This document shows, one piece after another, positions 1 to 64,000 of a stretch of 64,000 bases of DNA; within the stretch, counting starts at the first letter, position 1, and each line of letters opens with the position of its first letter. The DNA lies in contig CBDCJV010000002.1 in NCBI GenBank assembly GCA_965217895.1, forward strand, positions 3,040,001 to 3,104,000. The letters run 5' to 3'. This DNA comes from Waterburya sp. GTDB taxonomy: Bacteria > Cyanobacteriota > Cyanobacteriia > Cyanobacteriales > Xenococcaceae. The translations under genes and the position numbers were made by a program. A model generated the notes under the pieces. That model worked only from the letters and a program-made list of their open reading frames with translations, had not been told where the DNA came from and made no database searches.

Positions 1-451
1 ATCGCTGATTAATGCAAGCGATCGCAAACGCTTTTTTGAAAAATCTAGTTGGGGATAAACTAGGTACTAGAGAAATTAATCTATTATTATCATTGATATT
101 TTCTAGGTAACTCCCAATTGATACTAGGGGAAAAACTCAGGTATTTTTAGGTATTTATGGTCAATATCTAAATTAATTTCCTCTGCTGTTGGCAAATGTT
201 GTAATTTTCTTAATTAAATTTAGGGCTTGTAAAATCTTATTAGGTCAGAGTCACACGAACATCTGAAAAACGTCTTGAATCGACCTAAAACCAAAGAGAC
301 AATAAAACCTCTTACTTTTGCACTAGATTAGGCATATATTCCTATTACTTTAGTCTCTCTTCTAGCTACTAAAGTAATAAGGATACTTAAACAGTGGAAA
401 CAAATAACATTTCAAGGTTAAATGAAAAGATATTATCTATGATGTGATTTT

Positions 452-1669
452 ATGATTTCATCTATAAAATTCTTACCCAATCCATTTCGCTTTTTACTGA
501 TTACCGAATGGGCAATGCTTGCTAGTTGCGGCTCTTTGGCAGTAGTAGAAGCTTGGCAGGGTCATACAATCCCTGTACAGCACATTTCAGTTTTATTTTT
601 TTTGGGTTTGATGGGTCTAGCTTTGCCTAGTGGAAACCAAGTTGTTAAGGTTATCTACACGGCGATCGAAATTGGCCTGATCTTTTACGGGACAGTATTA
701 GGCTATCTCCATATCTTGCCAACGCTATATTTGATTGTAGTTATGCGAAGCTGTTTCCTATTTAAATCCCTAGGACGCTGGCTAGTTGCTGGATTAGTGT
801 TTATTTTGTTTCTTAGCGACCAGTACAAATACATTCTACAGGCTATGCCAGATGCGACCGCAGAACAAGTTAACTTTGGGATGCACGTTGTCGCTGAAAC
901 CCTGGTATTTGCTTTAGGGGTCTTTTTTGTGTTGCAATTAACCAATAAAATTTTAACCGAACGTCAGATGCGACAAGAGTTGGCTCAGGCTAACGAATTA
1001 TTACAGGAATATTCTCAAAAAGTTGAGGAATTGGCAACGGTGCAAGAACGCAACCGCATTGCTCGCGATATTCACGATTCTTTGGGTCATGCTTTAACTA
1101 GCTTGAATATTCAAATGCAAACTGCCGTTAAACTTTGGGAAAAAGAACCCGTACAGGCTCATTCTTTTCTAACTCAAGCTCAACTATTAGGTAAAACGGC
1201 AATGCAGGAGGTTCGTAAATCTATCAGCACTTTAAGGGAAGATGCCAAAGAGGAACGACCTTTAGAAGCCAGGATTGAAACCTTGGTAGATGATTATCGC
1301 CAAGGAACTGGATTATCGATTTATACTAACATCAGTCGCTGTGGTTCTATCCCCAAACCAGTAGCTAAAGCAATTTATCGCCTAGTTCAAGAATCTTTAA
1401 CCAATATTTTCAAATATGCTAAAGCTACAGAGGTACGCATTCAGCTTAGAACTACTCCCGAAGAATTTAACTTAACTGTAGAAGATAATGGCAAAGGTTT
1501 CGACCCTAGGCAAAATCGTTCTGGGTTTGGAATAAGGGGTATGCAAGAGCGTGTAACAATTGTAAATGGAGAATTTAGGATCATCACCTCCCCAGGTAAA
1601 GGCTGTCGCATCGAGGTAAAAATTCCTAATGTAAAGTCCTCTCAGAAGCCTTTGCAGCTAGTAAAGTAA
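452..1669 (+). CDS. Membrane sensor histidine kinase (HisKA_3/NarX-DesK type)
   Basis: N-terminal TM helices; ERNRIARDIHDSLGH H-box; ESLTNIFKYA N-box; DNGKGF and GFGIRGM G-boxes. Confidence 0.9.
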   Translation: MISSIKFLPNPFRFLLITEWAMLASCGSLAVVEAWQGHTIPVQHISVLFFLGLMGLALPSGNQVVKVIYTAIEIGLIFYGTVLGYLHILPTLYLIVVMRSCFLFKSLGRWLVAGLVFILFLSDQYKYILQAMPDATAEQVNFGMHVVAETLVFALGVFFVLQLTNKILTERQMRQELAQANELLQEYSQKVEELATVQERNRIARDIHDSLGHALTSLNIQMQTAVKLWEKEPVQAHSFLTQAQLLGKTAMQEVRKSISTLREDAKEERPLEARIETLVDDYRQGTGLSIYTNISRCGSIPKPVAKAIYRLVQESLTNIFKYAKATEVRIQLRTTPEEFNLTVEDNGKGFDPRQNRSGFGIRGMQERVTIVNGEFRIITSPGKGCRIEVKIPNVKSSQKPLQLVK

Positions 1670-1732
1670 TACCAATTCTCGAAAATAATGAGAGACTTGG
1701 GACAAGATAAGCTCTTAGCTTTTAGCTTTTAG
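1670..1732. repeat. MITE-like end with TTTTAGC heptamers; reverse complement of 29250-29312
   Basis: TACCAATTCTCGAAAATAATGAGAGACTTGGGACAAGATAAGCTCTTAGCTTTTAG... matches 29250-29312 in inverted orientation. Confidence 0.75.
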
Positions 1733-1780
1733 ACGGGCGGTATAAACGCTTGGAGAAACCCGAAGCGACACGCTCTACTT

Positions 1781-2356
1781 TTAGCTCTCAAGCAAAGTTT
1801 TAATTTCTATCACTTTTTGATTATATTTGTTATCTTCTATAACTGGAATTAATTGATCGCCAGCAATAGGTAAATTCAATTCAATCCAAGATTTACAGCC
1901 ACCATAGGCATTACTGTAAGGAATAGATTGGGGCTGAGGTAGACGATAAACTTTTAGTAGTAAAACTATCAAAGGTTTTTGAGGCTTCCATTTAAGGCGA
2001 TCGCCGATCATTTGCTCATTCCAGATATGATATGGTTGCAATGCCTCGATCTGCTTAATACTATCAATTGCTAAAACATCAGTTATTTCAGCACAACTTC
2101 CAATAGTTACTTGTTCTGGATGCCAACCAGACTCCACGGGGACAACTTTTGAGGCGAATTCTGGCTTAAGTAAATAAGGTTTTTGATGTTCGTAGGTAGG
2201 ATATAGCCAAACAAATGAATGCTCTACCTCAAAACCCTGTTCACGAATACCGCCTTTTCGTAGCAGGATGATAGTATCGCCTTGATTTAAAGCTTCAACG
2301 GCGATCGCCCATTCTTTTAAAGCGTGCTGAAGATGTAGAGGTTTAGCTAGCTTCAT
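1781..2356 (-). CDS. DUF1802 family protein
   Basis: ALKEWA, LLRKGGIRE, LYPTYEHQ and YGGCKSW motifs. Confidence 0.85.
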   Translation of the reverse strand: MKLAKPLHLQHALKEWAIAVEALNQGDTIILLRKGGIREQGFEVEHSFVWLYPTYEHQKPYLLKPEFASKVVPVESGWHPEQVTIGSCAEITDVLAIDSIKQIEALQPYHIWNEQMIGDRLKWKPQKPLIVLLLKVYRLPQPQSIPYSNAYGGCKSWIELNLPIAGDQLIPVIEDNKYNQKVIEIKTLLES

Positions 2357-2395
2357 AGCTAATAATAAATATTTTTAACTACTTTAAGTTTAATC

Positions 2396-2881
2396 TTAAA
2401 CCAATCTTGCTAAATCAAGAATAAAAACAGTCAGTGCAGTATCTTCGTCTTGGGGAATAACCGTAACATGACTGGCAATTTCTAAAGTATCGGCTCGTCG
2501 GTAAGCATCAGGTATAAGGCGAATATGTGCCGCGGGAACATCAATCAAACTAGGAGATTCTGCTACCATAATTCCTAATGGCTCTCCTGTAATATTTTTG
2601 CTGATAATGAAATAACCTTTTGTTTGAGAGGTCTGGAGCAAGTTAGTTCTGAACAACTTTTGGTGTAGATCGACAATAGCTATTTCTTGTTCTGCTATGT
2701 GAGCTAAATTAACATGACTCAGCCCACTACCATGAGTAGGATTATGTTTAACAACTTTTTGCACCTGCAAGATAGGCAAAGCTAAGGTCAGTTTGCCTAT
2801 GGGAAATACTAAAAGTTTAATTAATGAATTTTGATTGGCTAAGATTTTCGGGCTGTTTAAATCAATTGTCAGATTGCTCAT
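2396..2881 (-). CDS. CheW-like adaptor at the end of the pix cluster
   Basis: CheW-like pattern (LLVFPIG..LALPI..VQKV, IVDL, LGIMV); lies directly downstream of CheA. Confidence 0.75.
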   Translation of the reverse strand: MSNLTIDLNSPKILANQNSLIKLLVFPIGKLTLALPILQVQKVVKHNPTHGSGLSHVNLAHIAEQEIAIVDLHQKLFRTNLLQTSQTKGYFIISKNITGEPLGIMVAESPSLIDVPAAHIRLIPDAYRRADTLEIASHVTVIPQDEDTALTVFILDLARLV

Positions 2882-2882
2882 T

Positions 2883-2960
2883 GTTAGTAGTTAGTAGTTA
2901 GTAGTTAGTAGTTAGTAGTTAGTAGTTAGTAGTTAGGGGCGAACGGTCGTTCGCCCGTAC
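2883..2960. repeat. Heptamer tandem repeat (GTTAGTA)x7 followed by a REP-like palindrome
   Basis: Seven exact GTTAGTA copies at 2883-2931, then TAGGGGCGAACGGTCGTTCGCCCGTAC hairpin. Confidence 0.85.
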
Positions 2961-3007
2961 AAAAGAGACAAGGCATACCTTGTACAGTTTTGGCTTTTTA
3001 GTTACGG

Positions 3008-6000
3008 TTAGTTTTGGTTGCTATAGTGCTGAATCAGTTTGTCTATTTCTGAGAGAAATCTATCTTCGACATAGGGTTTAGTGAAGTAGTGTTTTGCTCC
3101 TAAACTGGTGGCTAATGATTGATGTTTTTCGCCACTACGAGAACTAAGCATAACGACGGAAATATCAGTTAATTGTGATTCTTCTCGGCAAGCGGTCAAA
3201 AATTCAAAGCCATTCATGTTAGGCATTTCTACATCGCAGATCACTAAATTAGTTTGTAAATTATTGCGGAGTAATTCTAAACCTTCAAGTCCATCTCTTC
3301 CCTGTAAAACTCTGTATCCTTTTCTTTCTAGGCTCAGTGCTAAAGTACGTCTTAAAGCCGAAGAGTCATCTATAACTAAAATAGTTTCTGTCTTTGTAGG
3401 GAAAATTGTAGGAGGACTTGTATATGTTTTGCCTTCGAGGATTTTTTTGATTTCGGCGACAAATTCTTGTTCTACATAAGGTTTAGTAAAATATCCGTCA
3501 GCACCTAGCTGCATCGCTAAATTGCGATGTTTTGCGCCACTACGAGAAGTCAACATAAAGGTAGGAATTTTGGATAGATCTGAATCTCGACGACGCATTC
3601 CTAAAAACTCAAAGCCGTTCATGGTCGGCATTTCGACATCACAAATAATTAAATCAAGGTCAGGGTTTTGTCTAAATCCTTCTAGTCCATCCTTACCATC
3701 TTTTTTTTGCACAACTCGATAACCTTGCTTTTCTAAAGTTAAAGCCATGGTGCGTCTTAAAGCTGTCGAGTCATCGACAATCATGATTGTTTTTAAAGAT
3801 GTAGATTTGTTAAGAACTACAGCTTGTTCAATTAAATTTTCATTAGCGGTACTAATTTCTTCAGTTACTATAGACTCCGTTGACTCTAAAAATAAATCTG
3901 CTTCTGGTATGAAAGTTGCTGTAGAGGCAACAGAGGTCATTTCTTCGCCCAAGATCATACTAATTAAAGCTGTGCCATCAAAAGCAGGAATCAGACTACC
4001 ATCACCTAAGATAGTACAGCCATAAGTATAAGCTGGTGCTGCGATCGCTTTTCCGTAAGGTTTAATCACTAACTCTTGTTCACTAAGTAAGCTAACAACT
4101 TCTAAAGCAAATAGCTGTTGTCCTCGTCGTAACAGAAGTAGTGGTGCTAACCAATCTTCTGGAGGAGCAATGGTTTTGAAAGCTTTGCTGTTAGAATTCT
4201 TATCAGGTATTGGGCAGTTGTATTGCAGCACTTCTGCAAGGGAGTAAATCGGAATTAGTTTGCTATTTAAAGAAAGAAACTTTTGCTGATTAGAAACTTT
4301 AATTTGTTGGTGAGTGGGAATGATAATTTCTTCGATGCTATCAGAAGCTATAGCAAAAGCAGTTAAACCAAGAGAGCAAACTAATAGTTTGGCGATGGTT
4401 AGAGTCAGCGGTAAACGCAGAGTAAAGGTAGAACCTTGTCCAGGTATCGAAGCAACGGCAATCTTGCCTTTCAAGGTTTCAATTTGCGATCGCACTATAT
4501 TCATGCCGACACCTCTACCAGAAAGTTCGCTGACTTTACTAGCGGTAGAAAATCCAGGTTCAAAAATTAGGTCGAACAGTCTTTCTTTAGTTGCTATTGC
4601 TGCTTCAGTCGCCGAAATCAAACCCTGCTCAATTCCCTTTTGTTTAATTTTTTCTAAATCTAAACCTTTACCATCATCCTTAACTTCAATTACAGTTTGA
4701 TTTCCCTGATAGTAAGCCTGAATTTCAATTGAGCCTCGTGCAGGCTTACCTTTTCCTGCACGAATATCAGGTTGTTCGATACCGTGATCGAAACCATTAC
4801 GCAATAAATGCAGCAAAGGATCGGCTAATTTTTCTAGTACTGCTTTGTCTACTAATACTCCAGTCCCAGTCATTTTCAGATCGACTGGCTTGTGATATTT
4901 ACTGGACAAATCTCTTATAGTGCGAGGGAAACGCTGCAATATTTGATCTAGAGGCAGCATCCTCACCCACATCAACTCATCACGCATTTGACTTAGCATT
5001 TGACGCTGGCTATTGATAGTGCGATCGCTCTGCTTGGCAAAAATAGTTATATCATCGACGCTTTCTTCTAGCTGCACTACTTCTTCAAGTACCTCTTGTA
5101 AAGAAGAATAGAGGGTACTGTAGCTGTCCATTTCTAAAGAATCAAATTCTGCTGCATAAGCTGAAAGATTTGAGGTTGATACTGGAGTTGCCCAACTGCG
5201 TAAAGTATTAGAGCGTTGTTCTAAAATTATTTGGTCGGCAATTTCTCGCAGTTTTTTAGTAACTTCTCGAAAGCGAGAAAATTTCTGTCCTAGTTCGGCT
5301 ACATTCTCCTGTAGCTGTTGGTTTTGTAGCGATAGACCATTACGATTAATAGTCAATTCACCGACTAGGTTATTCATTTTTTCCAAGCGATCTAGTTCGA
5401 CTCGAACAGATAGTTTGGGAGTAGCTTGTACCTGGGGTTTGGCAGCTTCTAATTCTGCTGGTTTTGATTCTTGAGCAGAAGTAGTTTTAGTAGGTAAAGA
5501 TAAAGAAGACGGTTGACTTTCTATAGTAGGAAGACTGGCAAATAGCTGTTCAATTGATTCAACTGCTGTTTCTATATTTTCTGCTGGAGAAAAGTTATTT
5601 TGAGCTACTAAATCCTCTGCAACTTCTTCTAAAGGTTGTTCATCAGCAATTGTGCCAAAGATATCGTCAATATCTACATTGACTGACTCGGTAATTTCCC
5701 CAACAGCTTCTTCTACAGGCTGTTCATCAGCAATTTTACCAAAGATATCACTAATACTTTCATCATCTAACTTCGTAGCCTCAGCAAATTCCTCTATCGT
5801 CGATTCATCATCAGGAATTGCACCAAAAATATCACTAATATCTGTATCGCCTGATTCTATCGGTTGAGCCAATTCTTCTACCGTTGATTCATCTTCGGGA
5901 ACAATACCAAAGATGTCGTTAATACTTTCCTCGGCTGACTCTAAACTTTCGGCAGTGACTTCTTCTACAAGTTCATCATCGGGAATCATCCCAAAAATAT

Positions 6001-6991
6001 CATTGATGGTGTCATCGGCTGAGTCGAAAGTCTCAGCGACTTCTTCTATTAGTCGATCATCGGCAAGATCGGCAAATATATTAATATCATCTGTTAAAGG
6101 ATCTAAAACTGGTTCGGATGACCATAAATTATCTGGATCTTCTGTGACCAATTCTTCAAAAGCCATTCCAGTTTCAAAATTGCTAGAAACCGATTCTTCT
6201 GAGTAAGCTTGAGCTAATTCTTTTAAAGTAGAAGAAACTTCTCCACCTTGTTCGCGATCGCCCGCTAAGACCAGATCTTTTGCTAAAGTACAGTCAGCGA
6301 CTGTTGCCTGAATTATCTCTAAAATGCGATCGCTATTTTGCCCCAAAGCTGTTTGGGACGTTTGCACAATATCGCTAAAGCCTGGCAGGTTAAACAACTC
6401 CGCAAAACCAGCAAACATATCTAGCTGTCCCTGTAATTCCTCTTCTAAATTATAATTAGCGGGATTAGCTGCAACGGTTTGTAAGTGTTCCAAAGCCTGA
6501 ACAACATCCACTTCAAAAATCGAAGAGACAATATCTACTCCTAGATCGCTAGAACTGGGCATATAATTATCAGCATTTTTCAGAGCATCTGCCAAACGGA
6601 TTTCTAAAGCAGTAAATACTGGTTCAGCCTTTAGTAATGCTGCTTCTTCGTCAAAAGTTCCTGTCTCAATTTGTTCGGTGAGGGGATTACGCAGACAATC
6701 ATATCCCTGTAACAGTAGACTTTCTAATTCTCCATCAAAATCAACGCGATCGCTATAAAGAGCCTTGAAAAAATCCTCTAATCGATGAGCCAATAATTCA
6801 ATCGCCCCTAACTCAACACTGGCTGCACCACCTTTGATGGAGTGAGCAGCCCGCATCAACTCATGAACTTTTGGGGTACTATGGTTCTCGCGGAGGTCAA
6901 GTAGACCTGTTTCTAGTACTTGTAATAGTTCTTGAGCTTCTTCGATGAAAAATTGATATGCTTGGTCGCGAATATCGGGGTTGAGTGACAT
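3008..6991 (-). CDS. pixL: CheA-like hybrid kinase PixL (Hpt, acidic linker, dimerization, HATPase, CheW, two REC domains)
   Basis: RAAHSIKGGA Hpt; LLRNGFDHGIE, DDGKGLD and GRGVGM; CheW domain; two receivers each with ICDVEMP; pix operon context. Confidence 0.88.
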   Translation of the reverse strand: MSLNPDIRDQAYQFFIEEAQELLQVLETGLLDLRENHSTPKVHELMRAAHSIKGGAASVELGAIELLAHRLEDFFKALYSDRVDFDGELESLLLQGYDCLRNPLTEQIETGTFDEEAALLKAEPVFTALEIRLADALKNADNYMPSSSDLGVDIVSSIFEVDVVQALEHLQTVAANPANYNLEEELQGQLDMFAGFAELFNLPGFSDIVQTSQTALGQNSDRILEIIQATVADCTLAKDLVLAGDREQGGEVSSTLKELAQAYSEESVSSNFETGMAFEELVTEDPDNLWSSEPVLDPLTDDINIFADLADDRLIEEVAETFDSADDTINDIFGMIPDDELVEEVTAESLESAEESINDIFGIVPEDESTVEELAQPIESGDTDISDIFGAIPDDESTIEEFAEATKLDDESISDIFGKIADEQPVEEAVGEITESVNVDIDDIFGTIADEQPLEEVAEDLVAQNNFSPAENIETAVESIEQLFASLPTIESQPSSLSLPTKTTSAQESKPAELEAAKPQVQATPKLSVRVELDRLEKMNNLVGELTINRNGLSLQNQQLQENVAELGQKFSRFREVTKKLREIADQIILEQRSNTLRSWATPVSTSNLSAYAAEFDSLEMDSYSTLYSSLQEVLEEVVQLEESVDDITIFAKQSDRTINSQRQMLSQMRDELMWVRMLPLDQILQRFPRTIRDLSSKYHKPVDLKMTGTGVLVDKAVLEKLADPLLHLLRNGFDHGIEQPDIRAGKGKPARGSIEIQAYYQGNQTVIEVKDDGKGLDLEKIKQKGIEQGLISATEAAIATKERLFDLIFEPGFSTASKVSELSGRGVGMNIVRSQIETLKGKIAVASIPGQGSTFTLRLPLTLTIAKLLVCSLGLTAFAIASDSIEEIIIPTHQQIKVSNQQKFLSLNSKLIPIYSLAEVLQYNCPIPDKNSNSKAFKTIAPPEDWLAPLLLLRRGQQLFALEVVSLLSEQELVIKPYGKAIAAPAYTYGCTILGDGSLIPAFDGTALISMILGEEMTSVASTATFIPEADLFLESTESIVTEEISTANENLIEQAVVLNKSTSLKTIMIVDDSTALRRTMALTLEKQGYRVVQKKDGKDGLEGFRQNPDLDLIICDVEMPTMNGFEFLGMRRRDSDLSKIPTFMLTSRSGAKHRNLAMQLGADGYFTKPYVEQEFVAEIKKILEGKTYTSPPTIFPTKTETILVIDDSSALRRTLALSLERKGYRVLQGRDGLEGLELLRNNLQTNLVICDVEMPNMNGFEFLTACREESQLTDISVVMLSSRSGEKHQSLATSLGAKHYFTKPYVEDRFLSEIDKLIQHYSNQN

Positions 6992-7084
6992 GATACTGAA
7001 TCTTCAAGTAGGTACTTTTCTTTAACTACAAACGACTAACCATAAACTACAAACTTTTATGCAATTTATTAAAAGGGAGAAAAC

Positions 7085-9103
7085 TTAAGTCTTAAATTTG
7101 CCAATGTCTGACTGGAGTTTTTCGGCTACGCTTGATAACTGTTTGATCGAAGTAGATACTTGAGTAGCCGATTGAGAATTATTTTCGGCGATCGCAGCTA
7201 CATTAACCATCCCTTTACTTACTTGGGCAGAGGTTGTTGATTGCAGATTTGCTGCTTGAGTAATTAAGCCAACCAGTTTATTAATTTCGTTACCAACCTG
7301 AGTTACTTCCTTTAGACTATGGCGAGTTTGCTGCACTAGTTCGTTACCCACTGCAATCTGAGCCGTACCTTGGTTCATTGACTCTACTAAAACGTTGGTT
7401 TCTAGCTGAATTTTACTTACCAGAGTCTCAATTTCTGCCGTTGCTTGTGCTGATTGAGTTGCTAGAGAACGGACTTCATCGGCAATTACAGCAAAACCTT
7501 TACCCTGTTCCCCTGCCCTAGCTGCTTCAATGGAAGCCTTGAGTGCCAACAGGTGAGTTTGAGCAGCAAAACGACTAATGAGATTAACTGCTTGGGAAAT
7601 TTCTTGGGAAGATTCCCCCAGTTTTTGAGCTTTGGTAGCAGTTTCGGTAACCGTAGTTTTAATAGCATTGATTTCGGCTGCTGTCTGGTTCATTGCCTTG
7701 TCGCTATTGTCTATAGTTAAGTTAGCTTGTTTGACAAAATTTTCTGCTTGAGAAGCATTGAGTAATACCTGATTACTTGATTGCTCCATTGCCTTTATTT
7801 GCTCCAACATCTGACCAATTTCTGATGCTTGGGTAATGGCTTCTTGCGCCAACTTTTGCACTGCAACATCGTTAGTTAAAGTATTGCTTTGCACCTCTAC
7901 TGCTGCGATTTTAGTTTGGTTGACTAATTTTTGGAGGCTTTCAATAGTTGAGTTATAGGAATCAGCAATTGTGCCAATTTCGTCCTCGGTAACTTTGGCA
8001 CGAATGGTTAAATTACCTTCGGATACTTCAGATACCTCCTGTAATAGACTTAAAGCTCGACTTTGAATTGCTTCTTTTGCTGCTTTCTGCCGATTTTCTG
8101 CCGATTTTTGCTGTTCCAAGAATTCTAGACGAGTCATGGCAAAACTAATTTGATCGGCGATTTGAGTAATAAAGTCGATCTCTTCATTAAGCCAAGGACG
8201 TTGAGCAGAGCATTGATGAGCAATTAGCAAGCCGTGTAGCTCGTTTTCTACTATTACAGGAGCAATTAAACTCGCTTTTACCTGCAAAGACTCTAATGTA
8301 TTTCGATGATCCCGATCTGTCTGAGTAAGATCATTAATAATTTCAATTTGACTATCGCCCTGGTAATGTTTATCAAAATAAGCAGCAACTAAATTAGGGT
8401 TTAAAATCTCAGTATTTTGAGTAACGGCAAACCCTTGAGAAACAGACTCGGCAACAACTTTACCTGCTGTACTACTCTCAAACTGATAGTAAATAACCCG
8501 ATTTGCAGGTAGAATTTTGTAACTTTGTGCCACAGCAATCTCTAATATTTCTCTTTGATCGACAGCAGCAGCAAACTCTAAGATCGCATTTTTAATCGTT
8601 TCTGATTGTTGAGCAATTAAGGTTTGAGCTTGCACAAAGTCAAGTAACTGGCTTGACATACGGTTAATGTTCTCACCTAAGCGAGTAATTTCATCTGTGC
8701 CTGCGATCTGAAGACTGACATCAAAGTTACCCTGACCAATTTTTTGTACAGCATTAGCAGCCAAGAGAATGGGACGCAGCAGTCGATTAGCTAAAGTATA
8801 GGCGATCGCGCCAACTCCTAGGGCAATGATTCCCGTACCCAATAAGAAAACCAAGCGCAATTCTCTTTTAGAGGCAAAAACCATGTCACTGTTTGGCAAA
8901 TCTCCTATCAAAGCTTTTTTGAGAGTCGTCTCTTGATTAACCGAACGAGCAGCAAAATGATAAGCAACTAAACCTAAAGCCACCGTGGGAATTGTGCCAA
9001 TGGCGATCGCTAAAACGATAATTTTAAACCGAATGCTTTTTTGCTGCCACCAGGATACAGAATTGGGCAGGGAAGATAATTCTGAGGAGCTAGGGTTGGT
9101 CAT
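7085..9103 (-). CDS. pixJ2: Methyl-accepting chemotaxis protein with a GAF lacking bilin-binding Cys (PixJ2-like)
   Basis: 2 TM, HAMP, GAF (LLIAHQC..RPW) without the DXCF and CH cysteines; MCP hairpin [28 protein letters not shown]. Confidence 0.75.
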
Positions 9104-9145
9104 GGAGCAAGGTAGTAGGTAGTAGTAGTAGGTAGTAGGTAGTAG

Positions 9146-11497
9146 TTAGCTAACTTTAAATTTAGCGACGCTGCTTTGTAGCTGTTGGGCTACGTTTAAC
9201 AAGTCTTTAAAAGAGGCAGACACGGCGATCGCTTCGGAAGCGGTTTTATTAGAGATGGTGGCAACCTGCATCATGGTTTGACTAACTAGTTTGGAGTCTT
9301 GAGACTGTTCCACTGTAGCCGAGGCAATTTGTCCCACCAACTGATTAATTTCTTGGCTCACATCGGCAATTTCAGTTAGGGAGTGACGGGTTTTATCCAC
9401 TAGTTTTGTACCTGCAACTACCTGTTCTGTGCCAGATTCCATAGCTGCTACCACTTCATTTGTTTCTGCCTGAATCTCTGCCACCAGAGCCTCAATTTCT
9501 GCCGTTGCTGCTGCTGATTGACGAGCCAGCGATCGCACCTCATCGGCAACTACCGCAAAGCCTCTTCCTTCCTCTCCTGCGTGAGCAGCCTCAATCGAAG
9601 CATTTAAAGCCAACAGGTTAGTTTGATCGGCAAAATTACTAATTACGGTGACTACCTTAGAAATTTTCTGGGATGACTCTCCTAAACGTTTTACCTTTTT
9701 GGCAGTTTCGGCAACGGTGTCTCTAATTTCTTGGAAACCTGCCACAGTCAGATTCATGGCATCATCCCCAGCCTTTACCGTCTGGGAGGCTTTGAATACT
9801 GCTGCTTCTGCTGCTTTGGCATTACTGGCTACAGCCTGAATTGAATCAGTAATTAGCTGAATCCGCTTCAAAGCTGAATTAATTTCTTGGGTTTGTACCG
9901 ATGCGTCTGTAGAAAGTTCTTGAATTGAGATATCTTTGTCGCTGGTTGTAGTTGTTACTTGTGTGGCAGCAGTTTGTACTTGTGCTACTAGCTTCCTCAG
10001 ACTTTCAATCGTCGCGTTATAAGAGTCCCCAATTGTACCGATTTCATCTTCCTGTACCTTTACCTGTACGGTTAAATCTCCCTGACTAACGGGGTCTACC
10101 TCCATTAGTAACTCAAAGGCTCGGCGTTGCAAAGTTTCCCTAGCAGCTCTTTCTTTTTGCTCGGCTAGCTTTTGCTTTTCTAGCAGCTCTACTTTTTCTA
10201 AAGTATTGCCTACCTGAGAGGCGATCTCGCTTAGCAGAGTAATTTCGTACTTTTGCCAAGCTCTAGGCTGATCGCATTGGTGAGCAATCAGTAAACCAGC
10301 TAATTTATTGTCAATTATCACGGGAGTAACTAAGCTGGCAATGACGGCAAAAGGTTCTAACATCTTGAGGTGACACTCATTTAAATCTGCTTGATAAATA
10401 TTGGCGATCGCCTTTACTTCTCCCTGCTGATATTTTTCGGCGTAACCTTGGGCAAAACAAGGATCGTTAATCTCCGCATTCAGAGCTACAGGATATTTTT
10501 CGTCTACTGCTTCTGCTATTATTTTGCCCTGCCACTGGGCATCAAAACGATGATAAATAACGCGATCTGCCTTGAGAACCCCTTTACTGCTTTCTACTGT
10601 AACTTGCAAAATTTCTGAGACATCTTTGGCTTGGGAGATATCCCAGGCAATTTCTTTAAGTAAACTAGAACGTTCGGCATCCTGCTTGAGGCGAGCTTCA
10701 TTAATTTGAATTGAATCTGCCAAAAGATTAAATGTACTGCCTAATAAGCCCACTTCATCAGTCGAATCAACCGCAGCCCTAACTGCAAAATTGCCCTCAG
10801 AGAAATCTTGAGCTACTCTTTGCAGATTTTGAATTGGCTCGGCGATCGCTTTACTGAGAATTTTACTCAAAGCGATGATTGCCATTAAAACAATAATTGC
10901 TAAAATTGACTGTGCCAGTAAGCTACTTTTGAGTACGCCGTGAATTAAGCTTAGAGAATTGCCAGAGACTAAAATTCCTAAAGGTTGTCCAGTATTATCG
11001 GCGATCGTTTTTGCTGCCAAAGCATACTTATTGCCTTCAATTGTCCCTATTTGATTGACTATTTTGCCGTTGCTGGCGATCGCTAAATCTAAAATTTTTT
11101 GATTGTTAATAGTAGTACCAGAGGATGCAGATAAAGTAAAATCTCCGCTCGGCTGGCGCAAATAAACTGCACTGTAACCCTGTTGTCTTGTCAAAGCAAT
11201 CACCGTTTTTTCTAATACTGGTAATTTGTTGTCAGCCACCTCATTAGCCAAAATAATTTCAATTACTTGATTTTTTACAGCTATGTTTGCATCTACTTGC
11301 TCTATTAATTGGTTCTTTAAAGTTTCATTGAGCCATAGTCCGCCTGCACCAATAACCATAATTAATCCTCCAAAGCTAAACCAAGGAATTAATGCAGTTT
11401 TGCGATTAATTGGTAAATGATAGAGTCGGCGCAGCCAGCCAGAATTTATTGGCAATTGACTATGTTCTTGATGTTTAAATTGAGTCGAATTATTCAT
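9146..11497 (-). CDS. pixJ: Cyanobacteriochrome photoreceptor MCP (PixJ1-like, DXCF GAF)
   Basis: 2 TM, HAMP, GAF with DPCF and ECH cysteines, MCP signalling domain; start placed at ATG of MNNSTQ. Confidence 0.85.
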
Positions 11498-11611
11498 AAA
11501 AACTAAAATTAGCAATAAGTAAATTTCTGGCTGTATAAAAAGATAAAAGTTTTAAATAGGATGAATGAATTTTAAAGTCTTTATATTGGTAAAAATATTA
11601 TGTTAAATATA

Positions 11612-12169
11612 TTAATTAGATCTAGTTTGGGGCATCGCTGTAATAATTGTTTTTCCATCTAAAACTAAAACTATGTCTCCTTGTCTTAACCAATATCCTT
11701 GTAAAAAAGGTTGAATTTGCCTGGTTGTTATTGAACTTGAGGCTGATTGAATCGCCTCGATATCGCACATTTCTATATCTTCTACAGAGTCAATAACTAA
11801 GCCAAGATGAATATTATTTTCAGGCTCAGCTTTAGTTTTTTCTTTGTTAGGAGATAGAACAATTACTGGATGATTAGAAAGATTTAATTCTTGTTGATAC
11901 TCAGACTCAAGACCAATTAAGCGTCCTAAATCCACCATCCAAAGAATATCTCCTCGCCAGTTATAAACACCCATAACCCAAGCTGGCAGATGGGGAATTG
12001 CTACAATCTGACCAAGCTGAATTTTCAAAATTTCTGTAATCTGCCTAATTGGTAGCATTACTTGAGTATCTGAATGAAGACAAAATCTTAAAAACTGTTC
12101 TTCTTTGCTTTTGCTTGCAAGCTGCTTAGGAGAATTTGATAAGCTGACTTTAGAAAATAAATCAGACAC
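11612..12169 (-). CDS. pixI: CheW-like protein PixI
   Basis: IPHLPAWVMGVYNWRGDILWMVDL CheW motif; operon position. Confidence 0.85.
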   Translation of the reverse strand: MSDLFSKVSLSNSPKQLASKSKEEQFLRFCLHSDTQVMLPIRQITEILKIQLGQIVAIPHLPAWVMGVYNWRGDILWMVDLGRLIGLESEYQQELNLSNHPVIVLSPNKEKTKAEPENNIHLGLVIDSVEDIEMCDIEAIQSASSSITTRQIQPFLQGYWLRQGDIVLVLDGKTIITAMPQTRSN

Positions 12170-12223
12170 AACTATAAATTATTAAGTATTTTTTTACCTT
12201 GGTTTTGCTAGAGAAAAACGCCT

Positions 12224-12586
12224 TTAAGAAATTAAGTTTTTCACTGTACGAATCAATTCTTCTTGATCTATTGGTTTAGGAATATAAGCATCAGCACCCT
12301 GCTTTTTGCCCCAAAATTTATCCATTTCTGTACCCTTTGTAGAACAAAGAATAATCGGTATTTTACTGGTATTTGCCGAAGTTTTGAGTTGGCGACAAAT
12401 TTCAAAACCGCTACGTCCTGGTAAAACGATATCTAAGACAATTAAATCAGGACAATTTTGCTCAATTTTTTCTAATGCCTCTTCTCCACTCAAAGCAACG
12501 GATATATTGATTCCAACTTCTTTTAAACACCCTGTAATAATTGACCTCTCCGTAGCCGAGTCATCAACAATCAATGTATATCCCAT
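12224..12586 (-). CDS. pixH: CheY-like response regulator PixH
   Basis: Single receiver; DIVLPG, DKFWGKKQGADAYIPKP. Confidence 0.85.
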   Translation of the reverse strand: MGYTLIVDDSATERSIITGCLKEVGINISVALSGEEALEKIEQNCPDLIVLDIVLPGRSGFEICRQLKTSANTSKIPIILCSTKGTEMDKFWGKKQGADAYIPKPIDQEELIRTVKNLIS

Positions 12587-12787
12587 AATAATTGTTATTC
12601 CCAGTTATTGATAATTGTGCTGAATTGTTAGCGGTTGTCGTTTCATACTTTTAAATTAAACAGATTATATTTTTTGTGGACAATACATATAGTTCCCTTT
12701 AAGAGAATCAAATTAACAATAAGTAAAAACTGCTTAATATTTTCTCTTGCCACACAGTAAGTTTCTTGCTAAAGAAATATTGTTCGC

Positions 12788-13990
12788 TTAACTTTTCTTT
12801 TGAACTACATATTTATTAATAGTTTCTAAAACCTGTTCTGGTTGAGCAGGTTTAGTCAAAAAGTCAGTTGAGCCTACCATTTTGGCTCTAACTCGATCGA
12901 CAATGCCATCATTACCTGTAAGAATGACGATGGGAGTGCTTTTAAAAAAAGACAGTTTGCGTAGCTGAGAACAAATTTCATAGCCGTTAGTATTAGGCAT
13001 GACTAGATCTAAAAAAATCAAATCTGGTTTACGACTGAGCAAAACCGCGATCGCTCTTAAGCCATCCATTTCCTGCACAAATTGATATCCAGCTTCGGTG
13101 ATAATGCTCTCCATTGTTTGACAGATAACTGGACTGTCATCAATACAGGCAATGGTTACACGACGAGGAGTCTTGGTTTTAAATAGTTTTTGGGCAACTG
13201 GCGCAGATACGGGAGGCGCAATATCGCCAACTTCACCTAGCTGTACTAGACCTAGCTGAATATATGGCAGTAAAGAGCGCGTTACGGTAACTACGTCTCG
13301 CTTCATCCGCACACTTAGATCCCGCAGAGTTTGTTGACCATCTAACAGTTGAGTCAGATTTTGATAAATTTGGGCAGAAGTTCTTTTCTGTAAAGCTTCT
13401 GGCTGACGAATGATTGGAGCCATATCAGGAGAGCGATCGGCTACTTTAGCATCTTGCCAAGCTGAATACAGCTTGTTTGCTTCTTTGATAACTTGTTCGG
13501 CATCAATCAAAATCAACCTAGTGGTTAGTAAATTGTCTTTGATTGATTCACAAGTCACATTCATTGCTTGGGTTACATCAAACAAAATTTCAATTACCGT
13601 AGCCGTAATTGCTTTGGTAGCCTGATCGCGACTAATTTTGTTTTGGTCGATCCAAACCGATAAAAGCTGATACTCCCAAGAGATTCTTGATTCTTCTTGA
13701 GCAATATTAGCCAAAGCTAACTGAATTTCATCGACATGAGCTAATCTTTCTGGACAATAAGCAACAACGTGTCTTCTCCATCTTCTAACGGGGTGTATTC
13801 CGCCGCTAGCGTATACAATACGCCCTAAATATAGATAAAATACCCAAGCGCGATTTTGAGTATCGGAGATGACTAACTGACCACTAAACCGAGATTCTTT
13901 GAGAGACTCAAAAAGTTCAATTTGTTTAGTAGCCGTAAAGTGTTGAATATGAGTCCGAGTATGACCAGCTCCAGTTTTGGCAGTCGTCAT
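12788..13990 (-). CDS. pixG: PatA-family response regulator PixG
   Basis: PATAN N-terminus (LYLGRIVYASGGIHPVRRWRR) plus C-terminal REC; first gene of the cluster. Confidence 0.85.
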   Translation of the reverse strand: MTTAKTGAGHTRTHIQHFTATKQIELFESLKESRFSGQLVISDTQNRAWVFYLYLGRIVYASGGIHPVRRWRRHVVAYCPERLAHVDEIQLALANIAQEESRISWEYQLLSVWIDQNKISRDQATKAITATVIEILFDVTQAMNVTCESIKDNLLTTRLILIDAEQVIKEANKLYSAWQDAKVADRSPDMAPIIRQPEALQKRTSAQIYQNLTQLLDGQQTLRDLSVRMKRDVVTVTRSLLPYIQLGLVQLGEVGDIAPPVSAPVAQKLFKTKTPRRVTIACIDDSPVICQTMESIITEAGYQFVQEMDGLRAIAVLLSRKPDLIFLDLVMPNTNGYEICSQLRKLSFFKSTPIVILTGNDGIVDRVRAKMVGSTDFLTKPAQPEQVLETINKYVVQKKS

Positions 13991-14447
13991 TATAAACTTC
14001 CTCGTATAAAGTAATCGCAGTTTACTAACAAAATGCTGCTCAACGCTATTGCGGTTGAAATAAGGATTTTTTAGTAAATATTTTAGGTGTAGTTGCTTCT
14101 TATCAAATATTGATAAAAAACCTATGTTGCGATCTCAAATTAAATTAAGCTAATCTCAATTCTATAGTTCCCCAAAATTCAGGTAATGCGATCAAATTTA
14201 TCAATATTTTTTCTTTAACTATCTGAGATTACGCAGCTAAACGATACTAAAATCTGTTCGGATAGAAAACTTTAAGGTTAGAGGTTAGAAGAGCTATAGC
14301 TATTTTAAGCAAAGAGTGCTTTGACGGTGAGGGACGCGAAGGTTTGTGACTCTTGTTCAATCGCCGTGTTATCAATCGGATTTAGCATTAGTTAGAAGCC
14401 TAGTTAAGAAAAAAATCTAATTTCACCAAGAATTTAATTTTTTCCAG

Positions 14448-16364
14448 CTACTTAGCTAAAGCTTTATCATGACGTGGCGATCGCATTTCGAGATAAACCA
14501 ACAAAGCATTGACATCCGCTGGATTGACTCCACCAATGCGGGTTGCCTGACCAATGGTCAAAGGCTTGACCTGATTGAGTTTTTCTCTTGCCTCTATCCG
14601 TAGAGTTTCCACCGTGAGATAGTCTAAATCTTGGGGTAATCTGCGCTGGGTATGACGGCTAATTTGTTCGATTTGGGTTTGTTGACGTTTGATATAGCCA
14701 GAATATTTAATGTCAATTTCTGCCCCTTCTGTCTCGGCTATATTTAATTCAGCATTATCCAGCCCATAGTTTTGCAAATCAGCATAATGAAACTTGGGAC
14801 GGCGCAACAACTCAGCTAGAGTAATCGATCCTTTGATATTTTGCTGAGTTTCGCTGGCGATCGCCATTCCTACTGTATCTTGTTCTTTAATGCGAGTAGC
14901 TTCTAGCCTTGCTTTTTCGGCTGTAATTTTTTCTTGTTTGTCGGCATATAGCTGCCAACGGCGATCATCGATTAAGCCTATTTCTCTACCCAAGGGAGTT
15001 AAACGGCGATCGGCATTATCAGAACGCAAAATCAGACGATATTCTGAACGACTAGTTAACATCCGATAGGGTTCACGCAGATCTTTAGTACACAAATCGT
15101 CAATCAGCGTCCCCAGGTAACTTTGTTCCCTAGAGAAAATTACCTCTGGTTCACCTCTAATAAATTTAACGGCGTTAATACCCGCAACCAAACCCTGTGC
15201 TGCTGCTTCTTCATAGCCCGTTGTACCGTTTATTTGCCCTGCGCTAAATAACCCCTCAACTTTTTTGGTCATCAAGGTAGGATAACACTGAGTAGCGGGC
15301 AAAAAGTCATACTCCACCGCATAGGCAGGACGTAGCATGGCGCAGTTTTCCAGTCCTGGTAGAGTTCTAAGCATTGCTAACTGCAATTTTTCGGGCAATC
15401 CTGTAGAAAATCCTTGGATATATAGTTCAGGAATATCTCTGCCTTCTGGCTCAATAAAAATCTGATGGCTTTCTTTATCGGCAAAACGAACAATTTTATC
15501 TTCGATACTAGGACAGTAACGAGGGCCTTTCGCATCTACCCAACCACCATACACAGGAGACAGATGCAAATTATCGCGAATGATTTTATGAGTTTCGGCG
15601 GTGGTACGAGTTAGATAGCAGTTCATTTGCTCTCTTTTTACCCAGGCTGTGGGGTCAAAACTAAACCAGCGCACTATCTCATCTCCTGGCTGTGCCTGCA
15701 TTTTGCCATAGTCTACCGATCGCCGATCAACCCTGGCGGGAGTTCCAGTTTTTAGTCTGCTGGTTTCAAAACCCAACTGATTCAAGGTTTCGGTTAGACC
15801 TGTAACGGCAAACTCCCCCGAACGTCCTGCGTCCATGGATTTATTGCCCACCCAAATTTTTCCGCCTAAAAACGTTCCTGTAGTGAGAATTACGGCTTTA
15901 GCAGCAAAACAAGTACCAAAGTAAGTCTCAACTCCAATTATTTCATCGTTTTTACCCAGTATTAGATCGGTAACCGTACTTTCGCGAATGTTTAAGTTCT
16001 CTTGATTCTCAACGATTTGCTTCATTACCGCAGCATATTCGCGCTTGTCGGTTTGCGCCCGTAATGCCCAGACCGCAGGACCACGAGAAGCGTTAAGCAC
16101 CCTTTTTTGCAGATAAGTGCGATCGCTGACCTTGCCGATTTCTCCTCCCAGAGCATCAATCTCATGGGTTAACTGAGACTTTGCAGGACCACCAACCGCA
16201 GGATTGCAGGGTTGCCAGGCAATTCTATCTAAGTTAAGAGTTAACATTAAAGTACGACAGCCTAACCTGGCTGCTGCTAAGGCAGCTTCACAGCCTGAAT
16301 GTCCACCGCCGACGACGATAATGTCAAAAGCGTCTTGAAAATCTACGGGATGAGATACGGTCAT
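14448..16364 (-). CDS. mnmG: tRNA uridine-5-carboxymethylaminomethyl modification enzyme MnmG/GidA
   Basis: [47 protein letters not shown]; probable start MTVSHP. Confidence 0.97.
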
Positions 16365-16432
16365 TTCATTTATCAATTATCATTTGTTTAAAACCGAAAG
16401 TTCAATGCTTCGATGCTTAATGTTCAATGTTC

Positions 16433-17569
16433 TTACCTTGTAGCTTTAGTAGTTTCTACCGTAGTTGAAACCATTGCTGCTATTAAGTGTTCAGCAGATA
16501 CGCTAAAAGGTAAGCGATGAATATCCGATCGAGGCTGAGTGGCGATAATTGCTACTTTGCGTAGTTGAGCCAAACTAACATTACTTAATCCTAAATCTTC
16601 TAAAGTTTTGGGCAGACCAATTTCGGTATAAAACTTAATTAGCTGTTGCCTAGATGATGCTGCTAAAAGATTACCCTGCACCATTTCTTCTAAGCGTAAC
16701 TGAACTAGAATACCGTAGGCTACCTTTTCTCCATGCAGTACATCGTGAGCTTCTAGAAGATGAGTCAAGCCATTATGAACCGCGTGAGCAGCTACAGTTC
16801 GACATTCTGCTCCCCCAAGACCGCCGATTACCCCTGCCAGTAAGACTGTAGCGTCAACTACCTCGCGCCATTCATTACTATCAGGTTTTTGTAAAGCGAT
16901 CGCCGATTTTTGGAATAATATATCCCGCAAAATTCGCGCCTGCTGTACCGCTGAAATTAACAGAGTAGCGGAAGATTCTCCACTACTAACTGAAGCCTCA
17001 TACCATTTGGCGATCGCATCGCCAATGCCTGCAACCAAAGTTCTTTGAGGAGCAGTACGCACCAAACTATAATCTAGAATCAAAAGCTCAGGACAACGGC
17101 TAAGAGTTACATCATACTCAAACGCTCCCGCTTCAGAATAAATATTTGATAAAGCCGTCCAGGCTGCACAGGTAGCTCCCGAAGTGGGGATAGTAACTAT
17201 CGGTAAATTACACTGATGAGCTAATAATTTTGCCGTATCTAAGGCTTTGCCACCGCCAACACCAATAACTAGATCCGCCTGATGTTTTGTGGCTAGATTT
17301 TCTAATTTGATCAGTGAGGACTCAGCACAATCTGGACTGTAGCTGGCAGATTGGCTAATTAGTTTCTCAGCCTTCAGTATAGGCTCTAGAAAAGGCTTGA
17401 TAGTCTTCAGGGTATTATTACCGCCTACCAGCAAAGGACGCACGCCCAATTTGGCAATTTCTTGACCTGAGTTTGCCAAACAATGTTCACCTCGCAGCAC
17501 CCGTGCAGGAGAGATGGCTAAAGGAGTATAGCTAATTGCTGTTTTATTTGCTGCTGCGGTTTTGCTCAT
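16433..17569 (-). CDS. gldA: Iron-containing alcohol dehydrogenase / glycerol dehydrogenase family
   Basis: GVGGGKALDTAK, GIGDAIAKWYE, AHAVHNGLT, HGEKVAYG. Confidence 0.8.
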   Translation of the reverse strand: MSKTAAANKTAISYTPLAISPARVLRGEHCLANSGQEIAKLGVRPLLVGGNNTLKTIKPFLEPILKAEKLISQSASYSPDCAESSLIKLENLATKHQADLVIGVGGGKALDTAKLLAHQCNLPIVTIPTSGATCAAWTALSNIYSEAGAFEYDVTLSRCPELLILDYSLVRTAPQRTLVAGIGDAIAKWYEASVSSGESSATLLISAVQQARILRDILFQKSAIALQKPDSNEWREVVDATVLLAGVIGGLGGAECRTVAAHAVHNGLTHLLEAHDVLHGEKVAYGILVQLRLEEMVQGNLLAASSRQQLIKFYTEIGLPKTLEDLGLSNVSLAQLRKVAIIATQPRSDIHRLPFSVSAEHLIAAMVSTTVETTKATR

Positions 17570-17580
17570 GTCTGCTTCAA

Positions 17581-18105
17581 TTAAGTATTTTTAGCTGTCG
17601 GTAGCTTATTTATATTTTGAGAGAACACGTTAATTTCAATATCTTTGTCTTCTCTAGTAATTAGCGATCGCTTTGCTTCGCCTAAAAACAGAGGTTGAGA
17701 AACACCCGTCTGAGGATGTAAAACAGTTCTCAATTTGATCGTAAACTGGTTATTGCCATTTGCGCCAGTCCTACCATAAGAATATAGATCTGAGGCTGCC
17801 TGAAGCAAGGTCGGTTCAATGGCGGATTTCTCTATATCTGGGGCTACGGCTACTACGGCTTGATTTGCCCCATTATCGTAAATTAAGGAATAGCGTGCTG
17901 CACCAGGAATGTCTGCATGGGGAAATAAACCTAAACCCAGGGCAAATATTCCAGTTGTGAGAACTCCCATAAAGCTGGTAACACCTACAAGACGAAAGCG
18001 AAACCCCCACTTGACGACAAAAGATACAATTGCTATCAGAAGGCAAACAATAGTCGCAACGCCTGACCATTTGGCATAAAAGAAAATATCAGTTGGCAAT
18101 GTCAT
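17581..18105 (-). CDS. ycf51: Ycf51 / DUF2518 family membrane protein
   Basis: WGFRFRLVGVTSF, YDNGANQAVV, LRTVLHPQTGVSQP. Confidence 0.8.
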   Translation of the reverse strand: MTLPTDIFFYAKWSGVATIVCLLIAIVSFVVKWGFRFRLVGVTSFMGVLTTGIFALGLGLFPHADIPGAARYSLIYDNGANQAVVAVAPDIEKSAIEPTLLQAASDLYSYGRTGANGNNQFTIKLRTVLHPQTGVSQPLFLGEAKRSLITREDKDIEINVFSQNINKLPTAKNT

Positions 18106-18152
18106 ATTAGGTTATTAAATAATCTGGTAGATATAATCTAGAGCTACAAGAT

Positions 18153-18193
18153 AAAAAATAGGCATCGATAGCCTTAGCTAGTCGATACCTATT
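18153..18193 (-). terminator. Probable intrinsic terminator
   Basis: Imperfect stem AATAGGTATCGACTAGC/GCTATCGATGCCTATT followed by a T-run on the minus strand, downstream of 18340-18759. Confidence 0.55.
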
Positions 18194-18339
18194 ATCTTGA
18201 TATGGAAATAATATCAGTTAGATGGTCAGATTGCTTAAAATCAACTAAAAATTACTAGACAATTAAAATTTATTTGCTTTTTGCTTCGAGGAACTTTGTT
18301 CTTGAAATCTTTGATAGCATTACTAGCATCCCTCGTACT

Positions 18340-18759
18340 TTAATTTGCGCCATCATTTTTCATAGAATCTCCAGTATCTTTCATAGCACCGCCAGTATCT
18401 TGCATGGCACCGCCAGCTTTATCTTTCATGGCATCTCCAGTATCATTCATAGCATCTCCAGCGTCATTTGCACCATCTTTCATGGCACCTCCAGCATCGT
18501 TTACGGCATCGCCAGTGGCATCACCAGCGTCGTTTACAGCATCTCCAGCAGCATCACCAGCATTGTTTACAGCATCGCCAGTGGCATTTCCAGCGTCGTT
18601 TACAGCATCGCCAGTGGCATTTCCAGCATCATTAACGGCACCTCCAGCGTCATTTGCTGCACCGTCTACCCCATTAGGGGTTTCTGTTTTGTCTGCACAG
18701 GCTCCAAATAAAAGAGATAGAGCAACAAACATGGGAATGGCGATAGTTTTAATATTCAT
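18340..18759 (-). CDS. Lipoprotein with LEA-like 11-residue repeats
   Basis: Signal peptide with lipobox (FGAC); tandem DAGNATGDAVN-type 11-mers (33-bp units). Confidence 0.8.
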   Translation of the reverse strand: MNIKTIAIPMFVALSLLFGACADKTETPNGVDGAANDAGGAVNDAGNATGDAVNDAGNATGDAVNNAGDAAGDAVNDAGDATGDAVNDAGGAMKDGANDAGDAMNDTGDAMKDKAGGAMQDTGGAMKDTGDSMKNDGAN

Positions 18760-18853
18760 AAATTAATACCAAAAAAATTACTAGACAACTTAAGTGATAC
18801 TCGATAATTCCGATAGAGTCAAAGGAAGATTAAATTTTTGTTGTTAGGCTGAT

Positions 18854-19822
18854 TTAACCTCGCCCAACTTCAGCAAAAATTTCCGCCAGTATATCACCTG
18901 CTCCTTGTTCCCGCAATTTAGCTGCCAAATCTTTGCCCAGTTGCTCGCAATTGTGACGCTCACCGCTTACGGTGTCTTTAATCAGTCTCAATCCATCTAG
19001 ACTAGCTACCATTCCTTTGATAGTTAAATTATTATTTTCAATGCTAGTATTAACGCCGATTGGCACTTGGCAACCGCCTTCTAGCTCTCTTAAAAACGAT
19101 CTTTCTGCCAAAGCGCGATCGCAACTGTCGGCATCTTCTAATACTTTTAAGATCTTCAAAATTTCTTCATCGCCTGCACGACATTCAATACCCAATGCAC
19201 CTTGTCCCACTGCATGAAGCGAAATTTCAGGAGAAATAATTTGGTGAATGCGATCGCTCATATCTAATCGCTGTAAACCAGCTACAGCCAAAATTATTCC
19301 GTCATACTCACCCGCGTCTAATTTGGCTAAACGAGTATTGACATTGCCGCGAATATCCTTGAATTCTAAATGGGGATAGCTGTGTCGTAGCTGTGCCAAA
19401 CGTCTGAGGGAAGACGTTCCAATTACCGCACCAGCAGGAAGAGTTTCTAGCTTTTTATCCTTATTTTTTTCATTAACTGCCAAAGCATCGGCAGGATCTT
19501 CTCTTTTAGTTATACAACCTAGCATCAATCCTTCTGGTAAATTAGTCGGCAGATCCTTGAGGGAATGCACCGCAAAATCCGTTTGATTATTGAGCATTCC
19601 CGTTTCTAGCTCTTTAGTAAACAAACCTTTGTCGCCGATTTTTGCCAAAGGAACATCCAGAATTTTATCCCCTTGAGTACTCATTTTTTCGACTTCAAAT
19701 TCAAGATTGGGAAAATGTTTTTCTAACTCGGCTTTTACCCAGTAAGTTTGCACTAAAGCAAGCTGGCTTTTTCGTGTGCCGATGCGCACAGTGCGTTTAG
19801 AAGTTTCAATTGAGGATGTCAT
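18854..19822 (-). CDS. hemC: Hydroxymethylbilane synthase (porphobilinogen deaminase)
   Basis: [37 protein letters not shown]. Confidence 0.97.
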
Positions 19823-20089
19823 AAACAGTATCTTAAAAAAATCTAATAAATCAACCCGATCTAGGGTATCGCAGTTCCTGTAAACCTATTGATTAATTTT
19901 TGTTTTTATCTAACTTTATACTAAATCCGATTAGAAAAAATATCTTCAATAATAAGTTCGTAGTATGTAGTTCGTCGTTGGTAGTAAAAAAACGACGAAC
20001 TACATACTAACCACTACTTACTACTTGAAAGTTAAGTAACCTATTGGAATAAGATTTAGTATTACCTCAAAGCTTTTCCTAACTTGAGA

Positions 20090-20941
20090 TTAATAACCAT
20101 AGCGATCGCTTTTGTTGATGATTAATAGTTGAAATCCTTTTTGCCGATGGAATTCCTGCCAAATAAGATCGTCAGTAGCTAACTGCAAATATTTTTTTGG
20201 ATAAAGATCGATCGCTTTTTCTAAACTCATGATTGCCCAATTATGATTATGCAGTTGAGCATAGCAACAAGCAAGCTGATACCAAGCTGGATCGAAGCGA
20301 TCGTCGAGTTCTAGAGCTTGATTGTAATTATAAATAGCCTGCTGATATTGCTTCTTCTGCTGTAAAACCCTACCTTTTTGATACCAAGTCCAGTAATCAT
20401 CAGCTTCAATATCCAAAGCTTGATCGTAGCTTTGCAAAGCCAGTTCTAATTTACCCCAGTGCTGCTGTGCCTCTCCACGGCGATAAAAAGACCAAAAATC
20501 TTGCGGACGTAACTCTAAAGCCCGATCGTAATATGATATTGCCTGTTCATAATCTTCTAACTTACGCCAAGCTTCGGCAATACGGTAAATTGCCCAGTAA
20601 TCCTGGGGATGAGCAGCTAGAGCTTTAGTAAAGCAAGCGATCGCCTGATCGTATTGGTTTAGTTCAACAAAATAAATATAGCCTTGTTCATACCATGCCC
20701 AATAGTTATTTGGTTCTATCTTGGTAGCATAATCATAACAAGCGATCGCCTCAGAATATTCTCCCAAAGCCTCTAAAACTGCGCCTTTGCGATACCATGA
20801 CCAGTAATCGAGAGGTTTATAGTTTATGGCGCGCTCATAGCTAGTTAATGCTTCTTGATAATAGCCTTCTAAACGTAGCTGATTACCTTGTCGATACCAT
20901 TCGGAATAACTATCTGGACGGCATTCTAGGGGCTGATACAT
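20090..20941 (-). CDS. Tetratricopeptide repeat protein
   Basis: About seven 34-aa TPR repeats (YWSWY..G..L....Y..A...YD.A). Confidence 0.9.
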   Translation of the reverse strand: MYQPLECRPDSYSEWYRQGNQLRLEGYYQEALTSYERAINYKPLDYWSWYRKGAVLEALGEYSEAIACYDYATKIEPNNYWAWYEQGYIYFVELNQYDQAIACFTKALAAHPQDYWAIYRIAEAWRKLEDYEQAISYYDRALELRPQDFWSFYRRGEAQQHWGKLELALQSYDQALDIEADDYWTWYQKGRVLQQKKQYQQAIYNYNQALELDDRFDPAWYQLACCYAQLHNHNWAIMSLEKAIDLYPKKYLQLATDDLIWQEFHRQKGFQLLIINKSDRYGY

Positions 20942-21091
20942 TTTTTACAATGTTTAATTTAATCTAATTTTGATATCTAAAGTGACCTATTTATATCTAA
21001 GCGCAATAGGGAGATAATAAATACTAGAAAAGTTAGGAATTGATAACTATTTTAATTGTGCTTAATGCTTAATCCAAAGGTATTGAAATTA

Positions 21092-21628
21092 CTACACTCG
21101 ATTCAAGATAAAAAAGAATGGTTGGGATATTCTTTTGAAATCCATCAATCCTAATACGGTATTATTATCTACTTTTCTGAAAACATCATTAATAGGCAAG
21201 TAATCGTAAATCATGGTCGCGCTGACTTTATCTCTATATTCCATCATGCGAACTCTAGCTTTACTCTCTTCAGTTTTGAATATCTTATTCATCTGGATAT
21301 AAAAAGGTTTCATTGCCTCATTTCTAGGAATAGGTAAACTAAGTCCAAGATTCATTATGGTAGGATTTGGATCTACCTTGAAAATACTATTACCATCAGA
21401 AAATAGTAAAGGATGGACGCTATCTGCTGAGATGAATTCTTTGCCGTACCAATTAAAAACTTCTAATAAACCATCCATCTGATGATTGGTATGAAAACCA
21501 GATCCCTTCCATTTACCAATCATGAATTCTATGTCTACGGGATCTAAGTCATCAAAGAGTTGTAGCGCGACCTCAGTACTAACATTACCCTGCTGGGCGA
21601 TCGCTTTGGAGATATTTATGGTGTTCAT
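21092..21628 (-). CDS. GXWXG / DUF4334 domain protein
   Basis: MIGKWKG, WYGKEF, ATMIYDYLPINDVFRKVD. Confidence 0.85.
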   Translation of the reverse strand: MNTINISKAIAQQGNVSTEVALQLFDDLDPVDIEFMIGKWKGSGFHTNHQMDGLLEVFNWYGKEFISADSVHPLLFSDGNSIFKVDPNPTIMNLGLSLPIPRNEAMKPFYIQMNKIFKTEESKARVRMMEYRDKVSATMIYDYLPINDVFRKVDNNTVLGLMDFKRISQPFFFILNRV

Positions 21629-21647
21629 GATTTTGCTGGGTATGAAG

Positions 21648-21771
21648 TATAGTCATTCTAAATAGCAGCCAGACTATCTTTGAAAAAAGTAGTAGATAGC
21701 AAATAGCAAATAAGATTTAACTTTACAATTAGTACATAACTATTATAAGGAAATTAATTGGAATGACTATA
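21648..21771. mobile_element. MITE-like element A
   Basis: Terminal inverted repeats TATAGTCATTCTAA / TTGGAATGACTATA; no coding capacity. Confidence 0.55.
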
Positions 21772-21777
21772 ACTTTA

Positions 21778-21915
21778 AGGCGTTGCTGAATCAAGGTATG
21801 ATTTTCAAAATTTTGACTTGATAACGAGTATTTAAAAAGCTGATAGCTAATAGCTAATAGCTGATAGCTACGAGCAGATTACTTAGCAGTTTCATACTTC
21901 AAATCAGCAACGCCT
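21778..21915. mobile_element. MITE-like element B (TIR resembling IS1-type ends) with internal heptamers
   Basis: 24-bp imperfect TIR AGGCGTTGCTGAATCAAGGTATGA / TCATACTTCAAATCAGCAACGCCT; internal TAGCT(A/G)A repeats. Confidence 0.7.
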
Positions 21916-21988
21916 AAAATCATATCTTCTTATCTCTTACCAAGTATCCTAGTTTTCAACCACTAAATAAATTAAATTTCACAGTCCT

Positions 21989-23233
21989 TTGTCCATAATT
22001 GTTGCTCTTATTTTAATATCCCTACTTGCTGCTTATGTCGCCTGGAATTTGGGTGCTAATGATGTGGCGAACTCTATGGGAACATCCGTCGGTTCAAAAG
22101 CTATTACTCTAACTCAAGCAATTGTTATAGCTGGCATTTTAGAGTTTACAGGAGCGGTAATATTTGGTAAACAAGTATCGGCTACTTTAGCTACTAAGGT
22201 GGCAAATCCTAGTCTATTTGTCGATACTCCCCAGACGTTTTTAGTCGGCATGATTGCGGTATTGCTCTCCTGTGGCATCTGGCTACAGGTTGCTACCAGC
22301 AAAGGTTTGCCCGTGGCTTCTTCCCATGCAGTAGTAGGAGCGATCGCTGGATTTAGCTGGGTAGCTATTGGTAAAGAAGCGATCGCCTGGGGCAATATCG
22401 GCTTAATCTGTTTGGGTTGGATCGTTACCCCTGTACTTAGTGCCATTGTGGCAGCAGGTTTGTACAGCCTGTTGCGCTACTGGTTGTTTGAGCGGGAAGA
22501 TACCCTAAAACAGTTAAAAGAATGGATTCCCTGGTTGAGCGCAGCTTTAATTAGCATTTTTGGCGTTATTGTTTTGCCTACTGTTGTACAGCTACCTATT
22601 TTTAATTATCTGGTGCTGCCAGAGCAAACTATTAGCTTGGGTATTGGCTTGATAGCCACTACAGGAATTACCTTATATGGTTGGAATCGCCTTGACGAAT
22701 ATCAAAAACAGTGGTTTGAGACTTCAGTTTTAGAAAAAATCATGGGTAAGTTTCAGGTGCTTAGTGCCTGTTTTGTAGCTTTTGCTCATGGTTCAAATGA
22801 TGTTGGTAATGCGATCGCGCCTTTAGCAGCCATAGTTTATATTTTCCATACCAATGAAGTCCCAATTAACAGTTTGGAAATTCCTCTTTGGATTCTCGTC
22901 TTAGGTGGTTTAGGGATTGTGGCAGGATTAGCCGTACAGGGAAAAAAGGTGATAGCTACTGTCGGCGAAAATATTATTACCCTAGTACCTAGTACTGGTT
23001 TCTGCGCTGAAATTGCCACTGCAACTACAATTTTACTTGCCTCTCGTATTGGTTTACCCGTTTCTACTTCCCATGCCTTAGTTGGTAGCGTCATCGGCAT
23101 TGGTTTAATTTCTACTAATCAAAAAGTACGTTGGTCAACTATCAAGTCTGTAGTTTTGGCTTGGGTAATCACCTTACCTGTAGCAACGGTTTTAGGTGCA
23201 GTAATTTTCTCTTTACTGTTGCCTTTATTTTGA
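21989..23233 (+). CDS. pitA: Inorganic phosphate transporter, PiT family
   Basis: GANDVANSMGT and HGSNDVGNAI signature motifs; GLPVSTSH. Confidence 0.9.
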   Translation: MSIIVALILISLLAAYVAWNLGANDVANSMGTSVGSKAITLTQAIVIAGILEFTGAVIFGKQVSATLATKVANPSLFVDTPQTFLVGMIAVLLSCGIWLQVATSKGLPVASSHAVVGAIAGFSWVAIGKEAIAWGNIGLICLGWIVTPVLSAIVAAGLYSLLRYWLFEREDTLKQLKEWIPWLSAALISIFGVIVLPTVVQLPIFNYLVLPEQTISLGIGLIATTGITLYGWNRLDEYQKQWFETSVLEKIMGKFQVLSACFVAFAHGSNDVGNAIAPLAAIVYIFHTNEVPINSLEIPLWILVLGGLGIVAGLAVQGKKVIATVGENIITLVPSTGFCAEIATATTILLASRIGLPVSTSHALVGSVIGIGLISTNQKVRWSTIKSVVLAWVITLPVATVLGAVIFSLLLPLF

Positions 23234-23376
23234 GCAGCAGCTATGACGGACAAAACAAAGAGCCAGTATTTTGTGTCTTTGAAATCTTAGTTTTACTATG
23301 ACGCGAGTGTTTTATCTGACAAAGAATGTTTTAGCTGTTCAATGACAGATTTAACACTGGCTCTTTTACGTACCAT

Positions 23377-23488
23377 AGCATTACGCATCAAGATTAGGAC
23401 GTTTTATAAAATTGCTAGCTGCTACTTGCTACTTGTTACTTTCGAGCCGATAACCAAATATGTCCTAACGTAACTTTGTACGGCTATA
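23377..23488. mobile_element. MITE-like element C with internal GCTACTT heptamers
   Basis: Degenerate TIRs CATAGC...TTAGGAC / GTCCTAA...GCTATA. Confidence 0.45.
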
Positions 23489-23577
23489 GTTGCGAACCCC
23501 AGAAACTAATAACTAACCAAAGGTTCAACGGAGAACAAGCGATAAAATTAAAAGGAAATATAAATTAAATTGATTTT

Positions 23578-25098
23578 ATGGCGATCGCTTTAAAAAATAA
23601 GCAAAAATCTCGTGTGGTAGTTGTGGGTGCAGGTATCGGTGGTTTGACCACAGGAGCATTGTTAGCCAAAAATGGTCATCAGGTAACTATTTATGACCAG
23701 GCGATCGTTCCAGGTGGATGTGCTTCTACTTTTAAGCGTCGTGGCTTTACTTTTGAGGTGGGGGCAACTCAGGTGGCAGGGTTAGAGCCTGGAGGCATAC
23801 ACCACCGCATTTTTCAGGAGTTGGACATTGAGCTACCTCAAACTACCTACTGCGATCCTGCCTGTGCTGTATTTTTACCAGGAGAAACCGAACCGATTAA
23901 TGTCTGGCGAGACGCTGCTAAATGGCAAGCAGAGAGACAAAGACAATTTCCTGGTAGTAAACCATTTTGGCATCTATTAAATAAACTATTTAAGGCTAGC
24001 TGGCGATTTCAAGGTAGAGATCCCGTGTTGCCTCCTCGCAATATTTGGGATTTATGGCAGTTAGTCTCGGCGGTTAGACCAGATACTTTAATTACCGTAC
24101 CTTTTGTTCTGATGACTGTGGCTGATGCCCTCAAGCTATACGGCTTATACGGCGACAAACGGCTAAAGACTTTTCTCGATCTCCAGCTAAAACTTTATTC
24201 TCAGGTAGATACAGATGAAACCGCTTTGTTATATGCAGCAACAGCCTTAGCGGTTTCCCAAGCACCTCAAGGACTGTTCCATCTCCAGGGCAGTATGCAA
24301 GTACTAAGCGATCGCCTAGTGACAGGGTTAGAAAAATATCAGGGAAAGTTATTGATGCGCCATAGCGTTGAACAAATGCATACTACTTCGGGTCGAGTGA
24401 CGGGGATAACTGTCCGCAATCAAAAGACTGGTGAAACCTGGGTCGAAGAGGCAGACGAAGTAGTAGCAAACGTTACTGCTCAGAATTTAGTCAAGCTAAC
24501 TTCAGATAAATCCTTGGGCAATTACCAACGGCGGTTGGAGAAACTCCCCCAACCATCAGGGGCATTTGTAGTTTATTTAGGAGTTAAGCGAAAAGCAATT
24601 CCTCCAAACTGTTCTCCTCATCTACAGTTTCTTTACAACCAAGATGAAGTAATTGGCGAAAATAACTCTCTTTTTGTTTCCGTAAGCAAGCCTGGGGATG
24701 GACGCGCACCTGATGGGCAAGCAACCATCATTGCCTCCTCATTTACTGATGCCGATCTATGGTGGCAAGCAGAGGAGAAAGACTATGCCCGTATTAAACA
24801 AGATTATACAGAAGAAGCGATCGCTCGCCTCGGAGAATATTTTCAACTCACTCCAGAAAATATTCTCCACGCCGAAGCAGCAACCCCCAGAACCTTTGCT
24901 CACTATACCGCCAGAGAAAAAGGTGTTGTTGGCGGATTGGGGCAGCGTCTGGCTAATTTTGGTCCATTTGGCTTTGCTAACCGTACTCCTATTAAGCATC
25001 TTTGGTTAGTAGGAGATTCAACCCATCCAGGAGAGGGGACGGCAGGAGTCAGCTATTCTGCCTTGACCGTGGTTAGACAAATTGCAGCAGGTAAGTAG
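23578..25098 (+). CDS. crtD: Carotenoid C-3',4' desaturase CrtD
   Basis: FAD-binding VVGAGIGG; GATQVAGLEPGGIH; GDSTHPGEGTAGVSYSA. Confidence 0.85.
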   Translation: MAIALKNKQKSRVVVVGAGIGGLTTGALLAKNGHQVTIYDQAIVPGGCASTFKRRGFTFEVGATQVAGLEPGGIHHRIFQELDIELPQTTYCDPACAVFLPGETEPINVWRDAAKWQAERQRQFPGSKPFWHLLNKLFKASWRFQGRDPVLPPRNIWDLWQLVSAVRPDTLITVPFVLMTVADALKLYGLYGDKRLKTFLDLQLKLYSQVDTDETALLYAATALAVSQAPQGLFHLQGSMQVLSDRLVTGLEKYQGKLLMRHSVEQMHTTSGRVTGITVRNQKTGETWVEEADEVVANVTAQNLVKLTSDKSLGNYQRRLEKLPQPSGAFVVYLGVKRKAIPPNCSPHLQFLYNQDEVIGENNSLFVSVSKPGDGRAPDGQATIIASSFTDADLWWQAEEKDYARIKQDYTEEAIARLGEYFQLTPENILHAEAATPRTFAHYTAREKGVVGGLGQRLANFGPFGFANRTPIKHLWLVGDSTHPGEGTAGVSYSALTVVRQIAAGK

Positions 25099-25209
25099 AT
25101 AGGACAAATTAATTAGAAGATAGTCTCAGTAATGAGTAATGAGTCGTAAATATCTTGCTTACTTGGTTTTATCTAAAATTTAATTTAAATATATTTAACT
25201 AAAATAAAA

Positions 25210-26352
25210 ATGTTCGAGTTAATATTTGCTCAAAGTTTAGCAATAGTATCAAATCAAAATTTTATTTCTGAGATCGATCGGCCAACAGCAGTAGTAAATG
25301 CTTCTACTCTCCAGAAAATCAGCCCAAACAACGGTAATTTAAATTACTCAGGTAGAGTAGACTGGGAAAATCCTCAAGCACCAGGCTTTAGTTATCCAGG
25401 GACAGCATTGGAGTTTAAATTTACTGGTACTAGTTTAAAAATCGAGCTATCAGAAGATAATTGGGGCAGCGAAAATTATGTTGATGTTTATCTTGACGGA
25501 AGTTCTCAGCCTACGACTATTAAACTAAGACAAGAAAATGGTCAACCAGTTGTTTATGATATAGCTACTGGATTAGAAAACAAGACTCACAATGCCGTTG
25601 TGGTTAAACGAGTTGATTACCTAACGGGAGAATTTAAGCTTCATAGCATAGCAATTGACGGTGAGCTACTGACTGCTAATCCAGACTCTAATAAAAAGAT
25701 AGAGGTTTATGGCGATTCTATTTCTGCTGGTCATGCGGTGGAATATGAACCTCCAGGAGTTCAAGATCCTCAAACAAATCTAATTCCTATTTCCAATGCT
25801 TATTATAGTTATGCTTCCATACTAGCAAGAGATTATGATGCAGAACTTTCTTTGATAGCTCAATCAGGAGCATCTTTGGTCAATGGTTTTGGCTTTTGGA
25901 ATAACGGCACAGGAACAGAAGCTTTTTATAACAGAATTAAGCCTCTTGGCGACGCTCCTCTATGGGATTTTAAACAATACACCCCTGACTTGGTAGTGAT
26001 TGCTCTGGGTCAAAACGATGCTGCAACAATTGGTAATAATTTATCTAGCGAAGCTTGGAAAGGACACTATAAACAATTTATTGCTAATCTGCGAGCCAAA
26101 TATCCAGATTCTTATTTTGTGGGTATGTTTCCCAATATGTATCATGATACTCGATGGGACGGATATTTAACCGAAGCGATCGCCGAGTACCGCCAGGAAA
26201 ACCACGATAATCGTGTTTTTTCGCTGATTCAGAAGCAAGTAACCCCTGGTCATCCTCGCATTAGTGAACAACAGCTTATGGCAGACACTTTAAAAAAGTT
26301 TATTGATGGGACTCTAACTAAAAAAGGTTTTAACTGGGATGTGGCTAATTGA
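25210..26352 (+). CDS. SGNH/GDSL esterase (carbohydrate esterase 2-like)
   Basis: YGDSISAG block I, LGQND block III, GHP block V; N-terminal beta domain (YSGRVDW). Confidence 0.75.
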   Translation: MFELIFAQSLAIVSNQNFISEIDRPTAVVNASTLQKISPNNGNLNYSGRVDWENPQAPGFSYPGTALEFKFTGTSLKIELSEDNWGSENYVDVYLDGSSQPTTIKLRQENGQPVVYDIATGLENKTHNAVVVKRVDYLTGEFKLHSIAIDGELLTANPDSNKKIEVYGDSISAGHAVEYEPPGVQDPQTNLIPISNAYYSYASILARDYDAELSLIAQSGASLVNGFGFWNNGTGTEAFYNRIKPLGDAPLWDFKQYTPDLVVIALGQNDAATIGNNLSSEAWKGHYKQFIANLRAKYPDSYFVGMFPNMYHDTRWDGYLTEAIAEYRQENHDNRVFSLIQKQVTPGHPRISEQQLMADTLKKFIDGTLTKKGFNWDVAN

Positions 26353-26389
26353 ATAAATACTGGGCGATGGCTAAATACCTACTGAAAAT

Positions 26390-26818
26390 CTACTGAATAT
26401 ATTTGGCTAAAGCTGTTTCTAATGTTGCTATTAACTTGTCAATATCTCCATCTGTAGCAGCAAAAGAATCTGGTGGAGAAATATTAGGTTGAAAGTTAAT
26501 TAACTTTACCTGCCCTTCGCCAATAACAACAATTACAACCTCTGTTTCTTGATCGTAATTATCAACAATTCCCAAGATTTCTTGCAGTTGTCCTCTAGTA
26601 TTTTGATTTAGTTTCTCAAGGCTTGCTTGAGAACAAGCAACAAAATGAGGTTCAGGTTTCAAATCAATACCTAAAACCTCTTTTGTATCTGCCCATTCTC
26701 TTTGTAGTCCCCAGGCTAAAGCAGCAAGCTGTTGTTCACAATCGTTAACAAAAATGTCTAATTGCGATCGCCATTTTTGTTCGGCTATTTCTGGTCGATT
26801 ATTACTTAAATCAAACAT
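26390..26818 (-). CDS. ccmS: Beta-carboxysome assembly chaperone CcmS-like
   Basis: KWRSQLD.FV..QLAALAWGL, GIDLKPEPHFV, LQEILGIV, IGEGQVKLI, recalled as the CcmS family pattern. Confidence 0.65.
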   Translation of the reverse strand: MFDLSNNRPEIAEQKWRSQLDIFVNDCEQQLAALAWGLQREWADTKEVLGIDLKPEPHFVACSQASLEKLNQNTRGQLQEILGIVDNYDQETEVVIVVIGEGQVKLINFQPNISPPDSFAATDGDIDKLIATLETALAKYIQ

Positions 26819-27059
26819 ATTAACTGTTAAACACCCTAACGTTTTGTTTCACAGCCAGACATAATCATCCAAAATTTTGGCTTGTGAAAACTGCATCCTT
26901 ATTTATCGTCTTCTTTGTCCACACTAAAGTCAAGCCTTCCCTGCATCAAAGCGCAAGGCAAGCAAACTATTTGAAATAAACCTTTAGCTCAAATTAAAAG
27001 ATTTTTTTCACCGCAAACTACCTTAACTTGGCAAAGTTTGGCAAGATCTATGAATCTAG

Positions 27060-27377
27060 TTAAATTTCGCACTCCATACGAGCAAAGGTAATAGCATCAA
27101 ACCCAAAGGCAAACATTAAAGGCATCGGCGAGGTAACAAGGTAGCTAGCAAACAATGCCAGCACGCTGACAATAGCAGCAGAAGCTAACCATTTATATTC
27201 GCTACTACTCAAACCTTTTTCACTCTTGATAACTCTCATTACCTTTTGGGGGATAGGTTCTGGCATAACGCCATTAGGAGGAAATGCCCAATAGTGATTG
27301 TAGCGTTCTTGAAATAAATCCGTCCAGCCGTTGCGATCGCACCATTCTTGAATCCATTCGTCATGAAAGTGTTTCAT
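27060..27377 (-). CDS. Conserved cyanobacterial membrane protein
   Basis: EWIQEWCDRNGWTDLF, YWAFPPNGVMPEPIP; two C-terminal TM segments. Confidence 0.75.
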   Translation of the reverse strand: MKHFHDEWIQEWCDRNGWTDLFQERYNHYWAFPPNGVMPEPIPQKVMRVIKSEKGLSSSEYKWLASAAIVSVLALFASYLVTSPMPLMFAFGFDAITFARMECEI

Positions 27378-27664
27378 CAGATTTTAAGTTTTAAGATAAC
27401 TTAATTGTTAAAACTTGTAGCAATAAATTTTTAAATATTTGTCTTTTCCTGGTTTTCATACATTAACAAAAGTCGCCTTTTTTTTAAATATTTATTCTTG
27501 CATACTTAACAAACCTTAAATGAAACTTAATTGTTTAATCAAAATTATGAGCATAATTACTTATTTTATTGTTTTGCGCTTAATATATCTTCATTATTTA
27601 GTTTGTTAATTAGAGACAAAAAACACTTAGTATTGAACGCTAGCTAGTTAACAATTAGTAATAT

Positions 27665-28234
27665 TTATAAGTAGTATTCAAAAGATTTTAAACAAGTTTC
27701 AGTACAAATAAAATTCAGTTTGATGTCCCATGTATCTACTGGCAATCGGTCAACATAGGCAAAATCAAATACTATACCAATAGTGGGAATAGTTGCCCAC
27801 TGGGGGAGACTTAATAAACGATCGTAAAAACCGCCTCCGTAACCCAAACGATACCCTCGTTGATCGCAAGCTACGGTAGGAACTAAAATCAAGTCGGCAG
27901 ACGAAGGCGTAATTACTTTTGCTGTTGCTAAAGGTTCTTTGATACCATATTTACCTACATTTAAAGTTTCTCCTGGCTGCCATAAATGCCAAACTAAAGT
28001 TTTTTCAACACAGCGAGGAAAAGCCCAGTTTTTATGTTCAAAAAATAGGGAGGATAAATCAGCTTCTTGACGAAAACTAAAGTAGGCAAAGACTGTTTTT
28101 GCTTGTTGAAATAGTGGGAAAGTTTTCAAGCGATCGCCAATAAGATTACTTTTTGCCTGCCATTCATTAGTAGAAACAGACTTTCTTTGCTGCATTATTG
28201 TCCGTCTTAATGCTGATTTATCTAGTTGAGACAT
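27665..28234 (-). CDS. 5-formyltetrahydrofolate cyclo-ligase
   Basis: YGIKEP, LVPTVACD..GYRLGYGGGFYDR, WDIKL. Confidence 0.92.
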   Translation of the reverse strand: MSQLDKSALRRTIMQQRKSVSTNEWQAKSNLIGDRLKTFPLFQQAKTVFAYFSFRQEADLSSLFFEHKNWAFPRCVEKTLVWHLWQPGETLNVGKYGIKEPLATAKVITPSSADLILVPTVACDQRGYRLGYGGGFYDRLLSLPQWATIPTIGIVFDFAYVDRLPVDTWDIKLNFICTETCLKSFEYYL

Positions 28235-28257
28235 AATATTAAGAAAATAAATGTGGC

Positions 28258-29091
28258 TTATTTTTCAGATTCTAGATAAGAACACCAATCACTCCAGCCA
28301 CCAGGATACAATTTAGTATTTTTCAACCCTGCCAGACTAAGAGAAAATAGGTTAACACAGGCAGTTACCCCAGATCCGCAATAGACAATTATCTCTTCTG
28401 CGTACTTCAAATCACTCCATAACTGTTGCTGTGCTTGTATGGACTTGAGATATCCCGATTCATCACTTACCTGTTTCCAAGGAGAATTAACCGCACCTTC
28501 GATACTTCCCGCAATTGGATCTATTGGTTCAATTAATCCCAGATAGCGATCGCGATCGCGTGAGTCTATTACAATTACTCCATCCTTATGTTGAGCAGAT
28601 TTTACTACGTTTATGTCTACTAACCAATCTGGATTAGGTTGAGGGGAGAAACTTGCCGATCTATTTTTGGGAATAGCGTTACTTACAGGATAATCATGTT
28701 TTAGCCAGTCATTCCAACCACCGTCCAATAGAACTACAGAATCATGTCCTAGATAACGTAATAACCACCATAAGCGCGCTGCAAATGCAAAATGGGAATC
28801 ATCATAGGCGACAACTAGGGTCTCATTTTTGATAATTCCCATACTTGCCAACTTTTGAGCCAGCCTATCCATATCTGGTAAAGGGTGTCTTCCTCCGTGG
28901 CGTTGTACCTCACTGGCTAAATCGCGATCTAAATTGAGATAATATGCACCCTCAATATGAGCGTGATGATATGACTCTTCTCCCCAATGGGGATCGGCTA
29001 ACTGAAAACGACAGTCTACTATGACTAAGAAGGGGTTATCTAATCGCTGCATCAGCCATTGGCTATCAACTAGATATTTTGTTTTCTTCAT
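28258..29091 (-). CDS. Sulfurtransferase (tandem rhodanese, SseA-like)
   Basis: GGRHPLP, AARLWWLL, YCGSGVTAC, LYPGGWSDW. Confidence 0.9.
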   Translation of the reverse strand: MKKTKYLVDSQWLMQRLDNPFLVIVDCRFQLADPHWGEESYHHAHIEGAYYLNLDRDLASEVQRHGGRHPLPDMDRLAQKLASMGIIKNETLVVAYDDSHFAFAARLWWLLRYLGHDSVVLLDGGWNDWLKHDYPVSNAIPKNRSASFSPQPNPDWLVDINVVKSAQHKDGVIVIDSRDRDRYLGLIEPIDPIAGSIEGAVNSPWKQVSDESGYLKSIQAQQQLWSDLKYAEEIIVYCGSGVTACVNLFSLSLAGLKNTKLYPGGWSDWCSYLESEK

Positions 29092-29249
29092 GAGAATTTA
29101 TGTTCAACACATCTCTATTTTTATAATGCCCTAATAGAGGAAACGGAATTAGGCAATATGCGGATTTTCCAGCAAGAAGAAGAGGAGTCCCAACAAGCTT
29201 ATGAATCAAGTCGATGATTACTAATTTACCCAAATCTGTAAGCTAAAAG

Positions 29250-29312
29250 CTAAAAGCTAAAAGCTAAGAGCTTATCTTGTCCCAAGTCTCTCATTATTTT
29301 CGAGAATTGGTA
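29250..29312. repeat. Second copy of the MITE-like end (see 1670-1732)
   Basis: Reverse complement of 1670-1732. Confidence 0.75.
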
Positions 29313-29324
29313 TAAGGTTGAGCA

Positions 29325-29801
29325 TCAAACATCACCTGGATTTAACTGCATCATTTTCCACGTAACAAAAGTTCCTACTGGACTCCAAAGTAGATAAGGG
29401 ACTAACAGCCAAAATGCAGTAGTAGATATAGGAAAAACTATTACCGCTAAGATTGCTCCTAAAAAGAAGCCAGTTCCACCAATAATTGTGCCTATTTTGA
29501 GACTGCGCGTTTTACACATTACCAAGGTATAAAGAGAAATTGATATTTCGACCAACAAATAAAAACCCATTAGCGACCAAGGAGAATTGCCATCAGGTTT
29601 AGTCTCCCAGACGTTGTAGGCCGACCATGCACCACAGATAAAGATAACTGTCCAGATGATAGGAATAGCTCCTTCAAAGGTTAGCCAGCTAGGACGACGC
29701 AGGTTTTTAAACCAACGAAAGTCTTGACTTGAAATTAAACGATTTAAACCAAAGGGAACAATCAGAGTAACAATAGCGATCGCTAGCCAGGAAGGAATCA
29801 T
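29325..29801 (-). CDS. TspO/MBR family protein
   Basis: WFKNLRRPSW, IWTVIF, LVPYLLW. Confidence 0.85.
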   Translation of the reverse strand: MIPSWLAIAIVTLIVPFGLNRLISSQDFRWFKNLRRPSWLTFEGAIPIIWTVIFICGAWSAYNVWETKPDGNSPWSLMGFYLLVEISISLYTLVMCKTRSLKIGTIIGGTGFFLGAILAVIVFPISTTAFWLLVPYLLWSPVGTFVTWKMMQLNPGDV

Positions 29802-29947
29802 AATAATTGGTAATGATAAAATTTCTGAACGTTCTTAAATTTTGTCATTAAAGTCACAGAATAAAAAACAGCACCCTATCACAATTTATTTATACTCTTC
29901 TTATTTGCTTTTTTCGGTGGATGTAAAATGTGAACTTAGTATGACAA

Positions 29948-30415
29948 CTAACCGCTCACCCAGACATACTCAGAAAATATCATGGCAATACTAATTCCTA
30001 AGCTTAGACCAACTAGAACTTGAAAAGGCGTGTGTCCCAACAGCTCTTTTAGTCTTTCTTCATTTAAATTATGCTTTTCTTGAAACAGTTCATCAATTAG
30101 CTGATTAAGAATTTTTGCTTGTTTCCCTGCTGCTTGACGTACCCCCGCAGCATCATACATGACAATGATGGCAAAGAGACAGGCGATCGCAAATTCGGCA
30201 GAAGACCAACCTTTTAGTGAGCCAACGCTAGTAGCTAACGCACCAACTAAGGCTGAATGGGCGCTAGGCATTCCTCCAGGAGAAAGTAAATAAGTTATGT
30301 TGAGCTGACGATTTTGGATTAGATCGATGACTAGCTTTAATCCCTGTGCTGAAATACAGGCTAAGAGTGCCACCATTAGTATCTGATTGTGTAAAATACC
30401 AGCAACTTCCTGCAT
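29948..30415 (-). CDS. Divergent PAP2 family (DUF212) protein
   Basis: GGMPSAHSA, VMYDAAGVR..AG.QA, LKELLGHTP. Confidence 0.9.
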   Translation of the reverse strand: MQEVAGILHNQILMVALLACISAQGLKLVIDLIQNRQLNITYLLSPGGMPSAHSALVGALATSVGSLKGWSSAEFAIACLFAIIVMYDAAGVRQAAGKQAKILNQLIDELFQEKHNLNEERLKELLGHTPFQVLVGLSLGISIAMIFSEYVWVSG

Positions 30416-30462
30416 GGTTTATCTTCTTGCCCCAAAAATATTATCTGATATAGAGTTTCGTT

Positions 30463-31383
30463 CTAGCGATCGCGAGTGACGATATATTTAGCTACAGCCC
30501 TTAACGGCTCGGCTTTTGCACCATAGGTTGATAGCTGGGCGATCGCACTATCTACTAACTCCTGTGCTTTGAAACGGGATTTTTCTAATCCCCACAAGCT
30601 TGGATAGGTGGCTTTCTGTGCCTCTAAATCTTTGCCAGCGGTTTTGCCCAACTGTTCGTCTGTCGCTGTAATATCTAAAATATCATCAATTATCTGAAAA
30701 GCCAGACCAATATTTTGAGCATAGTTGGACAGCCTCTTTATATCAGCTTTTTGGGCATCGGCTAAAATTGCTCCTGACACCACGGAGGCATTTAGTAACG
30801 CCCCTGTCTTATGAGTGTGAATAAAACTGAGGGTTTCAGCCGTAATGTCTGATTTTCCCTCTGATTCTAAATCTAAAACCTGTCCGCCAACCAAACCCGC
30901 AGCACCTACAGTGTGTCCTAAACAAGCCACAACTTTGATAATGTTTTCTGCTTTGACGTTTTGGGTTTGCGTGGCAACATATTCAAAGGCATAAGCCAGC
31001 AAGCCATCTCCTGCTAGGATAGCAATATCATCGCCATAAACTTTGTGATTAGTTAGCTTTCCTCGACGAAAATCATCATTATCCATGGACGGTAGGTCAT
31101 CGTGGATCAAAGACATGGTATGAATCATTTCTAAGGCACAGGCGGTAGGCATCGCCATTTCTATACTGCCACCAATTAGCTCACAGGTTGCCAAACAAAG
31201 AATTGGACGTAGGCGTTTGCCTCCGGCTAGCAATGAATAGCGCATTGCCTCGTAGATTTTCTCTGGTCTAGCGACCGTAATTGAGCGATCTAACGCTTGT
31301 TCAACAAGAACTTTTTTTTGCTTTAAATAATTGTTCAAGTCAAACTTTTTAGGCCCGCTCAGCTTTTTGTCGGCTTGTACCAT
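30463..31383 (-). CDS. crtE: Geranylgeranyl diphosphate synthase
   Basis: [34 protein letters not shown]. Confidence 0.95.
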
Positions 31384-31698
31384 ACTGCACGATAATGTCT
31401 TATTTAATCATCTTTTATAATCCTATTATCCCTCGACGGGTTACTTTAACCAAATAACAGGTATCTTAACTTAATAGAAATAATAGAAGTTGGAATATTG
31501 CCACTTTATCGAAGATGTCGCTCGGTTTTACTGAAAATTAAAAACCAATGCAGTCGTTATCGTGACTGTATTAGTGAAGAGATCGCTAGTACCAGCGATC
31601 GCCATGATAGATAATTAAGCAAAAGAATTTGCCAACCAATTAACTTTTAGTCGAGACGATAATGCTCTCGTATTGAATTAGTGTAGCTCGTATCTTCT

Positions 31699-32460
31699 TC
31701 AATCATTTCTCTTCCAAGTAAAATGGAGCTTATTTTTGATTTTTTTTAATAAATTAAACAACCAAAAATCACCAAAAGGATTTATATATTTGGCTAAAGT
31801 CCAAACTAATAAACAAGGGTGGGCAACAACCTGTAGTAAAGGAAGATCATCTTCCGAATCAGTGACAACGATTGCTGAATGAATTTGGGAGTCTGACAAT
31901 GCTGAGCGCATCATTAATAGCTTACCTTGATGGCGATCGCTTGCTCCTTGCCAAAATCGACAGCCAACTAGGCGATCGTATCTAATGGGCAGATGTTTGA
32001 GGATAGGATCGATGATAAAGTTAAATCCTAAACTAGCAATAATTATTGGTGAATCGCAATTTTGCTTTACTGCCTCAATCAGTTCTAAATTACCCTGATT
32101 TTGAGCTAGCTTTCGAGCTTTTTTTTGCCATAAAAGAAGCGTCCAAGGTAATAAAATGGTGGGAATAACAACTAAAAACCAGTCTCTAATTTTATCGCCT
32201 CTAAATGGTTGTGGTAGCCAAAGCCAAGGTCTAAAAACTTTTAAAATGCTTACTAAAATAAATCCGATGAGACGAGGACATAAACTATTAATATATTCAG
32301 CCGTAGAATTTCTTAATAACAGCGTTTCATCGAAATCTAAAATTATTGGCGTATCTTGAGCAGCATCTTTAATTAAATTTATGGCTTTAGATTTGCTGGC
32401 TAAATCATTAATATACTTTTGATTTCTGACGTTATATCCTTGTGTTATTTCTGACTCCAT
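31699..32460 (-). CDS. HAD-superfamily hydrolase-like protein
   Basis: ILDFDETL motif I; VTDSEDDLPLL motif IV. Confidence 0.75.
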   Translation of the reverse strand: MESEITQGYNVRNQKYINDLASKSKAINLIKDAAQDTPIILDFDETLLLRNSTAEYINSLCPRLIGFILVSILKVFRPWLWLPQPFRGDKIRDWFLVVIPTILLPWTLLLWQKKARKLAQNQGNLELIEAVKQNCDSPIIIASLGFNFIIDPILKHLPIRYDRLVGCRFWQGASDRHQGKLLMMRSALSDSQIHSAIVVTDSEDDLPLLQVVAHPCLLVWTLAKYINPFGDFWLFNLLKKIKNKLHFTWKRND

Positions 32461-32484
32461 CCTCTTTTTTAATTCTTCTTTTAT

Positions 32485-32564
32485 TAGGACTTACGCAGGT
32501 TAACGAGTTTTGCCCCCTAGTCCCCCAAACTTGGGGGATTTAGGGGGCGAGTGCGTAAGTCCTA
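32485..32564. mobile_element. 80-bp MITE-like element D
   Basis: Perfect 13-bp TIR TAGGACTTACGCA/TGCGTAAGTCCTA; internal CCCCC/GGGGG hairpin; related copy at 38243-38550. Confidence 0.8.
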
Positions 32565-32575
32565 TTTTAAATAAA

Positions 32576-33526
32576 TTACGGAGTTGCTGTTCTAACATCA
32601 TTAGAGCCATCTTTAAACACTGGTTTTACTTCAGACAGCATAACTCTAATCTGTTTATTACCTTGAACCAAACACCATAAAATAATTGCCCAAGTCTGCC
32701 AAGTTTGCCATAATTCTAAAGAGTGAGTTCCTAAAGCGATCGCACCCAATAAAAAGATAAAAATTAAGCAGCGCAATAACTTAACAGGGACTTCTTTTGG
32801 CCAACTATCCGCATTTCCACCAGAGTAACGATAAACTACATACAGTATGCTGCGAGAGAGTATCTGCGCCGATAATATACCTGTGCCAACAGAATTGGTG
32901 GCAGTAATGGCTAAAAAGCCATAGTAACGAAAAGACTGTAATAAAAGATAAAGCCAAGTCCTAGTGTGCTTGTTTAAATGATTGTATACCCAAAAACACA
33001 ATCTAGCAGAAACTAAAAATGCTACCCAATATAAAAAAGGCAAAGTAAGAGAATTGAAGGCTGTTTCTGGTTCAACAAAGGGGGGACAGAACAATAAGTT
33101 TATACTTTGAGCTTTTTCTATCAAAGCAACTCCCAAAAAGCCAGATATCAAAGACCAAACCCAAGGATATGTGGTTTGCATCATCTGCTTATGTAGATAA
33201 TAAGTAGCTGATAACCTAGGTTGTTGTTCGTATTTCTCGGCAACGTAATCATTTTCGTAATATCCTATTTCATATACACACCAAAAGGAAATTAATAGCA
33301 TTACAATGCCCAGTCCATCTATAAGAGGGTGGTTTGCCTGCCAAGAAAAGGCTAACCACAGTATAGGTAGATCATCCCAAAGAATAACTTTAAAGGTATA
33401 ATTTTCTTCGACGCGCTTGACTTTTTCTAGATAAAAGAAGGGTAAATAAATATTACTTAAAGTTGGTATGTACATATCTTTAGCTGAAGACCAAGTAACT
33501 AAGAAGGGAGTTTTCACAATTTGCAA
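32576..33526 (-). CDS. Multi-pass membrane protein (UbiA-prenyltransferase-like partner of the HAD domain)
   Basis: Multiple TM helices; YEIGYYENDYVAEKYE motif; begins with a HAD C-terminal-like segment; TTG start uncertain. Confidence 0.6.
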   Translation of the reverse strand: MQIVKTPFLVTWSSAKDMYIPTLSNIYLPFFYLEKVKRVEENYTFKVILWDDLPILWLAFSWQANHPLIDGLGIVMLLISFWCVYEIGYYENDYVAEKYEQQPRLSATYYLHKQMMQTTYPWVWSLISGFLGVALIEKAQSINLLFCPPFVEPETAFNSLTLPFLYWVAFLVSARLCFWVYNHLNKHTRTWLYLLLQSFRYYGFLAITATNSVGTGILSAQILSRSILYVVYRYSGGNADSWPKEVPVKLLRCLIFIFLLGAIALGTHSLELWQTWQTWAIILWCLVQGNKQIRVMLSEVKPVFKDGSNDVRTATP

Positions 33527-33625
33527 TAGAATAAAGGCAGATTATCCTCAGAATTAGTCACGGCGATCGCAGATTTAATTGCTGAGTAAGGATATATTTG
33601 CCTGTAATATTAACAGCTTACCTGA
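33527..33625 (-). pseudogene. Frameshifted remnant of a HAD domain, paralogous to 31841-31927
   Basis: Translates GKLLILQANIS/YSAIKSAIAVTNSEDNLPL versus GKLLMMRSALSDSQIHSAIVVTDSEDDLPL in 31699-32460. Confidence 0.7.
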
Positions 33626-34199
33626 TTAATAATTATTGAAGTGCTTGGAAAAGCATTGTTAATTAGATTTATTGCTTTCAAATTTTTGCTTAAATTACAC
33701 TTTTTTTTTGAATTATTCTGCATCATGAAACAAATAAATAGACAAGTAAACGTTAATTTTTAATGAGTAGCTAATGTCAGTTGATATTATAGCAGTATGT
33801 AATTTGGTTGATATTCATGAACAATTAAAATGTAAAACTTATATTTTACAAACTGTAGAAAAATAAAGGTTTTACAAAGCTCGCGCCGATTTTGGTAAAC
33901 TACGATTTGAGTATTTGGGGATTAGAGACAAATTATCTTATTAGTTACTTCAAGTTACAAAAAGATATTAGTCAAACTTAATTGGTTTTCCAAGACGATT
34001 ATAACAATAAAATAAATTAGTTAAAATCTGGATAAAAAGTTCAATATACTTGTTTTATTATAAATATAAATAAACTACAAAATATCTTAATTATTATTTC
34101 CCAATTATTTGAACAAAACTAGTCTGGCAAGATATTCATTTGAATTTTTAGAGACTATAACTATAATATTTAGGGAAATAACGATGCCATAAATTTTTC

Positions 34200-36209
34200 A
34201 TGCTTGATAGTCAATCTGAATCTAGTTTTCAATTGCCACAGCCTCAGAATACTGTTGTTGATTCCTGTTTCGCATCCAAAAGTGAAGTAGATTGGACAGT
34301 GGCAGACAGTGCCAAACTATATAATATTGAAGGTTGGGGAGAGCCATATTTTGGCATAAACCAAGCAGGAAATGTTACGGTGTCGCTGCTGGGTAAGCAA
34401 GATAGCCAAATAGATTTAGCTCAACTAATTGAATCTCTGAAAAAACGCAATATTAGTTTGCCGTTGCTGATCCGTTTTCCCGAAATCTTGGCAGATAGAA
34501 TGGCAAGGCTACAAAGCTGCATGGAAGATGCGATCGCTAGATATAATTATTCTGGTAAATATCAGGGAGTCTTTCCGATTAAATGCAATCAAAATCGCCA
34601 ATTTATCGAGGCTTTGGTGCATTACGGCAAATCCTATCAATTTGGCTTAGAAGCTGGCTCAAAACCAGAACTAATGATTGCTTTGGCTTGTTTACAGGCA
34701 GAAAAAGCTACTACCCAACCATTATTAATGTGTAATGGTTATAAAGACAAAGAATATATTGAAACTGCCTTACTCGCAACCAAGCTAGGGCAAAAACCAA
34801 TAATTATCATTGAACAACCTCAAGAACTTGATTTGGTTTTAGCCATTAGTCAAGAGTTAGATATCAAGCCTGTTTTGGGAGTTCGTGCCAAGCTAGATGC
34901 TAAGGGCATAGGCAGATGGAGTAGTTCTACAGGCGATCGCGCTAAGTTTGGTTTAACGATCGCCGAAATTCTCCAGGTAGTGAGACAATTAGAAACTTTA
35001 AATCGCTTAGATTGTCTGCAACTGCTACATTTCCATATTGGTTCTCAAATCTCTGCTATTAGGGTGATTAAAAACGCTATCCGCGAAGCTAGCCAGATTT
35101 ATGTACAGCTTGTCAAGCTAGGGGCAAATATGCGCTATCTCAATGTGGGTGGCGGATTAGCAGTAGATTATGACGGCTCTAAAACTAATTTTGCTGCCTC
35201 TAAGAACTACAATATGCAAAATTATGCCAACGATATTGTGGCACAGGTAAAAGATGCTTGCGATCAGGGCAATATAGCCGTACCTACTTTGGTGAGTGAA
35301 AGTGGCAGAGCGATCGCCGCCCATCAATCGGTGCTAATCTTTGATGTGTTGGGAACAAGTAGGGTATCGTCTCCTAAGATTGGTGCGCCAGAATCTAACG
35401 CACCCTTGATTGTTCGTAATTTCTGGGAAACTTATCAATCTATTGACGAGACAAACTTCCAAGAAAGCTATAACGATGCTATTCAATTTAAGCAAGAGGC
35501 TTTGAGCCTTTTTAACTTTGGGTACTTGAGTTTAGGCGATCGCGCTAAAGTAGAAGAGCTATTTTGGTCTTGCTGTTCCAAGATTGCAGCAATTGTTAAT
35601 AACTATGATTATGTCTCAGATGATTTAGCAGATTTGGAACACATCATGTCAGCTATTTATTATGTCAATCTGTCTATCTTTCAATCTGCCCCCGATGCCT
35701 GGGCAATTAGCCAACTTTTCCCGATTATGCCCATTCATCGCTTAGATGAAAAACCAACTGTCAAAGGGATTATAGCTGATATTACCTGTGATAGTGATGG
35801 TAAGATTGATCGATTTATTGATCGCAAAGATGTCAAAAATGTTTTAGAGTTGCACCCTCTAGATAATTCTTATTCAGCTTCAACTCCCTATTATTTAGGG
35901 ATGTTTTTGGTTGGTGCGTATCAAGAAATTATGGGTAATCTGCACAATCTTTTTGGCAATACGAACGTCGTGCATATCAAAATTACTCCTGATGGCTATC
36001 AGGTAGATTCGGTGGTTCAAGGTGACAGTATCCAAGAAGTCTTAAGCTACGTACAGTATGACGGTAAAGATTTATTAGAAACTATGCGGTGTCGCACTGA
36101 ATCAGCTTTGCAAAGCAAAAGTATAACTCTGCCAGAGGCAAGAAAGCTGTTGGAAAATTATGCTAGTAGCCTCAATAACTATACTTACCTGAAATTGGAT
36201 AAGACATAG
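34200..36209 (+). CDS. speA: Biosynthetic arginine decarboxylase
   Basis: GVFPIKCNQ (PLP Lys), LEAGSKPEL, HFHIGSQI, DITCDSDG, GNLHNLFG. Confidence 0.95.
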   Translation: MLDSQSESSFQLPQPQNTVVDSCFASKSEVDWTVADSAKLYNIEGWGEPYFGINQAGNVTVSLLGKQDSQIDLAQLIESLKKRNISLPLLIRFPEILADRMARLQSCMEDAIARYNYSGKYQGVFPIKCNQNRQFIEALVHYGKSYQFGLEAGSKPELMIALACLQAEKATTQPLLMCNGYKDKEYIETALLATKLGQKPIIIIEQPQELDLVLAISQELDIKPVLGVRAKLDAKGIGRWSSSTGDRAKFGLTIAEILQVVRQLETLNRLDCLQLLHFHIGSQISAIRVIKNAIREASQIYVQLVKLGANMRYLNVGGGLAVDYDGSKTNFAASKNYNMQNYANDIVAQVKDACDQGNIAVPTLVSESGRAIAAHQSVLIFDVLGTSRVSSPKIGAPESNAPLIVRNFWETYQSIDETNFQESYNDAIQFKQEALSLFNFGYLSLGDRAKVEELFWSCCSKIAAIVNNYDYVSDDLADLEHIMSAIYYVNLSIFQSAPDAWAISQLFPIMPIHRLDEKPTVKGIIADITCDSDGKIDRFIDRKDVKNVLELHPLDNSYSASTPYYLGMFLVGAYQEIMGNLHNLFGNTNVVHIKITPDGYQVDSVVQGDSIQEVLSYVQYDGKDLLETMRCRTESALQSKSITLPEARKLLENYASSLNNYTYLKLDKT

Positions 36210-36423
36210 GCCAAACAAGCAGAAAGATGTTGCGATCGCACCTGGATGCAGCATGGGTATAATAACAAGGCTAAAGATCGAGCGATCGCCTGTGTTATGG
36301 CAAGCTTTGATTTTTGTTTGAATACATTTGGGCAAAAACATACTGATAATATTAAGATCGAGATAGAGCAGCTAGATCAAAATTTTAGATATTAGCTATA
36401 TATTTAGTAATGGTACTCCCTTA

Positions 36424-37287
36424 ATGAACTTATCAAAAAAAGCTTTAATTGGCTTAAAAGCCGATCTCTTTCGCCATCCCCTAGACTTGCAGGCAACTAA
36501 TACCTTGAAGCAAATACCAGGAATAGATATAGCTATTCGGAGTGTTTTGGGTTCAGTGGGAGAACAGTTTTTTTATCTGAATAATATTGCCTCTAGTGTT
36601 TTAGTGAGCGAAAAACAGCTACCTCATCTCCATAAATTACTGTTAGAAGCCTCTAAAATTCTAGATTTAGAACCACCTCAGCTATACGTCCAGCAAAACC
36701 CTACTCCCAATGCCTATACTTTTGCCATGAGAGGCAAACAACCTTTTGTGATGCTTCATACGTCTTTGATTGAAATGCTTACCCCCGAAGAAATTCAGGC
36801 AGTAATTGCTCACGAATTAGGTCATCTTAAGTGTGAACACGGGGTTTATTTAAGCATGGTAAATATGCTGGTGCTAGCAGCTAACTTACTGCCACCTTGG
36901 GGAACCATTTTAGCCCAATCGTTGCAAGATCAAATGCTGCAATGGGTGCGTTGTGCAGAATTTAGTTGCGATCGCGCTGCTTTGTTAGCCACTCAAGATC
37001 CAAAAGTAGTTATGTCAGTCTTGATGAAGCTAGCGGGAGGCTCTCCCACTATCGCTCCTCAGCTAAATTTAGATGCTTTTATTGAACAGGCAAAAGCTTA
37101 TGATTCTATAACTACAGATAGCCTAGGAGAAGTTTTGCAGGCAGCGCAAACTGCTCAACTAACTCACCCTGTTCCCGTAATTCGAGCCAGAGAAATTGGT
37201 CGTTGGGCAAGTTCAGCAGAATATCAGGCAATAATTGATAAGCAGCAAATCAATCAAGAGCAAAAGCTCGGCTGGAGTAATTGGTAA
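36424..37287 (+). CDS. M48 family metallopeptidase
   Basis: AHELGHLKCEH HExxH; EFSCDRA; THP. Confidence 0.9.
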   Translation: MNLSKKALIGLKADLFRHPLDLQATNTLKQIPGIDIAIRSVLGSVGEQFFYLNNIASSVLVSEKQLPHLHKLLLEASKILDLEPPQLYVQQNPTPNAYTFAMRGKQPFVMLHTSLIEMLTPEEIQAVIAHELGHLKCEHGVYLSMVNMLVLAANLLPPWGTILAQSLQDQMLQWVRCAEFSCDRAALLATQDPKVVMSVLMKLAGGSPTIAPQLNLDAFIEQAKAYDSITTDSLGEVLQAAQTAQLTHPVPVIRAREIGRWASSAEYQAIIDKQQINQEQKLGWSNW

Positions 37288-37365
37288 CAAATTTTATTAA
37301 ATATTGATTACTTAATGCCTCAATTGATCGAAGAAGTAAGTGGTAAACCCAATTATTTTAAAGTT

Positions 37366-37734
37366 ATGACTAAAGCAGAATCAACATCTAGTCAAAACCA
37401 AGCTAAAAACTTGGAGTCGATGAGAAAATTTGCCGAAAAATACGCAAGTCTTACTGATACTTATTTTTGTAGCGATTTATCAGTTACTGCTGCGGTAATT
37501 AAAGGCTTGGCTAAACACAAGCAAGAATTAGGTTCTCCTTTGTGTCCCTGTCGCCACTATCAAGATAAAGAGGCAGAAGTTAAAAAAGCCTATTGGAATT
37601 GCCCTTGCGTCCCAATGCGTGAAGAGAAAAAATGTCACTGTATGTTATTTCTAACTGCCGACAATGCTTTTGCAGGAAACACTCAAGAAATTACCACAGA
37701 GCAAATTAATCAGCTTTATGGAGATATGGAATAG
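37366..37734 (+). CDS. ftrC: Ferredoxin-thioredoxin reductase catalytic subunit
   Basis: LCPCRHY, WNCPCVPM, CHCMLF motifs; probable start MTKAES. Confidence 0.92.
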   Translation: MTKAESTSSQNQAKNLESMRKFAEKYASLTDTYFCSDLSVTAAVIKGLAKHKQELGSPLCPCRHYQDKEAEVKKAYWNCPCVPMREEKKCHCMLFLTADNAFAGNTQEITTEQINQLYGDME

Positions 37735-37739
37735 GCAAA

Positions 37740-38156
37740 ATGGGAGCAGCAGCAAAATTTGAGCAAGGTATTGCTGAATTTAACCAGCAGCAGTTTTATG
37801 CTTGTCACGATACTTTAGAAGCAATTTGGGTTGAAGCTCCCGAAGCAGACAAAAGGTTTTATCAGGGAATTTTGCAGGTAGCGGTAGGTTGCTATCATTT
37901 GAGTAACGGCAACCTACGGGGAGCAATTATTCTCTTGGGAGAGGCAGTTAGACGCTTGTGTGATTATCAGCCTGACTATGAGGGGATTAATGTTGAACTG
38001 CTGTTGGAACAGGCTATTAACTTGCTTCAGACATTACAGCAACTTGAACCAGAACAAGCTCAAGCGTTTTTTCAACAGCTAGAGCAAAAGCAGTTAGCCG
38101 AGTCGCAAAATAATTTAGTTGATGGTTGTCAGATGCCTTATATAGTTAAAGTCTGA
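37740..38156 (+). CDS. DUF309 family protein
   Basis: FYACHDTLEAIW, FYQGILQ.AV..YH. Confidence 0.88.
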   Translation: MGAAAKFEQGIAEFNQQQFYACHDTLEAIWVEAPEADKRFYQGILQVAVGCYHLSNGNLRGAIILLGEAVRRLCDYQPDYEGINVELLLEQAINLLQTLQQLEPEQAQAFFQQLEQKQLAESQNNLVDGCQMPYIVKV

Positions 38157-38242
38157 ATAATATCAAGTATCGAGGCAGAAAAATCTACATAAAGCTGACA
38201 CCAATGCGTCATAGATCTGTCACTTGAAATCTTTATATTAAA

Positions 38243-38550
38243 TAGGACTTACGCACTCGCCCCCTAAATCCCCCAAGGCGAGCGACCCCCGCGCATGGTT
38301 CAGCAGTTTGCTTATGCCAGGGAACCCTTTCGACACTTTGCTCAACGGAGGATACCTCCGCAACGCAAGTGTCTCACCACCGCAACTGCTTCACCGCGTC
38401 GCCGTCAGGCGCAAGCGTCCGACACGAGGGCATCCCTAAACGGGAAGCCACGCGGACTTGGGAATGCGCGAGAGGGGGACTTTTAATTCTTGTTCCCCCA
38501 GATTTGGGGGGCTAGGGGGGGGCAAAACTCGTTAAACTGCGTAAGTCCTA
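38243..38550. mobile_element. MITE-like element D carrying a nested hairpin composite (38278-38472)
   Basis: Same 13-bp TIRs and subterminal arms as 32485-32564, inverted; GCGAGCGACCCC...GCGCGAG insert. Confidence 0.8.
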
Positions 38551-38581
38551 TTAAAATCAGCGAATAAAAAAAGACAATAAA

Positions 38582-38788
38582 ATGACTAATAATATTTTGA
38601 ATAAATGGTGGCAAGAATATCGTGAAGCCGATCGCTCTAGCAAACTACATCATGAGCTGATGACTCTGGTTCACGATCGGCCTGACACTGCACAGCGACT
38701 AGTTGATTTAGAAAAAATCAAACATCCAGGTCAATCTGAAAGTTGGTATTTAGACAAAGTAGTTTATGACCTCAGACGTGAAGCTTAA
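38582..38788 (+). CDS. Small hypothetical protein
   Basis: 68-aa ATG ORF with natural composition (AQRLVDLEKIKHPGQSESWYLDKVVYDL). Confidence 0.65.
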   Translation: MTNNILNKWWQEYREADRSSKLHHELMTLVHDRPDTAQRLVDLEKIKHPGQSESWYLDKVVYDLRREA

Positions 38789-38855
38789 AGAGTGTTGTTG
38801 ATTTAATGGATTTAATTTATCTAAGAGTGAGTTTGTAGTTCGTAGTCTGTCGTTT

Positions 38856-39214
38856 GAAGTCGAGAGACGCGTCGCCGAAGGGCGCAAGTCCACCCTCGAC
38901 AGTTTGCTCGCCCTCGACAACCAAGGGGTACTCCCCGCAGGTACCTCAACGGGGGGAATCCCTGCAACGGTTTTGCGAAGCAGCGCGGTCTTTGCAAGCG
39001 GAAATGCTGCTTGCGAAGCAGCTTATTCCACGCTTGCGGCGGGGGTTTCCCCCATAAGCGACTGCTGAGGGTGTCTCGCAACGGGTCACAGACAAGGCGC
39101 GTTTTGAGGCGAGGAAATGCTCTCGGTTAGAGAGCATATTCCACTCGCCTGTTGAGTGGGAAGCTTCCCACTCAACAGGCGCCGTCCGCAACGCAACTGT
39201 CTCGCAATCGACTT
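38856..39214. repeat. Nested array of GC-rich small dispersed hairpin repeats
   Basis: Outer stems AAGTCGA/TCGACTT and GACAGTTTGC/GCAACTGTC enclose several further hairpins; flanked by heptamer-like repeats. Confidence 0.8.
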
Positions 39215-39452
39215 GTTATAGTCGGATTTGAACTACAAACTACTAACTACCAACAAAGAACTTTTTTATTAACCAGTAGATTCAAATTTTTAGTTTTATC
39301 CTCACACACCTAATAAATGTCCTATTTAAACTAGTTTTATGGGACATTTTTTCTATATTCAAGATGTATGTTGTTTTTGGCTGGCTTAACCAAAATCTTC
39401 TGTAATGGTTAAATTTAAATATATAAAATTCATTCTGCTATATTAAAAATTT

Positions 39453-40040
39453 ATGCGTCAGAAAAAGAACAACAAAAAATCTGATTTTACAGCAGCTAGT
39501 ATTATAAGCCTGGTCAGTTTATTAGTTTTGATGTGGTTGATAGAGCTATTTAATTGGTCGCTTCCGCAGCTACAGTTTGACAATTACGGAATTCGCCCTA
39601 GGGATATTAATTGGTTGCCAGGAATCATCATTGCCCCTTTGCTTCACGGTTCTTGGTCGCATTTAATTGCCAACACGCCACCATTTATAATTTTTGGTGG
39701 CTTAGTTTCGCTCCAAGGCATGAGAATATTCTGGCTAGTTACTATTATATCCACGTTATTTAGTGGCTTGGGAGTTTGGTTATTTAGTCCCGAAAATGTA
39801 GTTACCGTGGGAGCTTCTGGCGTTATTTTTGGTTATTTGGGTTTTTTATTATTGCGTGGTTTGTTTGCTCGCAGTATAGGTGCAATCTTAATTTCCTTAA
39901 TAGTGGGCTTTCTTTATGGTGGGACACTCTGGGGAATATTGCCATCTAGCCCTAATATATCTTGGCAGGCACACTTATTTGGGCTTATGGGTGGTGTGTT
40001 GGCTGCCAGTTTGGGTCGTAAACGCAGTAGAGATAACTAA
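39453..40040 (+). CDS. Rhomboid family intramembrane serine protease
   Basis: LHGSWSHLIAN, GASG catalytic Ser, SWQAHLFG. Confidence 0.9.
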   Translation: MRQKKNNKKSDFTAASIISLVSLLVLMWLIELFNWSLPQLQFDNYGIRPRDINWLPGIIIAPLLHGSWSHLIANTPPFIIFGGLVSLQGMRIFWLVTIISTLFSGLGVWLFSPENVVTVGASGVIFGYLGFLLLRGLFARSIGAILISLIVGFLYGGTLWGILPSSPNISWQAHLFGLMGGVLAASLGRKRSRDN

Positions 40041-40051
40041 AAATTGATTCT

Positions 40052-41905
40052 CTATTTTTTAATTAGCTGGTTTAATTGACTGGCATTTAAAGAGCGGAGT
40101 AAATTGATAGGTAATGGTGGCTTACTCAAGCGTTTAATATAAGATTCTGTCAGATAGAATCTAAATTCATTTTGTTGTGCTAGGTGAGTTTTGAAAAAGG
40201 CTACACTCAGAACTTTTAAATACGAACGAGCTAAGGCAGGATCAAAACCCATTATATTTATAGGCAATTTAATTTCATCTGAATCTCCTTCAGCAATAAA
40301 GGAAAAATGAGTACTGTTTTTGACCAAAACCAAATATTTATTGTTTTTCGGCAGCCAGGTAAAAGGCTTTAGCTGCTCATCTAAAGCAGGAGCAAATATA
40401 TCTTTATCTCCAGCGATGATCAATAAGGGAGAATCAAACTGGCTCATTCCTGACTGGCTAAAAACTGGATTAGTTACAGGATTAATAGCGATCGCCGCAA
40501 CTATCCTTTGATCGCGCAAATTGGTATTGGGAACAGAATTATTTGCGCTCTGACATTGCCAAAATAGCGCGGGGTTTAGGTCTATTTGTTCTGGGCTTCC
40601 TATTTTTTGGCATTCTTTTTGCAGATGTTGCCAGTCCACCTTCGCTCCAGCGATCGCCATTGCCGTATAGCCACCTAGAGATTGACCGATAATTCCGACT
40701 CTTTGTAAATCGAGCTTACCTCGCCATGATTCCTCATTTTGAGACTTACGCTCCATCTCATCTAATAACCGAGTAACGATCTTAGGCTGCTCTATCCATT
40801 GATTATCCTTTGGAGGAGTATCTAAACCATTTAAGACTTCGTTTACCCGTTGGGCATTAGTACCAGGAAAATTGACCGCAGCTACCCCAAAGCCATAGGA
40901 AGCAAGATGCTCGGCTATATAGGTGAAGTTTTGCCAATTGGTATTTAACCCAGGAGCAACAACAACTACAGGGGCAGGTTTGTCGGTAGATATTGGCAAA
41001 TAAACTACTCCCTCAATCTGGCGATCGCTATCTGACTTAACAGTTATATTTTCTTTGCGCCACTTCTTGTCTCCTAAGTTGCTGAGATCTGCAAAAGTAT
41101 TTAGATCGAGAGAATTACCAGTTGCTACCTGCTCTTTTGCCTCTTGCCCTAATGTTTGGAAAACTTGTTCTGTATCTGCCAAAAGTTTTGTCGCTTCATC
41201 GACTGCCTCAACAATGCGGTTGGTATTTAATTTCAGCGTTTTGGTAGTGTAGTGGCGGAGAACACTGAGAATTGTTAGCCCTTCGGGTTCAGCAGACGCT
41301 AAAATCAAAGCGGCTCGCAAAGCTGGCTGATTTATCCTCTCAGAAGAATCTATAATTAAGCCGATTTCTCTGAGCAATTGTTTGCCAATCGGTAAATTGA
41401 GAAAAGTGCTTGTGGTCACAACGCTGATTTTAAAGCTGCGATTAAGTAAATCTTTTAATTGCGCTAAATCTTTTGGACTAAAGCGATCGGCGTAATAAGC
41501 AAAACCAGGAGTAATTTTACCTTTTTTAGCAAATGCTTCTAGATCGGCAATGGAAATATAAAACTCGCCCAAAACTCCATATTTAAAGGCGATGCGATCG
41601 GCACTTACAGCAGGTAAAATCCAGACGGAAGTTAAAAAACTACAGCTAAATAAAGCTATGAAAGAAGCTTGCCAAATTTTTCTTGGCTTCAACCTTATCG
41701 AACGAAAAGCAGCTAGTTGACCAACGGTCACAGCAGCGCGAGGTTGCGTTGCGGAGGTTTCCTCCGTTGAGCAAACTTCGTAAGAAGACTCCGCCCGTTT
41801 AAAAGTCCCCGTGCTGTTCCGTTTAGGAACAGCTTCATGGGGGACGTGGCGGAGTAATCTGTAACTGGCTGCTGACTTAATTTTTCTGCTTTTTCTTTTG
41901 CCCAC
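40052..41905 (-). CDS. DUF1400 alpha/beta hydrolase; N-terminus contains a repeat-derived insert
   Basis: GQSLGG nucleophile elbow, STHFSF; start uncertain because ~41705-41875 is a hairpin array. Confidence 0.8.
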   Translation of the reverse strand: MGKRKSRKIKSAASYRLLRHVPHEAVPKRNSTGTFKRAESSYEVCSTEETSATQPRAAVTVGQLAAFRSIRLKPRKIWQASFIALFSCSFLTSVWILPAVSADRIAFKYGVLGEFYISIADLEAFAKKGKITPGFAYYADRFSPKDLAQLKDLLNRSFKISVVTTSTFLNLPIGKQLLREIGLIIDSSERINQPALRAALILASAEPEGLTILSVLRHYTTKTLKLNTNRIVEAVDEATKLLADTEQVFQTLGQEAKEQVATGNSLDLNTFADLSNLGDKKWRKENITVKSDSDRQIEGVVYLPISTDKPAPVVVVAPGLNTNWQNFTYIAEHLASYGFGVAAVNFPGTNAQRVNEVLNGLDTPPKDNQWIEQPKIVTRLLDEMERKSQNEESWRGKLDLQRVGIIGQSLGGYTAMAIAGAKVDWQHLQKECQKIGSPEQIDLNPALFWQCQSANNSVPNTNLRDQRIVAAIAINPVTNPVFSQSGMSQFDSPLLIIAGDKDIFAPALDEQLKPFTWLPKNNKYLVLVKNSTHFSFIAEGDSDEIKLPINIMGFDPALARSYLKVLSVAFFKTHLAQQNEFRFYLTESYIKRLSKPPLPINLLRSLNASQLNQLIKK

Positions 41906-42014
41906 TAAAAAACTTTGATTTACCTTGCTTTTGGATCGTTACCACTTGTTCATGTGTGTATACAAACCCCTAATAATTAGATCTTACGCCAGCTTGGGGC
42001 TGCTCGTCAAAAGA

Positions 42015-42386
42015 CTACTTTTTCTTAAGAAGATTTATTAATGCTCCATCAGCAGCACCAGAAACTGCATTGCCGACAAACGAACCATTGCCGAGAACTG
42101 CCCCTGTAGCTGCGTTTGTGCCTGCGCCAACCGCACTATCCTGCAGCAAACTATGATTTTTTTTACTGGAATTTTGGTGAGTTGCGTTAACCACAGCACC
42201 AGTTGCTGCACCGCCGACAGCGTTACCGACTGCCGAACCATTACCTAATATTTTACCAGTGACCACGTTAGCACCAGTACCTACTCCTAAATCTTGCAAA
42301 ATATTAGCACTGGCAGGTCTGGTATTCAATAAAGTGCTAACGGCAAGAACGACTGGCAAGACTAAGGCTTTTATGGTTCTGTTCAT
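42015..42386 (-). CDS. Small secreted glycine-zipper-like protein with internal duplication
   Basis: Signal peptide (PASA); two copies of LQD..VG.G.N..TG.(I/V)LGNGS.VGNAV.GAA.GA. Confidence 0.75.
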   Translation of the reverse strand: MNRTIKALVLPVVLAVSTLLNTRPASANILQDLGVGTGANVVTGKILGNGSAVGNAVGGAATGAVVNATHQNSSKKNHSLLQDSAVGAGTNAATGAVLGNGSFVGNAVSGAADGALINLLKKK

Positions 42387-42574
42387 GATTTACCTCGTTC
42401 AAAATACTTCAACACTTCATTTTTAGTTTAAGAACCGCAAATGACATACAGGTGTCACTTAATATGTCAATTATCTAAAATTTGGCTAGACAATTAAAAT
42501 TAATCAGCTTCAAAAACTCAAGCAATGGCGATCGCGCTTGCCATGCCGTCAAGCTTATCGCCCTCAAACATCTC

Positions 42575-42588
42575 GTATTCTAATATAC
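42575..42588 (+). promoter_or_regulatory. Possible NtcA box upstream of the purine permease
   Basis: GTA-TTCTAATA-TAC (GTA-N8-TAC) about 110 bp before the ATG; no clean TAN3T -10 element at canonical spacing. Confidence 0.3.
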
Positions 42589-42700
42589 AAAAAATTAGCA
42601 GCCAAAAGAATATATATAAAAGAGTATACAGTATCCGATATGTCAACTCCTAAGTGTTGCGATCGCTTAATTACCTCAACTTAATTACTAACATATTCAG

Positions 42701-44174
42701 ATGACTCACACAGATGTTCATCAAGAAGGTCATAGCCTGGTAGAATTCCGTTCCCGTCTATTGTATGGCTTAAATGATCGACCTCCATTCAAAGACTCTA
42801 TTTTCGTAGGCTTACAGCACGTTTGCGCTATTTTCATTCCGATTGTAACTCCAGGCTTGCTGATTACGGAGGCATTAGGACTCGATCCAGCTAGAGCTAG
42901 TTATATTTTGGGTATGGCTTTATTCGTTTCAGGGCTTGGTACCTTTATTCAAGTAAATCGATTAGGACCGATTGGCTCTGGTTTGCTTGCCGTTCAAGGA
43001 ACCAGCTTTGCCTTTGTCACGCCAGTTTTGGCAATTGTGTCTACCTCTTTAGCAGCAGGTAAAACGCCCGAAGCAACGCTATCATTAATTTTGGGGCTTT
43101 GTTTCTTGGGATCTTTTATTCCAATCGTCCTCAGTCGCTTTTTGCATCTCACTCGCCAGATTTTCACTCCCCTAGTAACTGGGACTGCCGTGACGCTGAT
43201 TGGATTAACCTTAATCAAGGTTGGTATGTTTTACATGGCAGGGGGCGGGAAAGGCACAGGCGATCGCCCAAACCAACCCAAACAGCCCTCAAGCGTTCGG
43301 TAGTTTGCAGAATTGGGCATTGGCAGTTTCTGTCTTTGCCATTGTCGGAGTTTGCAGTGCTAGTGCTAATCGTTATCTGCGCATGAGTTCAGTGATTATT
43401 GGCTTATTTGTTGGTTTTATTGTTTCGATCTTTTTAGGGATTGCTGACTTTAGCAAGTTAGAAACCCTGCCACTGGTAAATGTTCCGATTCCGTTCCGAT
43501 TTGGTCTAGACTTCAACTTTGTGACATTCATCTCCTTCGCTATCATTTACATCGCTCTTACCCTGGAAGTTTTGGGAGATATTACAGCGACATCAATGGT
43601 TTCATCAGAGCCGATTGAAGGATCGATCTATATCCGCAGGCTCAAAGGAGGCATTTTAGGGGATGGAGTCAATTCGCTGATTGCTTCCATTTGCGGCTCA
43701 TTTCCGATCGTTACCCCTGCTCAGAATAATGGGATTATTCAGCTTACGGGTGTGGGCAGTCGCTATGTAGGCTACTATATTGCTGTTATTCTAATGCTTC
43801 TTGGTTTATTTCCTCTGGTGGGAGGCGTGTTGCTAGCCATTCCCACTTCTGTATTTGGGGGAGCAGTCATGCTGATGTTTGGTACGGTAGCGGTAGCGGG
43901 TTTTAACATCCTACGCTCCATTGACCTTGATAACCGTGCCTTTATTATTCTGGCAATTTCTTTGGCAGCCGGTTTGGGTGTTACTTTTCTTCCAGAAGCA
44001 CTCGAACATTTCCCTGCTGCCGTTCGGAGTGTTTTAGAGTCAGGAATTGCGACAGGTTCTATTTGCGCCCTAGTTCTCAATTTAGTAATGCCGAGAGTGC
44101 CAGAGGAAACCCTAGCGGTGGCAACACATCCAACTGCTGAAGAATCTACCGTACCAATAGAATCAAAAGAATAG
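42701..44174 (+). pseudogene. NCS2 xanthine/uracil permease, frameshifted near 43240-43255
   Basis: ORF1 has GLQHVCA and QGTSFAF; ORF2 has the NAT motif QNNGIIQLTG; the halves join across GCAGGGGGCGGGAAAGG. Confidence 0.8.
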
Positions 44175-44218
44175 CACTGGACACTTCTGGCTTTATGTTG
44201 AACTATTCATGATGCTGA

Positions 44219-44249
44219 TGTCCTTAAGACCGTATATATCTTAAGGACA
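44219..44249. terminator. Hairpin between convergent genes
   Basis: Perfect 11-bp stem TGTCCTTAAGA/TCTTAAGGACA. Confidence 0.5.
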
Positions 44250-44254
44250 GTTAC

Positions 44255-45526
44255 TCAAGATACTTTGGCGATCGCTCTTTCTAATATAGTCGCAGCCTCG
44301 TCAACTTCGGCGGACGAAACTATTAAAGGAGGAACAAAACGCAATACTTTTGTACCTGCGGGGGCAAGGAGTAAACCCTCTTCCATTGCTGCTTTAACTA
44401 AATTAATCGAGGTCAGATCGAGATCGGCACGTAATTCGATGCCGTTGATCAAGCCCCAACCCCGCACCTCAGTAAACAAGGAGGGATATTTTTTGGCGAT
44501 CGCTCTTAGCCTGACTCTTAACTGTTCGCCTCTTGCCTGAACATTGTGCAAAATACCTTCATTTTCTATAGTCTTCAATACGGCTAAAGCAGATGCACAG
44601 GCGAAAGGATTGCCGCCAAAGGTACTGGCGTGATTACCTGGCTCAAATGCTGCACAGGAATCTTTACAGAGCATTGCACCAATGGGAATGCCTCCTGCTA
44701 AACCTTTGGCACTAGTTAAAATATCTGGTTCAACCCCCAACTTCTCGTAACCCCAAAGCTTGCCACTTCTGCCAACGCCGACTTGGACTTCATCAAATAC
44801 CAACAGAATATTATTTTCATCACAGATTTTCCGTAGCTTGAGGAAATATTCTAACTCTCCTGGACGCACGCCGCCTTCACCCTGTAAAGGTTCGATCATA
44901 ATGCCTACTACGCGACTTAAAGTACCTTCATCGAGATCGGCGATCGCATTTTCCACTGCCGTAATATCGTTGTAGGGAACATAGGCAAATCCAGTGGGTA
45001 ATGGCGTAAAGCCCTTTTGATATTTTTCTTGTCCTGTGGCGGTAACGGTTGCTAAAGTACGCCCGTGAAAACTAGCTTTTGCGGTGAGAATAATTGGCTG
45101 TTCAACTTTATCTAAAACAGTGTGGGCATACTTTCTGACTAACTTAATTGCTGCTTCGTTAGCTTCTGCCCCAGAATTGCAGAAAAATACTTTATCCATA
45201 CAGGAATTATTAACTAACCATTCTGCTAATTCTCCCTGTTCGGGAATATAATACAGATTAGAGACGTGGTGTAGCTTGTTGATTTGTTCTGTTACCGCAG
45301 CAATCAAAGCAGGATGAGCATGACCCAAGGTACAGGTAGCAATCCCTGCCACAAAATCAAGATACTCTTTTCCAGTTGTATCCCAAAGACGACAGCCCTC
45401 TCCACGCTCAATCGCAATGGGAAAACGACCATAGGTTGGCATCACGCTTTTATCAAAGCGATCGCGATCAAATTCAGTATTCTGCAAGATAGTTAGAGAA
45501 TTGTCTATAGGTGGGGATTGAACCAT
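44255..45526 (-). CDS. argD: Acetylornithine aminotransferase
   Basis: NSGAEANEAAIK, FHGRT, DEVQVGVGR, SAKGLAGG, HASTFGGNP; probable start MVQSPP. Confidence 0.93.
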   Translation of the reverse strand: MVQSPPIDNSLTILQNTEFDRDRFDKSVMPTYGRFPIAIERGEGCRLWDTTGKEYLDFVAGIATCTLGHAHPALIAAVTEQINKLHHVSNLYYIPEQGELAEWLVNNSCMDKVFFCNSGAEANEAAIKLVRKYAHTVLDKVEQPIILTAKASFHGRTLATVTATGQEKYQKGFTPLPTGFAYVPYNDITAVENAIADLDEGTLSRVVGIMIEPLQGEGGVRPGELEYFLKLRKICDENNILLVFDEVQVGVGRSGKLWGYEKLGVEPDILTSAKGLAGGIPIGAMLCKDSCAAFEPGNHASTFGGNPFACASALAVLKTIENEGILHNVQARGEQLRVRLRAIAKKYPSLFTEVRGWGLINGIELRADLDLTSINLVKAAMEEGLLLAPAGTKVLRFVPPLIVSSAEVDEAATILERAIAKVS

Positions 45527-45687
45527 TAGTTGCTCCTGGATAAAAATTATTTTTTGAGAAAAATACATTTAAAATGGCAGTTGTTATCTGATATCACTCT
45601 TGATTGTTTTGTTCAAAAATCAGACCTGCATCTTAATGTAATCAATTTTAGGCACAACTGTTGTCAAAAATCAGCAGCCAATTTTAC

Positions 45688-46758
45688 ATGTATAGTTATA
45701 CATTTGAGGAAAAGTATGGTCGTTTACGAAAAGAGTTAATACGGGGAGGTGTCGTATTAGCGAGTATTTTATTAATTGGGACTCTTTGGTACTGGAAAGT
45801 TGAGAAGTGGACTTTTATTGAATCAGCCTACATGACCGTAATTACCCTATCCACGGTGGGGTATTCTGAGACTCATCCATTAGGAGAAAGAGGGCGATTA
45901 TTCACCATTACTCTAATTTTAATGGGGTTATTCACCATTGCTTATATCGTTAATCGTTTTACCGAAGCTTTAATTCAGGGATATTTTCAAGAAGGCATCA
46001 AACTAAGACAGGAGAAGAGTTTGATTGAATCTCTAGATCAACACTATATTGTTTGCGGTTTTGGGCGTACTGGTCGTCATGTCGCCCGTGAATTTTTAGC
46101 CGAGGGTATTCCCTTTATTGTTATTGACGACAACATCGAAGAAGTAGAAGAAATTAAACAGTTAGGATACACGGTGATTTTAGGTGACGCTACTTTAGAT
46201 GAATCCTTGGTGCGTGCCAAAATTGATCGAGCAATTTGTATGGTAACGGCACTGCCTTCAGATGCTGAAAATCTCTATACAGTTTTGTCAGCCAAAACCC
46301 TTAATCCGCGTATCAGAGCGATCGCTCGTGCCAGTAATGAAGAAGCGGTACAAAAGTTACAGAGGGCGGGGGCAGATGCGGTAGTTTCCCCTTACATTAC
46401 AGGGGGAAAAAGACTGGCAGCAGCAGCATTAAGACCTCAGGTAATGGACTTTGTTGATGGTATTATTACAGGGTCTAATCGTTCTTACTATCTCGAAGAA
46501 TTTCTCATTGATTCTGAAGCCTGTCCTTTTGTGGGTCAAAGTTTGCGAGAGGCTAAACTGCGATCGCAGACAGGGGCTTTAGTATTGGCAATTCGCCGTT
46601 TTGATGGCAACTTAATTGCTGGTCCAACGGGAGATACTCTTATTTTAGAACGAGACGCTTTAATCTGTATGGGAACAGCAGATCAGCTACGAGATTTAAA
46701 CAAAATTTTAGGTCCAATTAATTCAACTAATGCCCTGAGATTGCCGAAAAATCAATAA
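45688..46758 (+). CDS. Potassium channel with RCK (TrkA-N/C) domains
   Basis: TLSTVGYS selectivity filter; CGFGRTG Rossmann motif; TrkA-C domain. Confidence 0.9.
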   Translation: MYSYTFEEKYGRLRKELIRGGVVLASILLIGTLWYWKVEKWTFIESAYMTVITLSTVGYSETHPLGERGRLFTITLILMGLFTIAYIVNRFTEALIQGYFQEGIKLRQEKSLIESLDQHYIVCGFGRTGRHVAREFLAEGIPFIVIDDNIEEVEEIKQLGYTVILGDATLDESLVRAKIDRAICMVTALPSDAENLYTVLSAKTLNPRIRAIARASNEEAVQKLQRAGADAVVSPYITGGKRLAAAALRPQVMDFVDGIITGSNRSYYLEEFLIDSEACPFVGQSLREAKLRSQTGALVLAIRRFDGNLIAGPTGDTLILERDALICMGTADQLRDLNKILGPINSTNALRLPKNQ

Positions 46759-46774
46759 AACCAATTATTTAGTT

Positions 46775-47446
46775 ATGACGCATATTTTGGTCGTAGAAGA
46801 TGAAGCTAAGTTGGCTCAGTTTATTAAGATGGAATTAGAGTTTGAAGACTATCAGGTAACCCATGCCGCCGATGGCTTTGCTGGCTTGTCTGCTGCTAGA
46901 GAAATTCAACCAGATTTGATTTTGCTTGATTGGATGTTGCCAGGAATCTCAGGACCCGAAATTTGCCGTCGTCTACGTCAGACAGGAGACAAAGTACCAA
47001 TTATTATGCTCACTGCCAAAGATGAAGTCAGCGATCGCGTTTCGGGTTTGGACGCTGGGGCTGATGATTATGTGGTTAAGCCTTTTAGCATCGAAGAGTT
47101 ACTGGCTAGAGTTAGAGCTAGTTTACGTCGTGAGCAAGAAGAGGAAACAGATTTAATTCAGTTTAGCAATCTTACCCTCAATCGTTCTACCCGTGAAGTA
47201 TTTCGCGATCGACGCTCTATTGAATTAACCGCAAAAGAGTTCGATCTACTAGAGTATTTGCTTTCCCATCCTCGTCAAGTATTAACCCGCGATCAAATTT
47301 TAGAAAGAGTTTGGGGTTACGATTTTATGGGGGACTCTAACATTATTGAAGTTTATATTCGCTACCTGCGCCTGAAGCTAGAAGAACAACAAGAACAGCG
47401 TCTGATTCAAACTGTACGCGGTGTGGGATATGTTTTGCGGGAGTAG
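46775..47446 (+). CDS. OmpR-family response regulator
   Basis: REC (DWMLPG, KPF) plus winged helix (EVYIRYLRLKL, TVRGVGY). Confidence 0.93.
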   Translation: MTHILVVEDEAKLAQFIKMELEFEDYQVTHAADGFAGLSAAREIQPDLILLDWMLPGISGPEICRRLRQTGDKVPIIMLTAKDEVSDRVSGLDAGADDYVVKPFSIEELLARVRASLRREQEEETDLIQFSNLTLNRSTREVFRDRRSIELTAKEFDLLEYLLSHPRQVLTRDQILERVWGYDFMGDSNIIEVYIRYLRLKLEEQQEQRLIQTVRGVGYVLRE

Positions 47447-47660
47447 TAATCATTGACCATTGATCAATAATTAAGTTGTAGGGTGGGCAGGAAAAATAAT
47501 TATGTTCTCAATCATTAAAGAATCGCTACCAATGCCCACCAAAGATATTCAGTCTCACTCAGCATCGAGATAATCAGTAATCAGTAATTTAGTTACCTGG
47601 ACTACCGAATTGTCTTTAAACTATAAAGAGAGATAATAGAAAAGATTATTTAAAAAAACT

Positions 47661-48656
47661 ATGGATTTAATTACCCTTGAAAGTATCTTAGACAATGCCT
47701 CCTTTGGAGTATTGTTAGTTACAATGCTGATTTATTGGACTGGGGCAGCTTTTCCCAATCTTCCTTATTTAAGCACTTTAGGAACTACGGGAATGGCGAT
47801 CGCTAACCTGTGTATGGCAACTTTACTAGGTTCTCGCTGGCTAGAAGCTGGTTATTTTCCCCTCAGCAATCTTTATGAATCCTTGTTCTTTTTGGCTTGG
47901 GGTGTGACGGCAATTCACTTTATTGCCGAAAAAATGAGTCGTAGCCGTTTGGTTGGTGTCGTTACTAGCCCTGTAGCAATGGGTATTACCGCATTTGCAG
48001 CCCTAAGTTTGCCTCTAGAAATGCAGGCATCTGCGCCGTTAGTACCTGCCTTAAAATCTAATTGGCTGATGATGCACGTTAGCGTGATGATGCTCAGTTA
48101 TTCTACTTTAATGGTAGGTAGCGCGATCGCGATCGGCTTTTTGATCATCACTCGTGGGCAAAAAGTTGAACTAAAAGGTAGTTCAGTTGGGACTGGTAGT
48201 TTCCGCGAGAGGGTAAAGCAAAAAACTGTCAATACTCCCGATCCAGACAAAGTTTTTGCCAGTACTTCTGGCAATACGGCAGTGCTTGATTTACCAAAGA
48301 CAATAACAAAAACAGCTACTCTTTCTCCAGAACGTCTCACTTTGGCTGATACCTTAGACAATATTAGCTATCGCGTTATTGGTTTAGGGTTTCCTTTATT
48401 AACTATTGGCATTATTGCTGGGGGAGTCTGGGCAAACGAAGCCTGGGGTTCATACTGGAGTTGGGATCCTAAAGAAACTTGGGCGTTCATTACTTGGTTG
48501 GTTTTTGCGGCATATCTCCACGCCAGAATTACCCGCGGCTGGCAGGGAAGAAAGCCTGCAATTTTGGCTGCTGTGGGCTTTGTGGTTGTCTGGGTGTGCT
48601 ATTTAGGAGTTAACTTACTAGGTCAGGGATTACATTCCTATGGTTGGTTTTTGTAA
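47661..48656 (+). CDS. ccsA: Cytochrome c biogenesis protein CcsA (system II)
   Basis: [21 protein letters not shown] motif; MMHV; GLHSYG. Confidence 0.95.
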
Positions 48657-48708
48657 AGCAGCAATGGGCAGACAGTAGACTTCTTGCACAAATCACAACC
48701 AACTACTT

Positions 48709-48934
48709 TACGCTTAGTGTGAATTAGCTTCGTTTAAATTCGTTGGTTTTTAGCTTTTAGCAAACGCTGGAGCGTTTCGCCGTTGCCAAGCAACGTCGGC
48801 GTTCTCCAGAACGCGCTCTTAGCCACTATGAAAAAGTATAAAGTTTGACTTACTTAGCTACGTAAATACCAAATTTTAATAAACAGAACGTTCAATAGAG
48901 CCATTTTAAGGTTTTTCAATTCACACTAGACGTA
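48709..48934. mobile_element. MITE-like element E (copy 1) with heptamers and a hairpin insert
   Basis: TIR TACGCTTAGTGTGAATT / AATTCACACTAGACGTA. Confidence 0.65.
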
Positions 48935-48939
48935 CTTTA

Positions 48940-49194
48940 CTAAGAGGCATTGGTGACACAAGGTTTGACTAAATCTTCTAATTGTTGCGAAATTACTTTG
49001 TTGTCTACATTCAGATTAGTTTTATTTTGAGGGTGATCTCTGATGCTTTTTTGCTGATGTGCCATTTCATTAAACCACGATCGCATGATTGCCAATCTGT
49101 TTTCACTATCCAGTCTAAAATGCTGCGAACTCTTCGATCTCAGTACATTTGACAAGTTGTACTTTTTTAACTTGTCACCAATGCTTATTACCAA
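48940..49194 (-). CDS. Hypothetical protein
   Basis: 84-aa ORF only; no recognisable motif. Confidence 0.3.
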   Translation of the reverse strand: MVISIGDKLKKYNLSNVLRSKSSQHFRLDSENRLAIMRSWFNEMAHQQKSIRDHPQNKTNLNVDNKVISQQLEDLVKPCVTNAS

Positions 49195-49324
49195 ACTGTA
49201 CCAGGGTGTACCTTACCAAACCGAGAATCGCTATACTATTCGGCAATCAATATAAAGATAAATGTATAGCAATGATGATTAGTGAGTAAATTGGGAATAA
49301 TCAGCTAGTTTGAAAAGATAATTT

Positions 49325-49382
49325 TGGCTATATATAGAGTAATATAAGCTCAATAATATTTTTATGACGCTACATATAGTTA
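49325..49382 (+). promoter_or_regulatory. Tandem NrdR boxes
   Basis: TGGCTATATATAGAGT (49325-49340) and ACGCTACATATAGTTA (49367-49382) resemble acaCwAtATaTwGtgt; 42 bp apart, upstream of nrdA. Confidence 0.65.
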
Positions 49383-49440
49383 ATTTTGGGTTATAGTATA
49401 AACTCAGATCGGCTAAAAAAATTTCAGTCTCACATAACGT

Positions 49441-51933
49441 ATGCAGCCAACCCTACCTTTAACCAGCAACTCCGTATCTAACCCTACTTCAGATTCAGGT
49501 AGATCATCAACTACACTTGACCAACAAATCGATCTGGCTGAGAATTTAGAAAATAAATCATCTTCTCTACCAATCCCTGAAACAGACACTTCAAGCATCC
49601 AAGTGGTTAGAAGAGACGGTTCTTTGACAAACTTGAATATTACCAAGATTCGTTCGGTGGTGGAATGGGCTTGTGCCGAGCAAGATGTTAACTCGATCAC
49701 CCTGGAAGCAGGCTTAACTACCAGACTTCGCAATGGTGTAACCACTAGAGATATTCAAGATAACTTAATTGATTGCGCTTTGGGTATGTGTAGCCCCAGC
49801 GAACCTGAATGGCGATATGTAGCGGGTAGGCTGCATATTTGGAGTTTGTGGAAGGATACTCAGGTAGCCCGTGGGTTTGGCTATGGAGATTATGCTAGGG
49901 CAGTTCAATTTCAGATAGATAAGAAACGCTACGATCGCCATATTTTAAAATATTCTACGGCTGAACTAACCGAAGCTGGTAGTTGGATTAATCCTGAATG
50001 GGACAAAGATTATGATTATGCAGGGGCGGTTTTATTGACTAAACGCTATCTATTAACGGATGAACTTCCTCAAGAGGCTTTTCTTACCTGCGCTTTGTTG
50101 CTAGCTGCTAATGAAAAGCCAGAAATTAGATTAGCCGTTGCTAAAAAGTTTTATCGAGCGATCGCAGGGCGGAAAATTTCTTTGGCAACACCAATTCTAG
50201 CTAACTTAAGAGTACCGAATGGCTCATTAAGTAGCTGCTTTATTATTGCCATGGATGATAATTTAGAAAGCATTTTTGAGGAGATTACTAACGCAGCAAG
50301 AATTTCTAAAAATGGTGGTGGCGTTGGGGTAAACGTCAGCCGTATCCGCGCTACTGGTAGCTGGGTAATGGGGAAAGATAATGCTTCTGGAGGAGTTATT
50401 CCCTGGGTTAAGCTGCTCAACGATACAGCGATCGCCGTTAACCAGGGTGGGCGTAGAGCAGGTGCAGTTACTGTTGGTTTAGATATCTGGCATTTAGATG
50501 TACCTGAGTTTTTGGAAATGCAGGCGGAAAATGGCGATCGCCGTCGCAAAGCCTATGATGTTTTTCCTCAGTTGATAATTGTCGATGAGTTTATGCGTCG
50601 AGTAGAGGCAAAAGAACTCTGGACGCTAGTAGATCCTTATGAGGTTAAAGAGAAATTAGGCATTGACTTAGCCGAGCAATGGGGTGAAAATTTTAACGCG
50701 GTTTATGCTCGCATAGAAGCGGAACTAGCGAGCGACCCCCTAAAGGGTTCGACAGTTCCTACAACGGAGGAAACCTCCGCAACGGACTGTCTCACCGCGT
50801 CGCCGACAGGCTCAAGACAAAGGCTTAAGCCGCATGTACGCGCGAGTGATAAGAAAATTAAGCTATATAAGCAAGTAGATGCCCGCGAATTGTTTAAGCA
50901 TATTATGCGGAGTCAGGTTGAAACGGGAATGCCTTATCTAGCGTTCAAAGATACTATCAATCGAGCAAATCCGAATAAGCATGAAGGCTATATTCCTGGA
51001 GTAAACCTTTGCTGTGAGAGCTTTAGTAACGTCAAGCCAGGATTAGAGGCTCACTGCTGTAATTTAGTATCTCTTAATCTGGCTAATGTAGAGGAGGCAG
51101 AAATAGCGGAGATGTCTCAGCTAGCCGTCAGAATTTTAGACAATACCATCGATATAACTAAGCCTCCTTTTACCGATAGCAAAACCCACAACGATAAATA
51201 TCGCACTATCGGCGTAGGCTGTATGGGATTAGCTGACTGGTTGGCTAAACGCCACCTGACTTATGAAGGCCTAAAGGAAATCAGTTGTCTGTTTGAAGAG
51301 GTAGCTTACTGGTGTACTGCTGCTTCAATGGAATTAGCCAAAGATCGCGGTGCCTATGGAGCTTTTGCGGGTAGCGAATGGAGTCTGGGTAAATTGTTAG
51401 GCTCAAAGTCCTTAGATGAGATTCTCAATATTGCTCAGGATAAAGAACGCTGGGTGCAGCTAGCTCAAGATGTGCAAACTTACGGGATTCGTAATTCTCA
51501 TATTACAGCGATCGCGCCTAATACCTCGTCTTCTTTAGTGCAGGGCTGTACTGCCAGTATTTTGCCCGTCTATAGCAAGTTTTTTTACGATAAATGGGCA
51601 AAAGGAACAGTACCGATTGCTCCACCTTTTATTCAAGAATGTTTTTGGTTCTATCGTGAAAATAAAAGCTTAGATCAGAAAATTGTAGTCAAAGCTGTGG
51701 CGGTAATGCAGCAGTGGATTGATACAGGCATCTCTATGGAGTTACTGTTTAACCTTAATCAAGGAGTATATTTCCCAGATGAACCAGAAAGAGCAGTAAA
51801 AGCCAAAGACATTTTTGAAACTTTAGTAATGGCGTGGAAAGAAGGCTGTAAAGCTGTTTACTATGTCCGCACTGTGCAAAAAGACGATTTCAAAGAGTCT
51901 TCTAGCGAAGGCTGTGCAGCTTGCGCAAATTAA
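49441..51933 (+). CDS. nrdA: Ribonucleoside-diphosphate reductase class I alpha subunit with ATP cone
   Basis: VVRRDG ATP cone, LSSCF, NLCCE, IAPNTSSS, VYYVR, C-terminal CAAC. Confidence 0.95.
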   Translation: MQPTLPLTSNSVSNPTSDSGRSSTTLDQQIDLAENLENKSSSLPIPETDTSSIQVVRRDGSLTNLNITKIRSVVEWACAEQDVNSITLEAGLTTRLRNGVTTRDIQDNLIDCALGMCSPSEPEWRYVAGRLHIWSLWKDTQVARGFGYGDYARAVQFQIDKKRYDRHILKYSTAELTEAGSWINPEWDKDYDYAGAVLLTKRYLLTDELPQEAFLTCALLLAANEKPEIRLAVAKKFYRAIAGRKISLATPILANLRVPNGSLSSCFIIAMDDNLESIFEEITNAARISKNGGGVGVNVSRIRATGSWVMGKDNASGGVIPWVKLLNDTAIAVNQGGRRAGAVTVGLDIWHLDVPEFLEMQAENGDRRRKAYDVFPQLIIVDEFMRRVEAKELWTLVDPYEVKEKLGIDLAEQWGENFNAVYARIEAELASDPLKGSTVPTTEETSATDCLTASPTGSRQRLKPHVRASDKKIKLYKQVDARELFKHIMRSQVETGMPYLAFKDTINRANPNKHEGYIPGVNLCCESFSNVKPGLEAHCCNLVSLNLANVEEAEIAEMSQLAVRILDNTIDITKPPFTDSKTHNDKYRTIGVGCMGLADWLAKRHLTYEGLKEISCLFEEVAYWCTAASMELAKDRGAYGAFAGSEWSLGKLLGSKSLDEILNIAQDKERWVQLAQDVQTYGIRNSHITAIAPNTSSSLVQGCTASILPVYSKFFYDKWAKGTVPIAPPFIQECFWFYRENKSLDQKIVVKAVAVMQQWIDTGISMELLFNLNQGVYFPDEPERAVKAKDIFETLVMAWKEGCKAVYYVRTVQKDDFKESSSEGCAACAN
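50728..50846 (+). mobile_element. Hairpin composite element inserted in frame in nrdA
   Basis: GCGAGCGACCCC...GCGCGAG, shared with intergenic copies at 38278-38472 and 52055-52247. Confidence 0.8.
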
Positions 51934-51949
51934 TGTTTGTTGACTATCT

Positions 51950-52475
51950 TACGTTTAGTGTGAATTAAAAGGGTTCAATTTTCTCTTTTTATCGGAAATT
52001 TAACTTTGAAAACCAGAATATAATACTGGGGGAACTTTCCACTACTACCCCACTCTCGCGCATTCCCAAGCCAGTCCGTTGCGGGTCTGTGACCCGTTGA
52101 AGGAACTGGCGTTTGCGCCTGACGGCGACGCGGTGAGACAGTTGCGGTGGTGAGACACTTGCGTTGCGGGTCTATGACCCGTTGAGCAAAGTGTTGAAAG
52201 GTTTCACCGGCATAAGCAAACTGTCGAACCCTTTAGGGGTCGCTCGCCTGTTGGGGACGTTACGACCCTCCCCAAAGCCGAGGCAACGTGGGGCGAATGT
52301 ATTCGCCCCTTTAAGTGCCGTCTTCCGTAAACATTAACCCTAACTTTTGCCTTGCCAAATAATCTCTAATCATCTAGATAAATAATTGAATTTGCTTTTT
52401 GCAAAATCTTGTTACTCTTTGAAATATTAGGCTTTTATAAGCTGATCATAAAAAAGCTAATTCACATCAGACGTA
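51950..52475. mobile_element. MITE-like element E (copy 2) carrying the hairpin composite at 52055-52247 (minus strand)
   Basis: TIR TACGTTTAGTGTGAATTA / TAATTCACATCAGACGTA; same family as 48709-48934. Confidence 0.65.
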
Positions 52476-52548
52476 TATTACTTTTAATTCAATTGTTTTG
52501 AACATTTGGCTTCTGGTCATTAATAATTCTTGCGTAAGTTCTATAATT

Positions 52549-53228
52549 TAGGGAAGCTAACTGTGAAGCGAAAGTATCAGAGATTAGTGTTGACGGAGGA
52601 AAAGTACGTCTGAGAACGGAACGCAAAGGCCAATCCTGTATCTGGAGAGACTATAAAGCAGTCTGTATTGATTCACAATCAAGAATGGCATGGTTTCAGG
52701 AGAATGAAGAACTAGTTAAAGGGGTCAATCAGCAACCCTTTGATGTGTGTTGAATTGTGTGGCAGATGGTCATCAAGGAATTTGGAATCTAATGAACCAG
52801 TTCAATCGCGAAGGTGAAACTAGACAAATTCTAGACTGGTTTCATCTCGTAGAGAATCTTTATAAAGTCGGCGGTTCAAATAAACGCATCGAGCAAGGAA
52901 AAAGTCTTTTATGGCAGGGAAAAGTTAATGAAACTTTAGCTTTATTTTCGCCTTTAAAAAAGAAACAAGCACAAAACTTTTGTACTTATTTAGAAAATCA
53001 TCGCGATCGCATTGTCAACTATGATTATTATCAAGCAGAAAATATTTGTGCCATTGCTTCAGGTGGGGTGGAGTCTACCGTTAAGCAGATAGACCGAAGA
53101 CTAAAAATTTCAGGCGCGCAATGGAAAATTGAAAATGTACCACAAGTCTTAAAACATCGATGCGCCTATCTCAACAATACTCTTTTTACTCAGTAGTACT
53201 TATGTTCTTGCATAATTGACTTGCTCCC
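52549..53228 (+). pseudogene. ISKra4-family transposase remnant (5' truncated, frameshift near 52745)
   Basis: SVDGGKVRLRT...WRDYKAV; DGHQGIWN, LDWFHLVENL, SGGVESTVKQIDRRLKISGAQW; probable right end ...TTGCTCCC. Confidence 0.8.
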
Positions 53229-55351
53229 GCTTGTTTGTCAATTCCCTACAGGCGATGGTAGCGGTGTTTGTAATTCTCTTTATTGCCTTATCTTGGCGTG
53301 AAGCCTTAATTGCTGGACTCTCGATACCCCTAACCTTTTTGGGAACGTTAGCAGTACTGTGGTTGCTCGGACAAACCTTAAATAACATGGTGCTAATTGG
53401 CATGGTGTTAGCACTGGGTATCTTAGTTGATGTCTTTATCCTGATGATGGAAGGGATGCACGAAGCAATCTTTGTATCTGGACTTTCCTTTAACCAAGCA
53501 GCACTTAAAACAGTCCGCACCTATGCAGCAGCAGCCTTTGCGGGACAATTGACCACCATCTTAGCCATGACTCCCTTGATGGCAATTGGCGGGACAATGG
53601 GTAAGTTTATCCGCGTCTTACCAATTACGGCGATCGTCTGTTTGATTTTAAGCTTTGTCATTGCCCTGTTGATTGATATTCCCCTATCTCGTTTCTTATT
53701 AGCAAAAGTTAAGGGTAATCATCAACCATCCAAGATCGATCGCCTGAGTGAAACGGCATCCCAACGTTTTGCGCGATGGAGTTTAAACTATACCGTTCGC
53801 AATAAAGCTACGGCTCGTGCCTGGAGTTTGGGAGCTTTGGCTCTATTTGTTGTCGCGATATTAGCATTTACCCAAATTCCCACAACCTTTTTCCCCGAAC
53901 AGGATGGACGTAAGCTGAGTATTAACGTAGAAATGCCCCCAACTACGACCTTAGTTAAATCCCAACAGATAGCCGATGAACTGGGCAGTATTTTACAAGA
54001 AAAAGACTTTTTTACCAGCGTTACCAAATATGTCGGGCAAAAGAGTAATCTGGTTGGTTCGGGAGAGCTACAGCCCAATCAAGGCAGTTATTTACTTGGC
54101 TTTTCCGTGGTATTTACTCCTGAAGAAGAACGCGATCGCTTATCCTACGAATATCTAGATGAAATTAGAAACGAATTAACCCCAGTTCTAGCTAACTATC
54201 CAGGGGCATCTTTGGTCTTAAATTCTGAAAGTTCTACAGGTAGTGGCGAACCAATTCAGATTGAGATTGCAGGTAGTGACATGAACGAGCTACGAAGCAT
54301 ATCTGACCAAGTACAACAGGCTTTGAGACAGATTCCAGGCACTAGCGACGTGCGCGATAATTTAGGCGACTTACAGCCCGATTTAAAACTATTACCCAAA
54401 CGCGAAGCACTAGACTTCTATGGCATCACTGAAGAAGAACTAACAAATCAGGCACGCTACTATATGACTGCTACTGAAGTAGGCAGCTTTAACCTCGGTG
54501 GCAACCAGGAAGACTTAGATATCAAGCTTAGTACCGCATGGCGATCGCGTAATGGTGCTGTCGGCGGTCCTACTCAACGAGATGAGCTAAGACTAATCCG
54601 CTTCTTTAACAATGATGAAGAAATAATTCCTGCGGGTTCGTTAGTCAATACAGTTCAAGACCAAGCACCGCTTTCTATAACTCACCGTGGGGGCAAACGT
54701 ACCGTTACCGTTTTGTCAAAGAATGTCAATCGTACCGTGGGCGAGATTCTAGCCGATTTAGAACCTCAGTTAAAACAGATGCAGCAAAACTGGTCTTCTG
54801 GCTATACCTATAGCTTTGGTGGGGAAACAGCAGAACAAGCTGAAACCTTTGGTTCGGCTGGTCAGGCACTCGGATTAGCAATCTTCCTGGTATTTGCTGT
54901 CTTAGTCCTACAGCTTGGTTCATTCCGACAGCCATTTATTATCCTGCTAGCAATTCCTCTAGCTTTAATCGGTACAATGGGCGGTTTCTTCCTGGCTTGG
55001 ATTCCCTTCTCCTTCTCCGCATTTATCGGCATCATCGCCCTAGTCGGTATTGTCGTTAATGATGCGATCGTTATGGTAGATACCATGAACGCCTATCAAA
55101 AAGAAGGAATGAAAGTTCGTGAGGCTGCTGCTTTTGGGGTGAGCGATCGCCTTAGACCCATTCTAACCACCAGTATTACTACTATCGTCGGGTTGATTCC
55201 TCTGGCACTAAGCGATCCTTCTTGGATGCCCTTGAGTAGTGCCATTATTTTTGGCTTGATTGCTGCTACCTTGACGGCATTAATCATCGTTCCCTGTCTC
55301 TATCTTCAGTTCACACCTAAGACTGAAATAAATGATGCGGAATTTGTTTAG
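53229..55351 (+). pseudogene. AcrB/RND efflux permease, 5'-truncated by the IS
   Basis: Starts at about TM2 (LFVNSLQA); GILVD, GIVVNDAIV, RLRPILTTSITT; N-terminal TM1 and periplasmic domain absent. Confidence 0.8.
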
Positions 55352-55413
55352 TATCCAATTTAAGTAAGAAGCAATTGGTCTTTCTCAACATATTGCGAGA
55401 TAACCTTTAAATC

Positions 55414-55632
55414 TCAAGCAGCGGTAGCAATGGTAGGTTTTGGTAAAGGTTCGCCATCGGCTTCATAAGAAACAATCAAAGATTCTAAAGCTTCCTTGCC
55501 ATTAACTACCGCTTCCTCATAAGTATCCCCATGAGTGCGCCAATGTTGCCCTGGAAAATCTGGTAAAGCAACTAAAAAACAACTATCCTCATCACTCCAC
55601 TGAATAATCATTTGATACTTAAGTTTATCCAT
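55414..55632 (-). CDS. hicB: HicB family antitoxin
   Basis: YQMIIQWSDED..FLV.LPDFPG...THGDTYEEAV.NGKEAL..PLPKP. Confidence 0.88.
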   Translation of the reverse strand: MDKLKYQMIIQWSDEDSCFLVALPDFPGQHWRTHGDTYEEAVVNGKEALESLIVSYEADGEPLPKPTIATAA

Positions 55633-55837
55633 CTTGTCTCTTTCTTTTTACTTTTGCGATCGCTTGTTCTATCTCTTTTTCTAGATATCTTTTAGCATCA
55701 CTTCCACCTTTACCTGCAATGGTAACTCTTCCAGGGTAATCTGGATGCGTCCAGTTTGTATGACTTCCTTTGCCTGGACGTTCGATAAAACCCGATTTTT
55801 TCAGCATTTGCTTTAATTCTCGAATTTTCTTCGGCAT
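55625..55837 (-). CDS. hicA: HicA family toxin
   Basis: GF..RPGKGSHTNWTHP; overlaps the hicB start. Confidence 0.88.
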   Translation of the reverse strand: MPKKIRELKQMLKKSGFIERPGKGSHTNWTHPDYPGRVTIAGKGGSDAKRYLEKEIEQAIAKVKRKRQDG

Positions 55838-55890
55838 TTTAGTCAGTTAAATGTAGATAATATTTTTAATCAAGCTATTTATTCTTGTGT

Positions 55891-55986
55891 TTGATTGCAG
55901 CTATCTTGACGGCTCTAATTCTAGTTCCCTGTACATATTTTCGATTCATACCCAAAACTGAAATAAATAATGCGGAAACAGTTTAA
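55891..55986 (+). repeat. Diverged 96-bp duplicate of the RND gene 3' end (55256-55351)
   Basis: LIAAILTALILVPCTYFRFIPKTEINNAETV* versus LIAATLTALIIVPCLYLQFTPKTEINDAEFV*. Confidence 0.85.
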
Positions 55987-56046
55987 CAAATAAAATATGA
56001 CTAAGAATTTGATTTCATTGTTACGTATCTCAAATTTTAAAGTTTT

Positions 56047-56459
56047 TTGGGAACTATAAATAAAGAAAATGAAAATCTATATCAAGTTAATATGCTGTCT
56101 TTATTTATAGTTATACTTTTTGTAATTGGTTATGTGGCATTAATGACGTATGCTTCCAAGATACAACAAGAAGAACTAGAAAAATTTAATCTGTTGCTGG
56201 ACTCTGCATTAAAATACCCAATCTCGCCAAAAATGCTAAGTAATCTTATATCAGTTTGGGAAGAAACTAAATTAACGTCTTCTAATTTGGAGTTTTATCT
56301 CAAGGAAAAGTATATTGAGCGTACTTTTAGAGTATGTGAAATGAATTTAACCAATTTAGATACATGGAATTTATTAGAAATAATTTTAAAAAAAATTAGT
56401 CCCTTCAAAATTTTTCCTTTATATAAAAATAATTTTAAAAACATTACCCTTCGATTGGA
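56047..56459 (+). pseudogene. Hypothetical membrane protein truncated by IS6
   Basis: One TM segment; very AT-rich; ORF reads into the IS6 left end at 56460. Confidence 0.45.
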
Positions 56460-56964
56460 GGTAATGTTGCCAGAAATTGAAGAAGCAACATAGTAGTATA
56501 TATTTACTGTCTAAAACTCAACATTAATGAATTCAAAATCCCCCTTCAAATGGCGACATTTTCTACTGTAGTAAGAGTGATTAATACAGACAAGGCGAAA
56601 GCTTATCCCAAAGCAATCGAAGAGCTAAAAGAATCTGACTTATTACCTGAATCGGTTGAACATCGAGCAGTTAAATACCTGAATAATTTAATTGAACAAG
56701 ATCATAGATATACGAAACTGCGGGTTATAACCAGTCAAAACTTTAGGAATTTTTGGACTGCTGGTCGTACCATCGCAGGATATGAATCGATGAACATGAT
56801 TCGTAAAGGACAAATCAAAAATGTAAGACGAGATGAATTTTTAGGTCAGATTAGGTTTATTCATTCTCTATTTGGGATAGCTGTGTAAATTTGAGAGAAA
56901 ATCAAATTAATTTAAAGTTTACCTTTATTTTTATTCTTTTGTTTTTTCTTTTCGCAACACTGCC
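56460..56964 (+). mobile_element. Internally deleted IS6-family element, copy 1 (505 bp)
   Basis: TIR GGTAATGTTGC / GCAACACTGCC; MNSKSPFKWRHF joined out of frame to VINTDKAKAYP...YLNNLIEQDHR. Confidence 0.88.
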
Positions 56965-57111
56965 TTATTCCCTGGTTAGACATTTTTCCTAACCGTTCTT
57001 TAATACTTGGTTTTCATCGATTGATTGCAGCAATCAATCAATTTTCTTTTTATTTGCCTGATGGATAAACTCTGTTTCTGCTACTCCTCTATTTCGGAAA
57101 GTGACAGAAGA
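56965..57111 (+). mobile_element. IS701-family right-end remnant
   Basis: Encodes IPWLDIFPNRSLILGFHRLIAAINQF...* then AAAGTGACAGAAGA; inverted copy at 62945-63075; family assignment from memory. Confidence 0.65.
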
Positions 57112-58036
57112 AAAAAAATATTCGCTTGATTACGATCTTGGTTTGAAGCTTGAAGTCGAGATAGGTTTTTTGTAAGTGGTATAAATAAGGATGGCGATAA
57201 GGAAAAAGAGCAAAATTTAAAGATTGCCAGACTTGTTTATTAGTAATATTTTGTTCTCTCAAATAGCTTTCTACCCATTCTAAATATAGAAGGCGTTTGG
57301 CTTCAGCCTGTCCCGATCTGATGACTACTCTCTGACAAGAATCTAGATGAATGCGATATTTATACCAACATTCGTTGGTGACATACACAGGATACTTTAA
57401 ACAGACTTTAACGTGAACGATCGCATCTTCATAGCTGCCACGAAAATTATTTTCACCACCCCCTACTTTTTCAATTATTTCTTTTTTGGCTAATACTCCA
57501 CCAGGAATAAATTCCTCGAGACGTAAAAAGAAACTCAACATTTCTGGTGGGGAAACGAGAGTATCAGAGAAAGGATGAGAACCACCATCTTTGGCTACTC
57601 CATAGGGATGATCGCGATCGCGATCTTCAGGATTTCCCGTCCAGCTATACCAAATCAGTAAAGGCGCAAACACCATCGCTGCTTCGGGATGAGCCTCTAA
57701 AATGGCTACTTGCTGTTCTAGCTTTTTGGGCAGCCAAACATCATCGCCATCGATGGGGGAAATATATTTACCCCTCGCCTGAGTTTTACCTAAATTGCGC
57801 GAGGCACTCATGCCCAGATTTTGATGGTTGGGATGTTCGAGATAGCGAATTTTATTGGGATACTGGGCTGCATAGCTTTGGGCAATCGCCGTGCTGCCAT
57901 CGGTCGAACCGTCATCTACTAGTAGTAGTTCCCAATTATCATAGGTTTGAGCTATGACACTTTCTATAGCTTCAGTTAAATATCGTTCTTCATTGAGAAA
58001 AATAGCGATCGCTGAAACTAATGGTTTATTATTCAT
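57089..58036 (-). CDS. Glycosyltransferase family 2 (C-terminus supplied by the IS end)
   Basis: LVDDGSTD, SASRNLG, DGDDVW DxD motif; last residues lie within the IS701 remnant. Confidence 0.85.
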   Translation of the reverse strand: MNNKPLVSAIAIFLNEERYLTEAIESVIAQTYDNWELLLVDDGSTDGSTAIAQSYAAQYPNKIRYLEHPNHQNLGMSASRNLGKTQARGKYISPIDGDDVWLPKKLEQQVAILEAHPEAAMVFAPLLIWYSWTGNPEDRDRDHPYGVAKDGGSHPFSDTLVSPPEMLSFFLRLEEFIPGGVLAKKEIIEKVGGGENNFRGSYEDAIVHVKVCLKYPVYVTNECWYKYRIHLDSCQRVVIRSGQAEAKRLLYLEWVESYLREQNITNKQVWQSLNFALFPYRHPYLYHLQKTYLDFKLQTKIVIKRIFFFFCHFPK

Positions 58037-58072
58037 AGTCAGTTGCTAATTGTCAGTTATCAGTAATTATTA

Positions 58073-59132
58073 GACTTGTCGGGAAATAAGGGAAAATAAA
58101 TAAAAGGAATTAGATGTCAGAAAAATCAAATGTTAAAGATTGAAAGCGTAATCAACCAAGATAGATTGTTGAGAGCCTTAACAGGATTGAATAAAAGAGC
58201 ATTTGAATCATTATTACCGATATTTGAGCCGCATTATCAGCAATCGTTGCAATCGGAATCTAGAAAACGAGCAGTAGGAGGCGTTCGGGCGGTCAACATC
58301 CGCGGGAAACCCACGGATTACGCCCTCAGAAAAGCCCAGCTAGAAACAATCACTGCCAAATTATTTTTCATACTGTTTTACTTCAAATGCTATCCCACGT
58401 TTGACTTAGCAGGATTCATTTTGGGCATTCATCGCTCTCAAACGCATTACTGGGTGCATAAATTGCAACCTGTTTTAGAGAAAGCTTTAGGCGTAAAAAT
58501 GGTTCTGCCAGAGAGAAAGCTTAATAGTATTGAAGAATTTATCGAGAGATATCCAACAGTAAAAAAGGTAATAATTGATGGTACGGAAAGACCGATTTCC
58601 AGACCCAAAGATCGAGAAGCTCCAAAAACTAAATTATTCGGGGAAGAAAAAACGTCACGCCAAGAAACATATTGCAGCAGTAGACGAAAAAAAGAGGGTA
58701 CTGATTTTGAGCAAAGCCAGAGAGGGAAAAGTACACGACAAACGCGCTCATGATGAAGACGACATTGTCGGTAGCATTCGCGAAGAGATCCCAGTTGAGG
58801 CTGATTCAGGGTTTTTGGGATTACAAAAGCAATACGAGAACATTCATTTACCTTATAGAAAACCTAGAGGAAAGGAACTTAGTGAAACACAACAAGAAGA
58901 GAATCGGGTTTTAAGTAGCTCTCGTGTAGTCTGTGAAAATGCTTTTGCTGGTGTCAAACGCTATAATGCGGTTCATCAAATTTATCGTAATCGAATTAAA
59001 GACTTTGAAGATCATTTGATGTTAACCGCAGCAGGATTATGGAACTTTTATTTAATGACTGCTTAAGGTTGACTGGGGTGAGAACTTTTCCGAATCAAAT
59101 ATGTTTTCCTCTTTTTTATTTCCCAACAACTC
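58073..59132 (+). mobile_element. IS5/ISL2-like insertion sequence (DDE_Tnp_4), transposase frameshifted near 58620
   Basis: TIR GACTTGTCGGGAAATAA / TTATTTCCCAACAACTC; flanking TATTA direct repeat; IDGTERP, YSGKKK, HDK, ADSGFLG, RVVCENAF; ORFs 58130-58753 and 58575-59066. Confidence 0.88.
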
Positions 59133-59163
59133 TATTAGCTAGTACGAAGGCACATCGCCTCTA

Positions 59164-60156
59164 CTAAAATCCTGCTTTATATACTTGCCATTGCTGTTTG
59201 AGCTTTTGACGGAGTGGAGTAGGCAAAATCTTACGTCCGACAGCTATTACCAGTTCTTTAGTAGTAGAAACTGGATGGCGGATTTTTTTAAGCAAACTAT
59301 ACAGTCTGGGATTGTGACAACGCCATTTAGTTTTTCGCAGTGCTTGCCAAATTTGGCGATCGCTAACTCCTTCTTGAGTTAAATAATTCTCGATCCAGTC
59401 TAAATAACGAGCTTGTGCTGCATTGTCTTCTCCTTTCAGCCAAGAAACATGGGTGCAGGATTCGGGGTGCATCCGATATTTGTACCAGCATTTACTGGAG
59501 ACATAGACAGCCGATTTCAGACATATTTTGGCTAAAACTATCGTATCCTCATACATCCCGCGAAAACTTTCTTCACAGCCACCAACGCGATTGATTACTT
59601 CTCGCTTAACTAAAATGCCTCCAGGGATAAAAAACTCATCTTTTAAAAAAAGAGTCAAAATTGCTGGTGCTTTAACCAAACTATCGCTGTAGGGATGTAC
59701 GCCCTCTGCCCCAAAACCATAAAGATCTTCTTTTGCCACATCTTCTGGATGACCATTCCAACTGTACCAGCGGTATAAAGGACCGTATACCATATCTGCT
59801 TCGGGGTGAGATTCCAAAATCTCTACCTGTTCGGTTAGCTTATTTGCCACCCAGACATCATCACCATCAAGGGAGGAAATATACTTGCCCTGGGCGTTGT
59901 TTATCCCCAAATTGCGGGAAGCACTCATACCCAGGTTTTGATGCTGAGGATGTTCTAAATAACGAATATTGGTATGTTGGTCAGCATACTTTTGAGCGAT
60001 CGCACTGCTACGATCCGCCGAACCGTCATCTACGAGTAAGAGTTCCCAGTTATCGTAGGTTTGAGCTAAAACACTTTCGATTGCTTCAGCTAGATATTGT
60101 TCCTCGTTGAGAAAAATAATAATAGCCGAGACTAAAGGTTGGTTGTTATTTGTCAT
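59164..60156 (-). CDS. Glycosyltransferase family 2
   Basis: LVDDGS, SASRNLG, LDGDDVW; paralog of 57089-58036. Confidence 0.9.
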   Translation of the reverse strand: MTNNNQPLVSAIIIFLNEEQYLAEAIESVLAQTYDNWELLLVDDGSADRSSAIAQKYADQHTNIRYLEHPQHQNLGMSASRNLGINNAQGKYISSLDGDDVWVANKLTEQVEILESHPEADMVYGPLYRWYSWNGHPEDVAKEDLYGFGAEGVHPYSDSLVKAPAILTLFLKDEFFIPGGILVKREVINRVGGCEESFRGMYEDTIVLAKICLKSAVYVSSKCWYKYRMHPESCTHVSWLKGEDNAAQARYLDWIENYLTQEGVSDRQIWQALRKTKWRCHNPRLYSLLKKIRHPVSTTKELVIAVGRKILPTPLRQKLKQQWQVYKAGF

Positions 60157-60159
60157 CTG

Positions 60160-61203
60160 TTATTGGTTTAGCCAGCTTAGTAAACGTCTTTCAAATTCTG
60201 CTTTGTCCCAGTTTTGAACTTCAAAGCGGGGTAGTTGCCAGCGATCGCTTTTGCGCCAGACAGTAGTTTCTACCGTCGAACAGGCACAGTCAAATCCTGC
60301 CTCTCGGACTAGGGGAACAGTTTCAGCCCGATACGCCCCAAAGGGATAGGCGAAGCTATGTACGGGACGATCTAAGAACTTTTCTAAAGCTATCTTGCTT
60401 TGGGTGATTTCCTGCTGCTGTACGGCAATAGATTGTTCCGAAAGCAAGGGATGGCTGATGGTGTGTGCGCCTAGTTCGATGATGCCTCCCGCTTCAATTT
60501 GGGGCAGTTCGGCAATAGTTAGAGGGCGATGAGTTAAACGAGATGCCGAAGATTGATGATTTGCCCACGCCTTAATTTCTGCCAATAAGGGTTGTCGTTG
60601 TTCGGGGGATAGAGGCTGTAGCTGTTGCCAAACGCAATAATAAAAGTGCAGTCGCGAACCAGGTTGAGACTTCCATGCCTGGCAATCGCGGTTTTTCCAG
60701 GCTTCTGACTCGCTGTAGTTGCTAGCTTCTCCTAATTCCCACTGATGTTGTTTTCCTGCAATGGTTAAAGATAGCTGTTGGGGCAATTGTCCTGGCTGTA
60801 ATAAAACCCGTTCCAACTCATCCCACCAAAATTCTCTAGGCTGTTCGAGGTAGTCTGTAGTTACAAAAACCGTTGCGGGAATCTCATATTTTTCCAGAAT
60901 TGGCTTGGCTTGATAGAGGTTGTTGGCATAACCGTCATCGAAGGTAATCGCTACGGCGCGATCGGGAATATTTCCTTCTTTGTGAGCTTGGCTTAATTGC
61001 TTGAGGCTAACTGGCTGGGTGTGCTGACGCAAAATCTCCAGATGTTCAGCAAAATGTTGTGGAGTAACTCGCAACGACCAAGGATCGATATCTTCCTCCG
61101 CAATGCGATGGTACATCAAAATCAATCCCTGAGAACTATTTTTTTTCTCTATTTGTTCTTTGATTTTTTGTAGTTTATGTTTAATTTTAATTACTGGGTT
61201 CAT
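60160..61203 (-). CDS. Polysaccharide deacetylase (NodB/CE4)
   Basis: LMYHRI, TFDDGY, GAHTISHP, FAYPFG. Confidence 0.9.
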   Translation of the reverse strand: MNPVIKIKHKLQKIKEQIEKKNSSQGLILMYHRIAEEDIDPWSLRVTPQHFAEHLEILRQHTQPVSLKQLSQAHKEGNIPDRAVAITFDDGYANNLYQAKPILEKYEIPATVFVTTDYLEQPREFWWDELERVLLQPGQLPQQLSLTIAGKQHQWELGEASNYSESEAWKNRDCQAWKSQPGSRLHFYYCVWQQLQPLSPEQRQPLLAEIKAWANHQSSASRLTHRPLTIAELPQIEAGGIIELGAHTISHPLLSEQSIAVQQQEITQSKIALEKFLDRPVHSFAYPFGAYRAETVPLVREAGFDCACSTVETTVWRKSDRWQLPRFEVQNWDKAEFERRLLSWLNQ

Positions 61204-61247
61204 ATATTAATTATTAATTATTGGTAATGCTTGCGCTAACTTATTTT

Positions 61248-62864
61248 TTATTTAATAGCCCGAAGACCGATAATCAATTCGTAATCTGGATCGTGACAAT
61301 TCAATTCCGATCGCTTTAATTCTTGAGTGCCAACGCCATAAAGAAATCCCGCTGCGGATAAGACATTGCCATAGGCTTTGACTTGAATATTGTTGGGGGT
61401 AAATACATCGCCAAATAGTCTGGCGACAGACATTTTGGTAAAACTCCAATATTGCCCCCACCTGTCTGAATCATCACGAATAATTGGCGTAATTCCTGGT
61501 ACTGTAACTAAGATAATTCCTCCTAGTTTGAGAATGCGGTACAATGTGGCGATCGCTTGAGGTAAATCGTAGATTAGTAATAAAGTCTGGGTCAGAATAA
61601 TCGTGTCAAAAGTCTCGTCGGGAATTTGAGGAGCATCGGTCAGATCTCCTACAATAGTAGCTGCGGGGTTGCCAGCAACCGCTTCTAAAACATCACTTTG
61701 AGTCACGCGATCGCCTCCATAACGCTTGGTATAGGTGGCATCACCCAATTCTAAAACTCGCCCTCGAATATCTTGAGTATGGTTTTCTAGAAATTGCTCG
61801 ATATAATAGCGATCAATGGGCGCACCGCGATGATTAGGCCAGGGTCTACTAATTGGTGTCAGACGACGCAAACTGCCCCAGTGCACCCAGCCTAAAGGGA
61901 GACTGGGTTTATACAGCCACTGAGTTTTGAGCCAGTTTCTTAGGGAATCGGGTAGGGTTTGTTTAATAGCCTGTTTAATCAAATACTTGCTATCTTTTTT
62001 AAGGCGACTCAAACGGCTCATAATACGACTTAATATGGGGTATTGATAGTGCCACAATTCCTGATTAACTATGAGTAAAACCTGAGTATCTCCAGCTTGC
62101 TGCAGATAGTCTTGCAACCAAATTAAAAAAGCTTTGCGGGCGGTAAAGTAACCTTTATCTGTATCGTGAGTTTTGAAGGTACAGGCTGCCTCGTGCTGGC
62201 GATAACGACACCAACAGCGATCGGCTATATAAGCAGGAAAATTCGAGCAAAGCTTGGCATGAAACACCTGATCTTCGTACATTCCAGGGAAAGAATTTTC
62301 ATATCCCCCGACGGCAGTAATAGCCTCTTTTTTGATGAGAAGATCGTGGAGGGAAGCCCATTCATCTTGTAAAAATAATGTTAATATTGCTGGAGGTTGA
62401 ACCAGAGTATCTAAAGGTAAATTCAACTTCTGTAAAAAATCACGTTGCTTATCGCTTTCTTTTCCCGTCCAGCTATACCACCATTGGGTTTTGCCACTAA
62501 CCATCGCTGCATCGGGTTGTGCCGACACAATAGCTACCTGTTGTTCTAGTTTATTGGGTAGCCAAACATCGTCCCCATCAATAAAAGCAATATATTCACC
62601 TTGGGCATTATCGATCCCTAAATTGCGGGAGGCACTCATGCCCAGGTTTTTATGTCCCTCGTGTTCGATATACTTAACTTTCTGGTAAAGCTTTTCTGCA
62701 TAACTTTTGGCAATCGCACTACTGTGATCGGTTGAACCATCATCGACTAAAATTAATTCCCAGTTACTGTAAGTTTGGGCTAATACCGAAGCGATCGCTT
62801 CCTCGATAAATTTTTCTTCATTTAGAAAGATTAAAATTGCTGAAACTAATGGCTGATTAAGCAT
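61248..62864 (-). CDS. GT2 glycosyltransferase fused to a class I SAM methyltransferase
   Basis: N-terminal GT2 (DDGSTD, DGDD); C-terminal RGAPIDRYYIE, VLELGD, FDTIILTQTL, LKLGG. Confidence 0.85.
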   Translation of the reverse strand: MLNQPLVSAILIFLNEEKFIEEAIASVLAQTYSNWELILVDDGSTDHSSAIAKSYAEKLYQKVKYIEHEGHKNLGMSASRNLGIDNAQGEYIAFIDGDDVWLPNKLEQQVAIVSAQPDAAMVSGKTQWWYSWTGKESDKQRDFLQKLNLPLDTLVQPPAILTLFLQDEWASLHDLLIKKEAITAVGGYENSFPGMYEDQVFHAKLCSNFPAYIADRCWCRYRQHEAACTFKTHDTDKGYFTARKAFLIWLQDYLQQAGDTQVLLIVNQELWHYQYPILSRIMSRLSRLKKDSKYLIKQAIKQTLPDSLRNWLKTQWLYKPSLPLGWVHWGSLRRLTPISRPWPNHRGAPIDRYYIEQFLENHTQDIRGRVLELGDATYTKRYGGDRVTQSDVLEAVAGNPAATIVGDLTDAPQIPDETFDTIILTQTLLLIYDLPQAIATLYRILKLGGIILVTVPGITPIIRDDSDRWGQYWSFTKMSVARLFGDVFTPNNIQVKAYGNVLSAAGFLYGVGTQELKRSELNCHDPDYELIIGLRAIK

Positions 62865-62940
62865 TTCAATGTTTTTTCTCTCATCTTCTCAGGAATAATA
62901 ATTAATGTATGGTAGGTATGCTTCAAACCATTATACTATA

Positions 62941-63075
62941 CCCCTCTTCTGTCACTTTCCGAAATAGAGGAGTAGCAGAAACAGAGTTTATCCATCAGGC
63001 AAATAAAAAGAAAATTGATTGATTGCTGCAATCAATCGATGAAAACCAAGTATTAAAGAACGGTTAGGAAAAATG
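62941..63075 (-). mobile_element. IS701-family right-end remnant (inverted copy)
   Basis: 62945-63075 is the reverse complement of 56981-57111 (131 bp). Confidence 0.65.
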
Positions 63076-63580
63076 GGTAGTGTTGCCAGAAATTGAAGAA
63101 GCAACATAGTAGTATATATTTACTGTCTAAAACTCAACATTAATGAATTCAAAATCCCCCTTCAAATGGCGACATTTTCTACTGTAGTAAGAGTGATTAA
63201 TACAGACAAGGCGAAAGCTTATCCCAAAGCAATCGAAGAGCTAAAAGAATCTGACTTATTACCTGAATCGGTTGAACATCGAGCAGTTAAATACCTGAAT
63301 AATTTAATTGAACAAGATCATAGATATACGAAACTGCGGGTTATAACCAGTCAAAACTTTAGGAATTTTTGGACTGCTGGTCGTACCATCGCAGGATATG
63401 AATCGATGAACATGATTCGTAAAGGACAAATCAAAAATGTAAGACGAGATGAATTTTTAGGTCAGATTAGGTTTATTCATTCTCTATTTGGGATAGCTGT
63501 GTAAATTTGAGAGAAAATCAAATTAATTTAAAGTTTACCTTTATTTTTATTCTTTTGTTTTTTCTTTTCGCAATACTGCC
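63076..63580 (+). mobile_element. Internally deleted IS6-family element, copy 2 (505 bp)
   Basis: Near-identical to 56460-56964 including the deletion junction; TIR GGTAGTGTTGC / GCAATACTGCC. Confidence 0.88.
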
Positions 63581-63782
63581 TGTTTTATTGAACCCGAAGA
63601 TCATCTTGTAAGTTTTACTTACATGACAAGAGTCGAAGGAGAAAATACTAGACTCAGACACCCTGAACGCTCGTTTGCATCGAAAGACTTTATGTTACTC
63701 AAAATCGATTGAAATGCTTAAACATTCAATTCGTCTTTTGCTCCACTACCTTAGATTTAAAACTGTTCCCGCGAGCTCTTAA
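63581..63782 (+). pseudogene. IS1-family transposase C-terminal remnant
   Basis: TYMTRVEGENTRLRH / ARLHRKTLCYSKSIEMLKHSIRLLLHYL with a frameshift. Confidence 0.8.
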
Positions 63783-63845
63783 ATCATTACTCATTTCTTG
63801 ACCTCCACTGTTTTGTAGGGACTACCGAATTTTTTCTGTTTCATT

Positions 63846-63861
63846 TTTTTGCAACAGAACC
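63846..63861. mobile_element. Isolated IS6-type terminal repeat
   Basis: TTTTTGCAACAGAACC, reverse complement of GGTTCTGTTGCAAAAA. Confidence 0.5.
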
Positions 63862-64000
63862 ATAATTTATAAGATTGTTTCGACGCTGTGAAATTTGACA
63901 CTATACTATTAGTAGTTTCTAGCACTTGAAAAATTGGTTTAACAGCTTGATTTGCGAAGGAAAGAGATTTTCCCAGAAATTAATACATTAGAAACTCACT

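Follow-up and report, generated by a model that had tools for sequence, protein, structure and literature searches.

How the smallest mobile elements of bacteria move has been an open question since 2008. A stretch of Waterburya sp. DNA, 64,000 nucleotides long (the window), raises it in compact form, with short hairpins lying inside other hairpins. What are these units, do they insert as such, and which activity might move them?

Hairpin units in the window

An earlier, sequence-only reading of the window had described five copies of a module. All five were found at its positions, with the inner CAA-stem-loop-stem-CAAC (6-nt stem arms, 3-nt loop) starting at 38343 (+), 41769 (-), 50762 (+), 52099 (-) and 52184 (-). 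The covariance-model scan that it proposed recovered all five (33-69 bits, two of them belonging to the training set of the model), together with a degenerate sixth copy that had been missed. The carrier repeat reported three times (carrier C) was also located three times. The units are as follows.

38243-38550 (no strand): outer host repeat with a 13-bp terminal inverted repeat, multi-copy in the genome, enclosing carrier copy 1
38278-38473 (+): carrier C copy 1, a 45-nt unit grown to 196 nt via nested insertions
38288-38393 (+): B-type unit within carrier C, its internal loop being the variant TTAT/CACC; skipped in a close strain's contig
38327-38376 (+): copy 1 of the module, with its core at 38330-38375, lodged inside the inner stem of this B-type unit
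38415-38459 (+): another 45-nt hairpin unit at the AA/GGG site of carrier C, from sequence comparison with simple carriers
38891-39078 (+): stack of A-type units (51-52 nt, inserting before CAA), also containing the degenerate module at 38935-38978 and, at 38920-38942, an SDR-like hairpin of 23 nt; region absent from a ~92%-identical relative
39107-39154 (-): sister element E48, a 4-nt tail plus a 44-nt rod, length fixed at 48
41722-41865 (+): D48 carrier grown to 144 nt (48+51+45)
41736-41786 (-): 51-nt unit enclosing module copy 2 (41738-41781)
49441-51933 (+): host gene nrdA, for the large subunit of ribonucleotide reductase, with an 830-aa open frame
50728-50847 (+): carrier copy 2, which adds 120 nt to nrdA in frame (aa 430-469)
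50738-50794 (+): B57 unit enclosing module copy 3 (50749-50793)
50817-50837 (+): 21-nt SDR-like hairpin replacing 3 carrier bases (net +18)
52054-52247 (-): 194-nt copy 3 of the carrier, lying downstream of nrdA; skipped in close strains
52068-52112 (-): module copy 4, a bare 45-nt unit at the carrier AA/GGG site
52152-52197 (-): module copy 5, enclosed by a B-type unit that itself lies in the carrier

The in-frame position of the 50.7-kb carrier within nrdA, the different, 48-nt carrier of the 41.7-kb module, and the 48-nt E48 at 39107-39154 had all escaped the sequence-only reading.

The module is one of several families of 45-57-nt rod hairpins, and the phenomenon is larger in extent than first described. 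The strict module pattern gave 45 matches in the 5.29-Mb genome compared to 1 in one block-shuffled copy, and selection on the outer stem only gave 34 copies in the genome and none in a shuffle. Unit length is fixed in the simple units (D, 48 nt in 8/8; C, 45 nt in 8/8), and 26 CAA-bounded hairpins measured exactly 48 nt. The view that structure is conserved over sequence held up well, with two-sided change at 10 of 14 stem pairs of the module. Its stems were paired in 98.4% of alignment cells (29-46% in slid controls), and none of 500 shuffles reached its covariation. Among 16 distinct inner stems taken from the outer-stem-selected copies, five of the six positions were Watson-Crick in 14-16 stems and position 2 in 10. 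The hairpins fold stably (z -3.2 to -7.1) and matched no curated Rfam model. The stems of E48 are highly diverse in sequence and also covary. All 10 of the G-T/A-C departures in E48 favour folding of the 3'-tailed strand, which speaks against its conserved 4-mer acting as a 5' guide of the REP or IS608 sort. The same wobble comparison gave no G-U bias on either strand for the module.

Insertion, reading frame and target sites

Filled and empty orthologous sites were found in nrdA, in the ~92%-identical relative and in close strains, bearing out the earlier claim of mobility and establishing recent, precise insertion of 45-57-nt hairpins. The nrdA site was empty in 16 of 18 relatives, held the 45-nt carrier in the other 2, and carries 120 nt in frame here, made up of the 45-nt carrier, the 57-nt B unit and the net 18 nt of the SDR-like hairpin. 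The gene retains its catalytic motifs and is the sole match of its kind in the genome. At 39 of 40 mappable loci (of 179) the element was absent from the ~92%-identical relative, "absent" being a coarse label since many of these loci lie within larger indels. The 144-nt D48-carrier insertion, situated in the 5' part of an ORF for a DUF1400 hydrolase (40052-41905, -; true start uncertain), is likewise missing from this relative. In module copy 1, 50 nt replace 3 nt, with the joint placed at 38326-38377 in 4/4 runs; empty copies of its host unit occur elsewhere in the genome, and close strains have 3 other letters at the site of carrier copy 1. Modules do sit within each other and within other repeats, as the sequence-only reading had it, and nested units take both orientations relative to their carrier.

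Unit lengths are mostly multiples of three, and insertions in genes therefore preserve the frame. Among GC-rich indels within ORFs, 28 of 30 had a length of 3n; between genes this was so for 29/50 GC-rich and 68/181 AT-rich indels (p=0.015). The genome holds 29 cases of an element in an ORF, some of which are spurious ORFs or IS copies.

None of the hairpin families makes a regular target duplication, and each follows a target rule of 1-5 bases. Of 21 A-unit contexts, 19 continue with CAA and 2 with TAA, and B units are followed by C in 18/18, with a 2-nt C overlap in 11 of these. D units are preceded by TGAC in 18/24 contexts and followed by a pyrimidine in all 24, and TGAC is also the 3' end of D itself. 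Flank duplication was lacking in 15/21 A, 19/24 D and 16/31 C contexts. Transposon-like terminal inverted repeats and a fixed-length target duplication, as expected of a MITE (DDE), were both missing from the hairpins. CAA is the landing site for both A and E48 units and occurs twice in the internal loop of the module; the Russian-doll nesting arises because these fixed CAA loops receive further units. GTAG REPs also serve as targets in this genome. Some insertions replace 2-3 target bases.

E48 has a common NT/CAA core flanking it on both sides. In 22 of 31 rows (not all independent), compared to 8.7 expected, its penultimate base is identical to the penultimate base of the left flank, and no such match was seen at -3 or -4. 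A tetranucleotide guide 5' of the hairpin foot fits D48; for E48 the fit is two bases on the other strand, and A and B have none.

Distribution and possible routes of mobility

The module is abundant in three cyanobacterial families (7/7, 6/7 and 5/6 genomes), the 18 high-copy genomes each having at least 10 covariance-model matches. Copies are plentiful in records named Pleurocapsa, Waterburya and Gloeocapsopsis, and thus beyond Nostocaceae; the unit type of module copy 4 is common in Nostocales records. The D48 hairpin occurred in only 2 of 201 genomes, both in this genus. Viral contigs and plasmids examined gave no module match. A single pattern match in Ktedonosporobacter was not upheld: of 2998 candidates the model scored 150, with 0 hits.

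Scanning of 50 ORFs yielded only IS6- and IS5-type fragments, in agreement with the earlier statement that no mobilising enzyme is recognisable in the window. The proposed correlation with RAYT/HUH, reverse transcriptase (RT) or IS110 genes failed, as no tested enzyme follows the high-copy genomes; in these counts drafts may hide genes and kin genomes are not independent. Atypical IS110 was found in 8/18 high-copy genomes and 35/161 overall, and RT (E<=1e-15) in 12/18 and 116/141, neither being specific. The RAYT model matched 16/18 high-copy genomes and 144/161 overall, a breadth that makes RAYT presence uninformative; the intact RAYT subtype of this genome reached 6/18 compared to 61/141 overall. 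IS91-type Y2 occurred in 5/161 genomes, none of them module-positive (0/18 high-copy). Some Y1 HUH match was present in 18/18 high-copy genomes. Searches of this genome for Rep_1, Y2 and IscB (RRXRR) found none and gave no positive-control signal. No autonomous copy, whose ends would enclose a transposase gene, was found in this genome or in 2.39 Mb of the ~92%-identical relative, and no genes consistently bracketed by elements were found. The repeats that flank the RAYT loci are GTAG REPs and not rod units, and the rods bear no GTAG/CGTC tag. No ends homologous to a tnpA/tnpB element were detected; the overlap with the single tnpB element is limited to a 5-base word. A resemblance of the E48 junction to rolling-circle nick sites received no enzyme support. 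The excerpts of PMC7072734 give a rolling-circle origin sequence, not the nick position.

We tentatively favour, as a possibility somewhat short of an even chance, that the hairpins travel as folded single-stranded DNA and are moved in trans by a strand-transfer enzyme of the HUH class (Y1/RAYT-like). The non-coding, non-autonomous 45-57-nt hairpin would fold as a single-stranded intermediate, of DNA rather than RNA. A candidate HUH enzyme would cut and rejoin the strand, choosing the target by pairing with the foot of the stem and joining precisely at a short motif without regular duplication. Lineages of 3n length would then win, as the host tolerates them in genes. Against this, the module has no leading- or lagging-strand bias (35/61, with a poorly defined origin and weak GC skew), and a single cut-and-join step would not predict the replacement of 2-3 target bases. 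Since target rules vary between families, more than one enzyme may act.

Such replacements fit template switching, and this is part of the case for retro-mobility, in which the rods would exist as stable small RNAs that a template-jumping RT copies into DNA breaks via 1-5-base microhomology. An RNA intermediate was reportedly proposed in the SDR paper of Elhai in 2008. The core common to both sides of E48 agrees with this, as do its mostly single orientation in ORFs (9/10, 4 being copies of one IS) and the location of all 3 intact group II intron RTs of this genome within an E48 element. However, related introns of other genomes lie in unrelated sequence, so E48 is probably a mere homing site; 6 of the 18 high-copy genomes lack an RT at the above threshold although 116/141 overall have one; and the absence of G-U bias on both strands of the module and the two orientations of nested units argue further against copying from RNA, which we consider rather unlikely. 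Of similarly low probability, in our estimate, is that no dedicated mobile enzyme exists and that a conserved host nuclease, ligase or polymerase frees the hairpins and reinserts copies of them via template switching at forks or breaks. The module closely follows three families, whereas the mobile enzymes tested are patchy or universal, and junctions show variable microhomology and small deletions; but fixed unit lengths despite diverse sequence point to a structure-measuring factor, and no candidate gene emerged.

Strand exchange at a short common core by an IS110-family recombinase appears very unlikely. IS110/IS1111 elements typically use short cores and prefer REP-like hairpins, and this genome has two intact atypical IS110 genes. 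On the other side, the protein is confined to 8/18 high-copy genomes (35/161 overall), some families share just one base with the target, and a 45-bp double-stranded circle is sterically implausible. We give hardly any credence to immobile RNA structures that the host selects as terminators or stabilisers and that gene conversion spreads: the stable folds and numerous intergenic copies suit them, and yet the empty-site data contradict them (39/40 loci not common to the close relative), as do in-frame copies within genes, copies inside each other and the missing Rfam match.

A bolder extension, which we hold to be improbable, is that the rods are minimal self-guided elements (enzyme site, cargo and guide) moved by a lineage-conserved, structure-specific integrase. 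If so, an altered stem foot would retarget insertion, 3n lineages would keep adding peptide loops to proteins, and E48 may carry a 2.2-kb intron as cargo.

Relation to known elements

The locus offers testable handles in its exact unit boundaries, family target rules and three-step in-frame nrdA series. The covariation between stem foot and target predicts retargeting, and the sharp presence and absence across cyanobacterial families suits a pangenome search for the enzyme. The hairpins are a steady source of in-frame peptide insertions, and an enzyme capable of placing a 45-nt hairpin with such precision would make an interesting tool.

Rickettsia palindromic elements are also hairpin repeats that protein genes tolerate in frame; compared by description, they are about 100-150 bp and not nested, whereas the rods are 45-57 nt and nested. 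As in PATE, IS200/IS605 and REP-RAYT (REPIN) elements, described in excerpts of PMC6006769, PMC3119063, PMC3116915 and PMC3733652, the rods are hairpin-defined, lack transposon-type terminal inverted repeats, make no regular target duplication and use a one-sided short target motif. They differ from these in being a single rod instead of two ends and in having no tnpA/tnpB link. The E48 base match between stem foot and flank resembles the guide-to-target pairing of IS200/IS605 TnpA (PMC6006769, in part), and the identity of the last four bases of D48 with its usual target is an IS200/IS605-like trait. In Haloquadratum, 52-bp IS605 derivatives reduced to the element termini appear to be mobile. 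The SMRs of Haloquadratum are short, make no target duplication and enter the palindromes of other elements; SMRs, likened here by description, are 80-110 bp, archaeal and have terminal inverted repeats, and their mobilisation is termed enigmatic (PMC3119063, excerpts).

To speak of an undescribed system, as the sequence-only reading did, was an overstatement, as small dispersed repeats (SDRs) of like kind were described in 2008 and an SDR5-like 21-mer occupies the published HIP1 position here. The hairpins resemble SDRs, a known and unexplained kind, and are set apart by description, not against the 2008 sequence families. SDRs nest, use heptamer repeats as hosts and undergo compensatory changes; the set of Elhai et al. 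(2008, Genome Res 18:1484) is said to span 21-27 nt. The rods are likewise dispersed and multi-copy, keep their structure via compensatory change, insert precisely with empty sites, and nest, including in heptamer repeats. Module units measure 45-58 nt, and the SDR range fits only the nested 21-24-mers. In this genome and in the ~92%-identical relative, an SDR5-like 21/24-mer splits HIP1 after its third base, the location described for SDR5. Papers that cite the SDR work are PMC4390886, PMC5861425, PMC13756078 and PMC2884548. Side-hairpin insertions in the Nostoc tRNA-Leu intron are mentioned in an excerpt of PMC4476775. The rods differ from SDR5 in length (45-57 nt compared to 21 nt, PMC13756078, in part; this 2026 paper still calls SDR5 function unknown) and in their abundance in Pleurocapsa, Waterburya and Gloeocapsopsis, SDRs not being found outside Nostocaceae according to PMC5861425. 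With the 2008 SDR paper known via citing papers only, what is worked out here is the target rule of each family and the covariation of target with stem.

Filled and empty element sites

The carrier at 50.7 kb, a unit into which modules are nested, sits in frame within nrdA, the ribonucleotide reductase large-subunit gene. Among 18 genus relatives, 16 are without an insertion at this site and two (G017 and G007) have a 45-nt carrier alone. In the source genome (G000), the insertion adds 120 nt without a stop codon and consists of the carrier, a 57-nt module unit and a 21-nt hairpin that replaces 3 bases. The catalytic motifs of this nrdA are intact, no second gene of this kind was matched in the genome, and it differs from its G017 counterpart at 112 synonymous and 44 non-synonymous codons. 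The insertion point lies where the alignment breaks in most solved homologues, one of which has extra residues of its own there.

Comparison with G017 covered 2.39 Mb of 5.0 Mb, at ~92% identity to G000. Both flanks could be mapped for 40 of the 179 element loci in G000, and the element was missing from G017 at 39 of these 40. Clean single insertions among the differences measured 48, 51, 57, 93 and 144 nt; the module at 41.7 kb belongs to a 144-nt insertion (48+51+45) that G017 does not have. In contigs of closer strains, window positions 38278-38473 and 38327-38376 are skipped, as are the block at 41.7 kb and the carrier at 52.1 kb. The mobility claimed by the sequence-only reading is thus borne out by empty orthologous sites in the nrdA series, at the G017 loci and in the closer strains: the elements are real and actively spreading. 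The close strains also skip window 48761-48815, another short GC-rich hairpin insertion.

The cyanobacterial source genome comprises 5.29 Mb at 39% GC, with 5798 HIP1 sites on the chromosome. All five modules of the sequence-only reading were found where it had placed them, and a sixth, degenerate one lies at window 38935-38978. The strict module motif matched 45 times across G000 vs once in shuffled DNA; a relaxed scan returned 74 rows, chance matches partly included. An Rfam search gave no match for the hairpin elements. Elsewhere in the window, a xanthine/uracil permease is broken into two overlapping ORFs by a frameshift or sequencing error (42701-44174), and a second copy of the outer inverted-repeat host is almost empty (32485-32564).

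After duplicate removal, GC-rich indels had lengths divisible by three in 28 of 30 cases inside ORFs and 29 of 50 outside; some of these may be wrongly assigned, as the ORF calling was simple. This rule of three looks partly intrinsic to the elements, because the GC-rich non-ORF share also exceeds that of AT-rich intergenic indels (68/181, p=0.015). SDR5-like hairpins of 21 and 24 nt lie in HIP1 sites, in frame within genes (G000:C2:713052 and 2267647; G017 loci L132 and L146). An in-frame E48 unit (a 44-nt rod with a 4-nt tail, always 48 nt in total) occurs in a multi-copy transposase-like ORF (G000:C2:174590-175468, 206282-207160 and 1933309-1934187), so that IS elements carry hairpins along when they spread. 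In a genome of another family (G138:C2, L354 and L355), module stacks lie within apparent large NRPS/PKS genes.

Fold, units and target preferences

Module copies were chosen by the outer stem alone so as not to select for inner pairing; G000 yielded 34 copies, the 2.39 Mb of G017 yielded 18 and shuffled DNA none. The inner stems of these copies are paired: exchanges of the types C-G/G-C, G-C/A-T and G-C/T-A occur, and position 2 tolerates a mismatch. The converse set (39 public-record copies picked on the inner stem, plus two window copies) had 98.4% of cells paired, and both sides had changed at 7 of 8 outer pairs and 3 of 6 inner ones, a result reached by 0 of 500 shuffles; relatedness of the copies can inflate such controls, yet a single position shows as many as four different pair types. 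Covariation in both selections agrees with the earlier view that structure is conserved over sequence. The module folds as a rod with a 5-bp stem, one bulged base, a 3-bp stem, an internal loop with CAA on each side, a 6-bp stem and a 3-nt loop (z of -3.2 to -4.7 as DNA). In E48 stems, 10 of 10 G-T/A-C departures favour the strand whose rod ends in the 4-nt 3' tail; module stems showed no such bias. The apical 17-21-nt hairpin stands in either orientation within otherwise similar D48/E48 units (G000:C2:4466476 and several E48 copies).

Unit families in G000 and G017 (lengths are bounded by the search patterns used)
Bare module: 45 nt
A units: 51-52 nt; CAA next downstream in 19/21 contexts
B units: 57-58 nt; C next downstream in 18/18
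C carriers: 45 or 51 nt; G immediately before in 29/31, as registered
D48: TGAC immediately before in 18/24; pyrimidine after in 24/24
E48: 48 nt
SDR-like hairpins: 21-24 nt

No regular flank duplication was seen in A, B, C or D contexts. A length-blind scan for CAA-bounded hairpins peaked at 18 nt (46 matches, the module inner stem) and at 48 nt (26 matches, E48, with about ten different basal stems). Since CAA is the landing site of both A and E48 units and the module shows it twice, the elements target each other; in another genome (G127) an E48 is nested in a module loop. The nesting described in the sequence-only reading is supported. E48 and its left flank agree in their second-last base in 22 of 31 rows, where 8.7 would be expected, and no such match is seen at -3 or -4; this suggests either a 5-base core common to donor and target or pairing of the stem foot with target bases.

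Candidate enzymes and mode of transfer

No mobilising enzyme had been recognised in the window, and a scan of 50 window ORFs likewise found only IS6- and IS5-type fragments as mobile-element genes. Genome-wide, G000 encodes one intact, one frameshifted and one broken RAYT, two atypical IS110 genes, one tnpB, three identical group II intron RTs and other RT pieces.

Genes of candidate enzyme classes in G000
G000:C2:35415(+), 276248(-), 2702025(-) (L169-L171): near-identical group II introns, each with a 516-aa RT frame that includes an HNH domain
G000:C2:2845696-2846928(+), 3922313-3923641(-) (L166, L167): atypical IS110-family genes, barely at the Pfam cut-off
G000:C2:1232462-1234111(-) (L174): divergent 549-aa reverse transcriptase outside the group II intron type; possibly defence-associated, by resemblance
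G000:C2:3520726-3521277(-) (L337): intact RAYT, with a GTAG REP within the gene and REPs on its flanks

The internal and flanking REPs of the intact RAYT fit RAYT subclass 2.4 of PMC6006769; its neighbours are the broken RAYT and a pair of toxin-antitoxin-like genes. The two IS110 genes have their upstream region in common; among 161 genomes of the order, 35 hold relatives of these genes. Group II introns are the sole large cargo, and all three copies lie in one E48 variant. At the sole mappable intron site G017 lacks both intron and E48, and intron-free E48 occurs elsewhere in G017. Because related introns in other places have unrelated exons, homing into E48 is a simpler reading than E48 carrying 2.2 kb. 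No transposase gene was enclosed by an element copy in G000 or in the 2.39 Mb of G017.

A tie to RAYT/HUH, reverse transcriptase or IS110 genes, raised in the sequence-only reading, did not emerge, as no tested enzyme tracks the 18 high-copy genomes. IS110-like genes occur in 8/18, the RAYT subtype of G000 in 6/18, IS91 Y2 in 0/18 and RT in 12/18; some Y1 HUH match is present in 18/18, yet most other genomes have one too. Movement by a host-encoded process seems to us rather improbable. Copying mediated by a reverse transcriptase we regard as unlikely. Both nevertheless stay in contention.

A 45-bp unit is unable to circle as double-stranded DNA. For this reason, and because structure is conserved, regular duplication is lacking and the target motif is one-sided (echoing the element's own end in two families), our preferred reading is that the hairpins may be moved as single strands, transferred in trans by an HUH-type enzyme. 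Against such transfer stand the lack of a co-distributed HUH gene among high-copy genomes, the lack of strand bias relative to replication (in a chromosome with weak GC skew), the replacement of 2-3 target bases at some insertion sites and target rules that differ from family to family. In passages of PMC6006769, IS200/IS605 and RAYT HUH enzymes follow the same logic of structure and one-sided target, and the elements resemble these systems in both respects and in having no regular duplication.

Distribution and relation to small dispersed repeats

An exact 20-nt pattern matched at least 117 stretches; the 80 matches listed are mostly from Nostocales and also name Pleurocapsa, Waterburya and Gloeocapsopsis. 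Model copies per named genome, with no more than 150 candidates scored, reached at least 118 in Nostoc, 96 in Waterburya, 39 in Gloeocapsopsis and 19 in Pleurocapsa. Within the order, 37 of 141 genomes had model matches; 18 had 10 or more, 17 of them in three families (f1, f7 and f18). Neither plasmids nor viral contigs gave a module match.

Among known kinds, the small dispersed repeats (SDR) of Elhai 2008 come closest. The module behaves like an SDR but is kept apart from the eight SDR families, as these are known from citing passages, because it is too long for the SDR length criterion. The suggestion of an undescribed system is overstated: the kind itself was already known, though unexplained, and the longer module units, which Elhai 2008 may already cover, would be a novel form of it. 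In passages of papers citing Elhai 2008, SDR5 is a 21-mer of unknown function between bases 3 and 4 of HIP1, reported from Nostocaceae only; the 21- and 24-mers in the present genomes occupy that same HIP1 position.
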